Origin: Thecamonas trahens ATCC 50062
Taxonomy: Eukaryota; Protista; Apusomonadida
Length of the DNA stretch: 63,973 bases
NCBI RefSeq assembly: GCF_000142905.1
Contig: NW_013657655.1
Coordinates: 124,001-187,973 of the forward strand
Direction of reading: 5' to 3'
A program made the translations under genes and the position numbers. The notes under the pieces are model-generated. The model worked only from the letters and a program-made list of their open reading frames with translations. It searched no databases and was not told the origin of the DNA. Positions 1 through 63,973 of this stretch are shown here, piece after piece (the stretch's first letter is position 1; every line of letters begins with the position of its first letter).

Positions 1-1706
1 GTCACCCTTTTTGAACGACAGTTGTGTCTCGGCACCGGCTTGGTAGTCGAAAAGCGCGACAGCGACTTGGATGCCACTCGGTTCGGAGCTGGGCACGTCG
101 TCGTCGTCGGACGAGAGCGCAAAGGCAGCCTGAGCAGCGGGGGAGGAGGCGCGTCATCGTCGTCGGACGAGAGCACAAATGCGGCCTGAGCAGCGGGAGT
201 TGGAGGCACGTCGTCGCCATCGGATGAGAGAGCAAAGTCGGGCGCCTGCTGCACGGGCGAACCATTGTCGTCGTCCGTGATGGCAAAGGCGTCCATGATT
301 GCAGCAGGGGTGTCCTCGGAGAGCTCAAAGCCAGCGACCGAGGCCGAAGTAGCAACGAGAGGCAGGCTGGCGAGGTCGGGGTCGGCAGCTTGGGGCAGCA
401 CGTCGTCGTTGTCGTCGTCGGAGAGCTCAAAGGCTGTGGCCGGGTCGGCAGCGTGGTCGGACGAGAGGGCAAAGTTGTGGTGAACGTCGTCAGCGTGGTC
501 GGCAAGCTCACCAGAGAGCACACCAACATGTATGTCGTCATCATCGTCGAGGACGAGCAAGCCGAGGTCATCAAGGTCGTCTGCTCCGACGTCCTCGACA
601 ACAATGCCCAGATCGTCGAGGTCGGGCTCGTAGCCGGCGACGGGCGAGACCGACGAGTTGTCGAGGTCGAGCAGGTCAGCAGCCGGCGGGTGGAGCGGGA
701 GCTCGTCGAGCGCCAAGTCCTCGGTCTCGATCTCGGAAGCGCCGTCGATGTCAATGCCCGAGAGCTCGAGCTCGTCGATGATCGGGTCGTCAAGGTCTGA
801 GGCGACCAGAGCATCGAGGTCCTCGGGCTCGTTGGCGGAAGGAGCGTTGGTCGGCGACGCGATGGCGACGGCGGAAATTTCCAGCGGATGGACCGGCTCA
901 TAGCGGTGGGTGGGCGACGGGTGGAAGAGAGTGTCCGGCAGCGGGTCGTCATCCTGTGATTCCTCTTGGTAGGCAAGGGCCATGTCAAAGACATGGACGA
1001 GCGCCGGGCGCGCGCCGGGCTTGGACGCGTTGAGGTCGACGGTCGAGATGTGCTTGTCGGGTAGGCCGGAGCGGACAAAGGCAAGCGAGTGTTGCGAGAC
1101 GCCTGGAAGGCCATCGGCGGCAGCGGTCAGGTTCTCCTTGGTCGTTCCGCCCATGTGCGACTTATCGATGCCGCGAAGGTAGCGGACGGTGTCGGCGAGG
1201 ACGGTGGGCGGGAAGAGGATGTCCTCTGGATGGATCTTTGCCAGCGGCGTGTGAAAGCCGCGGCGGACAGCAAGGGCGGCAAGGACATGCATGGTATTGA
1301 CGACACGGTACATGTTGGCCTTACGATACAAATCCGAGACGGCAAAGCAGCGACGCTTGGGAATGGCGAGCCGTCTGCAGAAGCGAAGAAAGGCGCGGAT
1401 GTTGCCCTTGCGCTCAGTGGCGTTGGAAGGCACATTGACGACTTCTTCATCCTTGACCAGATCAGCTTGTATAGCCTTTGCGAGGGCAATGAGCGTCACG
1501 CCATCCCTCAGCACGGTAGCCAGATCAGCCGATGCCAGCTTTGCGTTCAACGCCGCTTGAATCCACATGTACACCTCATGCTGCCGAGTGAGAAAGACCT
1601 TTGCCTCGACTTCCTTCTCCGTCCACTTGTTCGGCAGTGTCACCTTGACTGGCGAGCTGACGTAGTCTGATGGCGAGGTGACTCTCGTCCGCACAGGCGT
1701 CGCCAT
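1..1706 (-). CDS. Calponin-homology (IQGAP-like CH) + acidic low-complexity linker + SH3 domain protein; runs off window edge
   Basis: Not in the ORF track because there is no stop in the window. ATG at 1706 reads MATPVRTR...LRDGVTLIALAK...NIRAFLRFCRRLAIPKRRCFAVSDLYRKANMYRVVNTMHVLAAL (CH domain). After a 1-nt frameshift in G5 at 139-143 it reads VAVALFDYQAGAETQLSFKKGD (SH3 start) at the window edge. Confidence 0.8.
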   Translation of the reverse strand, partial: MATPVRTRVTSPSDYVSSPVKVTLPNKWTEKEVEAKVFLTRQHEVYMWIQAALNAKLASADLATVLRDGVTLIALAKAIQADLVKDEEVVNVPSNATERKGNIRAFLRFCRRLAIPKRRCFAVSDLYRKANMYRVVNTMHVLAALAVRRGFHTPLAKIHPEDILFPPTVLADTVRYLRGIDKSHMGGTTKENLTAAADGLPGVSQHSLAFVRSGLPDKHISTVDLNASKPGARPALVHVFDMALAYQEESQDDDPLPDTLFHPSPTHRYEPVHPLEISAVAIASPTNAPSANEPEDLDALVASDLDDPIIDELELSGIDIDGASEIETEDLALDELPLHPPAADLLDLDNSSVSPVAGYEPDLDDLGIVVEDVGADDLDDLGLLVLDDDDDIHVGVLSGELADHADDVHHNFALSSDHAADPATAFELSDDDNDDVLPQAADPDLASLPLVATSASVAGFELSEDTPAAIMDAFAITDDDNGSPVQQAPDFALSSDGDDVPPTPAAQAAFVLSSDDDDAPPPPLLRLPLRSRPTTTTCPAPNRVASKSLSRFSTTKPVPRHNCRSKRV

Positions 1707-1874
1707 GATGGCTGTCGTCTCTCCCTCGGACCCTCGCCAGCTATCAACAAGCAGAGAGCGGGTGAGTGCACCAGCAAGACACACACAGCCACACACAGCC
1801 ACAGTACAGTACAGTTGTACTGGAGTATGTGAGTGAAGTGTGCTGGGAGAGTCTGTGTGGAGGGTTAGGGGTAA

Positions 1875-1930
1875 GGGGGGGGGGGGGGGGGGGGCCTTTG
1901 GGCGGGCCCCCCCCCCCCCCCCCCCCCCCC
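1875..1930. repeat. G20 run - 12-nt spacer - C24 run (homopolymer inverted repeat)
   Basis: G at 1875-1894 and C at 1907-1930, in the divergent intergenic region. Confidence 0.9.
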
Positions 1931-2544
1931 TCCCCTCGCCCTCCTCCAAACCGCGCGCAATGGCCTGAGGACCGATGGCGGGTCATGGATCATTGATGGC
2001 CATCCATTCCATCTATGGGGGGTGATCTTGGAGGTTCTGGGGGGAGGGGGGTAAAGATCAAGAGCGTCAGAGAGGACCATGGCGCGTGTGCTATGGGTCG
2101 ATGCTGAGCTCCGTGTTGAAGAGCCCCAATGGCGCACCACCCAACCACACACGGACCCACCCACATACACTGGACCCGTGCGTGTACATGATCTAAAGTG
2201 ATCAAGATCAGAATGAGGATGCAACCAGGCAGAAATAGAAGAGAATAATGATGGATTGTGGGTCAAGAGTGTGTGTGTGAGGTTCTCGCCATCATCGGAC
2301 TGGTATACGATGCAAGGGTGTGTGGGTGTGTGGGTGGAGGGTCAGCAAGGAGCGAGCTGCCGAGCTCAACCGACAAACGGTCTTCCACAAGTCGAGTCCG
2401 TTCGGCGACCACAAGCACAAGCCCCCGCACCGAACACACCCACCCACCCACCCACCCACCCACACCCATCTCTACTCGTCACCTTTGGAGGAGACACAGT
2501 GTTTTCGGTGGTTGTGTGGCATAGTCTCGGGAACAGCAGAGGTC

Positions 2545-3183
2545 ATGCCGCGCAAGAAGAAGAGTCGGCCGCCGCCAAGAAGGGCAACGTCAGTGATGGA
2601 TACCCGGCCCACAGAGTCGGGAAGGTCGGGAAGTGGACGGAATCGGTCAGGCTCGTCAGGCTCGGCATCTTCGGCAAACATTCGGAGGTCGTCGTCGGTG
2701 GCAGACTCGGCCATGTCATCGGCTGAGGATACCACCGTCACAGGCTCGTCGCCCTCGCGCAATGAGCCATCGCCGGAAGAGCAGGCGGCCGAAGAGGAGC
2801 GGATGGCTCGGGCGGCTGAGGCTCAGGCCAAGGCTGATGAGGCGGCGGCGGCAGCAGCGGCGGCAGCAGCGCTTGTGGAAGCGCTGGATGCCAAGGCCGA
2901 GGCCGAGGCGGCGGCCAAGGCAGCACGGGCAGATGCAGCACGGCAGCTCGAGCATCGCAAGCGTGACTGCGTCCTCAACTGGCGCAAAGACTTTGCTCGC
3001 AGGGAGATCGCGTGCTCGCGGTGCGGGACTTTTGGCCACGACTTTGTGGCCTGCTCGGAGGAGCCAGTTCTGGCCACCAAGCCGCGGTGGGGCGAGGGAT
3101 GGAAGCACGATGAGTTTGCTCGCCAGCGTGAGCGCGAGGTTGGTCATGCAGCCGCTGTCCTCGAGCACTTTTCTCGTCGCTGA
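2545..3183 (+). CDS. Hypothetical protein with Ala/Glu helix and CCHC zinc knuckle; 3' end uncertain
   Basis: MPRKKKSRPPP... start; CSRCGTFGHDFVAC fits C-x2-C-x4-H-x4-C. One extra T at 3169-3172 would extend the frame into ORF 3183-3410. Confidence 0.6.
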   Translation: MPRKKKSRPPPRRATSVMDTRPTESGRSGSGRNRSGSSGSASSANIRRSSSVADSAMSSAEDTTVTGSSPSRNEPSPEEQAAEEERMARAAEAQAKADEAAAAAAAAAALVEALDAKAEAEAAAKAARADAARQLEHRKRDCVLNWRKDFARREIACSRCGTFGHDFVACSEEPVLATKPRWGEGWKHDEFARQREREVGHAAAVLEHFSRR

Positions 3184-3916
3184 TGCCGCCACAGCCAAGC
3201 CGGCAAGTCGCCAACGGTGCGGTACGATGGCCCGATGGAGTCACGAGCGATGACGCTAGCCTTGACAGCGTCACATCCAACAAATCGCAAAGGCTCTTGC
3301 TGTCAGTCCTAGCGAGCGTCGATGGGAGCCGATGTGATGAGCAGCCATCAGCATTGGCGTGGGCCGGGCAATGTGCGATGAGAGAAGCAAGGTATATCGC
3401 GATTGTATGACACAGAATGCAACCATGGTCAATGTCAATGACGTCGATGTCCATCAGACGACGCAAGTCAAGCATCCTCGTCGACATCTAGTGAGAAGGC
3501 CAACACTCTAGTAACAAAGATCATGTCACCCCATGATGAACATTTACCACTTCAGATCAGGACTTTAAGCGACGTCGAAGGATGCTTGAAGACCAAAGAC
3601 AGGCTCAAGGGCCTTGTATCCCCCTCCCCCTCCCCCCCTCTTGTTCAGGTCAAACAGGGCTTTGGTAGCGTTGACCGGTGTTGTCGGTTTGCTGAAAACA
3701 CGTGTGTCTGACATAAGATTGACAGCAGTCGAAGACGGCCAACCAGCACTGTCAACGCTTGTCTCCTTTCATTGGAGGAGAGTTGGCCGCGGCGCAGCAG
3801 CAGCAGCAGCAGCAGCAGCACGACCAACTTCCACCACACCTTCTCCTTTCCCTTTATTCCTCCTCTTCTATCCATCCATCCTCTCCATAACCCCCTACAT
3901 TCCTCCTCTACCAACC

Positions 3917-6143
3917 ATGGGATGTGGTACCTCGAGAGCCGCACGGTACGAAGCCCTCCCCCTCCCCCTCCCCCTCCCCCCCCCCCCCCCCCCCCCATTT
4001 CTCCACCCCCTTTTTTTTTTTGGGGGCGTTTGGGCCGTAAAATATTGGACGAGATAGGCAAAGAGTAACCATATACCAGAACCATACCATTCCCCCCCCC
4101 CCCCCTCCCTGTACCCACACCGGGGCGTCTTGAGGGGAAGTGGTAGGGGGCGTGCTCGCCTTCAACTGGCGCTATTGACCTCCTCCTCAGTCATGTGAGT
4201 AGCATTGAGCATATGGAGTTGTAGCGTGGTTCGCTAGTGTATGACCAAGTGGCTCGTACCTTCCCCACCCTCAGGCGAGCATATAGCTGGCAGCACATGA
4301 GCGCGGAAAGCAACTAACATTGGGCGCAATGATGTCAATATGGTATTGTGTGATTTTTAATCGTTGGCCAACATTCGTTGTTATATTGGAATGCTCTCGT
4401 TGCGTTTGTTCGTTTGACTCGGGGCGCAATTGGCTCTCGCCTTTGATGCGGTCGTCAACAATGATCGGCGTGGGTACGCTCGGCCGGCCTTTCCCTCTTT
4501 CCCTCTCTCTCTCTCTCTCCCACCCACTGTGTTGCTTGCTACGGCTTCTTGGTTGACCTGTTGTGGGGACGGCATGGCACTGGTGGTTCTGGTACTGCTG
4601 GTGGTGGTGCCTGTGGGACAGTGGCGATCGGGTGTCGCGGCGGCCGAGCCAAGCAAGTGGCGGGGCAGTCAAGGCGTTGAGCCCGTCGAGCTCGAAGAGC
4701 GCACCCTCTGAGGGCCGCTCCAAGGCTTCGCTTACGAGCAGCCACAGCCGCAGTCGCGGAGGCGAGAATGACAGCAAGGCCCCCGGTGGGGCTGAGCCGC
4801 ACGGTGGGCGGGGCGATGAGGGCGGCGCTGGGCTGCACAGCCTCCAGCTTGTCGCGGCGACGCGGCCGCGGGCAGGCAGCGAGAGTAGCAGAGCAGAGAC
4901 GCCGGTGCTGACCCGTTCCGAGTATCCCGAGTGGACGGGCGAGCGGGTGCGGCGGATGTCATCGCTGTCGATCACGGGCACGCCGTACAACACAAATCAT
5001 TTTATGCCAGAGGTGCCTGCTGTCAAGGAGCTGGCGGACAAGTTGTGGCCGACGCTGGCTGTGAAGCAGGCACACTTTGTAGGCTCGATGGAGGGAGTGA
5101 CGCTGGTGTCGTCGGCGACAGGAACGAACAAGGTGGGCGTCAACTCGTTCGAGGTTGCGTACGTGATAGTGGAGGTTTCGCCGGGTGACTCGCTGGGCAC
5201 CGGGCATGGCACGGTTGTGTCGCGGCGGTCAGGCTCGTATTCGGAGGGCACGGCGCTGTCGGGAACGGGCGGAATCGGGACTGGAGGAGGCGCGGAGGGA
5301 AGCAGCGCCGGTGATTCCAAAAAGGCCAAGTCCAAGTCTGTGGACGAGCGGTCGCCTGGCCTGCAGATGGCGCCGTGGGCTCCGTCTGCGACGTCGGAGG
5401 TCATTGCATGGCTCCATAAGCCGTCGTCGCTCATCCGGATCGAGGTCCTGCCGCGGCTCCGCGAGGTGGTTGGGGCAATGGAGGTCGACGGCGAGGTTGA
5501 GGTCGACATTGTGGTGACGATGCCAGACCAGGTCAAGTACATCGCCAATTTGCGAGTCCGGGTCACATCTCGCGGAAGCGAAGGCATGTTGGCGGTGGAG
5601 GACCTCTCGGTGGAGCTGTCGTCGACCAAGAGCGGCGGGCGGGTGCTGCTCCGGGGAGACCTGTATTGGCGGGTGGAGCCAAGCGAGCTCGAGACGCGGA
5701 CCACGTCTGTGCTCCTCACCAACGAGCCTGCGCCGGCTATGCAGGGTTTGGCGTCGCTCAAGGTGGACAGCATGGACTTTGTCTCTACGCACGTCCATGT
5801 GTTCAAGTTTGCGGACCACGTGAGCCTTGCGCCGCGTTTCCAGCTCTCGGACGGCTCGTACATCCAGGCGACGCTGATTCTGCCGTCGCTGGGCAAGCTC
5901 CGGCTCGAGTCCAACTCGATGTCGAACAAGCTCAAGCTGGTGATCATGTGGATCCGCGAGACGGGCACGTCATTCAAAATGCGGATGTTCGACCCTGTGG
6001 CGCATCCGTCAACCAAATCTAACATTGCTGTCTCGTCCAAGGTCTCGGAGCGGACGTCCAAGTTTTCGCTCGCGCTCAAGGGTGTGATTGAGGATGCCTT
6101 TGGCTCGCACAAGATTGTGCTCAAGTTTGAGCAGCAGTCGTAG
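3917..6143 (+). CDS. Hypothetical N-myristoylated/palmitoylated protein with beta-rich C-terminal region (exon 3917-3945, intron 3946-4621, exon 4622-6143)
   Basis: Exon 1 MGCGTSRAA-CG|GTACG joins in frame (CG+T) to the 526-aa ORF at CAG 4619-4621. Confidence 0.7.
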
Positions 6144-6242
6144 GCGTGGGAGTGCCTTTGAGTGCAAGCACGTGTTGCTTTAGGGAAGTATGATGTTCTC
6201 GCCATATTGAATTGGGGACATTCCTTAATAGCAAGAATGTTT

Positions 6243-7320
6243 CTACGCAGCTGATGGGAGGGCGGCGATCTGCTCGTCGATCTGGGCGATACGGAAGTTC
6301 CAGTACTTGGCCCGCAGCGTGTCCAGCGAGGTGGCGAGGTTGGCAGCAAGCTGCGATGCGGCGGCGAGGCGGTCGGCGTCAGGCTCGAGAAGCATAGTGT
6401 AGGCGCGAACGAGAAAGGCGCGAAGTGGGGCCGAGGCGATGTAGCTGTCGGCGAGGTCGGCGATGGAGGCTGCTGTCGTTGCAGCTGCGGGAGCAGCACC
6501 TTCGGCGCCGTGCGCTATGGCGTGCTCGAGAATACCATAGAGGAAGTTCCAGGCAGCCTCGTTGTTGGGTGCACGCCGAATGCGGGCAATGGTGGCGTCG
6601 ATGTGGGCCTGGAGCGAGGCAGCAAGGTCGGCCGGCTGCGCGGTACCGCCGGAGGTCCACACAAAGAACTTCTCGTTCCAAGCCGAGTTGTTGCGGACGT
6701 CGAGGTCGAGCAGCGACTCGACGTACTCGTCTTCGTGGTCCCAGAGATCAAAAGTCTTGATGGACCACTGCCGGTGCGACCAGGCGTGGTAGTTCTTGGC
6801 GTCTTCGGCAAGGATTTCTGCGGTGAACGCCAGCTCGGCATCGGCCGAGCCTGCGCGCTCGACGATGGCCTGGCGGTGGTACCAAACTTGGTAGCACTTT
6901 GGCGATTCGCGGGCAACATCTGCAGTAAACGCCAGCTCTGCCTGAAGATCGGCCTCCAGGGCGTCGATGCAAGCGCGGCGAAAGTGCCAGCACGTGTAGT
7001 TCGGGGTTGAGATCGATGACTTCTGCGGTGAGCTCGAGTGCGCGCTGACTCCGCTCGTCAGCCTTCATCACAGCGCGCAGGTAGTTCATCGTGTCCTCGA
7101 CTGGAGCAAGAGTGAGTGGAGGGGGGGGGGGCACGACACTAGAGAGACAGAGTCAGAGAGATACGTACACTGCGGAGTGTATGCAATACGCACCACCGGA
7201 TTGGGACCATCATCCTGAAGCACAGGCTCCACATCAGCCCACTCGGCGCGGTCCCCAAAGGGGGTGTACTCGGCCTGGAGGGGGGGAGGGAGAAGGAGGG
7301 GGGGTATGGGTAAGGGTGAG

Positions 7321-7366
<46 letters not shown>

Positions 7367-7451
7367 ATACACATACACACATATACACACATATACACAC
7401 ACACACACTCTCTCTCTCTCGGTGCCCTTGCCCATGCTACCTGCCTACCAT
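6243..7451 (-). CDS. FNTA: Protein farnesyltransferase/geranylgeranyltransferase-I alpha subunit
   Basis: EWADVEPVLQDDGPNPVVRIAY, DERSQRALELT, NYTCWHFRR, KNYHAWSHRQW, DVRNNSAWNEK, PNNEAAWNFL (PPTA repeats), DTLRAKYW. Introns 7275-7448 and 7101-7168; frameshift near 7002. Confidence 0.93.
7322..7408. repeat. (CA)n microsatellite in FNTA intron 1
   Basis: Long CA dinucleotide run with CATA interruptions. Confidence 0.9.
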
Positions 7452-7913
7452 CTTGCTCCAGCCTGTGGGGGACGAGTGTACCACGGTTCGTCTGTGGGTC
7501 ACTCGAGGTGGGACGATGCTTGGCCTCATCACAGCCATTGCAGCCATCACAGCCATCACGACTCGATGGATGGATGAAAATCCACCAAAGCCATACTCAT
7601 GAAATACTTGCTGTTGTTGGCTCTGTGTATTTGTGGTGGGCATGTGTCTAGAGAGAGAGAGAGAAAGAGAAAGAGAAAGAGAGACGAGGATCGGAAGGCG
7701 GCAGCGTCTATCAGTCGTGTTGGTCGGTCGGTCGGACGAGTGAGTTTGGCAGTAGCAGCGTGTGGCAATCGTGTCGGCCTGGCAGTGGCAGTGTCTGCCC
7801 GTCGTCTCGGTCGGTCGGACGAGAGAGCCTGGCAGCAGTAGCGAGTCAGAGACGGTAATGGCCAACCGGTACTCTTCGAGACACGCAACTCTGCCAAACA
7901 CTCTGCGCCCACA

Positions 7914-8817
7914 ATGCCTTTCGGTGGCTCTCCCAAGTGCCCTGTGTGCTCCAAGTCGGGTATGTTAGCCGGAGAGTGTACCTGCCTATGGCATAGTTCA
8001 TAGGTAGCCGTGCCCGTCTCCCCCTCCCCCGTTCCCCCCCCCCCCCCCTCTCCTCCCCCTGCCCCCCTTTCGCCTCGTCCCTTTCGTTGGAATCACTCAC
8101 TCACCTTGAATTCCTTTTTTCGTCGGGCAAATCAAAATCGCCTTGCTCTGTCATCACCATCATCATCGTCGTCGTCTCTGTCATCGGCGGAATGCTCGCA
8201 GTCTATCATGCCGAGAAGGCCATGGCTGCCGGTAAGGCGTACCACAAGGCCTGCCTCAAGTGCACCGAGTGCAACAAGCGCCTGGACTCGACGTCGATCA
8301 ACGATCGTGATGGCCAGATCTACTGCAAGACATGCTACGGTCGCAACTTTGGCGCTGTCGGCTACGGCTACGGCCAGGGTGCAGGTACTCTGACTCGCAC
8401 CACCCGCGACGCCCCCCGGCCTCGTCGGCCGCCCCGGTCACATCGTCGACGACGACGACCTCCTCCTCCGCTCCGCCGGCCTCGTCCACCGCTACCGCTC
8501 CGCCCACCTCGGGCGTCCGCGCAGGCACCGCCAAGTTTGGCGGCACCGTCGCTGGCGGCGCAAAGGTGACCAAGGTCAACAAGTTTGGCGGCTCGCCCAA
8601 GTGCCCGCGCTGCGACAAGTCGGTCTACCCGGCCGAGAAGCAGCTGGGCCCGGGTGGCTCTTCGTACCACAAGGCCTGCTTCAAGTGCACCGAGTGCTCC
8701 AAGCGCGTCGACTCGGTCACCATGGCGGTACAGAACGACGTCCTCTACTGCAAGACCTGCCACGGTAGCAAGTTTGGCCCCAAGGGCTTTGGCTACTCCA
8801 CCTCGCAGGTCCTGTAG
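7914..8817 (+). CDS. Cysteine-rich protein (CRP/CSRP-like) with two LIM domains and glycine-rich motifs
   Basis: MPFGGSPKCPVCSKS|VYHAEK...YHKACLKCTECNK...YCKTCYGRNFGAVGYGYGQGAG. Second LIM CPRCDKSVYPAEK...HKACFKCTECSK...YCKTCHGSKFGPKGFGY. Intron 7960-8201; frameshift in C6 at 8412-8417. Confidence 0.92.
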
Positions 8818-9468
8818 AGATGATGGCCCGCACCCATGCAGCGATCCAATCAAACACATCTTGTGCGTTCCTCTCTCTTTCCCAACCCTAAAGACGGTCC
8901 TGATCTGCTGCGGCACTGCTCATCCATTCGTTTGTGTGTGTGGGGGGGGGGAGGGAAGGGAGGACGCTGCGAATCAAAGATCTCCCGGTCTGGGTCTTTC
9001 CATGCCACACCTGGCCATTGATAGCTAAGCCGTAGAGAAAGATCGTGATGTCGCAGAGCCATTGCACATCTGTAGGGCATTGCATCGCACGCATCCCCCC
9101 CTCCCCCCACCTCCGCATGCCTACCGTTCGTCATCATCCCCCTTGCCGCTCATGCCTATCTCCAGCCAAGCACCCCGAGTGGTCCTCCCCTCTGATGCCC
9201 ATCCCACTCTGGCTCCTTCCTCCTCCCTCCCTCCCTCCCTCCCCCCCCCCCCCCCCCCCGCCCTCTCTCTTTCCCCTCTCTCCCCCGATCCCGTCTCCCC
9301 CGTCCCCCTTCCCCCGCCCGTAACCACCGATCAGTCCCAGTCCGCCACCAGGTCTCACCGCCACCCTCTCCCTCTCCCTCTCCCTCTCCCTCTCCCCCCC
9401 ATCCCAGAACGGAACCTTCCCTCCTCCACCTCCACCCACCCCAACCAACAACACATCACCGTCCACCC

Positions 9469-11364
9469 ATGCCGCGAGAGATACTGACAGTCCAGGTGGG
9501 CCACTTTGCCAACCATGTGGCCACACACTTCTGGAATGCCCACCATGAGCGCATTGCCAGCCATGCTGCCGCCCTTGCTGCCGAAGCCGCTTCGGGCGGA
9601 GACCACGCCATGCCGTCGTCATCACCATCATCATCGTCGTCGTCACTCTCCTCCTCATCGCTGGCTCAGCACACAGGCGTGTACGAGCCAAGCGTGCTGT
9701 GGAACACTACCCATGATAGTCATGGCGTGGAAAAGTTCCGTCCGCGTGCTCTGGTCATCGATCGTAAGGCATCATGGGGCCGACTCGGTCGTGATGGCAG
9801 AGTCCATCATGATGTCGATAATCAGCTCGCTGCTCTCCGTCAGTCTGCGGAACAACTCGCATCATCGTCTACCATGCCTGGATGGGCTGGTCAGCCTGCT
9901 CAGCATCATCAACAAGTTCAGGTCTTTGGTCAGGGCGCGCCTGCCGCAAACCCCGAGGCCTACTGGTCGGATGCCATGTCGTTTGAGTACGCACCACGAT
10001 CGCTGTATGAGATCCCCGAGGTCCGCGTCAATGCTCTGACCTGGGAGGCCTATTCGGATGGTGCCGTCTTTCTCGACTCTTCGCCTGCCGAGCGGGAGGC
10101 CATTGAGGACTCCCTGTTCCGCCTCGCAGAGTCGTGCGACTCGCTGCAGGGTCTCCAGTTCCTGGCCAACACAAACTCGGGCTACGGCGGCATGGCCGCC
10201 GGCCTGGTTCAGCTTGCGTCAGACATCCTGCCCAAGGCCCCCATCCTGATGGTGGCCACCGTGCCCGAGACCGAGCTCCCGACCCATCCGCTCAAGCGCC
10301 GCCGTGCCGTTGAGCTTCGCGGCATCAACGACGCGCTCGCGCTCACCGCCACCATCGACTCGGGCGTGGCGCTGTCCCTCCCCTTTGATGTCTCCAAGTG
10401 GCTCGTTCCGGAGCGGTCGGCCGTTGTTGCCGGCAAGGCTCTCGGCACGGCGCTCGACGCCATCTCGCTGCTCTACGCCGGGCGGTCCAGCTCCATCGGC
10501 GAGGTGGCGCACTCGCTGGCGCTGACGCGGATGCTCCGAGTGGCGCAGGTCTCTTCGTCGGCCCCGCTTCCCGACGCTGTCTACACCGCCGCCCGCGCCT
10601 ACAGCGACGCTCGCCCCGGCACGCCACAGGCTGCAGAGTTGCTCCCGCTGGCGCGGCTGTACGAGGTCGAGCTGGCTGCCGGGCTGTCCGGAGCCGGGCC
10701 GGCTGATAACCCGCTCGGCCTGAGCTGGCTCGCCCGCTCCTCGCCGTCCAATCTCGGGGACCACATTGAGCAGAAGCTCCTCCGCACGGCAACGTCTCGT
10801 GCTGCAGAGGATGACGACGATCCGGCCGACGAGGCCGAGGCCGACGCCCCGGGCAGGTCCGACGCCGCCGTTGCGGACCTCTTTGCTGACGTCTACCGCT
10901 CCGCCATGGCCGAGGCCGGCGAGGCCGGCGAGCCGTCGGAGCCACCGTCTACCGCCGACCAGCTGGAGGCGCTTGTCGGCCGCAACACCGCCAGCGCCCG
11001 CGCCTTTGTCGAGCTCTCTCGCGCTGCTGCGCCGTATGCAGAGGCCATGATTCTCCGCACCTCGCATCCACGCCAGCTCTCAGTCGTCCACCGCTACCTC
11101 TCCGACTCGTACCTCGGCTACTCTCCGACCGCCCGCAAGTGGGCTAGTGCTGCAGTCACCGGTGCCTCGGACTTTACCCATCTCTCGCTCGCGGGCGACC
11201 AAGCCGAGCACATCCGCGCTCTCCGCTCGTTTGTCGTTGGCATCAACACCGCCGATCACGTTGCTTTCCTCGACGCAGACTACGGCGCTGACGACTGGCA
11301 GCATACCTTTGCCGTTCTCAACGACGTCGCCGACGCGTACGGCAACGTGCCGACCATGCAGTAG
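9469..11364 (+). CDS. MSTO1: Misato/DML1 tubulin-FtsZ-like protein
   Basis: MPREILTVQVGHFANHVATHFWN, FRPRALVIDRKASWG, YWSDAM, ESCDSLQGLQFL are Misato segment II and tubulin-like motifs. Confidence 0.9.
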   Translation: MPREILTVQVGHFANHVATHFWNAHHERIASHAAALAAEAASGGDHAMPSSSPSSSSSSLSSSSLAQHTGVYEPSVLWNTTHDSHGVEKFRPRALVIDRKASWGRLGRDGRVHHDVDNQLAALRQSAEQLASSSTMPGWAGQPAQHHQQVQVFGQGAPAANPEAYWSDAMSFEYAPRSLYEIPEVRVNALTWEAYSDGAVFLDSSPAEREAIEDSLFRLAESCDSLQGLQFLANTNSGYGGMAAGLVQLASDILPKAPILMVATVPETELPTHPLKRRRAVELRGINDALALTATIDSGVALSLPFDVSKWLVPERSAVVAGKALGTALDAISLLYAGRSSSIGEVAHSLALTRMLRVAQVSSSAPLPDAVYTAARAYSDARPGTPQAAELLPLARLYEVELAAGLSGAGPADNPLGLSWLARSSPSNLGDHIEQKLLRTATSRAAEDDDDPADEAEADAPGRSDAAVADLFADVYRSAMAEAGEAGEPSEPPSTADQLEALVGRNTASARAFVELSRAAAPYAEAMILRTSHPRQLSVVHRYLSDSYLGYSPTARKWASAAVTGASDFTHLSLAGDQAEHIRALRSFVVGINTADHVAFLDADYGADDWQHTFAVLNDVADAYGNVPTMQ

Positions 11365-11371
11365 ACCGCCG

Positions 11372-12748
11372 CTAAAAGAGCCACGTGTTGGACGAGTGCG
11401 CATACATCGCCAGCGAGAGCGTCTCCACCGCAAGCTTGCACATGGCGGGCAGCAGGCCGTACGCCACCCACCCGCGGTGGACGGCAAAGCCGTCGTAGGC
11501 CCCGAGCGAGATGATCATCGGCACCGGGCTCGAGGTGTACGATCGCAGCGACTCGCCGCCCAGACCGCGCTCCAGCCGAGAGATGTTGGCCGACACTACA
11601 TCGGCCATGAGCTCGGCACACTGCGCGAGCTTCTCCCCGGGCAGCGCCGCCACATCACCGAGGGCAAAGACATGCGGCGCAGAGTCGAGGTTGAGCGCCG
11701 GCGTGACCGTGACAAAGCCCTTGGCATCGAGCGCATGCGCAAGCGGCGCAGCATTGCCGGGTGCTGCCGGCTGCGACAGAAAGCCTGTGTTGGGCAGGAG
11801 GCCTGTGGCGACAAACACCATGTCCGACTCATACTCGATGTCGGTGCCGGCCGCGCCGAGGCGCAGCGGGTGGGGAGCGCCAGGCGCTGCTTGCGGGAGT
11901 GCCGTGATCCGATGGCCGAGCGCCAGCCGGACGCCAGACAGTGACAAACTTCGCTCGGCATACTCGGCAGCCGCGCGCGGCACCGACGGTGACGATGACA
12001 TCAGCTGGTCACCCGAGTGCGCGAGCGTCACCTCAAAGTCTGGGTACGCCTCGGCGAGCTCAGCAGCGAGCTCAACGCCGACGATGCCGCCGCCAATGAC
12101 CATGGCACGGGTGACCCGCCCAGCCACAATGGCCCGCGCTGCAGCGGCCACCCGATCAACCCGCGAGCAAGGGAGCACCCGCTCGCTCAGTGGCATGAGA
12201 TCGGCGTAGCGTGAGCCGGTAGCGATGACCAGATAATCGTAGCCGAGCTTGATGGCGGCGTCGTCGAGCACGGCGCTGGCTGGCTGAACAAGCACGAAAT
12301 CGTCCGCGACCGCCAATGCTTTGCCACACACAAATCGGGCATTTCCGTGACAGAGATAGGTTGCATGTGGGAGTGCGAGGCGGGACGCCGCGGCCGGATC
12401 GGCGACGACATGTGGGACCGACGGAGTGAACTCCCACACGTCTTTGTCGTCGACGAGAACGAGGTCAAAGTACGGCGCGAGCGATCGGGCCACACGAGCG
12501 CCCGCAAATCCCCCACCCAAAACCACAACTCTTGCCGGGCTTCCACCGGAACGAACCACAGGCGCCGTCTGGGCCCAATCGGCCCGGCCTGCGCGGACGA
12601 GCCCAGCACCGGCTCGCCCCACCACGCCCACTATGGCAAAGAAGAGCCGGAGAACGACCGAGAAGCAGACAAGCGCTACCCGAGTTGCACGCATGATGGC
12701 TATGGAGAGACGGGAGGCCCGCGAGGCGGGAGTCTGCGTCGGGAGCAT
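11372..12748 (-). CDS. AIFM2/AMID/FSP1-like FAD-dependent pyridine nucleotide-disulfide oxidoreductase with N-terminal hydrophobic segment
   Basis: Two Rossmann motifs VVVLGGGFAG and VIGGGIVGVELAAE, plus YDYLVIATGS and HVFALGD. Confidence 0.85.
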   Translation of the reverse strand: MLPTQTPASRASRLSIAIMRATRVALVCFSVVLRLFFAIVGVVGRAGAGLVRAGRADWAQTAPVVRSGGSPARVVVLGGGFAGARVARSLAPYFDLVLVDDKDVWEFTPSVPHVVADPAAASRLALPHATYLCHGNARFVCGKALAVADDFVLVQPASAVLDDAAIKLGYDYLVIATGSRYADLMPLSERVLPCSRVDRVAAAARAIVAGRVTRAMVIGGGIVGVELAAELAEAYPDFEVTLAHSGDQLMSSSPSVPRAAAEYAERSLSLSGVRLALGHRITALPQAAPGAPHPLRLGAAGTDIEYESDMVFVATGLLPNTGFLSQPAAPGNAAPLAHALDAKGFVTVTPALNLDSAPHVFALGDVAALPGEKLAQCAELMADVVSANISRLERGLGGESLRSYTSSPVPMIISLGAYDGFAVHRGWVAYGLLPAMCKLAVETLSLAMYAHSSNTWLF

Positions 12749-12883
12749 GGCCATAGTCGAGTGCGTGACCGAGGCGGGACGGTGAGCGGCGGTGGGGGGG
12801 GGCGGGGGGCGGACTGGTTGGAGGAGGGGGTTGGGGGGTGGAGGGGTTTATCAAGAGCCCGTGGGTACAAGGGTGAAATGAGG

Positions 12884-14572
12884 TTATGGCGACGGGGGGA
12901 GGTACATGTGGGGGCCATGATGCCGGCGCATGCGGTTGAACTCGCGACGAGAGTGGCGTGATCGGGTGTGGCGGATGGCAGAGACCGCCATCCGTCCCCA
13001 AGGGACGGAGAGGAGCGACTCGGGATGGATGTTCGATGGCGGAACGTTGGCGGCCCGCGCCTGCTGCACACAGCTATCGAGATGCTGGGCGTAGTCGAGA
13101 GGCTTGGTGGAGGTTCTGGGGCGGGTGTTGCTCCAGCGGTTGTGGCGTCCGTCGATGGTGGCAACCGCGAGCGGCAGGACCAGCCGTTCATCGTTGATGA
13201 TGCGGTAGCTCGAGACTCGCTTGATGGAGCCGTTGCTGGCAAGGCGCGGAGTGGACGAGGCGGACAGTGCGAATGTGATGCCTCCCTTGCTCGAGTTGCG
13301 CGCCTTTGCGCCACGGTGCGACCGATTGCGCTTGGCAACCGCGGCCGCCTGACGCTGGGCCTTGCGGACGACGTGTCCACGGACAGGATGCGACGGGATG
13401 GAGGCTTCTGACGACGCAGTTGCCAACGACGGCGATGGTGGCGGAAGCAGCGGTGCGACAATAGTCTCCGGCTTGACGGCGTTGTCGATGAGGCCGCAGA
13501 TCAGAACTTGCGGCTCGTTGACATAGCCACGGGCATAGGCAGCCGGCGTCGAGAGCTGGGTCGCCGTGTAGATGCCGACGCCGTAGGCCGAGCCGTTGAC
13601 GACGCTCACTCCGTCCCTGCCGGGCACAATGAGCCCGCGTTGAAGGATCGATGTCATGTTCTGGGCATGCGTCCCATGCGCCACCACCGACGGCATGACC
13701 CGCTTGGTGAGGGCGGTCGTCACAAATCTCTTGAGCAGGCCGGGATTGACCCGCGCAGGCTGGATCGACCTGATTGTCACCGAGTTGTTCTGCTGGGCAA
13801 ATGTCTTCTTGGCCAGCTGGACAAACTCGTTCTGGAACAGCCCCGGGGTGCGCATCGACGATGAAACTTGATGGACGGCCTTCTTGGTCAGCTCGCCGTG
13901 GCTTTCTGAAGCCGGGGCGCTCGAGGCATCATCCCTATCTGCGCCCTTGTCATCTCCGTCTACAACATCACTGCCATCCCTCTCAGCAGCCGCATCCTCG
14001 GCCTCATTCGCGTCAGCATCGCTCTGCTTGAGCGGATCGTTGAGAACCTCGACGGCGAGCCGTCGGTGCCACGGATGAGCCACGTTCTGGTAGCGGTAGC
14101 GGTAGTCGTAATAGCCCGGGTTGCGGGCGACGAAGAACCGCTCCTTGCGATTGTGGTAGCCCAAGGCCAGCTCCTCAGCATAGTCCAACGTCGGCGTTGT
14201 TGGCGTCTCGGGCTGATCATAGTGCATTGCATTCACCAAGCCATCGTCTCCCAAAGCGTCGACCTCGACACCATCAGCCTCGGCCTGCGACAGCGAGAGA
14301 GCAGTAGCAAGCGCCAGCTCGGGATCATAGCTCGACGAGGGCCGACAAGAGCCAGGCGAGCTTCCATAACCAGCAGCAAAGACATAGCCGGGAGAGACTG
14401 GCGACCAGTAGCCCGGCGAGATTGGCGAGAGAGCGGCCGAAGTGGCCGAGCCAGGTGATGATGCCCAGGCTGGACTTGCAGCAACGCCATTGACGGCCAG
14501 TCCCCCAGGAACAACCACTGGAGCAGGTCGCGGACGACCACGCAGGCCCTGTCCCTGGCCATGCCGCCGCAT
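12884..14572 (-). CDS. UIM-containing PARP-like (ADP-ribosyltransferase fold) protein
   Basis: AHGTHAQNMTSILQRGL...NGSAYGVGIYTA...AAYARG and RIINDERLVLP are PARP catalytic-fold motifs; YDPELALATALSLSQ is UIM-like. Start at 14572 is chosen; the ORF is open to 14833. Confidence 0.7.
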   Translation of the reverse strand: MRRHGQGQGLRGRPRPAPVVVPGGLAVNGVAASPAWASSPGSATSAALSPISPGYWSPVSPGYVFAAGYGSSPGSCRPSSSYDPELALATALSLSQAEADGVEVDALGDDGLVNAMHYDQPETPTTPTLDYAEELALGYHNRKERFFVARNPGYYDYRYRYQNVAHPWHRRLAVEVLNDPLKQSDADANEAEDAAAERDGSDVVDGDDKGADRDDASSAPASESHGELTKKAVHQVSSSMRTPGLFQNEFVQLAKKTFAQQNNSVTIRSIQPARVNPGLLKRFVTTALTKRVMPSVVAHGTHAQNMTSILQRGLIVPGRDGVSVVNGSAYGVGIYTATQLSTPAAYARGYVNEPQVLICGLIDNAVKPETIVAPLLPPPSPSLATASSEASIPSHPVRGHVVRKAQRQAAAVAKRNRSHRGAKARNSSKGGITFALSASSTPRLASNGSIKRVSSYRIINDERLVLPLAVATIDGRHNRWSNTRPRTSTKPLDYAQHLDSCVQQARAANVPPSNIHPESLLSVPWGRMAVSAIRHTRSRHSRREFNRMRRHHGPHMYLPPSP

Positions 14573-15248
14573 ACAGCAAGCCTCGACCTCGCGCGACCGT
14601 TGCCGAAAGAGCAGATGGGTGCAAGGCGTGGCTCCGCCACTGCGGTTTTGTCCGCCGCTGCCAACTCTGCTGACCTCACCGCCACGCACTTGAGACTTTC
14701 CATCATCCGAGATGGAAGGCAAAGGAAGCAATGAGGGATGAGGGATGGAGGGAAGGGAGCCAGTTTTGGGGTGATATCGTTGACAGAGGTATTGGGTGAT
14801 GATGTGAATGGCGAGCTTGAGTATTGCTGTCATCGCTTGGGCGCTCTGCCTCTATGACCGCGTCATCGCTGCCGTCATCGACAGTCGCTCGCCTGCCGTG
14901 TGCAGGTTCTTGGATGTGGTGAGTCTTGCGAGCGAGACCAAGAGGCAGTGAGACCGGCTGCACAGTCAAGAACGCCGACGGGAGAAAGGATCGCAGTCGC
15001 ACACCGCTGATCGGTCTCTCTCCCAACGGCGATGACCTTAAATGCGGCGAGTAGGAGGAAGAGCAATGTGTTTGGGGCGTGGCGGTGGCCCTCTCTCGTC
15101 GTGTCCCGGCAGGCGGACAATAGCCCTGCTGTGAGTTGACGTGGCACAGCGTGCGCACGCAGCGGGACAGGCATGCAGACTGAGCAAGGCAGCGCGGCAA
15201 AGACATACTTTTCTGCGCCCTGTAATCAGACGCGTTTGGTTTGCAAAG

Positions 15249-16955
15249 ATGGACCTCCCTACCTGCTCGCTGCTTGTGCTCGAGTCCAAGATCTGGACGG
15301 GTGTGGCCAAGGCGCCATGGGCGAGTGCGCTTGCAACGGCCGGCGACCGAATTATTGCTGTGGGCGATGATGGCGATGCTGTGATTGCTGCTCTGGCGCT
15401 GGCGCTTGGACTTGATGGTGCGGATGCGAGCGAGGCTGCGGTGGTTGCAGCGGGTGCTCGCGTCCTTCGTCATGTGCCGATGGTGGTCCCAGGCTTTATC
15501 GACTCGCACGTCCACTTTCTTGACGGCGGCTTTCGGCTTTCGTCGGTGCAGCTCCGTGGCGTGGCGTCCAAAGACGCGTTTGTTGCAGCAGTTGCGGCGT
15601 TTGTGGCGCGGGTGCCCGAGGGTGGGTGGATGACTGGCGGAGATTGGGAGTATGCTGCGCTGGGCGCGCTGCCAAACGCATCGTGGATCGATGAGGTGAC
15701 CGGCTCGACGCCGGTCTTTCTCTCGCAGGCCGATGGGCACATGGCGGTGGCGAACTCGGCAGCGATGGCGCTGGCAGGGATCACGGCCGAGACGGCGGAT
15801 ATCGACGGTGGAGTGATCGAGCGAGAGACGGGCTCTGGCGTGCCGACGGGGCTCTTCCGCGACAACGCCATGTCGCTGGTGCAGAACGCGATGAGCTTTC
15901 CGCCGGCGGCGGCGACGACTGCAGCACTGGAAGCAGCCATGGCGTACGTGGCCGAGCAGGGCGTGACGTCTGTGGTGGACATGGGAGTCGATGTAGGCAT
16001 TCCCAGTCAAAAGCTCGAGGGCATCGACGTGATGCGAGCGGCGCACGCCGAGGCGCGGCTGCGGACCAGGGTCTACGCCGCCATCCCGCTGCCCAAGTGG
16101 GAGCAGCTGGCACCAGGCACATCGCTGGCAGTCGAGCTGGCAGTCGAGACCAACGACTCACCGTGGCTCACCTTTGGCTCGCTCAAGGGCTTTATGGACG
16201 GCTCGCTCGGCTCGCACACGGCGCTTTTCCGCGAACCGTTCAGCGACAGCGACGATGGCTCGCGCGGGCTGGCGCTCTTTCCGCGCGAGCAAATGCGCGA
16301 CTGGATCGTGGCTGCCGACGCCGCCGGGCTGCACGTCATGGTCCATGCCATCGGCGACGAGGCAGTCTCACAGCTGCTCGACATCTTTGAGGAGGCTGTG
16401 GCCGTCAACGGTAAGCGCGATCGGCGGTTCCGCATCGAGCACGCGCAGCACTTTCTGTCGGAAGACGTGGCGCGTGCGGCGGCGCTAGGCGTCATCGCAT
16501 CGATGCAACCGACGCATGCGACCGACGACGGGCGCTGGGCCGAGGCAGTCATCGGCCAGGAGCGGTGTAAGCTAGCGTTTCCCTGGAACTCGCTCGCCAA
16601 CGCCGGCATCAAGCTTGCCTTTGGCTCGGACTGGTTCGTGGCGCCACCGCTTCCGCTCGAGGGTATCTACGCCGCAGTTGCCCGGCGAGTTGCCGGCAAC
16701 GACGGCATTGGCAAGCCGAGCTGGATTCCAGAGCAGTGTATTGATGTCGAGACTGCGCTGCGATCGTACACTGTCGACGCCGCGTACGCCACCTTTGACG
16801 AGGCCCACAAAGGCAAGCTCGCAGCAGGCATGCTCGCCGACCTGGCTTTCCTCGACACCGATCTCTTTGCCGTTGACGATGCCGAGGCCATCCGCTCCGC
16901 ACGAGTGGATCTCACGGTTGTCGGAGGGACCATTGTCTTTGATCGGAGTGGGTAG
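15249..16955 (+). CDS. Amidohydrolase 3 family (YtcJ/LAF3-like) metal-dependent hydrolase
   Basis: PGFIDSHVH, KGFMDGSLGSHTA, HAIGD, RIEHAQ, FGSDW, GMLADL motifs; intronless. Confidence 0.92.
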   Translation: MDLPTCSLLVLESKIWTGVAKAPWASALATAGDRIIAVGDDGDAVIAALALALGLDGADASEAAVVAAGARVLRHVPMVVPGFIDSHVHFLDGGFRLSSVQLRGVASKDAFVAAVAAFVARVPEGGWMTGGDWEYAALGALPNASWIDEVTGSTPVFLSQADGHMAVANSAAMALAGITAETADIDGGVIERETGSGVPTGLFRDNAMSLVQNAMSFPPAAATTAALEAAMAYVAEQGVTSVVDMGVDVGIPSQKLEGIDVMRAAHAEARLRTRVYAAIPLPKWEQLAPGTSLAVELAVETNDSPWLTFGSLKGFMDGSLGSHTALFREPFSDSDDGSRGLALFPREQMRDWIVAADAAGLHVMVHAIGDEAVSQLLDIFEEAVAVNGKRDRRFRIEHAQHFLSEDVARAAALGVIASMQPTHATDDGRWAEAVIGQERCKLAFPWNSLANAGIKLAFGSDWFVAPPLPLEGIYAAVARRVAGNDGIGKPSWIPEQCIDVETALRSYTVDAAYATFDEAHKGKLAAGMLADLAFLDTDLFAVDDAEAIRSARVDLTVVGGTIVFDRSG

Positions 16956-17096
16956 TGATGATCCGTCGGTGCAGCGTGTCCAAGCAGATGAGAGTAAACG
17001 GGGGTGCGCCTGGCAGCAGCGGATGCCCGAACGACGCGACGAGCGCACACGCCGACAGCGAGCGGAGAGGCATGACTCGACTTTGCGGAGAGTGCG

Positions 17097-17842
17097 ATGT
17101 TCGTGCAGACGGCGAGGGCTATGCGCATGTCGAGTTGGGCCCGAGGAGGTGTGCTGGAGGAGGCGCTGGAGCTGTTGGCGCCGCGGGGTGCCCGGCGTGT
17201 GGTGGACGCGGTGGAGGTTGTGGCGGGAGCGCGCGAGGCGAGCGAGGCGGGCGAGGCGGGTGAGACGGATGCTGGGGCATGGCACCGATGGTGCCGATGG
17301 CTAGAGGGCGGACAGCTGTGTCGCACTCGTCGGACTTTCTAGAAGGTCACTTTCCGGACGAGCCCATCGTGCCGGGCGTGTACCTTACCGAGGCTGCTAT
17401 TCAGACCGGAGCGGCGGCGGCTGTGGCGGCGGCCGAGGCAGTGGGTGCTCGCATCGCTGCGCTCTCGGTCTCTCGGCTGGCATCGGTCCGCTTCCGCGCT
17501 CCGGTGCTGCCGGGACATGTGCTGGAGACAGAGGTGAAGCTGACGGCCGAGGAGAGTGGCGGCGATGTCGCATCGGCCATCCACGCCGCTCTGCCGGACG
17601 GACGCATGGCCATGACGGCGGTGGCGACGATGGCGGTGGAAAGCGCTGTGGCCGCCGAAGCGGTAGTAGTGTTTAAGGCTGCTGTTGCCCGTCAGGCCGT
17701 GGAGCATCCTGAGTTGGGCGATCTGACCCAGTTTGCTGCACCTGACTCACCGGAGCTTCAACAGTGGATGGAGGACTTTCTGCCTAACTGGTCCCCGGAT
17801 ACCATCCCTGCGCGCTCTAGCGACGGCGACGGCAAGGGCTGA
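17097..17842 (+). CDS. fabZ: FabZ-type 3-hydroxyacyl-ACP dehydratase (hot-dog fold), probable mitochondrial presequence
   Basis: FLEGHFPDEPIVPGVYLTEAAIQ and VRFRAPVLPGHVL. N-terminal ORF MFVQTARAMRMSSWARG...LELLAPRGARRVVDAV joins through a frameshift at G4 17274-17277. Confidence 0.75.
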
Positions 17843-18153
17843 ACCATCCCCGCGGTATCCTGATAGAGGCAGTGGCGGGAGACGGATCCAAGCCGATCCC
17901 AAGCCTGATCTGATGTCGTGGCACCGGCCCGATTTGCGGCGAGGTGAGGCAGTGAACATGATGCGGTCTACGACCTTGTTGCCGAGCCGATGCTGTGCAA
18001 CGATTGTGGCCAGCGTTGAATGAACATGCGGCGGCACACAGCAGGCAGCGGCACACAGCAGGCGGCGGCACTCGACGACAGTCTGCGGCCGTGGGCGACA
18101 GTCTGCGGCGGCGGCAGCCACCACTGCTCTCTGTCCGCCACGTGTCACATACC

Positions 18154-18706
18154 ATGCTGACAGCACTCCGAGCACGCCGCTACAAGTTTGAGCTGTGCAC
18201 AGGACTGTACATGCTTGAGCCATGGGAGAAGGCCATCTGCTGTACGTAATATCTTTCTCCTTTTGTTGCATATGTGTGTGTGTGTGTGTGGGGGGGGGGG
18301 TGGAGGGGGTGGAGGGGGGGCGTTGCGGGCGCCATCTCCAGAGGGCCACCACCACCACCATCACCACCACCACCAAGCACCAAGCACCAAGCACCACCCG
18401 TCAAGCACATGCAATGGTACTCACATGTGTATGTATGTATGTATGTGTGTATGTGTGTATGTGTGTATGTGTATGTGTATGTGTGTAGATATCTCTATGG
18501 TGCTGGCTGTGCTGGCTGTCGGGTACTCGGTCTCTGTCGTCTATCCCCAGTATGATGCTCTGCTTGTGGCCTACACTGGCTACTCGTCCATGGACATGAC
18601 TATCATGGTCTGGAACCAGATCAAGTCCTTTGTCCAGGGCTACCTCCCTGTGGCAGACTCTGCTGCTGCCGCTGTTAAGAACGGCGCTGCTGCCGCCTCG
18701 GCTTGA
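18154..18706 (+). CDS. SPTSSA: Serine palmitoyltransferase small subunit (ssSPT-like); exon 18154-18241, intron 18242-18488, exon 18489-18706
   Basis: MLTALRARRYKFELCTGLYMLEPWEKAICY|ISMVLAVLAVGYSVSVVYP matches the ssSPT signature LYMLEPWE followed by a TM helix. Confidence 0.85.
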
Positions 18707-19439
18707 TCGTCGCCATGGTGTTGGTGGGCATAGGTGGTCGTCCCGATCACCATCACCACCACCACTATCACCACCACCACTATCACCACCTCCACCATCA
18801 CCACCTCTCCCGACCGTCAACATCATCCCACTGTACCCCACTCACCCCCATCTTGCCATCGTTGTCCTCGCCCTCGCCCTCGCCCTCGACCCGGCTCTGC
18901 TCGCCCTCGACTCGACTCGGCTCGGCTCGGCCGGGCACTGGTTGTGGATCTGTGGTTTGTGGCCGGTGGTGCGTGTCTTGCGTGTGTGACGTACCTGATG
19001 GGCATGATTAAGGCCGGTGTGTGTTACAACTGTTGTCGCTCTGCGCTCGTTCAGTTGACCACCTGCCTCCAGGCCTCTCATCTCTGTCCTCTCGTGCTCA
19101 TCTTGGCCTCCATGACCAAGTGAACTACATCATCTCCCTTCGCCCCCCCCCTCCCCCCCCCCCGCCGCTGCACCTTCTGGATCCAAATCATCGGATCCAA
19201 ATCCAAGTCGCGTATGACAATCCAAGCCATGATCCGATTCCCTTCTCACTCCCCCCCCCCTCCCCCAGCCATTCCCCTCCCCCCTCCCCCCCCCTCCCCT
19301 CCCCCCCCCCTCTTCCAGACAGGCTACGTGTGGCCTTTTGGCCAAGTGGCGCCAGAATCTTCCCACTTTCCCGCCACCCACCTCCACCCCCTCCCTCCAC
19401 CACACCAGGGAGACATACACCTCACCCAAGCCCACCCAC

Positions 19440-20352
19440 ATGGTACGAGCCCTTCCCCATACCCCCCTCTCTCTCCCCCTCCCCTTTTCTCTCCCCCCCC
19501 TTCCTTGACTCACGGTGTGTGTATGGGTGTGTGCGGGGGGGGTTACCTGGTCGTGGGCCGTGGGCGAATGGGCGACAGTCGGCAACATCAGCGTACGTAC
19601 AAGAGACAGACAGAGGACACACAAGACGATGAGGGGGGGGAGAGAGAGGGAGAAGATGACTCATGTGTGTGTATGTGTGTGTGTGTGTGTGTATGTGTGT
19701 CGATGGGCGGACAATGGATAGTATTGCCCGTGCTATCGAAGAGGATCTCGCCGAGAAGGAGGAGCAGTTTGAGGACGATGACGATCTGTCCAAGATTCGT
19801 GAGCGGCGGCTGGCCGAGCTGAGGAAGAAGGCCATGGAGGTGCGGGCAAAGGAGTCGGCACAGCATGGCATGTACAATGAGGTTCCGGAGGAGGCCTTTC
19901 TGGAGTTGGTGACCAAGACCAAGCTTGTTGTGGCTCACTTTTACCACTCGGACTTTAACCGCTGCCGCATTGTCGACGATCATCTGGAGCGCCTCGCGCC
20001 GCGCCACTTCCATACCAAGTTTATCAAGTGCAACGTGGAGAACTTCCCGTTCTTTGTGGAGAAGCTCAAGATCCGCATGCTGCCCACCATTGTCTGCTTC
20101 CGCGACGGCGTCTGCATCGACCGCGTGGTCGGCTTTGAGGAGCTCGGCTCTACCGACGACTTTGAGACCTCGGCCCTCGAAGCTCGCCTCGGCATGGCCG
20201 GCATGGTCAAGCGCGGCGGCGACAACCCGTATGCCGACGGCTCCATTGCCCGCAACGACGACGACGACGGAGTCATCGGCTCTCGCGAGCGTACCCTCTG
20301 GTCCGCCATCCCTATCACCTCGCCCGACGAGGACATCGACTTTGACGCCTGA
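19440..20352 (+). CDS. TXNDC9: Phosducin-like protein 3 (thioredoxin-fold CCT co-chaperone); exons 19440-19442, 19579-19592, 19722-20352
   Basis: LSKIRERRLAEL, HGMYNEV, VVAHFYHSDFNRCRIVDDHL, LKIRMLPTI, DRVVGFEELGSTDDF. Confidence 0.9.
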
Positions 20353-20440
20353 TGGCAAAGCAGTACACAACACACGTATCCTATCACTCGCTCTTCCCTT
20401 TAGCCGGCACGGTTTATGCACCAACGCTGGCGCGCGCGCG

Positions 20441-22633
20441 TCAGGTCAACGGCGTGCTTGCGGCCTCTTCCTCGGCCTCGTCGGCTTCGAGGACGGCGGC
20501 AAGGAGCTCGGCAGCTAGTGGGTCGCAGGCCGGCGCTGTGGGCGGCGGTGCGGCGGCGAGCGGCGCCTTGGCGAGGAGAACGCCAGCGAGATCCTTGCAG
20601 AACTCTTCAAAGACGAGGACGCCATGCAGAAAGTCTTCGCGGCCAAAGGTCTCAAAGGTGTCGAGCTTGCGGGCCTCGGCCTCGGCGCCGGCGCCGCGGG
20701 CGGTGTCCATGCCGAGTGAGCGCTTTGCGGCGTCGAGCTTTGCGGCAAAGTCGTTCTGGCGACGCGAGCGGCCTGCGATCTCGTCGGCGACTTGGGCGAG
20801 GATGGCGTAGAGGGTGCGCATGTCGGCGCCGGCGCGGAGCGGCGACGGATTAAGCAAGACGGCATGAAGGAGCTCAGAGGGGTAGACGGCGAGGAGCGAG
20901 ACGATGTGCGTGACTGCGAGGTTGATTTCCAGCGGCGATTCGAGGAGGGCCTCCAGGCGGTTGAAGATGACGGCAAGAAAGGCGCCTTCGGGCGGGCCGC
21001 CTTCGGCGGGAGGCGCAGCTACGACAAGCTCGGTTGCCTGCTCGCGCGAGAGGGTATAGGCCTGGAGGCAGGCGGCGAGGCGGGCATGGGCGTCGAGAAG
21101 GTAGCCCTCGTAGTCGAGACGCGGCTGCGACGACGGGTTGTGGACGACGCCGAGAGCGAGGAAGGCCTCGAGTGCGTTGTGCGAGCCGCCGGTCCGCTCG
21201 TGCAGCGGAGCGAGGAGGTCGCTGGCGGGACGAAGCTCGCACAGGACCAGGTGCTCGAGGACGCAGCCCGAGTAGCCGCTGAGGAGGGCGACAAAGAGAT
21301 CGAGTGCGGCGAGTGCGACGGCATCCGACATGGCCTCGACGCGGTTGATGAGTGTGCTGCGGAGCGGCGCGCCCGGGCCAAAGAGGAAGGCGCCGAGGGC
21401 GTCGACAAGCGCCGGGTGGCCGAGGGCGCGGACAACGACGGCAGCGTTGCGCATGGCAGTCTCGGCCTGATTGTCGATGGTGGCCTCGAGCGCCGGCCCG
21501 AGGATGGGACCGAGGAACGAGGCGGTGATGGCGTTGGCGGCAGCACGGGCAATGGAGCCGCCGCCGAGACGGGCGACGTTGCCGACAAACTCGGCTTGGT
21601 CCTGGAGGGCGGTGCGGAGCGGGTTGGCGCTGGCGTCGGCAGCCGACTCGGCGGGCGGGAGGGCGGCGAAGAGAGCGCCGAGTGCCTTAACCATCGACTC
21701 GGGCAGGTCCGCGGCGAGGACAGCGCTGCGGAGGCGGCCTGAGGGGGTGGTGAGGAGGGCAAGGATGGCGGAGCGGGCCATGGTGCCCATGCGAGCGCGT
21801 GCGTCGGAGCTCTGCTCGACCTCGACGTTCATCGAGTAGCCGAGGCCGACGAGAACAGGCATGGTCGGCGGGCTATCGGCGGTCTCAACAATCATAAACT
21901 GGATGAGCGAGGGGTCGCGGACGAGGACCTTGCACACCGCACGAAGAAGCTTGAGGAAGCTGGTAAAGTAGCGGGCGTCGCGTGAGGCGAGCGAGGCGTC
22001 GATGAGCTTGTTGAGTGGGGCATGGATGCCGACGTGCGGGATGAGCGACGTCTGCGAGTTGCTCAGTAGCTCGGCGGTAAAGTCGAGGACAAGGGCGTGC
22101 ATGCCATATGGGTAGTTGGCCTTGGCGAACGAATACAGCGTCTGCAGCATGCGCTTCTCGATGAACTCTTCCATACATGGTCCTGCAGCGATGGAGGCCT
22201 TTGGACGACGGCGGCGCTTCGAGTTTGACGACCGCGAGCTGCTGTCCGACGCGCTTGCATCCTCACTCTCGTTGGCCGCTGCTCCCGCCTCTGCCATCCT
22301 CTCCTGCTCTTTGACCAGCACATTGAGCATCCGCTCCAATCGCCACGGTAGTGACGTCTCCTTGACCGGCACGTCCTCTGGCAGAGCGATGAAGGGAGGG
22401 CGTGTGGGGGACGGGGGGGGGGGAGGGGGGGGGGCGTGAGTGAGCATGACCTGGGTCACGAGAGAAGGGGGGAGGTGGGGGGGGGGGGGGGTGGCCTACG
22501 TACCATCATGAGGCCTTGTGAAAAAGTCATTGATCTCCGACCACAGAGTGGTAAACTCGTCAACCGGGTTGCTTGCCTTGCCCGTCACGAGCTTGGACGC
22601 CGACTCCATGAACTTGCCCAACTTGCCGAACAT
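20441..22633 (-). CDS. FHIP/FAM160 (RAI16-like, FTS-Hook-interacting) protein; intron 22378-22503
   Basis: LERMLNVLVKEQ, AGPCMEEFIEKRMLQTL, YPYGMH, YEGYLLDAH, EGAFLAVIFNRLEALLESPLEINLAVTHIVSLLAVYP, VLVFEEFCKDLAG. Confidence 0.88.
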
Positions 22634-22870
22634 GGTGGGCCTACGTGACTTCCTTCTGACCTCGGTGGGCTCACTCACTCACTCTCTCACTCTACCTATA
22701 TCCTCTCCTGCTACCGGCCTCTCTCTCTCTCTCACCTTGCTGCGGTGGAAGAGGAGTGGTGGCCGGTGGTGGTGACGGGAGTGACACAGCCGGCGGGAAG
22801 ACTTGAGCTCACAGCGTCGTGGCTTCTACTCATTGTCATCATCTTCATCCGTCGATCTCCTCACCCTCGC

Positions 22871-22909
<39 letters not shown>

Positions 22910-23228
22910 TCTCTTTCTCTCTCTCCCTCCCTACTCGCATCTCATCTCATCCACCTGCCCGCCATCAAGACTGATCCTCATCATCATCACAGTCGTCACA
23001 GTTATCACAGTTATCACCCTTTTCATCGTACTCGTCATAGCCATCGTGCTGGCCATGCGACTTGACGGCGATGCATGCAGATGCGAGCAGGGGATGTAGG
23101 ATTACCACCCGTAGCTTACTGAGGAGGTAACAGCGGTGGTAGTGTGTCAGGCATTACGGCTCATGCTCTTGTCTTGCCTTCCATCGATTGCCTGTGCTGA
23201 GTACATGGGCAAGCCAATGGCGGCGCAA

Positions 23229-23475
23229 TGCGACATGAAAGACGGCGACGGTGGCGACTAGAGGGCGAGGACACCTAGGGGGCGATCCAGTGAGCTACAG
23301 TGAGCTACAGTGAGCTGCAAAGGGTATCGGCATATATTCTCTACCAGCTATAAAGATCACTATAAAGATCAGCCCACCCACACCAAGAACCCAAGCCATC
23401 GCGATGGTCCATCCTGTGCTCGCGACTTTAGTCGGTGCGGTGCATTGCGACATGAAAGACGGCGACGGTGGCGAC
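23229..23475. repeat. Two identical 30-bp direct repeats flanking short tandem duplications
   Basis: TGCGACATGAAAGACGGCGACGGTGGCGAC at 23229-23258 and 23446-23475; (CAGTGAGCTA)x3 at 23288-23316; (CTATAAAGATCA)x2 at 23348-23371. Confidence 0.9.
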
Positions 23476-23569
23476 CGGAGGGCGAGAGGACAGAATGGCG
23501 ATGATGGGCAAGGGCACTGGCATTTTGTGAGGAACACCTGACTTGACCCACCACTCCAGGTAGCTACGG

Positions 23570-24791
23570 ATGTCTGCTTGTCCCGTAGAGCATGTACGTG
23601 TCATCCTTGCCGTCTGTGGGCATGGTAGAGTGTCTGGAACAAGGTGTGCGTTTGTGTCCAAGGAGAAGGGAAGGGAAGAGAAGCCGAGCCGACGCGGGCA
23701 AACGTTCCAAACTCACACAAAGACCTTGATGTGGGGGCTGTTCTCGATGTGGGGGTTGTTCTCGATATGTGTGTGTGTGTGTGTGTGTGTGCGTGCATGT
23801 GTGTGCGGCTGTTCTCGTTGTGTGGCTGTTCTGCTGCGGTTGGTTTCATGCTGTGCATGCCGCATGCTGTGTCTGTTGCGTGCATGGCGTGTGGTACATG
23901 TTGGTGGTGGTGGCCTGGCCGGGGGGGGGGGAGGAGGGGCAGGACATGTCCGAGGCAGAGTTTGAGGAGGAGTTGCGGAAGGAGCGTGGCTTTGTCATTG
24001 AGCGGATGGCCGAGGATGGCAACTGCCTATTCCGGGCTGTAGCCCATCAGGTATGGGCCGATCCCGAGCGGCACGATCTTGTCCGTGAGCAGACGATGGA
24101 CTGGATGGCGCGGAATCGCGAGCACTTTGCACAGTTTGTGGCGGGCGACTTTGATGCCTACATCCGTCACAAGCGACAGCTGCGGGTGTTTGGCGACCAT
24201 GCCGAGATCCACGCCATGTCTGAGATCTACAACCGGCCAGTCGAGGTGTATGCCTACGACACGGTCCCACTCAACACCTTTCAGGGCCGCTCGACGTCGA
24301 GCACCAACCCGCCGATCCGGCTCTCCTACCACTCACAGAACCACTACAATTCGATCATCGACCCTGCTGCGCCCAACTTTTGCGTTGGTCTCGGCCTCCC
24401 CGAGCTGAGCACGCCGGGCGAGGCCGAGGCTCGGCTCGTCCGACGCGCCCAGGAAGAGTCCGAGCTGGAGGACGCTGAGGCCCAGCTGTATTCTGCCGTC
24501 GTCATGGACGATGTCATTCAAGAGTCGGAGAACAACGCCGTCGATGACGCCCAGCTGCAGGCTGCACTTCAGGCCTCCCTGGTCGACATGGATGTGGCAC
24601 CGGCGAGCCCGACCGTGCCCGACGACGCTTTCTTGCAGGCGGCCATCGAGTCATCGCTTGCAGAGTCTGCCCAGGCCGAGGACATAGCCCTCCGCGAGGC
24701 GCTGCAGGCCTCGGTCCTCGAGTTTCTGGATCCATTCGGCGACGACGACAACGATGGCCTCGGCGGTGCCTCGTCGTCTCGCGCCACATAG
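23570..24791 (+). CDS. OTU-domain deubiquitinase (OTUD5/DUBA-like) with three UIM-like motifs; exon 23570-23593, intron 23594-23942
   Basis: MAEDGNCLFRAVAHQVW (catalytic D/C) and PIRLSYHSQNHYNSI (His). UIM-like DDAQLQAALQASL, DDAFLQAAIESSL, EDIALREALQASV. Confidence 0.88.
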
Positions 24792-24880
24792 CGCCCTGCG
24801 CTGCAATCCCCCAAGAAACGAGACTACAGAGTGTTTGATGAATCTGCCATGAATCAGTCCCGCAAGAGTGCCTTGCACAC

Positions 24881-27505
24881 TTACGAGGCCATCGGGATGG
24901 CCGACGGCAGCGGCGTTGCCGGCGTCGAGGCATCCGGGCGTCTCTTCGACTTTGCCTTGTCCTTGGACTTTGCCTTTGCCTTTGCCTTTGCCTTGGACTT
25001 TGCTTTGTCCTTGGACTTTGCCTTGTCCTTGTCCTTGGATTTTGCCTTGGCCTTGGCGGTGTGGCGGCGAGTGGCATGGCGGCCGTCGTCGGCGAGATTG
25101 GCTTCGTTATCAACGACATGAGCGCGCCCTTTGGCCGCAGCCGACTCATTGAGAGTCGACGACGACATGGTGGTGAGATTGGAGAGCATGGCCGAGCTCG
25201 AGCCCGAGGTGACGCCACTAAAGCCAAAGTCGGACGATGACTTGGTAAGGAGCGACGGGAGCTTGGGCTGGACGTCCCATTTGGGCAAATCCGGCGCGTC
25301 CGGCGCACTGGGCGAGAGGGGCAGCTGTAACGAGGAATCAAAGTCGTCGTCGTCATTGTCGACACGATGGAACGAGGACTCGAGCACGTTAAACTTGGAT
25401 GGCTCGGTGCAGTCGTCATCAAACGAGGAGGGCGAGACGTAGGAAAAGTCCTGAAAGGCGCCGCCAAAATCGGAGGCGCGCTGCTCGGACGAGGCGGGGG
25501 TAAACTCGGCGTCGCCTGGCGAGACGGCCTCCTTGGTAAACTCGGGATCAAAGTTGAGCGCGTCGTCGAGGACAGCGGTCGGCGGCACAAACTCGGGCGT
25601 GTAGCCGCGGCGGGCGACACGCGACCAATCGAGCGGCGCGAAAAAATGGTGGGCTTTGACTTCGGATGCGCCGCGGCGGCCGCCGCCAAGCCGCTCGATC
25701 GGGTCGTGGCAGAGGAGCGCCTCCAAGAGCTCCACACCATCGTCGGGAATGCACGACGGGTACCCGATCTTGCCGGCGAGAATGGCTTCGTACACCTCGA
25801 GGTCTGTCCGCCCGAGGAACGGCGTGTTGGCGCACCACAGCTCGTAGAGGACGATGCCAAGGTTCCACCAGTCAAAAGCGAGGCCGTAGGCATGACCCTT
25901 GATCACCTCGGGCGCCAGGTACTCGGGCGTGCCGCAAAAGGTTGTCGCGCCCGAGACCGAGTCGGAAATCTGCTTGACAAGGCCAAAGTCGGTGACCTTG
26001 ACGTGGCCTTCGGCGTCGAGGAGAATGTTCTCCGGCTTGAGGTCGCGGTAGACAAAGCCGGCGTCGTGGATGGCCTCCAGCGCGAGCACAAGCTCCGCGC
26101 CGTAAAGCCGGACCCGCGGCGTCGAGAACCGGCCCTGCTGCCGCTGATGGTAGAAGAGCTCGCCGCCGGCGGCGTACTCGAGCACCATGTACAGACGGGT
26201 CACCGACTGGAACGCCATCCGCATCTGCACGATAAACGGGTGATGGAGCTTGCCGAGAACCTCCTTCTCGGCAAGCGTGTGCTGAACCTGCTTGTCCTTC
26301 TTCAGCCGCGATTTGGAGATCATCTTCATGGCGTAGAGCTTGCCAGAGTCAAGCTTACGCACAAGCACGACCTTGGCAAATGCACCCGAGCCCAGGTTGG
26401 CGAGAAGCTCAAAATCACACATCGTGTATCGCTTGCGCACAAATGAGCTCTGTCGCGAGTTGGCCAAGTACAGCACATTGTCAGTCTCCGCCGGCCACTC
26501 GGATGTCGGCGAGAGCAGCGGCGTGAGCGGCGTGTTCGGCGAGCCCGGCGCAGACCGCCCGCCCACAGCAACTTCCATGTTGAGCGCCATCTCCACGTCT
26601 TTGCACACCATCGCCACCAGCTCGTCGTCCAACGACGAGCCGCTGACCCGAGTAAGGCCTGCCAGCCACCGAGCCTGCAGCACTGCAGATGCCGCCACCA
26701 AGTAGTAGTCCTTGCCCTTGCGCGTTCGGATGTGGAACGTATGCTTGCGCTTGAAAATCGTTGCGGGCGTCTTGCTCACCACAGACCCACGAAGCGAGAT
26801 GAGGCCCTTGGCCGCTTTGAGCCGCAGCTTGCCACGAGACCCTCCGCGCGCCTGTGAGCCATGTCACGCCCCCACGCCCGCCACCCCCGTACCACCCAAC
26901 GAAGCACGCACGCCAGGTCACAAAGGCCCAGCACGCACCCCCCCCCGGCCCCCCCAGCACCGCACACATCATTTCTGGTTAGTTACACTCTCTGACTAGC
27001 TCTGCAGTCTGCTACCGCCTCCCAGAACATTCCTCGGCGTTGACCAATGTGGATGGTACAAGCCTTCCTACAAAACCGGCTGCGCGTGCGGCTGACGCTC
27101 GTTTCGGGCGCAAAAAACCGAGCGACTGACGCCGGGCGGCCCACAGGCAACCCACCCACGTGGCGGCATTGCAGGGGCAAACCAAGTCGAAGCAGAGTCG
27201 AAGCACGGTACCGACTTGGCCTATCATGTGTGTAGCACACTTGTTCACCCATTTCCCGTCCCATGTCCCCCTCCCCCTCACACGCGTGCACCTTCCACCA
27301 TAGTTCAACATACATGCTGGCGCGTTACAAAGTACACCAAGGCCGCGCTCCGCGTTTGGTTGTCGACCACGACGGCAAACCAACGAGTCTTCCAAGACTT
27401 GCGCTTCTGGCCACGCTTGAGGAGCATGCCACAAAAGATGGGTTGCACGGAGAGGTTGCGTGATGAGGTGTCGAGCGGAGGCAAGTCCATGCCGGAGACA
27501 GACAT
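24881..27505 (-). CDS. PH-domain AGC Ser/Thr kinase (Akt/PKB-SGK-like); intron 26852-27313 splits the PH domain
   Basis: PH GMLLKRGQKRKSWKTRWF...AKGLISL...YYLVAASAVLQARWL; kinase LGSGAFAKV, YAMK, YRDLKPEN, DFG, TFCGTPEYLAPE; AGC tail NFDPEF and hydrophobic motif FQDFSY. Confidence 0.92.
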
Positions 27506-27975
27506 GCCTACCACACGAGCAAGCAACACCGTGGAGAGAGGTGCAGGGGCGGTGAATCAGTTTTCCGAGAGAGACCTCAGCTGCGGGTTATTCTCGGCCG
27601 GCCCTTCCTTTCATTTGTGATGCTATTGTTGGTAGCTATGCAGAAAAATGCTGTTTCAGAGACAAACCGCGTGGCTTTTTTTTTGCCCTCAAACTGGGAT
27701 CCGGTGGTGGCGGCACAGAAGGAATCGGATCCGCCTAGTGTCATTGGCGTGTTAAAAAATGCTGACGTCCATTTGTCTGTCACTGCAGCCAGGCCCGGTT
27801 TTGGTTGCCTCTGTTGATCTGTGCGGGGGAGGGCGGCAGGGGTGTGTGGGGGGGAGGAGGGTGCGGGCAAAGTAGAACACCTCCCTCGGCATTAAGCTGG
27901 CGGGAGTGGGCTGGAAGGCAGAAGGAGTTTAGTACAGTGGTGGGCGAGGTAGCTACGTGGTAGAGTACTTGAGAC

Positions 27976-29280
27976 ATGTCGTCGGACAAGTACAAGAGCT
28001 ATGAGATTGGGGCTAGGCTGGGCCGCGGAGCTGCGGGCGACGTCCACTTGGCGACGTACAAGAAGAAGGGCACCACGGTGGTTATTAAGCTCATGAACAT
28101 CTACAACATGCCGGAGAAGGAGGCAGAGTCTGCGACTCGGGAAGCCTACTTTCTCCGGTCGCTCAAGCACCCCAACGTAGTCCGCTACATCGACTCGTTT
28201 ATCCACGGGCCGACGCTCATGATCGTCATGGAGCACGCTGACGCCGGCGACCTGGCAACGCTTCTCGAGTCTCGCGAGGGTGAGAACTTGCCGGAGGACC
28301 TTGTCATCCGGATGTTTACCCAGATTGCGCTCGGTCTCAAGCACGTTCATGCCGCCAACGTCGTCCATCGCGACCTCAAGCCGCGCAACATTTTCCTCAC
28401 CTCGGAGGGCATGGTCAAAATCGGCGACTTTGGCGTTGCCAAGGAGCTGTCCGGGACCAAGAACCTGACGTCTACCGTCACCGGAACTCCGTCATATCTC
28501 TCGCCGCAGGTTTGCAACTCGGAGGAGTATGACACCCAGTCGGACATCTGGTCGCTCGGCTGCATCCTGTACGAGATGCTCACACTCTCCCGCGCCTTTC
28601 CAGGCTCGTCCATCGCCGCCGTCGTCTCACGCATCGTCTCCTACGCGCTCGAGCCTGTCGACCCGGCGCTCGGCTACTCGGCAGAGATCATCGACCTCAC
28701 TATGCGCATGCTCGCCGAGGCGCCGCAGGACCGCCCCACGGCCTCGGACATTGTCTCCATGCCGCTCTTCAAGAAGGCCATCCAAAAGTATCTGCGCAAG
28801 CAGCTGCAAATGCGCAGGGCGAACAAAAAGGCCGCCAAAGCCAAGGCCAAGGGCAAGGGCAAGGGCAAGGCTGCTGCCCCGCCGCCATCGTCGCCTGAAA
28901 AGCCTGCCGCCTCGCTCGTCTCCTCCATCATCGAGTCCTCGTTCCTCAAGACGGACGATGACGACTCTGCAGGCTCGGCCTCATCCGACGGCTCGGGCAA
29001 AGAGAGCGACTCGAATCGCCGCGCGCGTCGCTCGCTCTACCGCTCCATCGTCTCGGCCCGCCCGCGCAAGGTCAAGCCCGAGGAGGGCACCGAGATGTGG
29101 AAGTCGATAGGCTCGGGCCAGCGCCGCCGTCGCACTAAGCGTCACACCACCTACGACGACCGCGCAAGGGCCTCCAGGTCGTCGTCGGGTTCTTCCACCG
29201 CATACTCGGGCTCGTACTCGTACTCGTACGGCACTGACTCGTCTTACTCGTCCGACTCGACTGACTACTCGTACGAGTAA
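27976..29280 (+). CDS. NIMA-related (NEK) Ser/Thr kinase
   Basis: LKHPNVVRYIDSF, IVMEHADAGDL, HRDLKPRNIFL, KIGDFGVAK, GTPSYLSP, SDIWSLGCILYEM. Confidence 0.9.
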   Translation: MSSDKYKSYEIGARLGRGAAGDVHLATYKKKGTTVVIKLMNIYNMPEKEAESATREAYFLRSLKHPNVVRYIDSFIHGPTLMIVMEHADAGDLATLLESREGENLPEDLVIRMFTQIALGLKHVHAANVVHRDLKPRNIFLTSEGMVKIGDFGVAKELSGTKNLTSTVTGTPSYLSPQVCNSEEYDTQSDIWSLGCILYEMLTLSRAFPGSSIAAVVSRIVSYALEPVDPALGYSAEIIDLTMRMLAEAPQDRPTASDIVSMPLFKKAIQKYLRKQLQMRRANKKAAKAKAKGKGKGKAAAPPPSSPEKPAASLVSSIIESSFLKTDDDDSAGSASSDGSGKESDSNRRARRSLYRSIVSARPRKVKPEEGTEMWKSIGSGQRRRRTKRHTTYDDRARASRSSSGSSTAYSGSYSYSYGTDSSYSSDSTDYSYE

Positions 29281-29525
29281 GGACCTGCCTCCGATCTCCT
29301 GCTCTCTCTGCCATGCGCCGCCCACGAGACAGCGCTGCTTGAATGATGATGCCTGACTTTCTCCTCTGCCTCCCCTCCTCCCCGCAAATGAAGATCAGCT
29401 GATGTTGAGCCTCCTGTTGGAATTGTGCCGCATTGCTGGCCGCAGCTGCTTTGCCTTGACGCTCTGCTACCGTACCACGATGATGATGTGCCAAGCTCCT
29501 GATACCCGTCTCTTGTTCACACAAC

Positions 29526-30617
29526 ATGAACCAGAGTGCTGGCTACGCTCGCGGCTTTAGGCGCACTCTCAACGAGGCCGAAGGCCAGCAGGCAAGACTG
29601 CGGACCGAGTTTGAAGAGTTTGTACGCCCAAAGCCAATACTATGTGTGTGTGTGTGTGTGTGAGTGAGTGTGTGTGTGTGTCTGTCTGTCTGTGTGTGTG
29701 TGTGTGTCTGTGCGTGTGCGCGTGTGTGTGCCCTTGCTGGTTGGAGGTGATTGTTTCTACGACCTTTTTCAGATGCCCTTGGCCGAGGGCAATGGCATCT
29801 ATGCTTACATGACGTGAGAGGATGTCTTTGGGGATTAACATATATATATATGTGTGTGTGGAGCTAGGATGTCAAGGTGCTGCAGGATGCCGCAGCTAGC
29901 GTGTGTAGTGTCAAGGACGTGCTGGAGCCGGAGGAGTTGAAGAGGCAGCTGCAGGGCATCCGGAGCATGCTCGATACGGTGCTCGAGGCGCAGATCGAGT
30001 CGCTGGCGCACAGCAAGGCATTGCGTGAGGTGATGAAGAGCGCAGAAGCACACGACCAAGACGAGGCCCGTGCCCGTGCAGAGGCCGAAGCTGCAGCCAT
30101 GGCGGCTAGCGGCAGTGCCGCCGACTCGTATCAGCTGCGGATCTTTGACCTTGAGGCGGTGATGACCCGTGTGGCCGAGGCCTGCCGTGCGGCGGCAGCG
30201 GCGGAGCTCAAGAACGCCCACAATGCGGTGCTAGAAGAGTTTAAGGAGACGGTGACCAACTCCGTTGGCCTCATCGAGGGCGTCAACGACATGGAAATTG
30301 CCGTCGACGGTGACGACGACATTGCGGTTCTCCCCGTGGCGTCGACCTCGTCTACCCGCTTCATCTGCCCTATTTCGGGCCAGATCATGCAGGATCCAGT
30401 CCACGGGCCATGTGGCCATCACGTCGACCGGCCCGCCATTCTCCAGCACATGGGCTCGCGCATGTCGTGCAAGTGTCCGCACTTGGGCTGCGGCAGGATC
30501 ATCAACCGCCGAGACCTTGCCGTCTCAACCTCCATCTTGCGCGCTATTCGAAGCGCCAACATCAACGACGACACCACACAGGTTCCTGCCGGCCTCGAGG
30601 TCGAAGACGTGGCGTAG
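29526..30617 (+). CDS. NSMCE2: SMC5/6 SUMO E3 ligase NSE2/MMS21 (SP-RING); exon 29526-29621, intron 29622-29867
   Basis: Helical N-terminus, DDDIAV, then CPISGQIMQDPVHGPCGHHVDRPAI...CPHLGC (zf-Nse). Confidence 0.8.
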
Positions 30618-30707
30618 CCGTCGCTGCCCCGCGTCCTTTCCAGACTCGACGGCGCACTGCGCGTCCAAAGTCCGCAACTCCACCCAATACACAACCGCCC
30701 TCCCAGC

Positions 30708-31296
30708 TCATGATCCGACGCCTGCAGCTTGCTCGGCAGCAGGTGCTTCTGAACCGTCCCAGCTTGCCGACGACCGCGACTCCGAGCTGATGTTTCTTGC
30801 GTCGGCAACCAGGTCCGGCGGGGTGTACTCGTCGTCTGCGGTGGCCGGCGAGCGGGCGACGAGCAGGGAGCGATCGTCGTAGCTATCGAGCGTCCGGCGA
30901 TCGACCGAGGCAAAAGGATCCCACGCGGCGATGTGATCTGCGTACGATGCCGAGCGAGAGCGAGCAATGGCGTCGGGCGCCCAGGACATAGGCGAGGAGG
31001 CCGAAGCACCCGAGAGACCGAGCGCGGCAAGAAGGCCCATGTCTTCAGCTTCGCGGGCGTTGGATCCCGGACGGTAAAAGTCCTCACCTTTTTAGCCGAC
31101 GCCTTGCGCCGCGAGGCAAAGACCCGTCCCAGCACCGACCACAGGATGCCCATGACCACAAGGATGGCCAGGAAGGCCGCCAGCGACGTCAGCTCGCCGG
31201 GTTTGCCGACGTGAGTCGGATGCGGCCGGTCGGCACAGCATGACCTGCATTGGTTGCACGTCGCCATTGTCCACTCGTCGCATCCTGGGCTTGTCA

Positions 31297-31297
<1 letters not shown>
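30708..31297 (-). CDS. Small single-pass membrane protein with Cys-rich N-terminus (hypothetical)
   Basis: CDEWTMATCNQCRSCC, TM LAAFLAILVVMGILWSVLG, basic stop RRKASAKK. One base added to the run at 31089-31093 joins ORF 30708-31040. Confidence 0.55.

Positions 31298-31300
<3 letters not shown>

Positions 31301-31362
<62 letters not shown>
31301..31362. repeat. (GT)n microsatellite
   Basis: About 30 perfect GT units between UTP20 and the small membrane-protein gene. Confidence 0.95.
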
Positions 31363-31364
<2 letters not shown>

Positions 31365-31474
31365 CGGGGTGGAGTGGGGTGGAGTGGGGTGGAGGGTAGA
31401 GTGGGCAGGTTCGCGGACAGAGGGCGCGAATGCTGGAAGGGGAGTGGGAAGAGGGACAGTACGTTTACATGCGA

Positions 31475-34400
31475 TCAGTCGTGGAACTTGCGCTTCTTGT
31501 ACAGCTTGGTGTTGATCTCAGTGGTGTACTCGCCATCGTCGTCCTTGGGCTTGCGCACACGCTTGCGCTTACGGCTGCGCTTGTCGCTGGCCCGACGCCG
31601 CCGGGCGACAACCTCTGGAAGCGTCTCGGCAAGGTGGGCCATCTTCTCGCGGCGCTCAGACCGGACGCCGGTGATGTGTTCGCGGACCGCGGCCCAAACC
31701 CGTGTGTATCGCAGCGTCCCGGTCCGCTGCTTGAAGAACTTGAGGACCTCGTGGACAAGGTCGACCATGTCTGCCACAGCCTCGCGCTCCTCCTCGGTGT
31801 GCTTGCGCGACTTGTAGACCTGCCGCTTGGCCTCGACCATGTTGTACATGGCGTGCAGCATCGGCGCAAGGTACTCGGCCGGAATGAGCTCCGAGGTGTC
31901 GGCACTGCTCCCTGCACCAGGCTCGCTCTCGTCGTCGCTCTCGTCGTCGTCGCCGGCACCGCTCGTGTGCGTCTTGGTCGTCGCCATGGCCTGCTTGATC
32001 TCGTCGATCCACGCCACCACACGCTCCTCGTCGGCAGGCTTGACCTCGCCGGCGTAGCTGCTCCCTCCCACGGCGAGAATCCGTACGTCCTCGCCGACGC
32101 TGTCTTCGAGCAACGGGTACTCACCCAGGAAAGCGGCAAAGAGCTTGAGCGCAAACGTCCGCACCGCTGTCGACCGGCGGCCCTCGCCCTGCTCCGTCCG
32201 CGCCGACCACGAGACACGCTTGAGGATCCAGGTCGTGACTGGCATGCCGCGCTGCGGCGGCGATTCAAGCGAACTCTCCCACTTGATGATGAACAGCAGG
32301 TTCTTGATGAGCTGGTGGGCGAACGGGTCAGAGACTAGCTGCCCGGGCGTGTCGATCTGGACGATGTGAACCTTCGCAAGCTTGCGCAGCGCGTCATGCG
32401 AGCTCAGCATCACCAGCGACGCCGTGCCGGCCTTGTGTCCCACCTCGCGCGCACGCGCAAAGTACACTCCAACCAGCTGCATGCACTGGAGGCGGACCCA
32501 CGAGTGCGACGAGGCCATCAGCAGCTCGACTGCGAGCTGCCACATCCGGCCCACCATGGCAGAATTGTGCACGTGGCTCCGCGAGTACGGCACGCCGCGC
32601 ACAATCTTAAACACTGCGTGAAGCAGCTGGTACACCACCTGCCACGAGTCGAGCATCCAGTCTGCAACCAGGTTCGACGCCGCAGCATCGTCGTCGACCG
32701 CAGGCACAAACGCGTCGACGGCCGCCACAAACGACTTCCACCACTTGCCCTTTTCCCGCGAGATAAAGGCCTCGGCACCGACACGGTTTGCAAGCATGCC
32801 AAAAATCTGGAAGCCGAGTCGGCCCAGGCTCTCACGCTTCTCGGTCTGCCCACACCACGTCTCGGCGTAGCTAAACACCCGCTGCAGGTTTGCCGCGTCC
32901 AGCCGTTCCAGCAGCAACTCGACCACGCTGCCAACCAGCGGCATGGTCGCCCGCGATGGCTCGTTGATCAGCCGCGCCGCAAGCGGAAGGAACATCAGTG
33001 AGCCGAGCTTGTTGATGACGTCGCCCGGGAACTGACGAATGACCTTCTGCAGCATGACGAGCAGCGCCCGCCGGCCAGACTCAAAGTCGAACCCGAGGTT
33101 CTTGAGGAAGAACGAGACATGCCGCTCAAGGAGTTTGGCGCCGAGCGGGTAGTACATGAGGAAGCTGCCCAAGATCTTGGACACCCGCGACGAGACCGCC
33201 TGCGACTGCGTCTTGACCATGAGCTGCGAGAGTGGCGTCATCAGGTCGTACAGCGACGGCGAGACGTACCGGTTGCTCAGCACCACATCCAGCAGTCGCA
33301 TCGCCGCAAACCGCCGCGTCTTGGCCGCTATCTTGTCCTCGGTCTTGCGCGTTCCGCCGGCGCGGGTCAGCACGCTCTCACGGATGAGTGAGACAATGAC
33401 CTCTAGCTGCTTGGCAGACATCCGCGACTTGGTCTGCAGCGCCACAACCTCAGCCATCAGCTGCAGCGCAGCTGCAACTGCCACACCCTCCTTCGGACCA
33501 GCGCCCATAATCACCTCGGCCGCCTTGCGGAGCAGGTTCGGGAACGCCCTGTCCAGCGACGGGAGCGCAATGAGCACCCGCACACGCTGCCGGTGCTCGG
33601 CAGCATCGTGCTCGCTGGTCTCGTTCGCGCCCACCTCCTCTTCGTCGCCGACCTCGGATGCGTCGATGGCCTCGGCAAGCACCGCCGTCGCCTGGTCCGA
33701 CCGCGCAAGCCGCAGCAGCCGCCGCATCCCGGTCAGCGCCACTCGCCGCACGTCGGTCGACTTGTTGCTCATTGCCTTGACAAACACCTTCACAAACGGG
33801 TCGAGCCGCTGCAGGTCGTCGAGCGTTTCCACCTCGAGCAGGCCGCTGTTCATCAGGTTGAGCACCGTGTACAGCACAAAGTGGACCATCATCGGCTGGT
33901 TGCCCGGCGTAAAGACGCGCGACCGCCCACTGTCGTTGACTGCCACTCCGTCACCGCGCCGCCGGTTCGGCTCCGGCTCGATGAGGAACCGCTTGCGCGC
34001 AGCCTCCTGGGCCGCGAGCACAGCCGCCTTGTTCGACACCTCGGCCTCCATCATCGACGTCGACGCCAGCGACGACCGCTTCTTCTTGCGATCCTGCTCG
34101 TTCTTGCGCTCCATGGCGAGCTCCTCCTCACCGAGCCGAAACAGGAAGCTCAGCACCGCCAGCGGCTCAAACGAGTTGTTGCCCGCCACGCCGCGCGCGA
34201 GGTACCGCATGCACTTGCTGATGTGGTCTGCCTTGCGCCGCGACCGCAGCTCGCCAAGCTTCGCCCTCATTTTGCCCACCACGTCGTCCTGCCACGTACC
34301 ATCGCCAAGGCTGACCAGCCGCCCAATGTACTCAAATGCCTTGCTTCCGCCGCGGAACCGCGCCTCAATCGACTTGCGTGTCAGCGCACCGATTTCCTTC

Positions 34401-37400
34401 TCCTCCGCCACACTGCCAAACTCGCTCTCCAGCAGCATCTCCACAATCTCGCCCATGCAGTAGTCGATCGAGCCTTCGGTGAACCGAGTGTCCTTGGCGA
34501 TCAGCGGCCGCATGCTCGACAGCATGTCCTCGTCCTCGAGCGAGTCCGAGCCGGCGTCCGAGTCTGAGCTCGAGCCCGAGGCTGAGCTCGAGCCCGAGTC
34601 CGAGCCCGAGTCTGAGCTCGAGCCCGACTCGCTCGATCCCGGGCTGCTTGACCGCGTCTTGCGCTGTCGCGTCCGCCCAGCTGCGGCACCACCCAAAGCC
34701 CTGGTTTTGGCCTTACCCGAGCCGAGCTTGGAGCGCTTTGACGGGCGCGCCGCGTCATCCTCACCTTCCGCGGCAACGTCCTCGTCCTCGGTCGCACGGG
34801 CGAGAATGCCCAGAATCTGGGTCGCCGTAAACGCAAGAACGTGCCGCTGCATGCCCCGCTGCAGTGTGGCCCGCATCTCGCGCACAATGTACCGAAAGTA
34901 GTCCGGTCCGAGCGCAAGCGCAATGACAATGAGCGTCTTACGCGCGCGGTCGCGGTGCTTGGACTCGTGGTGCTTGAGCTGGTTGACAACACGGATGATG
35001 AGCTGCGGCAGGGCGGCCTCCATGTCCGACCGCGGCAGGCACCGCAGCAGGTACACAATGATGTTGGCGACGTTGGTCCGGACCGTTCCGGAGGCACGAC
35101 CTGAATCCATGAGCATGGCGTAGAGCCGCGGGAGGATCGAGTCGACCACCACCGATCGCTGCGCCTCGTTGGCCACAAGGTCAAACTTAAAGTGCTCGAG
35201 CTGGCGGACGACAACCTCGACGAGTCGGCGGCGGATCTCGATATGAGCGTCGACGTCCTTGATCGCCGCGTTGAGCTGCGCAAGGTAGCCCGCCCAGTTG
35301 AGCTTGCTCACCAGTGTGGCCCGGAGCTGCGAGGCCGAGTCGGCGACGCCAGCCTTGGCCCCTTCCTCCGACCCCACCATGATGTGCGGCCGGAGGAGCG
35401 GAATGACCAGCTCGACGGCGACATGCGATGGGAGTTCATCAGCCATCTCGTCGATGCGGGCTATGGCAGCCTTGACCCGCCACATCGCAGTCGCCGCAAG
35501 TCCCAGCAGCACATCCTTCTCGGAGTCGTCTGATGTCAGCATGGCGGCGCCGGACAGAAACTTGTCACTCCGCCGCACATAAGCCCGGATGAGCCGGACC
35601 GCGAGGTCGCTCACTGCGGGCGAGGGCGGAGTGCGGATGATGGCAAGCAGTGACTGGCCGACGGTGTCGCGGATGACGTGCACCAGTCGGAGCTTGGCCG
35701 GCGCGTCGTCGCGCTCGAGCCACGCCTCCACTAGCGGCGCGTCGGCCGAGACGCCGGCCTTGATCACAGCCTTGACGAAAAAGTATCCGGCCTGTGAGAG
35801 CCCGCGGTCGGTCCAGGTCGAGCCGCGGAGGTCCGCCAGTGCCTGGTGCAAGAGCGCGCGGAGCGCGACAGCGGTTGAGAGGCTCACCACCACATCAGGC
35901 TGAGAAAGTGCATCGTACCCTGCAAGCCGCACCTCAAAGTCGGGCTCGAGCTGGCCTTGCGAGTTTTTGGTCACCGCCTGGAGAGCGGCGAGCCGCTTCA
36001 GCGCCGCGCCGACAACCTCGCTGTTGCTGACCAGGCCGGCAGCGGCCCAAGTCCGCATGGCGGCGAGGACGTTGGCTCGGGCCGTCGACGCTGTCGCATC
36101 AGGCATGCGGCCAAAGACAACCCCGAGCGACCACATGGTCTCGTCCATGTTGTGTTCGATGGTCGGTGCGAGGATGCGGAGGACGCGGGTGAGCGGCGCC
36201 GCGACCTGGACAAACGTCTTCGCCGTCGAGTGCAGGAACGGCGTGACCCGGTCGATGTAGATTTTGGCCGAGGACGCCGACGACGCCACCAGATCGGCAA
36301 AGTCGACAAGGACGAGGATGAACTCGGTCGCCATCTTGGTCAGCTTGTTCGACGCCTCGCCGAGGATGGCGACGACGCGCTCGAGGAGCACGCTGCCGAT
36401 GGGCTGAACAAGGTCGGAGACCCAGCTGCGAGAGCTGGCGCCAGCCTCGGCTGCCGCCACGTCGATGTCCGACGCCTCAACCCACTGCCGCATCCATGGC
36501 AGGTGCTGACCAGCAGGCTTGGACTCGATCTTGCGCGCGAGCTTGGGGAAGATGTCCAAAAGGCGATGCTTGGCAAGGGCGTTGAGAATGCTGACGACCG
36601 CGTGGTCAGCGTCTGGCGAAGGCTTGTTGCGGAGAGCAATGATGTCGAGCAGGGCGTCGCGCGTCGAGCCCACAGAGAGGAAGCGCGCGAGCTTGTGCGA
36701 CGGCGCGAGCGTGTGGCACACAAACCGCAGCCACATGGAGAGTCCATCCAGCGAGTCCTCGGACATGCCCGCCAGCCGCTCGTGTGAGCCCTGGAGGAAG
36801 GCCACCATCTCGGCGTGGAGCGGGTGGCCACTCTCGACAGCAGTCGCCCACTCGGCTGGCTCCGCGTAAAAGTGGTCGTAGAGAAGGGCCAGAGACTTGA
36901 GCGCCGCCCGCTCGATGTCCTGGAACGACCGGCGAGCGTGCTTCTTGGTCTCGGTGTCAAACATGCCGCGCTTGATGGTCACGTACCGCGCCATGATCAT
37001 GGCGAGACCAATGAGCTCGCGGGCCTGCGGCTCGAGGTGTGTCGAGAGGTGCTGCACCAGCTCTGGGACAAGATAGAGCGCCGACTGGATCTTGGCAAAG
37101 CTTACAGCCTCGACGGCGGCCACAATGCGTGCGGCTGCGTCGGCGTCGTTGTGGCTCGCGCCCACATCGGTGACGCTAAAGGCGTCGACCAGGCTCTGGA
37201 TCGGCGCCAGCAGCCGAGCCACCATGTACTGAGCCGCGGCCGGCCGCATAGCACCGACGTAAGCGAGGACCGCCGGCCGCCGACCGTGGCGGGTCCGCTT
37301 GCCACCTCCCTGCAGCTTGCGGAAAAGGTACGGCATGAGGCAGCGGACGAGAAAGGCCGAGAGGCCGTCGATGTGTGCCTCGGCTGCGTGGCTCTGCGGC

Positions 37401-40400
37401 GAGAACGCAGTGATGCCGGCTCGGAACGAGTTCGGGTCGAGGATCTGCCGGATGCGCTCGGCGTACGGCACCACAACCGGGTCGCGGAAGAGCATGTAGA
37501 CTTCAAAGGCGGCAAGCTGGACCTCGGCATTGGCGTGCGACACAAGGTCGAGGCTCAGTGCCTTGACCCGCTCGCGCCCATAAAAGGCGGAAGCGTCGCG
37601 GAACGACCCGATAAGCTTCAGGTAGAGAAGGAGCTGACGGACGGCCGAGCCGCGGCCAATGCGGCGGTTCGGGTCGCGCCGGGATCGGCGCGGCGCGTCC
37701 TTGGACAAGGTCTTCTCATCTTCGTCATCGTTGTCGTCCTTGTCGTCGTCCTCGTCGTTGGCCTCACTGTCGATCTTCCCTCCATCATCATTGTCGGTCG
37801 TGCCAGCGGCGGCGGTGGCGAACCGGGGGTTGGCCTTGTGCGCAACGATGACCTGGTAGTCGGTGTCGAGAAAGGCGAAGAACTGCTCAAACAGCGGCGT
37901 AGCCACCGTCTCGGCAAAGTTGCCAAAGGCATGGGCAATGTTGACGAGGGCGCGGAAGACCTTGTCGGGCGAGGCAAAAAAGCATCGAGGTACTCGACGA
38001 CGGTGCCGGGCGTGACGACAACGTCGTCGACGTCGACAATCGACGACTCGCGGAGGACGTCGGCAGACCAGGCGGCGGCAGCGGTCGCCTTGCGCATGTC
38101 AAAGAGGAACGACGGAAGCCAGATGGGGTGCTTGCCGAGCGAGCTGACGAGCGCCTGGTGGCTGGCGAGGCGCTGCTTGGCAGCGGTGACGGCGACAGTC
38201 ACGTGGTTGAGCACGTCAAGCGACGAGCGCTTGGCGTAGATTTCAAAGTGGGTGACAAAGACTGGCCAGATGTTGTCGCGAAAGTGGGCGCGATTGCGCT
38301 TGTCGACCACGTCGCGGTCGGGCTCGACGTCGAGAGCCGGCAGCGGAGGCGCGGCGAGCGCAATGTCGGCCAGCCGCGTCTTGACCATGTCCCACACCGG
38401 CGAGAACTTGGTGTGGAGCAGGCCGAGCATAAAGGCCGGCAGGACATGGGCGTAGAGCTGCGGGAGGATGCCGTGGAGGTGAAGCGACGAGACGCGGTTG
38501 AGGCCGGTCTCGAGCTCGCGCATCAGCATCGACACACCTTGGACACACGGCAAGAGGGTGAGCTGGACAAGGTCGTTGAAGAGCGTGACTGGGGCGCCTG
38601 TCCGGGACGGTTCGCCGTTGGCATCAGGGTTGTTGACATCAAGGCTCTCAGCCTGCTCAAACATCGATGCCCAGTGGAGCGAGGCCGATCGGATGACGAC
38701 CGATGGCGAGGCAAAGGCCGGAATGAGAAGCGGGAGCACGACCTCGAGCTGCGCGACGGATGCGTGCTCAGGGCGGGCATCAAAGACAACCGCAGCGAGC
38801 GCGTTCATGCCGCGGAAAAGTTCAGCAAGTGGGGCGAGCGGCTTGGTGCGGTCCATGGCGGCCGAGCCGATGGAGCGGATGGCAGAGAGGCCGGCGTCGT
38901 AGCAGGCGACGGCAAGATCGGCGGCCGGGGCAGGGATGGTGCCGTCGGCGTGGCTTCCGCCAGTCCCGTAGGCGTTGACGAGAACAATGGCAAGGGTGTG
39001 GGCCGCAGCGCCGGCGACACCGAGAGCATCAAATGCAGCGGGCACGCTCGCATCGATGCCGGCGGCCACAGCGGCCTCGACGGCACCAGCAAGCGTGCTG
39101 ATAGCATTGTCCAGGCACGGGTCGCCGGCAGACTCGGCCTTCTTCTTGGCCTTTTTCTTGCTCTTGGCCTTTTTCTTGGTCGAGGGGCGAGAGGTCATAG
39201 GAGACTCGACTGAGACGTGCTGGAGCGCGGCGAGGCTCGCCCGCAACATAGGCTCGTCTTCGGCGTCGAGGGCGGCGACGACCGAGCTGGTGACAATGGC
39301 AAAGAGCTCGCTGGAGACGATGTGGGTGTCTGAGCGCGACGGTGGATCGCTCGGCGCGTCGGGGAGGGCGTACGGCTCGGAGCGCTCGTGCGGGTGGGCG
39401 AGGGCACGGTCGGCGTTCTGCAGCGCAACAATGGTGTTGAACATGGCAAGGCGGTGAGGCGAGAGCTCGGTATGACGGGCGCAGAGGTCCACGATTTTGG
39501 TGATGAGATGAGGCTTGTGGACGGCGACAAAGGCCGGGTAAGAAGCGACGCGCAGGGCGACAGCACGCAGGATCTCGGTAGTGACAGCTGATGAGAAGAG
39601 CAGCGAGCGGAGGTTGGGCGCGGCGACTGCGAGGATGCTCGCCGATGCGTGCTCGAGGGTGGCGAGGGCTAGGGCGACGGCGGTCTCGTTGAATTGCGGC
39701 GTGGGGTCTGGCCGTTCGAGGACGTCAACGGCAAGGGTAAGTGCAGCCTTGAACACCGCCTTGGAGTTAGCGGGCAGATGCCCGCGGCAGTGCTCGAGGA
39801 GCGAGGCGATGAGGGCGAGGACGCGCGAGCAGACAACGGGCGTCTCCCACGAGTCGCGGGCAAAGCCATGGAGGGCCGTCCAGAGCTCGGTGAGGAGGCG
39901 GACGTTCTTGTTGGCGTGAAAAGCGAGGGTGGCGACAGTCTTGGAGAGAACGGCAAAGCGGAAGACCTCAGCAGCGTCGTCGGGTGCGTCGACGAGAATG
40001 GCAAAGAGAGAGCCAAGGACGGGCGTGGTCCGCGAGTGGAAGTGGCCGTCGACGCCACGGACCGAGACAAAGACAAAGTTGCCAAAGGCGAGGGCGGTGC
40101 CGATGTCGGTCGTGCCGTCGGCCTCGACAACCTTGAACAGCTTGGTCAGTGTCTTGGTCAGCTTGGTCAGCTTGACCTTGCGGAGGAGGTAGCCAAAGGT
40201 CTGCGAGGCAAAGTCTGCCATGTACTGGGCCGGATGGAGGAGAAACGGCATGATGATGCGGAACTGCTCGTCCAGCCGAGGGAGAACATACGGGAGCAAG
40301 AACTTGTACAGGAAGGTGATGGCGGTAAAGACGATCTCGAGGATGTTGGCGGCGCCGACGTTGCCGGAAGCAATGCCAAGCTGTGCGCTGGCGGCGTCGA

Positions 40401-41138
40401 GCAGGGTCTTGATTGTCCGGTCGAGATGCGGCATAAACTCTCCTTGCACATCACGGGCAAGCGCTACAAGCATCGAGACAAAGGCTTGCATGTTGAGCTC
40501 GTTGTGGCGAGCGATTTGCTCCAGGAGCGCATCGATAATCTCCGGCGCATGATGGAGGACAAGCGGGAGCGAGCGGGTTGACGGCTCAAAGTTGCGGAAA
40601 AAGGCCTTGAACTCGACCGTCAGATTGAGATCATACAGTTCATGCAGCCGCGCTTGCAGAAAAGAGTCGGACACTCCATCGGTCGGCTTCTCGGCCGCCG
40701 ATTGGGCGAGCTCAGCCGCCGAGACATGGAAGATGTCGACGGACACGCGAGCCAGTCGCTCTTTGAACGTCAGATGCTATAGTCCCCACCCCACCACCAC
40801 CTCCATCTATGTAAGTACCTCATCCCCATCCTCCCTTCTCAAGTCGGCGTCCATGGGCTGACTTCCCCTGTCCAAGCTCGTTGCCGCCCCGGCCTGGTCC
40901 CTCCCCTCCCCCTGCCTCCTCGCACTGGCAGCCGAGCCCATCCAGGATGGCATCCATCCTTGGCACCGGTGGGGAAGACAAGCGGGCGGTACGGAGCGGG
41001 GAGGGCTGTGCTGGATACCCTAATCACAGGGGATAAAGGCAGGCATGTCTGTGCTCATCTTAGACCTCTGGTAGCAATACATACCTTGAATCTGGAACCC
41101 CCAGAAGCGTCCTTGATGTGCACCTTTGCGCCCGACAT
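31475..41138 (-). CDS. UTP20: Small subunit processome component UTP20 (DRIM), HEAT-repeat protein
   Basis: Exon 1 MSGAKVHIKDASGGSRFK | HLTFKERLARVSVDIFH...DLNLTVEF...LVALARDVQGEF; RDRARKTL...LGPDYF...LQRGMQRHVLAFT; FLMYYPLG...FFLKNLGFDFESGR. Intron 40777-41084; frameshift in A6 at 37976-37981 joins the 1042-aa and 2143-aa ORFs. Confidence 0.93.
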
Positions 41139-41264
41139 GGTGCGGTGATGGGGCGGTGGTGAGGCGGGGAGTGGAGAGGGAGAGAGACAAGGGTTGACTA
41201 TCACTTGTTGGCTTTTCGGCTGATGACGCACCGAAAATGACAGAAACGATAAATTGATAATATG

Positions 41265-41323
41265 ATGGTTGGCGGCCAATGGTTGGCGGCCAATGGTTGG
41301 CGGTCAATGGTTGGCGGCCAATG
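41265..41323. promoter_or_regulatory. 14-bp tandem repeat (ATGGTTGGCGGCCA)x4 with CCAAT boxes in the UTP20/myosin bidirectional promoter
   Basis: Four near-perfect units in the 364-bp divergent gap; regulatory role is inferred from position. Confidence 0.5.
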
Positions 41324-41502
41324 AGGGCTATTGATAATGGCGGGTGTCGGCTGAAAAGAGGTGACAAGCAACCGACAGAGACCCCCCTTCCCTCTCCCTC
41401 CCACCCCTTCCCCCCTCTCCCACTCGTCCTACTCTTCCCACCTCACTCTCCTCTTCCCTTTCCCCTCCCCTCCCCTCCCCACTCCTTCCCTCCTCTCTTG
41501 CC

Positions 41503-44500
41503 ATGAGCGCACTGCACCAGGGACAGTGGGTGTGGTTGGAGAAGCTGCCCATGCCTGACGGAGTGTCCAGAGGACGGGCAGGTCGGGTGGCTGGACGTGT
41601 GCGGTCGGTTGAGGCCGAGTCGGGCGAGGTTGTTGTCGAGCCGTTCTGGGGCGAGCTGTGTGATACTTGCTGCGAGCTTCCCGAGTATGCGCATCCGCAG
41701 GCAAGACCCAAGCTGGTGACTGTTCCGCGTGGCGGGTCGGTGACTGTTGTGGCCATGAGCGCCACCAACGTGGCGGGCAGGGCCAACATGATGGAGCTGG
41801 CCGACCTCAACGTGGGCGAGCTGATGCACAACCTGCGGATCCGGTACAAGGCCTCGCCTATGGAGTACTACACATACGTGGGCGATATTCTCATTGTCGT
41901 CAACCCGATGCGCCCGACGCCACTGGCCGACGTTGAGCACATGCACGCCTACGCCGGGACTGCGTTCAAGGATCCGGCCCTCCGGCCGCACATCTTTGCC
42001 ATCGCTGAGCGTGCATACACCCAGCTGCTCGAAACCTCGGCGCCGCAAGCGGTCATCATCTCGGGTGAGTCGGGCGCCGGCAAGACGTACTCGACCCGTC
42101 ACGTTCTGGACTTTCTGGCGTTCCGGTCGCGCAAGGCCGCCGCGGCTGGTGCGGCCGATGCAACCGACGCTGACCCAGCGATCCCGCGCGGCTCTGACTC
42201 GCTCTCGAACCTCGGAGCAGCCTCGGAGATCTTGGAAGCGCTCGGAAACTCCAAAACGCTGCGCAACCACAACTCGTCGCGGTTCGGCAAGTTTGTCAAG
42301 ATCTACTTTTCCCACACTACGCCGGGCGTCATCCAGGGCGCTTTCATTCAGACGTATTTGTTGGAAAAGTCGCGGATTGTGGACCAAGACGATGGCGAGC
42401 GCAACTACCACATTTTCTACCTCATGCTCGAGTACCTCGACAGTGAGATCCGGTCTGAGCTCGGCCTGGGCCCTGTGGAGTCGTACGCGTACCTCATCGG
42501 GTCGACAGGCGCCAATGCAAGCTCATGGCGGGTACAGCCAGATGCCGCGGCGACGCCGATGGAGGACGCAGAGCGTTGGGATGATTTGCTAGCAGCCATC
42601 GGCGCACTCGGGCTTGACGACGTGTTCGCCGACGTGTGGCGCGTGTGCGCTGCCATTCTCCACCTCGGCAACATTGAGTTTGAGGCGCCGGATCATGACA
42701 CCTCGTCGTCGACGCTCTGCACCATTACCAACCCAGAGCTTGTGTCTCACGTGGCACGGCTGCTGTGCGTCGACGAGGAAGCTCTGACCAAGACGCTACT
42801 GACGTGTAAGGTTGTCTCCGAGTCGCGGTCATACTCGGTTGACAAGGCCAAGGCCAACGTCGACGCACTCGCCAAGTCGCTCTACGCCAAGATGTTCGAC
42901 AAGGTGGTGAGCGCGATCAACGACGCGCTGGGCGGCGGCAGCGGCGGGCTCGACTCGTCGCGGTCGCGAGCGTGGATTGGCGTCCTCGACATCTTTGGCT
43001 TTGAGTCGTTCCAGGACCACCCGGACGTCAAGGGCGTGGCGACGACGGCGAACACCTTTGAGCAGCTCTGCATCAACCTTACCAACGAGCGACTGCAGCG
43101 GTACTTTTACGATGAGCTCATCCCCAAGCAACTTGAGCACTACGCTGCCGAGGGCATCGACGTCGACGCCATCCAGTACGACGACAACGCTATGGCGGTC
43201 GATGTGCTCATGGAGGGCAAGTTCTCGGTCCTCTCACTCCTCGACGATGCGACGCGGACGGCGACATCGCTACCCAAGTACCGGGCGGACCCTAGCCTCG
43301 GTGACAACCTCTGGGTCCAGCTCGTCTCGGAAGCACACGCTCCGTCCAAAGACAACCTCAAGCTGACCAAGCGAGCGACCGAGCACGACTTTCTTGGCTG
43401 GTTTGCCGACCAGCTCGACGACCGGGCCAGCTCGAGCTTTTGCGTCCACCACTTTGCGGGAACGGTGTGGTACTCGGCGCGCGGGTGCATCGACAAGAAC
43501 TCGGACAAGGTTGCCACCGACTGCATCGAGCTGATGGCGACGTCCGGGACCGAGTGGCTGGCGGCGTGCTACGATACCGGGCGGGCGTCTGCCGAGCGGG
43601 CGTCGGTGGCGCGGGGCTTTGCGCGGCAGCTCCGCGAGCTTGTCTGCCCGCCGGCATGGAAGTCTGCGGCGAACGTGTCGGGCGGCGAGCTGGACGCAGC
43701 AGCCAACCCGCTGTTTGTGCGGTGCGTCAAGCCGATTTGCCGGCGGCAACCGGGCAAGACCCATGGGTGGCTGGAAGATCACAAGGTGCTCGACCAGCTG
43801 CAGTCGGCCGGAATGTATGCCGTTATCCAGATGCGCCAGGCCGGCTATCCGACCGAGCTCGACAAAGCTGAGTTTCTGGACGTGTACTGGGAGCTGGAGG
43901 AGGATGTCAAGGTGCTGATGGACTTGCGGTCCGAGGACGACCAGATCCACCACCTGGCGCGACTGATTGCGTCGGACCCGGGCGTGGTGCTGGGCGATCT
44001 CCGCGGCATGCCGCCGTACCAGGTCGGCAAGACCAAGGTTTTCATGAAGGGCTCGATGGCGTCGGCCATGGCGTCGGCGCTGCGGGCGGTTCAGGACTCG
44101 AAGCTGACGCGGATGGAAGCGGCGGCCAAGCACCTCAAGTCGCTAATTCGCATGTCGCTTGTCAGCTCGCGGCTGCCCGAGCTGCGCGAGACGGCGGCGG
44201 CACGGTTCGAGTACTTGCGGCGGAAGCGGGCGTTTATTGCGCAGGGTCTCACGCCGGAGCAGGCCGACGAGGCCATCCGGCGCGAAGACGAAGAGGCTGC
44301 CGCGCGCGAGGAGGAGCGATACGTGCGCAAGCACTATGCGCCTCTGCAGAACAAGGTTGACGAAGCGCAGGTCCCGCAGCTGCTGGACGCTCTCCACGCG
44401 TCGGCCAACGAGGAGGCCTCGCCGTACTACGCGGCCGAGATCCGTGAGCGGGCGGCCAAGCTGGCGCGAGTGGCCAACGCCGTACAGGCGACGCTCGATG

Positions 44501-46149
44501 CGTTCCGTGAGGACGTGCACAACGAGGGCGCCAAGGCGTCTGCGGCGGCAGCGGTGCACAAGCTCCGCAAGCGGGTGAAGAAGGAGGAAGTGGCGCTGCG
44601 GGCTGATGCGGACCGGCGTGAGGCCGAGGCGCGCGCGGCCGCTGAGGCTGCCCATCGTGCAGAGCGGTTTGAGCCGGTCGTGGCCGAGCTGGCGGATGTT
44701 GGCGTCGAAGCCGCCATCCAGCTGCTCAGCGAGTTTGAGACTGCGTTTGCGCCAGTGGTCGAAGCAGGCAAAATCGACGTTAACGCACTGCACGATCGGC
44801 GGGCCCGTCTCGTCCGCAACCTTGCGCGGGCCAAGGCGGTGTTCGAAGCGTGGTCGGCTGACATCTTCTCGCGCAAGTTGGAGAAAAAGGCGGCGGCATG
44901 GGTCAAACGGCTGCGCGTCCTGCTGAGGCGCGAGGACGACGCGATGGAAGCCGACCTCGTTGTTGTCGCCAAGTACTCCAAGGTCTCGCAGGTGCGTGTC
45001 AAGCTCGACGCGGCGCGCGAGGCCAAGCTGGCCAAGCTTGCGGCGCGTCGCGAGGAGCTGCTGGCGGCCGAGGAGGCCAAGGCGCGTGCGGCAGCGGCGC
45101 GTGCGTCTGCAGCAGTGCGGGCCGAGGCGCGGCGAAAGCGCGAGACTGAGCGGGCGGCGCGCAAGCTCACGCGACAGCGAACGCGGTTCCTGCGCAAGCT
45201 GCGGGCGTCTGCGACAGCGCTCAATGAGGCCGGCCTCCGCGTGCTGTACCAGAACATGCCGTGCGAAATCCGGTACCGCGGGCCGATCACATTCAACTTT
45301 GCCAAGCGCGACCCGAGCTACGACGTGCGGAACGACGAGATGTACATTGGGCTCGAGACGCCGGTCGGCAAGCACTCGTACAACTCGGGCGCCATTTCGG
45401 GCGTCAAGTACTTCAAGTGCTACCCGCAGCACGGGGTGTTTGTGGAGCCGAGCAAGCTGTATTCGATCGACCCGTTGGCGGAGCGCGGCAAGCCGTTGGA
45501 AGTCGGCGACAAGGTGTGGCATGCCGACTCGCGGTTTCTGCGAACGGGTTACGTGCTCTTTGTGGGCATGACGCATTTTTCTGATGGCGCTACGCTCGTG
45601 GGCGTGCGACTGGACCAAGACGAGGCGCTAGGCAACACCGACGGAACAGTCGACGGGCTTCGATACTTTGACGTCGAGTTTGCGCGCGGAATGTTCTTCC
45701 GCGCCGACGAGTGCTACCGCATTGCGCCGTGGGACGACAGCGAGGCCGAGACCATCATCGCCGACTACTGCGCGCTCCACGACATCGACATCGAGTCCGA
45801 GTCGGGCTACATGTCAGACACCGAGGTCGAGGAAAAGCTGTTTGAGGCCGAGCAGGAGCCCGCGTACGCCGACGTGGACGATGAGCCGCAGTCGGGCATC
45901 GTGCCCTCGCCGTCGGACATTTACCAGCTCCCGGGCTCGTCGTCGGCGGCAGTCATGTCGGCCATGGGCTCGACTACATTTCCGCAGTCGCCGTCCGAGT
46001 TTGCGCTCGGCTCGGTCGGCTCCGAAACGTTCTCCGTCGGCGCGCTCGGCGGCATTGGAGGCTTGAACGGCTCCATCGACGACCTTGTGCTCGAGGGGCT
46101 CGGCTCGTTCAACTCGAGTACGGACGACATCAAGCTGAACGCCGCGTAA
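41503..46149 (+). CDS. Unconventional myosin: motor, degenerate IQ, coiled-coil/SAH tail, two C-terminal CAP-Gly domains
   Basis: P-loop GESGAGKT, switch I NHNSSRFGK, switch II DIFGFE, FEQLCINLTNERLQ, FVRCVKP, GKTKVF. CAP-Gly IGLETPVGKHSYNSGAISGVKYFKCYPQHGVFV and VGVRLDQDEALGNTDGTVDGLRYFDVEFARGMF. Confidence 0.93.
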   Translation: MSALHQGQWVWLEKLPMPDGVSRGRAGRVAGRVRSVEAESGEVVVEPFWGELCDTCCELPEYAHPQARPKLVTVPRGGSVTVVAMSATNVAGRANMMELADLNVGELMHNLRIRYKASPMEYYTYVGDILIVVNPMRPTPLADVEHMHAYAGTAFKDPALRPHIFAIAERAYTQLLETSAPQAVIISGESGAGKTYSTRHVLDFLAFRSRKAAAAGAADATDADPAIPRGSDSLSNLGAASEILEALGNSKTLRNHNSSRFGKFVKIYFSHTTPGVIQGAFIQTYLLEKSRIVDQDDGERNYHIFYLMLEYLDSEIRSELGLGPVESYAYLIGSTGANASSWRVQPDAAATPMEDAERWDDLLAAIGALGLDDVFADVWRVCAAILHLGNIEFEAPDHDTSSSTLCTITNPELVSHVARLLCVDEEALTKTLLTCKVVSESRSYSVDKAKANVDALAKSLYAKMFDKVVSAINDALGGGSGGLDSSRSRAWIGVLDIFGFESFQDHPDVKGVATTANTFEQLCINLTNERLQRYFYDELIPKQLEHYAAEGIDVDAIQYDDNAMAVDVLMEGKFSVLSLLDDATRTATSLPKYRADPSLGDNLWVQLVSEAHAPSKDNLKLTKRATEHDFLGWFADQLDDRASSSFCVHHFAGTVWYSARGCIDKNSDKVATDCIELMATSGTEWLAACYDTGRASAERASVARGFARQLRELVCPPAWKSAANVSGGELDAAANPLFVRCVKPICRRQPGKTHGWLEDHKVLDQLQSAGMYAVIQMRQAGYPTELDKAEFLDVYWELEEDVKVLMDLRSEDDQIHHLARLIASDPGVVLGDLRGMPPYQVGKTKVFMKGSMASAMASALRAVQDSKLTRMEAAAKHLKSLIRMSLVSSRLPELRETAAARFEYLRRKRAFIAQGLTPEQADEAIRREDEEAAAREEERYVRKHYAPLQNKVDEAQVPQLLDALHASANEEASPYYAAEIRERAAKLARVANAVQATLDAFREDVHNEGAKASAAAAVHKLRKRVKKEEVALRADADRREAEARAAAEAAHRAERFEPVVAELADVGVEAAIQLLSEFETAFAPVVEAGKIDVNALHDRRARLVRNLARAKAVFEAWSADIFSRKLEKKAAAWVKRLRVLLRREDDAMEADLVVVAKYSKVSQVRVKLDAAREAKLAKLAARREELLAAEEAKARAAAARASAAVRAEARRKRETERAARKLTRQRTRFLRKLRASATALNEAGLRVLYQNMPCEIRYRGPITFNFAKRDPSYDVRNDEMYIGLETPVGKHSYNSGAISGVKYFKCYPQHGVFVEPSKLYSIDPLAERGKPLEVGDKVWHADSRFLRTGYVLFVGMTHFSDGATLVGVRLDQDEALGNTDGTVDGLRYFDVEFARGMFFRADECYRIAPWDDSEAETIIADYCALHDIDIESESGYMSDTEVEEKLFEAEQEPAYADVDDEPQSGIVPSPSDIYQLPGSSSAAVMSAMGSTTFPQSPSEFALGSVGSETFSVGALGGIGGLNGSIDDLVLEGLGSFNSSTDDIKLNAA

Positions 46150-46173
46150 AGCGCTTGAGATGTGTGCGTGCGT

Positions 46174-46222
<49 letters not shown>

Positions 46223-46223
46223 T

Positions 46224-48423
46224 TCACTTGTTGTTTCGCCGTCCGCGGCTCGGCAGGCGCAGGGTCGGCACGGCGTTGCCAAAGTTCTCGGCGGCGAGCA
46301 GCGGCTTCTTCGGGGCGCCTGCAGTGGCGTCACTCGAAGTGTTGACCGGCGTGGTCGTGTGCGGCCGATCGCCGCCAAACCTGGCGCTACCATTGCCGGA
46401 GCCGGAGCCGGTGGCGTTGGGGCGAAAGGAAGGGCGGGCTGGCGGCTGGAAGCCTGACGGCTGGCCGGCAAAGCTGACGGAACGGTTGCCAAAGCCGGCG
46501 TTGGAGCGGGCGTTGGCGTTGGACGAAAACGTGTTGTTGTTGCTGTTGTTGTTGCTGTTGCGGTTGCCGAGCCCACCACTTGGTTGGTTGGAGGCAAAGT
46601 TGTGAGAGTTGCCACGAGCAGCGCCGTTGGCGCTGGTGCCACCGCTAAACGTGTGGTTGGAGTTGGACGAAGAGCTTCCAGTGCCTGCGGATGGCAGCCG
46701 TGCTACAGTGAGGCAGGCGTAGAGGGAGAAGGGGCGCAGCGCAGGAAACGACAGGACGCAAGGCGGAGGGCGCGAGGCGGAGGGGAGATGCAGAGAACAG
46801 GAAAGGGAGGGACGAGACAACGGAGCTACTTACCAAACTTGAAGCCGCCGCCGCCACCACCTGCCTTCTTTGCGCCAAAGTTAAAGCCGCCGCCGGCCTT
46901 GTTGCCGCCTGCGGCATTGCCCTTGTTGCCAAAGTTGAAGCCGCCGCCGGCCTTGTTGCCGCCTGCGGCGTTGCCCTTGTTGCCAAAGTTGAAGCCACCG
47001 CCGGCCTTGTTGCCGCCTGCGGCGTTGCCCTTGTTGCCAAAGTTGAAACCGCCGCCGCCGCCACCCGACTTGTTGCCAAAGCCAAAGCCGGTGCTGGTCT
47101 TGTTGCCTGTGGCGATGCCTGCAGCCTGGCGGGCCTTCTCGAGAGCCTCATGGATGACCTTTTCCCGCTCGGGCATGATGACCTTGAGCAGTTTGCGCTC
47201 GGCCTCTGCGACGCGGCGGCGCTCGCGCTCGTCGGCCTCGTCGAACGGGTTGGAGTAGTCCTGGCGCGAGCGGCACCACTGGAGGTAGCTCTCGCGCTGG
47301 GTGTCCATGGCCTCGTGGAGGGCAGCAACCTGGGCGGCGACCGCCATGAAAAACTCGTGCTGGTTGCGCATGATTTCCTTCAGCATTTGCGGCGTGAACC
47401 GGCGGCGCTCCTGCGCAGCCTGCAGATGGCTCTCGACCTGACGGATGTTGACGCGGAAATCGTCCATCTTGGACTCGAACGACTGCAGCAGCCGCCGAAA
47501 GTAGGCCTCCGTAAAGGCCGGCATGTCGCCCGACAAGGTGGCCGCGCTCGAGAGCGTCATCCTCGACGCGTACTCGGCCTGCTTCAGCTCGTGCGAGACC
47601 TCGAGCCGCAGCTGCTCAACCGCCAACCGAGTCTGCTCGATCTCTGCCACCACCGCCACTAGCTGCTGCGAGTTCCCGCGGGTCCGGTTATGGATCTCGA
47701 GCAGCTCCTTGGACGAGTGCATCCCGACCTTGGCCGCTTCCGCCTTGGCATTGTTGATCGCCTGCGCAATCTTGACCAGGTTGAGCCGATTCTTGTCATC
47801 GGCTTCCAGTTTGGACAGCGTCGTGCTGCCATTGTACTTTGGCCCAGGCGCGGTGGTGTTGCCGGTGCTGGAGCCCGCAGAGTTGTCGCTCGCCCCTCCT
47901 CCTCCGCCGGTTGTCTTGTTGCCAAAGTTGAAGCCACCCGCCTTGGCACCACCGGCAGCGGCACCACCTGCTGCCCCCGACTTGTTGCCAAAGTTGAAGC
48001 CACCCGCCTTGGCGCCTGCTCCACCAGCTGCATTTCCGCCCGTTGCGTTCCCGCCTGCGGTTGTCTTGCTCCCACCAAAGTTGAAGCCGCCAGCCTTCTT
48101 GGCGCCACCCGCTGCGTTGCCGCCTCCGGCTGTAGACTTTGCACCAAAGTTAAAGCCACCAGCCTTGGCCCCACCACCGCCACCCTTGTTGGCGCCAAAC
48201 TTGAACCCGCTCCTAACCACATCCTCTCTTGTTGTGAGTATGGTTCTGCTCGCTGACCTCTGCCCGGCGAGATGGCGCCCATTGACCGCGTCGCAAAAAT
48301 AGGTCGCAAAGCGGGACCGGGGGGGGGGGGGGGGGACATCGGACGGTGGGGGGCGGGGAGGGGGGGGGAGGGTGGAGGATGGAGGGATGATATGGGAGGG
48401 AGGGGGATGTATATGGCTTACAT
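46224..48423 (-). CDS. NUP58: FG nucleoporin Nup58/Nup45 (Nup49-like); introns 48213-48421 and 46685-46833
   Basis: GGFNFG repeats on both sides of the coiled coil YFRRLLQSFESKMDDFRVNIRQVESHL...FTPQMLKEIMRNQHEFFMAVAAQVAALHEAMDTQRESYL...NPF, characteristic of Nup58. Confidence 0.85.
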
Positions 48424-48708
48424 GGCTTGATTGCACAATGGTGCGAGGTGTGTTGGCTGCAGAGGTGGGTGGTGGTGCCGGCCGAGTGGGTGGGTGATGG
48501 GCTGGGGAGTGGCGGCTGGCTTGCTGCCATCGCCCGCCCCATCGGACCGGAGTGGTTGGTTGCCGACGACTGCGACTGGCCAACCCCTCCCCCCCCCCCC
48601 CCCCCCCTTGGCATCACCGCCCGCTTAGTGGACGGTCTTTGCCTGTGCGCCTTGTGTTCACTCTACCTACCACGCATCTCTGCACCAAGATCAAGGCAGA
48701 CGGGCGGT

Positions 48709-50779
48709 ATGTCCGGACGGGTGCGGCACTGTCGAGGATGTAGAAAGCGGGTATGTTGCATGTGGGTGTTCGAGGTGGACGGTGGGGACCGTTGCGGCGG
48801 TTTGGTGGGGGTGGGAGGGGAACGGGGAGCGGGGAGCGGGGAGGGGGGGAGGGGGTGGGGCTTGCAATCAGCACCACTCACTCCACAAAACGCATGGGTG
48901 TACTACTTCGCCATGTCCTGGCGGTGAGGTAGGTATATCCCACCGAACTCTTCCGTGCTCTCGACGCCGACTGGCATCGTGGGTGCTTCCGATGCTCGGC
49001 CTGCGCATGTACGCTCAGCCTGGCCAACCACTACTCGGTCCGCAACAGCGACGGTGATAAGATCCCTTATTGCAGAGTCCATCGGCCGGATGCATCAGTG
49101 GCGCTGACTGCTGGAGGTGTGAGACGCGACAATCAGGCACAGAAGCCCAGTAGATCGCATGCTGCTTTCGCCGGCCTCGCCGCGCCCAAGCCTGAGCAGC
49201 TCTGCCCTGTCTGCAACAAGGCCGTCTACCCGGTCGATCGCATCCGGGCTCTGCGCACCAACTTTCACACCGGCTGCTTTCGCTGCGTCAGCTGCACAAC
49301 AGTGCTCAACATCAAGAACTTCCAGTCGTACGAGGGGGTGCTCTACTGTGCTGCCCATCTCCCGCGCGTCCGCCAGGGGCTCGGCCGCGCTTCACCGGCT
49401 GCTTCGTCCATCGGCTATCGTGGCGGTCCGCCCCAGCCTACGCCCGAGCTGGCGCCCGAGCCCGTGTCCGAGCCCAAACCCGAGCCCAGGCCCGAGCCCA
49501 AGCCCGAGTCCGAGCCCAAACCCGAGCTCGAGCCTGAGCCCGAGCCCGAGCCCAAGCCCGATCCCGAGTCAGAGCCAGAGACAGACGATGACTCGGGCCT
49601 CTCGCCTTTGCCGCTGGCGCTGTCATCGGCTTCATCGTCCCCGCCGGACTCACCGCGGCCACCACCGTCTGCTCTTAACCACTCTCGTGTGAAGCAGGCC
49701 GGGTTCATTGGCATCGCCACCGCCGTGGAAGCCTGGACCGCCGAGGATTCCGACGAGCTGAGCTTCAAGGCAGGCGACACGCTACTCGTCACGTTTGAGG
49801 ACGGCGATTCGTGGTGGTCAGGCGTAGTCTCATCGCACGACACCGAGGCCGACGCTGCAGCTCTTGGCGAGGCCCTCCTCTTCCCGCTCTCACATGTCGA
49901 GATCGTGGCCATGTTCTCGGATGCGCCCGATGCGTCACCGGGCGGAGTGGACGGCGCTATCGGCCTCTGTGAAGTCCTGTACGACTACGAGGCAGCCGAA
50001 GACGGGGAGCTATCCCTTCAGCAGGGTCAGGTCATCCACGTGGTCTCGTTTGACAACTCCGAGTGGTGGACCGGGGTGGAGGCCAGCTCGGGCTCGCGCG
50101 GCATGTTCCCCTCGCTCCACGTCAAGCTACTGGAGGCGACGACTGATGAGAGGCCGGCGACCGCGCCGCGCCGCGAGCGGCCACCTCTCGGTGACCTCGC
50201 CCACGAAGAGACGGTGGGCGAAGGCTGGGTTGTCACTCCGTGGATCGAGGAGGAGGACAGCGAGCTCGGGCTTCAGGTAGGCGACTACGTGCTCGTCGTC
50301 GAGTTTGACAATGACGAGTGGTGGACCGCCATCAATGTCCGCACCATGGATGCCGGCCTCGCGCCCGCCATGTGCATCGAGCTGGTCGAGAGCCCAGCCT
50401 CTTCCGCAAGCTTCGGTAAGCAGGTTCGGGTCCTCTTTGACCGCGCCGCAGTCGACGACGACGAGCTCTCGATCAGCACCGGCGACATCATTCACGTCCT
50501 CGACGAGACCTCCGACTCGTGGTGGTCAGGGGAACTGCGCGGGCGCGAGGGCCTTTTTCCGCTCACACACGTCGAGACCATCGACATCGCTAGTCTTCCG
50601 CGTTGCAAGGCTACTGCCGACTATGCTGCAGAAGCCAGCGACGAGCTCTCGTTCAGTGTCGGTGACGAGCTAGTCATCTACTCGCGGGACAACGAAGATT
50701 GGAGCACCGCTGGCCTTGGTGCCGCATTGGCCTCGTTCCCAATATGCATCTCGACCACGAGCCTGCTCTCGAGGCATGA
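48709..50779 (+). CDS. Adaptor with two LIM domains, a PE-rich linker and five SH3 domains; intron 48751-48932
   Basis: LIM1 CRGCRKR|VYPTE...[11 protein letters not shown]...YCRVH; LIM2 CPVCNKAVY...[11 protein letters not shown]...YCAAH; five ELS/ELG...W(W)...P SH3 cores. A frameshift near 50720 restores [11 protein letters not shown] with stop at 50777-50779. Confidence 0.88.
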
Positions 50780-50785
50780 TGCACC

Positions 50786-51481
50786 TTACTGGCTCCGCGC
50801 CGCGAGATAGCCGCGCACCATGGCTTGGTCGGTGAGGTCGACCGGTGTCGCACCGTCGTCATCGACCGCCGCCACATCGAATCCAGCTTCCACAAGCAGC
50901 GAGGTGCAGTAAAAGTCGTCGCTGGCCGTAGCCAAATGCAGCAGCGTCCGTCCACCGCCCACCCGGTGCTGCATCAGCTCGTCGACGCCGCCCTCGCTCG
51001 CGCCCGCTTCCTTCAGCAACGAGTGCAGCAGCGTAGCATCCGACGCCCGGACCGCAGCCTCGACCTTGCGCGAAAGGCAACCAATCGGCAGTGTGGCGTC
51101 TTCGACAGCAGTCTCCGCAGGAACGCTGGGCGCTGCATTCGCAGGCGCGGCCACTGCGCAAGCCGCTGCGCCTGAGTTCGCCCCACTGAGCATCCGTAGC
51201 TGACCGGAGAGCGGAGGCGGAGCCACCTTCCATGCCACCACCCCCAACGTGTTGATCACATGCGGATCGCACCCTGCGCCCAGCACCACCATGGCTGTGG
51301 CCAGCGATCCCGACCGAGCCGCAGCATGCAGCAGAGTACCGCCATCAGCGTCGCGCATGCTGGCCACGCCTGCCTTGCCAACCTCCGCCGTCATGTGAAC
51401 AAGGCTCTCAGCCAGGCGCTCGGCCTCTCCGCTCATAGCCAATGCAAACAGCTCGTCCGACGTAGTCTCACTGTGCGCCAT
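50786..51481 (-). CDS. Ankyrin-repeat protein
   Basis: [16 protein letters not shown] and [14 protein letters not shown]...[10 protein letters not shown]. Confidence 0.8.
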
Positions 51482-51788
51482 GCTATTGTTGAGCGAGGAG
51501 GAGGGGTGTGCAGGGCGTGGGACGGGGCAGGGGGTTGTGAGGAAGGTGAGGGCGGCCTTGGCGCTGATCACGCTGCCGTTGATCAAGCCTCTGATCGATC
51601 AACCCCCCCTGCGCTCCCGGCTCCCCGCCGCCCCCCCCCCCGCCCCCCCCTCCCTGTCCTTAGTAACCCACTTCACCCCACGCCCCCTCCCCCCTTACAC
51701 ACACACACCGGCCCACCCTACCCTCACGCCACTACCAACACTCCGTGGTCACCCACCCTCTTCACATCCAGCTCGCTGCAGGCCCGCC

Positions 51789-54700
51789 ATGCCAGGAGCC
51801 CCGCCGCCGTTCGCGCGCCAGGCTTGGGCCACCGAGACGTCAGAGTTGGGCGACTCGCTGGGCGACACGCTGGGCGACACGCTGGACGACACGTTGGACG
51901 ACACGTTAGGTGACGTGCATGAGGGTTCACCGGAGTATTCCCAACCAGCTATAGGAGAAAGCTCACAGAGCCTGGACTCTGGCTCAGAGTCGGACTTGGG
52001 CGGCTTACCGCTCGCCGACCTCGCACCGCTACCGCCCATTCTGCCGCCGCTGCCGCCCTCGCTGGGCTCAGAGGCAAACACGACAGAACAGGCTGGTGGC
52101 GATGAAGGTACACTCGTTGACTCGACTCATGTCTCGTCGTTTGGCCATCTGCCCTCGTGGGGTTCGCGGGTCTCGCTCAGGTTTGCCACCCGCGCCCGCG
52201 ATGACGACGACGAGCTGCGCCCGCGCGGACCGCCGTACTTTGTCCACCCGAGCAAAGTCTTCTGGCTCCTTGTGGCCTATCTTCAGCTGTTTGTTCTCTC
52301 CACCTCGGTCTCGTCGCCGCTCACCTCGGGTGTCCGCGGCATCGGCGCAGCTCTCGGCTCGGTCGTCCTGCTCCTCGCTCCATGGCCGTTTTCCGACTCA
52401 CCCACGGTGATGGGCGGCGAGCCGACAGGTTGGTCGGTCTTGCTCTCAACAGCACCGCTTGACGTTGACTTGGCTAGCGCGCCGCTGGCTGGGCTTGTCA
52501 CCGGCGTCTTGGTCTGCGGGCTAGCTGCAGGCTGCGCTGGGGCGATCTGGCTGGCAACCGGCCGCGGCTCGCTGGTCTCTGCTGGCGGGCACCATTTGCG
52601 GGCGCTCGTTTGGTGGGTCTGCGTCGGGCTTGTCGGCCCTAGCGTTGCCGCTCTCGCCTCTGGCCGTGGCACTCTACTGGAGATTGCGGCGGCGTGGGTC
52701 TGCCTCTGCTGGCTGGTAGCTGTCGTGCTTCTCCAGTCGGGCGTTGTGCTTGTCCTCCCGCAACGATTCACCAACGGCTACCTGCTTGCACACTGCAAGA
52801 CATGGGCAACACTCCGGGTTGACCTCGACGTGCTCAACACCGAGTCGCTCTACTTTGTACTCTTCTGGCAGCTCGCTGGCTGCTGCCGGGGATTGGCGCC
52901 GGACTCGCCACTTCGCGCGACGAGGCCAAGCTCTTCATGTACATCTGGCTCGCCTTTGAGGTGGCATTCATGGCAGTGCTTGTAGTCAAGCGGCCGTACC
53001 GGTCTACGCTCTTCCTGCACATGAACCTATGGATCGGCGTTGCAACGGCGCTCCAGCTCTGCATCGCCATCCCGTTGGCGAACTCGTCGACTGCCGTCGG
53101 CGCCGAGCCGCCAATCCGGCATATCCTTGTGGCCTGGCTCTCAGTGGCGATTCTGGCGCTGACGTCATCTTGCTTGCTAGGCTACATGCTGTCGTCCAGC
53201 GTGGCACTTGCTTTGGAGCGCAAGACAGCCGTGCTTGCCAACGACGAACCGCTGTTCTGGGCTGCTGCCGGCTCGGGCGAGACCAAGATTCTGCTACAGG
53301 CTGCCAAGTTGACAGCCGCTCGTGCCGCGGCTGCGTCTAAGGCTCGCAAGGCTGCTGGTGCCGAGGTATTTTCTTTTGACAAACTGGAGGGCCTGGTCGG
53401 TGCCCACGATGGGGTCCGTGACGGGCTCCGCGAGTTGGCAATGGCTCTGCAGGTCAATGACTCGGACGGCGTGAGTGCAGGGGCAGCCAAGGCGCTTGCC
53501 GATGCCAAGGCTCTCGACGCGTCGCTGGCCCAAGCCGAGTCTGCGCTCCGCGAGCCGTTCTCATCGCAGCTTGCAGAGCGGCGGGCGCAGCTGGCGCGGG
53601 CGGTTGAGAGTCTTCAGCACGCCCTGGCCGAGTATCTGGCGGCACCTGAGTCGGAAGAGGCGCGCGCCAAGCTGGGCGACGCCTGCACGCTTGTGACGAG
53701 CATGGTCAACGCGGCCATGGATGCAGCCTCGGCAGGGCTCTTCACCTCGTTGCTCGAGGAGGACCTGCCAGCGGCGACGCAGGATGCCAACGTCCAGCTG
53801 CACAACGCAATTATTTCTGCGACGACGGCGACCGACGCCGGCGACATGGCCAGTCTCGCCCGCAACGTGGCCGAGGTTGTGGAGGCAACGTCGACGCTGG
53901 TTGAGGCGGTGTCGTCAGCGCTCAACACCGGCGAGCTTGGCGCCGCCACACGGTCGCAGCTGGTAGCTGTCCGCTCCAAGCTCATTGCCGCACGCGATGC
54001 TGTCTCACAAGCGTTTAACGTCTATGCCGCCAACCCCGATTCGGAGAGAGACCGCGACGCCATGCTCGCTGCGCTACAGGCCGCAGAGCGTGTGCGGGCG
54101 CTGGCGGTGATGGATCTCTCAGCGGCGGCACAGGCTGCACAGGCTGGAAACACCACCATCGACCGCGGTGGGCTCATCTTTGGCAGCCAGTCACAGGTTG
54201 GTCTGGCCGAGGCGGGCACGCCGCGGGCGTTGCCGGCGGCAGCGGGCTCGTCGGCCGCGCTGGCTCTGACGTCACCGCTTCTGGACGCGGCGTCGACGCT
54301 AGTGCTCCGAGCGCATGAGCTGCTCTCGGCAAACGTCAACGAGTATGCACCAACGCTGGAGCAGGGCAAGGCGCTACTGGGCGCGGCGCGGATGTTTTTG
54401 GCTGCTATGGCGCGCCTGGCCGGCGAGACGCCTGTAGACAAGCACCGGGCCGAGTTGGCCAGCCTGCATCGCCAGCTTGAAGGCGTGCTCGACAAGTTTG
54501 GCAAGTGGCTGGTGGCATATGAAGCCGATCCAGTCGACGCCACTGTCCGAGCTGAGCTCGTGCCGCGAGCGGCGGCGATTATCGCTTGCTCGTACTCGGC
54601 GCGGCAGTTGTGCCAGAGCGTGACGCTCGCCCTGCTTGGCCACGACGTCTCGGTGTGCGCTATGGCGCTCGACACCGCCATCCACAACGTGTCTGGCGCC

Positions 54701-57700
54701 CTTTCGGGCGCTGTGTCGAGCGCGTCCTCCGACGCCGCACCGGGATCGTTGGCCTTTGGCACCCCTGCAGACGTGCTCGGGCTCAACGCGCTATGTGTTG
54801 ATCTTGTGGCACAGGCCGAGGACTTTGACAGCCACGCGCAGGAGCTTGAGCGCGCGCTCCCCAACCCTGCACTGCTGCAGGTGGTGTACCAGGCGCGCGC
54901 GTCGTTCATGTCGGCGTTTGTGGCGGTCGCTACTGGGCTTGACCAACTGCGACGCGAGGTCGGCGAGGGCTCGGCGTCGGCGGCGCCGATTGTGACTGTG
55001 GTCTCGCCGCGCGACGGCTCTCCGGTTGCTTCGCTAACTCGAAACCTGTACGAGCTCCAACTCGCCCGCGACCGGCTTTTGCTCAGCCTCTCCGACGTCT
55101 ACCGACCGGTCCTTGACACTGGCTTCTCGCTTGCCGACGCCGAGCTCACCGACTCGCTGACGTTGCTGCGGCAGGCGCTTGCGCCGATGCTCCCGGTCTC
55201 GATGTCTGGCGGTGGCAAGCCGAGCAGAGCTGCGGCCAGTCAGGGCGACCAGGGGCAGAGCGGCGAGTCGACAGAGTCGGCGGTATCGCTAGCGCGGCCG
55301 ACGTTTGTGGCGGTGGCACGGCTTCGTGGCGTGACCCGCAACCTGCAGTCGACAACCAACGACGAGGTCATTGTGGGCCAGCTCGACGCCGGACGGCGCG
55401 AGCTCGAGTTCTCGACCGACACACTTGGTGGGGTTCTGGAGCGGACTCCTGCGCCGCCGCTCACTGGTGTCGACGCGTCGACCATTCTGAGCGACCGCGA
55501 TCAGCGCGACGTGACGGCTGCCCTCGACGGGGTGGCTGCAGCGCGGGTGGCGCTCTTTGCCATCGGTTTCAAGGTCGAGGCGTCGTATCTGGCGGCCGAA
55601 GCCGAGGCGCGGGCCAAGTCGCTTCAGAGTGCACTCGCTGCTGCTACCGACGTCTCGCTCACGGATGTGGAGGCGTTTGTGGTGGCCGAGCAGTCAGTGG
55701 AGGAGGCGAACGAGCTGTTCTCCGACGCACTGCAGAGCCTTGCCCATCGGCGGACCGACTCGAGCATGCGCGAGGTGCTGGCTGCGGCTGAGCTTGTTGA
55801 CGACGGCGTTGCCGAGCTCCACGAGCTGAGAGTGAGATACTGCAACGACCCGGTGCTTGGCGAGCACGAGCTGAGCGAGCCACTGCGACAGCTGCTGGTA
55901 CGGATCGAGGGCGATGTCGAGCTGCTGCTGAGCAAGGTGGTGGCGTACAACGACGAGGCGCTGCGGCAGCTGGCGGAGCTGCTGGAGGCGACATCGGGCC
56001 AATCCGTCTCGCTCAACGCTTCGTTTGCGCGGGCCAACTTTGCAGATGTGCGCAAGACGGTGGCACTTTCGCAGGACTTGTTGCGAACCATCAAGGTGTT
56101 GGAGAGCATGCTGCAGTCTGCGCTGTCGTCGCTCGCGCTCCCTGCGCTACGGGATGTGCTGAACGGGCTTGCCAACGAGGTCGCCTTTACCAAGGCCTCG
56201 ATCAACCAAGGGGTGGCGGCGTACGAAGCCAACCCGACCGACTCGGGGGCACGGGCGACGCTGCGTGCGGCGCAGGCCTCGCTCTCGGGTATCCGGCGGT
56301 CAGTGCTGGAGGTGACCGCTGTAGCCGCGGTTTTGGTTGACCTGACTCGTGAGACCGGGACGGCGTCCAAGCTGGCATCGTCGTTGGACTCTGCGCCGCG
56401 GCGCAAGTTCTTCTCGGCAGTTGTTGGGGTGGGCAAGGTCTCTGTCGACCACATCGAGATCGCGGGCATCATGGGCTTTTCGTCAAAGCGGCTGGCGTTG
56501 GCGTCACCGACGCTGCGTGCGTCCTCGGGTGCGTCACCGCGTTCTGTGGTCAAGACGACCGCGTCAGCCATTTCGCGGCTGCGAAGCACGGCCCGTGGCG
56601 TGGCCAAGTCGGACACGTACTCGGCTGAGGACCAGGACCTTGTCGAGGCGGCTAAAGCGCTGTCGTCGGCCATGCGTGGGCTCACAGGTGCATACAAGGC
56701 CTTCACTACTGCTGTGGATGCCAAGTACAACGGGCCCACCACCGGACGGCCTGCGACGACCAGCCGCTCCGGCGAGACTGCTGCCGCCGGTTCGGGTGAC
56801 GAGCAGGTGACAGATGCGCTTACGATGTCGACACAGAAGCTCATTGATGCCGGGCTGGCAATGGTCGAGGCAATGAGCGGCGTGACGGCGATGCACGCCG
56901 GTGACTCGGCGGGCTCGGCCACGATTGCGGCGCTGATGGTGTCGCAGCAGCCAGTACTGGCGCCCAAGGCGGCCGAGACGCGGACGCTTCTGGAGCGGGT
57001 GGTGGTGCATGTCCGCAAATGTGCAGAGCTTGCGAAGCGGCTGCGGAAGAGCAACCAGGTCGAGTCGTTCAAGGCGTGGGCCGCAGTGGCGATGGATGCC
57101 GGCGGCGATCTTGCGGGGTGCTGACGAGGTTGCCGGCAGGTACAACCTCAAGTTTTTCAGGGAGTACGGGAGCAAGTGTGCTAGCGGACTCCGTGAGGCT
57201 GCCAGCAACCTGGAGGGTGTACTGGCGTCGTCTGGCAAACCGCCGCTCATCGGCGGAGTGGTGAAGCGGCTCCTGAACGCGCTGGGCGCACTGGGCGCGG
57301 CTGCTGTTGATGCGCACTACTTTGTGGCGCAAGCCGGTGTGGTGGTCGACATGGCGCATCTGGGCGTTGTGGCATCGTCGTCTCGGTACCTTGAGGGTGT
57401 GTCGCAAGCACGGTCGGCGCTGTTTGAGGGAGTGGCCACCGCGGCAAAGAAAACGGCGTCGACGGTGATGCTTGCACCGTCGTCAACGGTGACGGCAGCC
57501 GAGGCCAAGTCGCTGGGTGCCGACGTTGCGCGAGCACGATCGCAGCTGTCGCTGGCAATGCGGACGCTGACAAGGATCCTGACGTCGGCAAATGAGCGGG
57601 CGAGTGTCGAGGCGCATGCGTCGCGGGCATCGGCGGGCCTGCGTGACCTTGCCAACGAGGCTGTCAAGCACGGCAACAACCTCCGCACGCTCCGAGCCCT

Positions 57701-60700
57701 ACCGTTTGGCAACTTGCCGGCATCATTGGAAGCGGATGCGTCGCCGCTGGCGGTGGGCCTTGCCGAGAATGAGTCTGCCCTCGGTGAAGCATCGCGGCGT
57801 GCGACAGCCGAGGTAACGCGGCTGCTGCAGGACCAGCGCGAGGTGGTGCAGCGTGCGGCGAACGAGGGCGTGCATTCGATTGACGGGCGAAGCGGCGCAC
57901 TTGACGAGGGCCTCTCGCCGCGAACCGCGCTGGGTGCGGCATTTGCCGAAATGAGGTCTGCTGGCGGGTCAAACGACATGTCGTCGCTGGCCGAGCTGCT
58001 GTACGAGGGTCTTGTGGAGGGCGAGATGGAGCTGAGCGAGGCGTTGGAGCGGATGAGCGACTTTGACAACATGCATGCGGTGGCACTTGCAGGCGTTGAC
58101 GCGATGGACGCCACAAGCTCGGTGCTCAACGTCATGCGGCGGCTGGTGCTCTTTGCCTTTGATCCGATGGTGCTCGACGACCTCGGCGATGCACAGAGCT
58201 CGCTCGACACTGCGTTTGCAGCGTTTTCGAGTTCGCTTGCAGCTGTTCGCGAGTCGCCAAACGACCGATCACTCATTCCAAAGCTTCGGCGGACGATGAA
58301 CGGGTTGGCCGACGCCAAGGACGTCGTGATGATGGTGGCGTCGCTGCCGGCCAACATTGCCGACATTGTGCGCGGATCTGCTCTCGCGTCGGCGCTAGCG
58401 GGCGGGGCGCTCTTGACCGAGGCAAAGCGGTCGGTGTTTGTCACGCTTGCGGAGCTGGCCAATGGCATATCGCATCTGCTGCGGTCGCTGGACGCGCCGA
58501 ACGAGCGGTTCACAAACCGGGCACGGCGGCTTCTTGCGCTCAACGACAACCTGCTGGTGCGGGTCCAAGCAGTGGACGCCGAGGAGCACGCGTTGCTCGA
58601 GGCACGGCGAAAGCGGCGCGAACACGCGCTACAGGTGGCGGCGGACGCCGGGTTTGACAAAGACTTGTCGGGCGTGACGGCCCACGCAAGCGCTGGCGAG
58701 TTGATGAGCGAGTCAATGGTGGAAATGGCCGCGGCCGAGCTAGGGACCGACGAGGCGAGCGGTCATCGGCTGCTTGCCCCGCTGATTGTTTCGGTGTTTG
58801 AACACGCACGGGCTGTGGTGGTCGAGGCGCAGGCGGCGCAGGCGGCATCGAGCGATGCGGACGACGCGTTTGATGTGCTCAACCAGCACGGGTACAACTT
58901 TACTCGTGCGATTCGGACGATGGCGTCATTGACGACAGCCACAGGACCGACAGCTGGCTCGGATGCTGAGTCGCGGACGATGGCGCGAGCGCTGGCGGAT
59001 GCGTACCGGCGGATCGAGGCGGCACTCCCGCGGCTTCGCGCCGACGGCAAGGCAACGACTGAGACCAAGACTGCGGCGTACGACTGTCTGGATGCGCTTC
59101 GGAGCGTGCGGCACATTGTTGGTGAGCTCACCGAGTCGACGGAGAACGGGGTGTTGGCAACACGGTTGGCTGGCTCACTCGGGGACATTGACTCGGCGAC
59201 GCGACAAGTTGAGCTTGCGGTGAAGAATGCACAGTATGCGCCATCGTCGCGTAAGGTTCACTCGCTGCTGGATCTTGCGGCCGACGCTGCATGCGATGCA
59301 GCTGATGCGGCGATTCCGCTGGGTGTTTGCGCCGCGGCGCACGCCGAGATGGAGCTAGCCATTCTCTCTCTGACCGAGGCGGCGTCGGCGGCGACGTCGC
59401 GGCCGCTGGCAGGCTTCCTCGAGGAGGTTCGCGCGCTGGCCAAGTGCGGCGCAGGCCTGATGGTGTCGGCGACGAGCGGAATCGAAGGCACGCTTGGCAA
59501 CGAGCTGCGGCGGCTGGATGAGGGCTTGGCACGGCTGGACGAGTATCAAGTGGCGCTTGAGCGCGATCGTGTAGCTCGGCAAGAGGCCGAACAGGCGTCT
59601 GCGCTCTCGCGGCATGTGCATGCCGCTGTGGGTGAGCTCATTCGCGTGGCCCATGGGGTAGTCGCGGCGCCACGAGAGTTGGATGTGGCGCTTGCGCTGG
59701 AGAGCCAGGTGGTGCGGTTTGTGGGCGAGGTTGACTCTGTGGTGCACGTGACGTCGGAATGGGACGACGCGGCGGGCTCCCGGTCTGTGGTGGGTGTGGG
59801 TGTGGGTGGCGGCGGGCGGCATGCGGCGGTGCCGGGCTCGCGGATCAACACAGGCGGACAGGCGAGCGGGCGTGACGGCGGTGACGACGATGATTTCGAG
59901 GTGCTCGCGTGGCCGGACGAGGTCGCCAAGGAGCTCTCGGATCTGCTGGACGACCTCGAGGTCGGGTGTGAGCAGATCTTGCACGGAGTCCGCAGCCGGC
60001 AGCCTGCAAGGGCGCGGGCTGGGTGCGGAGGCGTGGAGGAGACCGGAACAGAGCTGGAGTCACTTCTGCACTCGATGGAGGAGCTGGCTGACGACATTGT
60101 GGTCAAGGACCGGCTGTTTATGGCGCGCAAACGAACGGCGGACGGGCTTGACCGGCTGGCACTTGCGCGCAAGTACTATGCGCAGCAGGTGGATAGCCAG
60201 TCGCGGCGGCGGCTGTTTGACGCAGCCAAGTCGATGCTGCTTGCGCGGCGGTACGCGCTAGAGGCGACGTCGCGCAAGCCGCGGCTCCGGCTGCCAGCAA
60301 AGTACAACGTGGGACGACAGGACGGACGGGCAGGACGGTCGTCTCGGAAACGTCGGCGACTTCCGGCCCCGCCTCGGTCAGTTGGCCCGACAGCGAGTGC
60401 TGGGCTGCGTCCGTACTCGCCGTGGGAGTCCTCGCGTGAACAGTCGCGAGCGCGGAGGACGAGCCCTCGGCGGGTGCGACAGCCTGCGCAACTCGGGGAG
60501 AGCGAGGCTGTACGCGAGGCGCGCGAGACACTCGAGAAGTACGAGCAGCGCATCAAGGAGGAGCGCGCGGCTGCGCGTGCGACAAGGAAACGGCTACGGG
60601 AGAGCCGGGCGACCGGTGTGTGCAGTAGTGAGAGCGAGAGCGGCAGCAGCGACGTGTACGTGCAGCACAACGGCGAGCAGGACCGGGTTGGACGAAGCGT

Positions 60701-61725
60701 TGGTCGCGAGCGGCAGCGGCAGGGTACCGGCCGGCGACGCGGCGAGCGGCGGGTCTCCTGGCAGCGCGGGCAGCCGAAGAGTGGCCGTGGCAAGCTGCTG
60801 GCAGATCTGGAAGCGCTGCCGCCGATTGCGCAGCGACCCGAGGGCCCGGGAGCGCTTGATGAGTCAACTGGGCTGCGCAGTCTGCGGATGGCGTCAGTTT
60901 CTGTGGGCACGCTACACAAGCTGAAGGACTTTAGGGATGTGTTTACCGAGGTGACGACGGAGTTGTTCCTCGGCGGAGTCGGGTGCGCACAGGATGAAGA
61001 GCTGCTCCGCAAACACTCGATCAGCCACATTATCAACGTGGCCGGAGGGGTGGCGCCCAACTTTTCCCGGACCAGTTTGTGTACAAGCGAATTTCGCTGC
61101 AGAACACGCCGTCGGAAGACATCTACTCGCTGCTGTACGACGTGGTGGAATTTATCCAGGACGCAGTGGAGAGCGGCGGGCGAGTGTTTGTGCACTGCAT
61201 GCAGGGCTCGTCGCGATCGGCATCGCTGGTGCTGGCGTACCTGATGTGGCGCGACGCACTGTCGTACGACGACGCATATCGGTATGTGCGTTATCTGCGG
61301 GCAGTGTGCTCGCCGAATCCCGGGTTCGAGGCGCAGCTGCGCGAGTGGGCGAACCACATGCTGATGGGCGGCGAGCGCGGTGGGGTGCAGCTTGCGGCGC
61401 ACGAGCGCAACCGACTGTACTCGATCATGCCACACAACCGAACGACCGGAGTGTGATTGTGGGCAAGGTGGTGAAGCACGAGCTGATGCGGTCGTCGATG
61501 GGGCCGCGCAACTGCTTTGTCCTTGTGGCACCCGAGGCCGGCGTGGTGTTCCTCTGGCTCGGACTGCGCGTACCGGACCGGTACGTCCGCAAGGCGCACC
61601 ATGTTGTGGCGCAGCTGCAACACTACGAGGGCGCGCCGGCTCGAGTCGTCGAGGTCGAGCAGGGCGATGAGAGTCCAGAGTTCTGGGAGGCTTTGATGGC
61701 GAACCAAGAGTCGTATGCTGTGTAA
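51789..61725 (+). CDS. Giant (~3,300 aa) polytopic membrane protein with talin/vinculin-like helical bundles, dual-specificity phosphatase and gelsolin-like domain
   Basis: Five consecutive overlapping ORFs (51480-52985, 52937-57124, 57009-61244, 61079-61456, 60994-61725) join at frameshifts near 52870, 57116, 61063 and 61439. About 9 TM helices, Ala/Leu-rich amphipathic helices, HCMQGSSRS, VFLWLG...VEQGDESPEFWEAL. Confidence 0.75.
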
Positions 61726-61815
61726 ATGCAAGCTATAGTCGCAGTGACGCGATTGGCGGCGGTGGTTTGACCGCTGATCGATGATCGCCGTTTGCGGCGG
61801 CGAGGAGATGGTGAG

Positions 61816-63053
61816 TTACAGCTCGAGCTCGATGCCCGAGCCCGAGGTGGGCGACGTGACGGCGAGCGAAGTGTCGAGAGTGGTGAGGGTGTGGTCGCGA
61901 ATCTCTGTCCAGGAACGGATGCGGTTGAGCTCGAGGCGAAGAGTGGCGACCTCTTGGTTGACAGCGACCGACTCTTGGAGGGTCTTTTCGAGGCGGGCGT
62001 TGAGCAGGGCTTCCTCCTTGCGCAGATTTGCTAGATGCTTGCCCTGGTGTGCGTCGCGGGCCTTTGCGATGGCGTTGCGTGTTGCGGCGCGGAGGGCGTC
62101 AGCTTCGCGGGTGTACTGGTCGTCAAACGACTTTGTGATCTCCTGCGAGCGCTTGAGGCAGCGAGCCTCGACCTTTGCCAGCTCTGCGGCGGTGCGGGCG
62201 TTGCGGGCCTTTTTCTGCGAGAGGCCACGGGCGAGCTGGCGCTTTGCAAGGGCAAGCTCGTGGAGGGTGGCGTTGAGCGAGTCGCGCTCCTTAGCCAGCT
62301 TTGTCAGCGAGCGCTCGATGGCAGCCGAAGTCAGGTGCAGTTCCTTGTTTTTGGCACGTACCGAGGTGAGCCGGCGCTTGGAGAGCGAGGTCTGGTGGGC
62401 AATGACCTTTGCGCGCGGCGAGAGGCGGTTGATGGGCCGCGAGTTTGTCTTGGCGGCCGACTGGGCAGCGAGCGCCGAGGCGCCAGCAGTGGACATCCGA
62501 GTCGGCGCCACAATGCGCCACACCTCATCGTCCTTGCCTGTCTGTTCAGCACGGAGCTCCTTGAGCTCTGCACGCAGCGCTTGGTTCTCGGCGAGGATGA
62601 CCCGCAGCTTTGCCCGCACCGCCTTGTCTTTCTCGCGCACCGTGTCGAGGCGGGTGTTTTTGGCCTGCACCGCTGACGCCACAGGCAGCTCCGAGAGCGA
62701 GAAGGTCGACGTGTTCATCCTCCGATGGGCAGCATCGCGGACAGAGGTCATCGACATCGAGTGGGTCAGCTCTGCCGCAGTCGAGCCCGTCACTGCCGCC
62801 ACGTACTCGAGCAGCCGCGCGGTCTCTGCCCGCTTGCGTTCGGCCTCGGTGTCAGCCTCGCGCTTCCGTTTGCGGGCAATGTATGCTCTATGGCAGTGGA
62901 TGGGTGAGTGTGTGTGTGGGGGAGGGTGGTGGTGGTGGTGTGTGTGTGTGTGTGGGGGGGAGGGTGTGTCGGGAGGTGTGTGTCGGGAGGTGTGTGTCGG
63001 GAGGTGTGGGAGGTGTGGTGCGGTCGGTCGACGGTTGGTCGTTTGGTTGACAT
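61816..63053 (-). CDS. Hypothetical coiled-coil protein; probable intron 62888-63021
   Basis: Long heptad-rich ORF (LAENQALRAELKEL, LAKERDSLNATLHEL, VNQEVATLRLELNRI); 5' exon is tentative. Confidence 0.6.
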
Positions 63054-63089
63054 GGGTCGTTCGCTTGGATGCGGCAGGAGTGGCACAGG

Positions 63090-63915
63090 TCACGGATCCG
63101 AGCCGGAGAGGATGTAGGTCATGTAGACATCGTCGCGGATGGCGTGGATGACGGCGGCTGAAGAGCGGAGGAGACAGATGATGGCGTGGTCGGGGGCAAT
63201 CTGCATGCAGTGCAGGAAGCGGGCAAGGTGGCCGATGTTGAGCTTGAGGGCGACAGAGGTATCGTGCGGGAGGTCGGCGGGATCCTGCGAGCTGCCCTCA
63301 ACCGCATCAGCTGGAAGGGGGAGCTCGAGCGAGGAGTAGTCAGTCGAGACGGTGACCATGTCTGTGCGGATCTGCAGCGAGAGCGAGTTGCCGTCGGGGA
63401 GGTTGTCCCGGTGACGACGACGTCGGTCGAGAGATGGCGCATGCGGTCGAGCACGTTTTTGATGTGGGCAAGGCTCGGTAGCATGAGCGCAACATCAGCC
63501 TCCGCCAGCTGCGGCTCGGCATGGTCGGCGAGGCGGGCAAGCGGCAGGATCTCGACAGGCACGTCCTGGGTGACGTTGAGCATGTTGCCGGCGCCGACCA
63601 CCATGCCGCGGCACACGAGCGAGAGATGCGGCTCGCCGCCGCGCTTGGTCAGCTTGATGACAAGCGAGCTTGCGGTCATGCCTGTCTTGAGCGCACGTAC
63701 AAGGTCCGTCAGCGACAGGTGCATGCCGATGGTGTTGTTGGAGAGCGACTCGAGGCGGAAGGTCTCGCCAAACACCGCGTTTGTCTGCACGCCCGACCAC
63801 ACGGCAATGCCCTCGCTGCCTGCCGCACTCTCCGGCTTGGCCGAGACCAGCACCCGCTCCGGGGTCAACTGGACAATCCCGGTTCCATGCGTCCGCTCCA
63901 CCGCCGTCAGAAGCT
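63090..63915 (-). CDS. HUS1: Checkpoint clamp (9-1-1) subunit HUS1; 5' exon outside window
   Basis: VWSGVQTNAVFG.TFRLES..NNTIGMHLSL.DLVRALK, IKLTKR..EPHL, VTQDVPV, LPSLAHIKNVLDRMRHLS, MTYIL. Frameshift in the run at 63396-63399; acceptor at 63916. Confidence 0.9.
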
Positions 63916-63973
63916 CTGTGTCGAGGCCGAGGAAAGAGTGTGAGCGTGGGGAGGGGAGGGGAAAGGGGAAGGT

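What the first reader, a model, noticed from the sequence alone, without database searches (positions are those of the whole stretch)
51789..61725. Candidate single-chain mechanotransducer: TRP/Pkd2-like membrane domain + talin/vinculin-like rod + MKP-type phosphatase + gelsolin domain
Seen after joining four frameshifts: a disordered N-terminus, then ~9 TM helices (FWLLVAYLQLF ... YFVLFWQL ... IWLAFEVAFMAVLVVKRPY ... HMNLWIG). Next come ~2,300 aa of Ala/Leu amphipathic helices with recurring turns YLAAPESEEARAKL, YAANPDSERDRDAML, YEADPVDATVRAEL, YEANPTDSGARATL and RESPNDRSLIPKL, then a basic linker, a DSP (HCMQGSSRS) and a gelsolin-like repeat. Knowledge: such NP.D...R..L turns typify talin-rod and vinculin bundles that unfold under force; the Q...RPY...N TM pattern resembles fungal FLC/Pkd2 TRP-like domains; DSP+gelsolin is the module of plant MKP1. 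Inference: membrane anchor or channel, force-sensitive spring, and an actin-associated signalling head in one protein, potentially an integrin-independent adhesion sensor. I know no described protein with this combination.
Basis: partly seen in the sequence, partly recalled or inferred. Interest (0 to 1): 0.88.

Follow-up and report, generated by a model that had tools for sequence, protein, structure and literature searches.

The report
Giant membrane-anchored phosphatase with helical-bundle rod
One very large gene of the marine flagellate Thecamonas trahens encodes a membrane-embedded protein with a long chain of talin/vinculin-like helical bundles that ends in a phosphatase and a gelsolin domain; no other protein in the databases searched has this build, and its role as a force sensor is untested.

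Summary
The window is Thecamonas trahens ATCC 50062, and the stretch is one gene, already in GenBank as XP_013757514.1 ("dual specificity protein phosphatase 19", 3250 aa, unstudied).

**Frame breaks.** Three of the four are homopolymer under-calls in the assembly. Contigs from other runs, including an unrelated 2025 estuary metagenome, carry the missing bases at 57114-57119, 61061 and 61437. The first break (52886-91) could not be checked with reads. GenBank bridges all four with 35-68-nt pseudo-introns. The true protein is about 3313 aa.

**Domains, in order:**
- An acidic disordered N-terminus.
- 8-9 transmembrane helices. PF06011 (TRP/Flc/Pkd2) is the best Pfam and ESM match but far below threshold.
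- About 2300 aa of all-helical sequence. In the confident parts of two AlphaFold samples it folds as tandem ~130-aa four-helix bundles. The best solved matches are alpha-catenin, talin, vinculin and FAT-type bundles. There is no sequence homology to them.
- An Arg-rich linker.
- An MKP-like DSP domain with intact Cys-X5-Arg but Asn at the general-acid Asp.
- One gelsolin domain.

No relative of the rod or of a giant DSP-gelsolin protein was found elsewhere. The architecture is real and unusual. The mechanotransducer function remains speculation.

The parts
51789..52256 (+). Start codon and acidic, Ser/Gly/Pro/Asp-rich N-terminal region (~156 aa) with no domain match
   Evidence: Translation. 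It matches the start of P0001. No Pfam hit.
52257..53179 (+). Polytopic membrane domain with 8-9 hydrophobic helices. The last three (52925-53179) carry the KRPYRS loop and a weak PF06011 (TRP) match
   Evidence: Hydropathy. Pfam PF06011 E 0.03, 13.6 bits, profile positions 314-405. ESM features top hit is a PF06011 cluster, 0.95. hhalign to the genome's paralogues gives P 0.007. Not above shuffles.
52886..52891 (.). Frame break 1 (frame 0 to frame 2) in a CCGGGG run, not verified by reads. GenBank splices out 52857-52924 here, which removes a predicted TM helix
   Evidence: Both frames are open across it. Coding-type GC3 continues (and direct reading). The positive-inside pattern favours keeping the helix (inference).
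53180..60146 (+). About 2300-aa Ala/Leu-rich all-helical region. It is predicted as tandem ~130-aa four-helix bundles where the models are confident, with a short Gly/Asp-rich break near 59520-59640
   Evidence: AF2 models m2489248fb734 and mcda533c37401. Foldseek. VIA-align wide. No Pfam hit. No internal BLAST repeat. No relative among 1.84 billion representatives except itself.
53633..53674 (+). Turn motif YLAAPESEEARAKL, at the H3-H4 turn of predicted bundle 1. Further copies lie at 54023-54064, 54518-54559, 56222-56263 and (RESPNDRSLIPKL) 58248-58286
   Evidence: Regex and shuffles. Placed by me from the AF2 helix list: model residues 114, 244 and 409 fall in the gaps between helices H89-116/H121-154, H217-246/H251-288 and H382-411/H416-448.
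57114..57119 (.). Frame break 2: two bases are missing from the assembly in a G-rich run
   Evidence: read-laying table 4 shows insertions in X1, X3 and X6 contigs.
60147..60965 (+). Arg-rich (about 20% R), Ser/Glu/Gln-rich linker, probably disordered
   Evidence: Composition and translation.
60966..61354 (+). Dual-specificity phosphatase domain (MKP-like). P-loop HCMQGSSRS at 61193-61219, and Asn codon 61103-61105 in place of the general-acid Asp
   Evidence: PF00782 E 6.6e-25. Aligned to DUSP1 and DUSP10 at E 1e-15, with ISLQN against IPVED and LPATD. 6 of 7 aligned paralogues in the genome keep Asp. No read variant at this site.
61061..61061 (.). Frame break 3: one T is missing from a T run inside the DSP domain
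   Evidence: +T in X1 and X2 contigs.
61437..61437 (.). Frame break 4: one C is missing between the DSP and gelsolin domains
   Evidence: +C in X1, X2 and X3 contigs.
61471..61686 (+). Single gelsolin-type domain at the extreme C-terminus. The stop codon is at 61723-61725
   Evidence: PF00626 scores 19.9-21.3 bits against a cut-off of 21. All 20 PDB sequence hits are gelsolin, adseverin, villin or CapG, best E 1.2e-4. 29 of 30 ESM-feature hits are gelsolin clusters.

Best explanation
This is one intact gene of Thecamonas trahens of about 3313 codons. The reference assembly broke it by under-calling homopolymers. It encodes a giant polytopic membrane protein.

Its cytoplasmic tail is a long chain of four-helix bundles. 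That is the same structural class as talin rod, vinculin and alpha-catenin domains, but it is an orphan in sequence. A basic disordered linker follows. The tail ends in an MKP-like dual-specificity phosphatase domain that keeps the Cys-X5-Arg nucleophile loop but has Asn for the general-acid Asp. One gelsolin-type domain closes the protein.

The most likely role (inference) is a membrane-tethered cortical scaffold. It would hold a low-turnover or substrate-trapping phospho-protein-binding module and a gelsolin-type module far from the membrane anchor. The partners of the gelsolin module could be actin, Ca2+ or lipid; this is untested. The bundles would serve as a spacer and docking platform.

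Shown: the gene continuity, the domain identities and the predicted bundle fold. Inferred: topology, partners and any force sensitivity.
For: **Gene continuity**
- Reads restore three of the four frames.
- Codon-position GC is uniform.
- A GenBank model spans the same start and stop.

**Membrane domain**
- 8-9 hydrophobic helices, with K/R-rich alternate loops.

**Rod**
- Two AF2 samples are all-helical, with 23-48-residue helices and short turns. Confident four-helix bundles occur at model residues 25-154, 157-282 and 316-445, and at 405-549 in the second sample.
- Foldseek top hits are alpha-catenin, talin and vinculin, at E 1e-5 and 5e-3.
- An unbiased VIA-align search puts p130Cas/FAT, talin R3/R6, TLNRD1, vinculin tail and alpha-catenin M at Z 15-17.5, rmsd about 2 A over 120-130 residues.
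- A conserved turn motif sits at H3-H4 of successive bundles.

**C-terminal module**
- DSP.
- Gelsolin.
- This is the only DSP+gelsolin pairing in this genome.
Against: - There is no RNA evidence for a single transcript: no RNA run was found.
- Break 1 is unverified.
- Both AF2 models are single-sequence with low mean confidence (pLDDT 59.7 and 53.8). Only about 40% and 20% of residues reach pLDDT 70 or more.
- Four-helix bundles are a generic fold. Designed bundles reach Z 14 and BRIL fusions appear.
- There are no orthologues, so conservation cannot be used.
- Function is inferred from domain content only.
Confidence: 0.6

Rival explanations
1. This is a single-chain mechanotransducer. A TRP/Pkd2-like stretch-sensitive channel or anchor is joined to actin through a force-unfolding talin-like rod. 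The phosphatase and gelsolin domains form the actin-coupled signalling output, acting as an integrin-independent adhesion or tension sensor.
For: - The layout parallels talin: membrane-binding end, bundle rod, actin-family end.
- The bundle fold is supported.
- PF06011 is the best, though sub-threshold, family for the last three TM helices.
- The PF06011 member Pkd2 of S. pombe is reported as stretch-activated and Ca2+-permeable (abstract of PMC9727806, seen).
- The gelsolin domain is real.
Against: - PF06011 membership fails the Pfam cut-off (13.6 against 28.5 bits).
- The locus is absent from the 73 PF06011 matches in its own genome.
- A paralogue profile does no better than shuffles.
- There is no sequence link to talin or vinculin.
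- There are no data on actin binding by a lone gelsolin domain, on force, or on localisation.
- T. trahens has vinculin-family genes of its own, so no gap needs filling.
- The phosphatase lacks its general acid.
Confidence: 0.15
2. The long helical region is not a chain of discrete bundles. It is a fast-evolving, low-complexity Ala/Leu-rich spacer, partly disordered or loosely coiled, that merely tethers a phosphatase to a membrane.
For: - More than half of both AF2 models is below pLDDT 60.
- There is no internal repeat by BLAST.
- There is no homologue anywhere.
- Ala makes up 14-24% of the region.
Against: - Helix lengths and turns are regular.
- Four segments fold confidently as four-helix bundles at rmsd about 2 A to solved ones.
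- A turn motif recurs at the same place in successive bundles, far above chance.
Confidence: 0.15
3. The locus holds two or more separate genes (a membrane protein and a phosphatase), or a decaying pseudogene, fused only on paper.
For: - There are four frame breaks in the assembly.
- There are no RNA data.
- The GenBank model relies on implausibly short introns.
Against: - Three breaks vanish in independent contigs.
- After correction there is no stop in about 9.9 kb.
- Codon statistics are uniform across the joins.
- Near-identical sequence, with only scattered substitutions (11 listed over 5.8 kb in X1), is present in environmental metagenomes.
Confidence: 0.07

Closest known systems
Plant MAP kinase phosphatase 1 (AtMKP1/TaMKP1): DSP domain followed by a gelsolin repeat region
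   Same: Both have a DSP catalytic domain followed directly by gelsolin-type sequence. The plant architecture is stated in PMC11182583. The catalytic domain is MKP-like by sequence, with best PDB matches DUSP1, 10, 16 and 4.
   Different: - The plant proteins are soluble and about 700-1000 aa (own knowledge). They have no membrane domain and no helical rod.
- Here the module is the last ~300 aa of a ~3300-aa membrane protein.
- The general-acid Asp is Asn here.
- Common descent of the fusion was not tested.
Talin rod / vinculin / alpha-catenin / TLNRD1 / FAT-type four-helix bundles
   Same: The predicted fold is tandem up-down four-helix bundles of about 130 aa with 25-35-residue helices. These families top both Foldseek lists and the unbiased VIA-align list. 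Aromatic-x-x-(D/N/A)-P helix turns recall the W..DP turns of vinculin repeats (own knowledge). One AYQAAPDD turn is present in T. trahens' own vinculin homologue.
   Different: - There is no detectable sequence similarity to these families: Pfam, PDB phmmer, and BLAST/phmmer against the genome's own vinculin-family ORFs.
- There is no FERM head, no I/LWEQ/THATCH and no vinculin head-tail organisation.
- It is anchored by TM helices instead.
PF06011 TRP-like membrane proteins (fungal Flc1-3, S. pombe Pkd2)
   Same: Both have a similar number of TM helices. The weak best-family match covers the last three helices at the right profile positions, 314-405. The ESM-feature top hit is a PF06011 cluster. 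A basic RPY loop follows a TM helix, as in the genome's PF06011 paralogues.
   Different: - It is far below the family threshold.
- There is no signal peptide or N-terminal ectodomain. The genome's true PF06011 members carry Ephrin_rec_like or GPS ectodomains.
- There is a huge C-terminal extension instead.
GenBank XP_013757514.1 / KNC49723.1 'dual specificity protein phosphatase 19' of T. trahens ATCC 50062
   Same: It is the same locus, start and stop. It is 100% identical across the two large segments and 94-99% in the three short segments next to the frame breaks.
   Different: - The model is 3250 aa because it skips 35-68 nt at each frame break as pseudo-introns.
- The first of these deletes a predicted TM helix.
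- The automatic name reflects only the DSP domain.
- No paper held Thecamonas, gelsolin and phosphatase together.

Membership tests
Dual-specificity phosphatase (PF00782, DSPc) | Profile match above the Pfam gathering score | tested here: met
   87.9 bits against a cut-off of 33.5, E 6.6e-25 on P0001 residues 3023-3139.
Dual-specificity phosphatase (PF00782, DSPc) | HCxxGxxR(S/T) nucleophile/phosphate-binding loop | tested here: met
   HCMQGSSRS at 61193-61219 aligns to the P-loops of DUSP1 and DUSP10.
Dual-specificity phosphatase (PF00782, DSPc) | General-acid Asp about 30 residues upstream of the Cys | tested here: not met
   Asn (ISLQN) aligns with the Asp of DUSP1 (PVED) and DUSP10 (PATD). 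6 of 7 aligned paralogues keep Asp. No read variant at the site.
Classical MKP (DUSP1/6/10 type) | N-terminal rhodanese/CH2 MAPK-binding domain | tested here: not met
   No rhodanese or other Pfam match upstream of the DSP domain.
Plant MKP1-type phosphatase | DSP domain followed by a gelsolin repeat | tested here: met
   DSP lies at 60966-61354 and gelsolin at 61471-61686. The plant architecture is described in PMC11182583.
Plant MKP1-type phosphatase | Orthology (closest relatives are MKP1 proteins) | not tested
   The length window of the search for homologous proteins and the frame breaks left no reference that could reach 700-1000-aa proteins. The one search run covered only 1787-5687-aa candidates.
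Gelsolin domain (PF00626) | Profile match above the gathering score | tested here: inconclusive
   19.9 bits, 14.5 bits on P0001 and 21.3 bits in the own-genome scan, against a cut-off of 21.
Gelsolin domain (PF00626) | Family-specific similarity by independent methods | tested here: met
   All 20 PDB sequence hits are gelsolin-family, best E 1.2e-4. 29 of 30 ESM-feature hits are gelsolin clusters, recognition 2550.
Talin / vinculin / alpha-catenin | Sequence-profile membership (PF01044 Vinculin; talin families) | tested here: not met
   No Pfam match at E 0.1 or better. A PF01044 scan of the genome hits other loci, not this one. No PDB sequence hit. No similarity to the genome's vinculin-family ORFs.
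Talin / vinculin / alpha-catenin | Tandem four/five-helix bundle fold | tested here: met
   This holds at the level of single-sequence AF2 models only. Foldseek E is 1e-5 and 5e-3. VIA Z is 15-17.5 at rmsd about 2 A per bundle. Designed bundles score Z 14, so the fold is not diagnostic of the family.
Talin | FERM head and C-terminal I/LWEQ actin-binding domain | tested here: not met
   No FERM, Talin_middle, VBS or I_LWEQ match in Pfam scans of all pieces and of P0001.
PF06011 TRP (Flc/Pkd2) | Profile match above the gathering score | tested here: not met
   13.6 bits against 28.5, E 0.03, on the last three TM helices only. The locus is not among 73 own-genome matches. The paralogue profile does no better than shuffles.
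PF06011 TRP (Flc/Pkd2) | Signal peptide plus N-terminal ectodomain before the TM core | tested here: not met
   The N-terminus is acidic and disordered with no domain. The genome's bona fide members carry Ephrin_rec_like or GPS ectodomains.
PF06011 TRP (Flc/Pkd2) | Ion-channel or stretch-activated activity | not testable with these tools
   This needs electrophysiology or reconstitution.

The most novel reading that the evidence does not exclude
This is a talin-analogous membrane-to-actin tether built on a polytopic, possibly TRP-like (PF06011) channel domain instead of a FERM/integrin link. About 16 force-unfoldable four-helix bundles would couple membrane or cortical tension to a substrate-trapping MKP-like phosphatase and a gelsolin-type actin module. 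It would be an integrin-independent mechanosensor in a close relative of animals and fungi.
Probability: 0.12. Interest if true: 0.8.

Novelty: new variant of a known kind. Interest (0 to 1): 0.45.

Why it matters
Thecamonas is a key outgroup for the origin of the animal adhesion and cytoskeletal toolkit. It has vinculin-family genes of its own. A second protein that strings talin/vinculin-class bundles between a membrane domain and an actin-family domain, with a phosphatase attached, would show that this design arose more than once or was re-used outside integrin adhesions.

It also extends the DSP-gelsolin pairing, so far described for plant MKP1, to a very different context. It offers a natural Asp-to-Asn "trap" variant of an MKP-like domain.

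Practically, the GenBank model of this gene is wrong at four places. At least three of its introns are artefacts of 1-2-base assembly errors. This probably affects many other models in this assembly.

Tried and rejected
**Led nowhere**
- Trypanosomatid origin was my first guess, from the GC content and CA-rich spacers. Searches rejected it.
- Internal repeats by BLAST self-comparison: none at E 1 or better.
- Paralogues of the rod and of either half of the TM domain in the genome: none.
- Exhaustive HMMER of 1200 rod residues against 1.84 billion representatives found only the protein itself, plus a Bartonella YadA stalk at E 2.6e-5, taken as compositional noise.
- A search for giant relatives of the DSP-gelsolin end found none among 1787-5687-aa candidates.
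- PDB sequence search with the rod gave one chance hit, E 0.65.
- BLAST and phmmer of the rod against T. trahens vinculin-family ORFs gave nothing significant.
- A profile built from 28 PF06011-like paralogues, run against the TM domain, placed shuffles above the real sequence. hhalign gave P 0.007, probability 5.6%.

**Could not be done**
- Two exact-pattern scans of JGI metagenome contigs, meant to resolve break 1, found nothing.
- The ESM Atlas structure library was not available.
- No paper held Thecamonas, gelsolin and phosphatase together; a search for T. trahens with TRP, Flc or Pkd2 listed nothing on this protein.

**Handling of the breaks**
- I submitted no joined (read-through) protein to any search or fold tool.
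- Pieces were sent by reference, and the GenBank model P0001 was used where a whole protein was needed.
- An X-joined version was used only in local scripts.
- For this reason the whole TM domain could not be folded.
Full report
**Identity of the locus**

The window is contig C25 (436,284 bases) of a 28.7-Mb genome in 131 contigs. I queried 1200 rod residues against 1.84 billion representative proteins with HMMER. The search returned one real hit, P0001, 3250 aa. The cluster look-up names it KNC49723.1 / XP_013757514.1, "dual specificity protein phosphatase 19", Thecamonas trahens ATCC 50062, on a contig of the same length, 436,284. So the window is the public T. trahens assembly, and the finding is an already annotated but unstudied gene. 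No paper held Thecamonas, gelsolin and phosphatase together, and a second search on the TRP/Flc/Pkd2 family listed nothing on this protein.

**The frame breaks**

On the + strand the coding frame changes four times: 0, 2, 0, 2, 1 (mod 3). Each change lies in a short homopolymer:
- ...CCGGGG... at 52886-91
- ...GCGGGGTGC... at 57113-21
- ...ACTTTTCCC... at 61060-68
- ...AACCGAAC... at 61434-41

I laid Logan contigs of four runs on 56000-61800. The runs were:
- X1, a 2025 estuary metagenome
- X2 and X3, 2010 runs labelled with the organism, probably the source sample
- X6, a 2020 run

The only indels reported are these:
- +G or +T and +G at 57114-57119 (net +2)
- +T behind 61061
- +C behind 61437

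These are exactly the shifts needed to keep one frame. Substitutions were rare: 11 are listed over 5.8 kb for X1.

Three of the four breaks are therefore assembly under-calls, and the ORF is continuous from 52889 to the stop at 61723-61725.

The GenBank model reaches the same end by skipping 68, 37, 35 and a few nt at the four sites. At least three of those introns are artefacts.

Two exact-pattern scans of metagenome contigs found nothing. I rate it a fourth under-call at about 85%, for four reasons:
- The other three pseudo-introns are false.
- Both frames are open across the site.
- Coding-type third-position GC continues through it.
- The skipped 68 nt encode a hydrophobic helix (FVLFWQLAGCC-GIGAGLA) whose removal would reverse the positive-inside pattern of the later loops (inference).

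With five bases restored the protein is about 3313 aa. Codon-position GC (about 0.70/0.50/0.75) is uniform over all segments. That argues against a paper fusion of separate genes. No RNA run was found, so a single transcript is not shown.

**N-terminus and membrane domain**

Residues 1-156 are acidic and Ser/Gly/Pro-rich, with no domain. Nine hydrophobic peaks follow. One is weak and one spans break 1. K/R-rich loops alternate (RGxxxxR, RFTNGYLLAHCK, KRPYRS). This fits an 8-TM N-in/C-in topology or a 9-TM N-out/C-in topology. Either one puts the tail in the cytoplasm (inference).

The evidence on the TRP/Pkd2 idea is mixed.
- The Pfam scan of the long pieces found nothing.
- The 144-aa piece holding the last three helices gives PF06011 (TRP) as the best of 24,736 families. 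It scores only 13.6 bits against a cut-off of 28.5 (E 0.03), at profile positions 314-405.
- The ESM-feature search of the same piece puts a PF06011 cluster first (0.95, 207 of 256 features). Its recognition value of 2100 is below the 2300 mark.
- T. trahens has a large PF06011-like set: 73 six-frame matches, 14 above cut-off. This locus is not among them.
- The members I inspected carry Ephrin_rec_like or GPS ectodomains N-terminal to the TM core, unlike this protein.
- A profile built from 28 of them aligns the RPY loop (hhalign P 0.007). It scores no better on the real sequence than on shuffles.

My verdict is that this may be a very divergent PF06011-like core, at roughly even odds. It is not a demonstrable member.

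**The rod**

From about residue 470 to 2750 the sequence is Ala/Leu-rich. It has no Pfam match and no BLAST-detectable internal repeat. It has no paralogue and no homologue elsewhere.

The turn motif [YFLW]..[ANDES]P.[DES]...[RK]..[LM] occurs four times against 0.015 expected. A fifth, looser copy is RESPNDRSLIPKL. An alignment of the five copies shows a shared upstream helix pattern.

I folded two 700-aa samples without an alignment.

*Sample 1 (P0001 480-1179).* Mean pLDDT is 59.7, with blocks of 70-92 over residues 30-280 and 330-440. It consists of 23-38-residue helices joined by 3-6-residue turns.

*Sample 2 (P0001 1950-2649).* Mean pLDDT is 53.8, and the model is confident only over residues 405-530. 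It is again helix-turn-helix throughout.

Foldseek against the PDB gave these results:
- For sample 1 the top ranks are almost all alpha-catenin, talin and vinculin (E 1e-5 to 1e-3). Per-domain TM-scores reach 0.40-0.46.
- For sample 2 the top ranks are talin R7R8, TLNRD1, alpha-catenin and vinculin head (E 5e-3 and weaker). BRIL fusions appear further down.

The Foldseek-independent VIA-align search of 48,161 chains aligns model residues 25-154, 152-282 and 316-445 as single four-helix bundles. The matches are p130Cas FAT-like (Z 17.5), talin R3/R6, TLNRD1, vinculin tail and FAK/Pyk2 FAT, at rmsd 1.6-3 A over 119-130 residues. Residues 30-277 align as a double bundle to the alpha-catenin M fragment and to sponge vinculin.

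Designed four-helix bundles reach Z 14-14.7 in the same list. The tool's own note says helical models often reach Z 13-14 by arrangement alone.

My conclusions on the rod:
- It is not a plain coiled coil.
- Its confident parts are predicted as tandem ~130-aa four-helix bundles, the structural class of talin, vinculin, alpha-catenin and FAT. By length this would make about 16 bundles (inference).
- Comparing the motif positions with the helix list, I place the recurring motif at the H3-H4 turn of successive bundles (model positions 114, 244, 409). So there is a real, highly diverged repeat.
- Homology to the adhesion families is not shown. PDB sequence search, a PF01044 scan of the genome and direct comparison with the genome's two vinculin-family ORFs all failed.
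- One AYQAAPDD turn in the T. trahens vinculin homologue is an anecdote.

**The C-terminal module**

After an Arg-rich (20% R) linker comes a DSP domain (PF00782, E 6.6e-25). Its closest solved relatives are the MKPs DUSP1, 10, 16 and 4 (E 1e-15), then STYX, slingshot and DUSP19.

The loop HCMQGSSRS is intact. In the alignments to DUSP1 and DUSP10, the residue I recognise as their general-acid Asp (own knowledge) is paired with Asn here: ISLQN against PVED and PATD. Six of seven aligned DSP paralogues in the same genome keep Asp. No run shows a variant at the site.

From established PTP/DSP enzymology (own knowledge), Asp-to-Asn or Asp-to-Ala variants lose orders of magnitude in kcat and act as substrate traps. 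So the domain is probably a slow enzyme or a phospho-substrate binder (inference).

The last 95 residues are a single gelsolin-type domain:
- Pfam scores 19.9-21.3 bits around the cut-off of 21.
- All 20 PDB sequence hits are gelsolin-family.
- 29 of 30 ESM hits are gelsolin clusters.

Neither scan of the genome found another DSP match next to a gelsolin match. No giant protein elsewhere shares this end. DSP followed by gelsolin is the layout of plant MKP1 (PMC11182583). Common origin could not be tested with the references available.

**How it most likely works**

Shown:
- one gene
- a membrane domain
- a predicted bundle rod
- a linker
- a DSP domain with Asn at the acid position
- a gelsolin domain

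Inferred: a cytoplasmic tail tens of nanometres long. It would present a phospho-protein-binding or slow-phosphatase module and a gelsolin-type module at a distance from a polytopic anchor, with the bundles as spacer and docking surface. In short, it is a membrane-tethered cortical scaffold.

Nothing here tests channel activity, actin binding or force response. I give it about 0.12-0.15.

**Novelty and score**

The parts are known kinds. The gene is already in GenBank under a misleading automatic name and with a faulty model. The combination was found nowhere else in the databases searched, and it is confined to one species so far. I rate it a new variant of a known kind, with interest 0.45.

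Noticed in passing
G000 genome-wide; e.g. L002 (C43:257285-261091), L003 (C51), L005 (C28), L009 (C9): T. trahens carries a large set of PF06011 (TRP/Flc/Pkd2-like) membrane domains: 73 six-frame matches, 14 above the Pfam cut-off. Many lie in ORFs of 1000-2700 aa. The inspected ones have Cys-rich Ephrin_rec_like, GPS-motif or DUF7630 ectodomains N-terminal to the TM core. That looks like a lineage-specific receptor family.
   Followed up: partly
window 52857-52924, 57092-57128, 61038-61072, ~61427-61428: The GenBank model XP_013757514.1 bridges 1-2-base assembly errors with 35-68-nt pseudo-introns. Three are shown false by reads. Other models in this assembly probably share the problem, since other notes on this genome also mention genes hidden by frameshifts.
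   Followed up: partly
L032+L033 (G000:C56:153560-161602): The T. trahens vinculin homologue is a 1984-aa open frame. Its two PF01044 halves (profile 5-485 and 537-848) are separated by about 800 aa of extra sequence. That sequence contains an AYQAAPDD turn like the motif of the rod studied here.
   Followed up: partly
window 56000-61800: Near-identical sequence occurs in estuary and marine metagenome runs of several studies. X1 holds 84% of the sampled words, and only 11 substitutions are listed over the 5.8 kb laid; X7 and X10 also hold it. So T. trahens or a very close strain is present in those environments.
   Followed up: no
L038 (G000:C25:251715-252381): Another DSP paralogue on the same contig has His (IGLTH) at the general-acid position, so departures from Asp occur more than once in this genome's DSP set.
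   Followed up: no
window 50786-51586 (-) and 61816-63093 (-): The flanking genes on the opposite strand are an ankyrin-repeat-like ORF upstream and a coiled-coil-like ORF downstream. CA/CT-rich spacers give His/Thr/Pro runs in translation.
   Followed up: no
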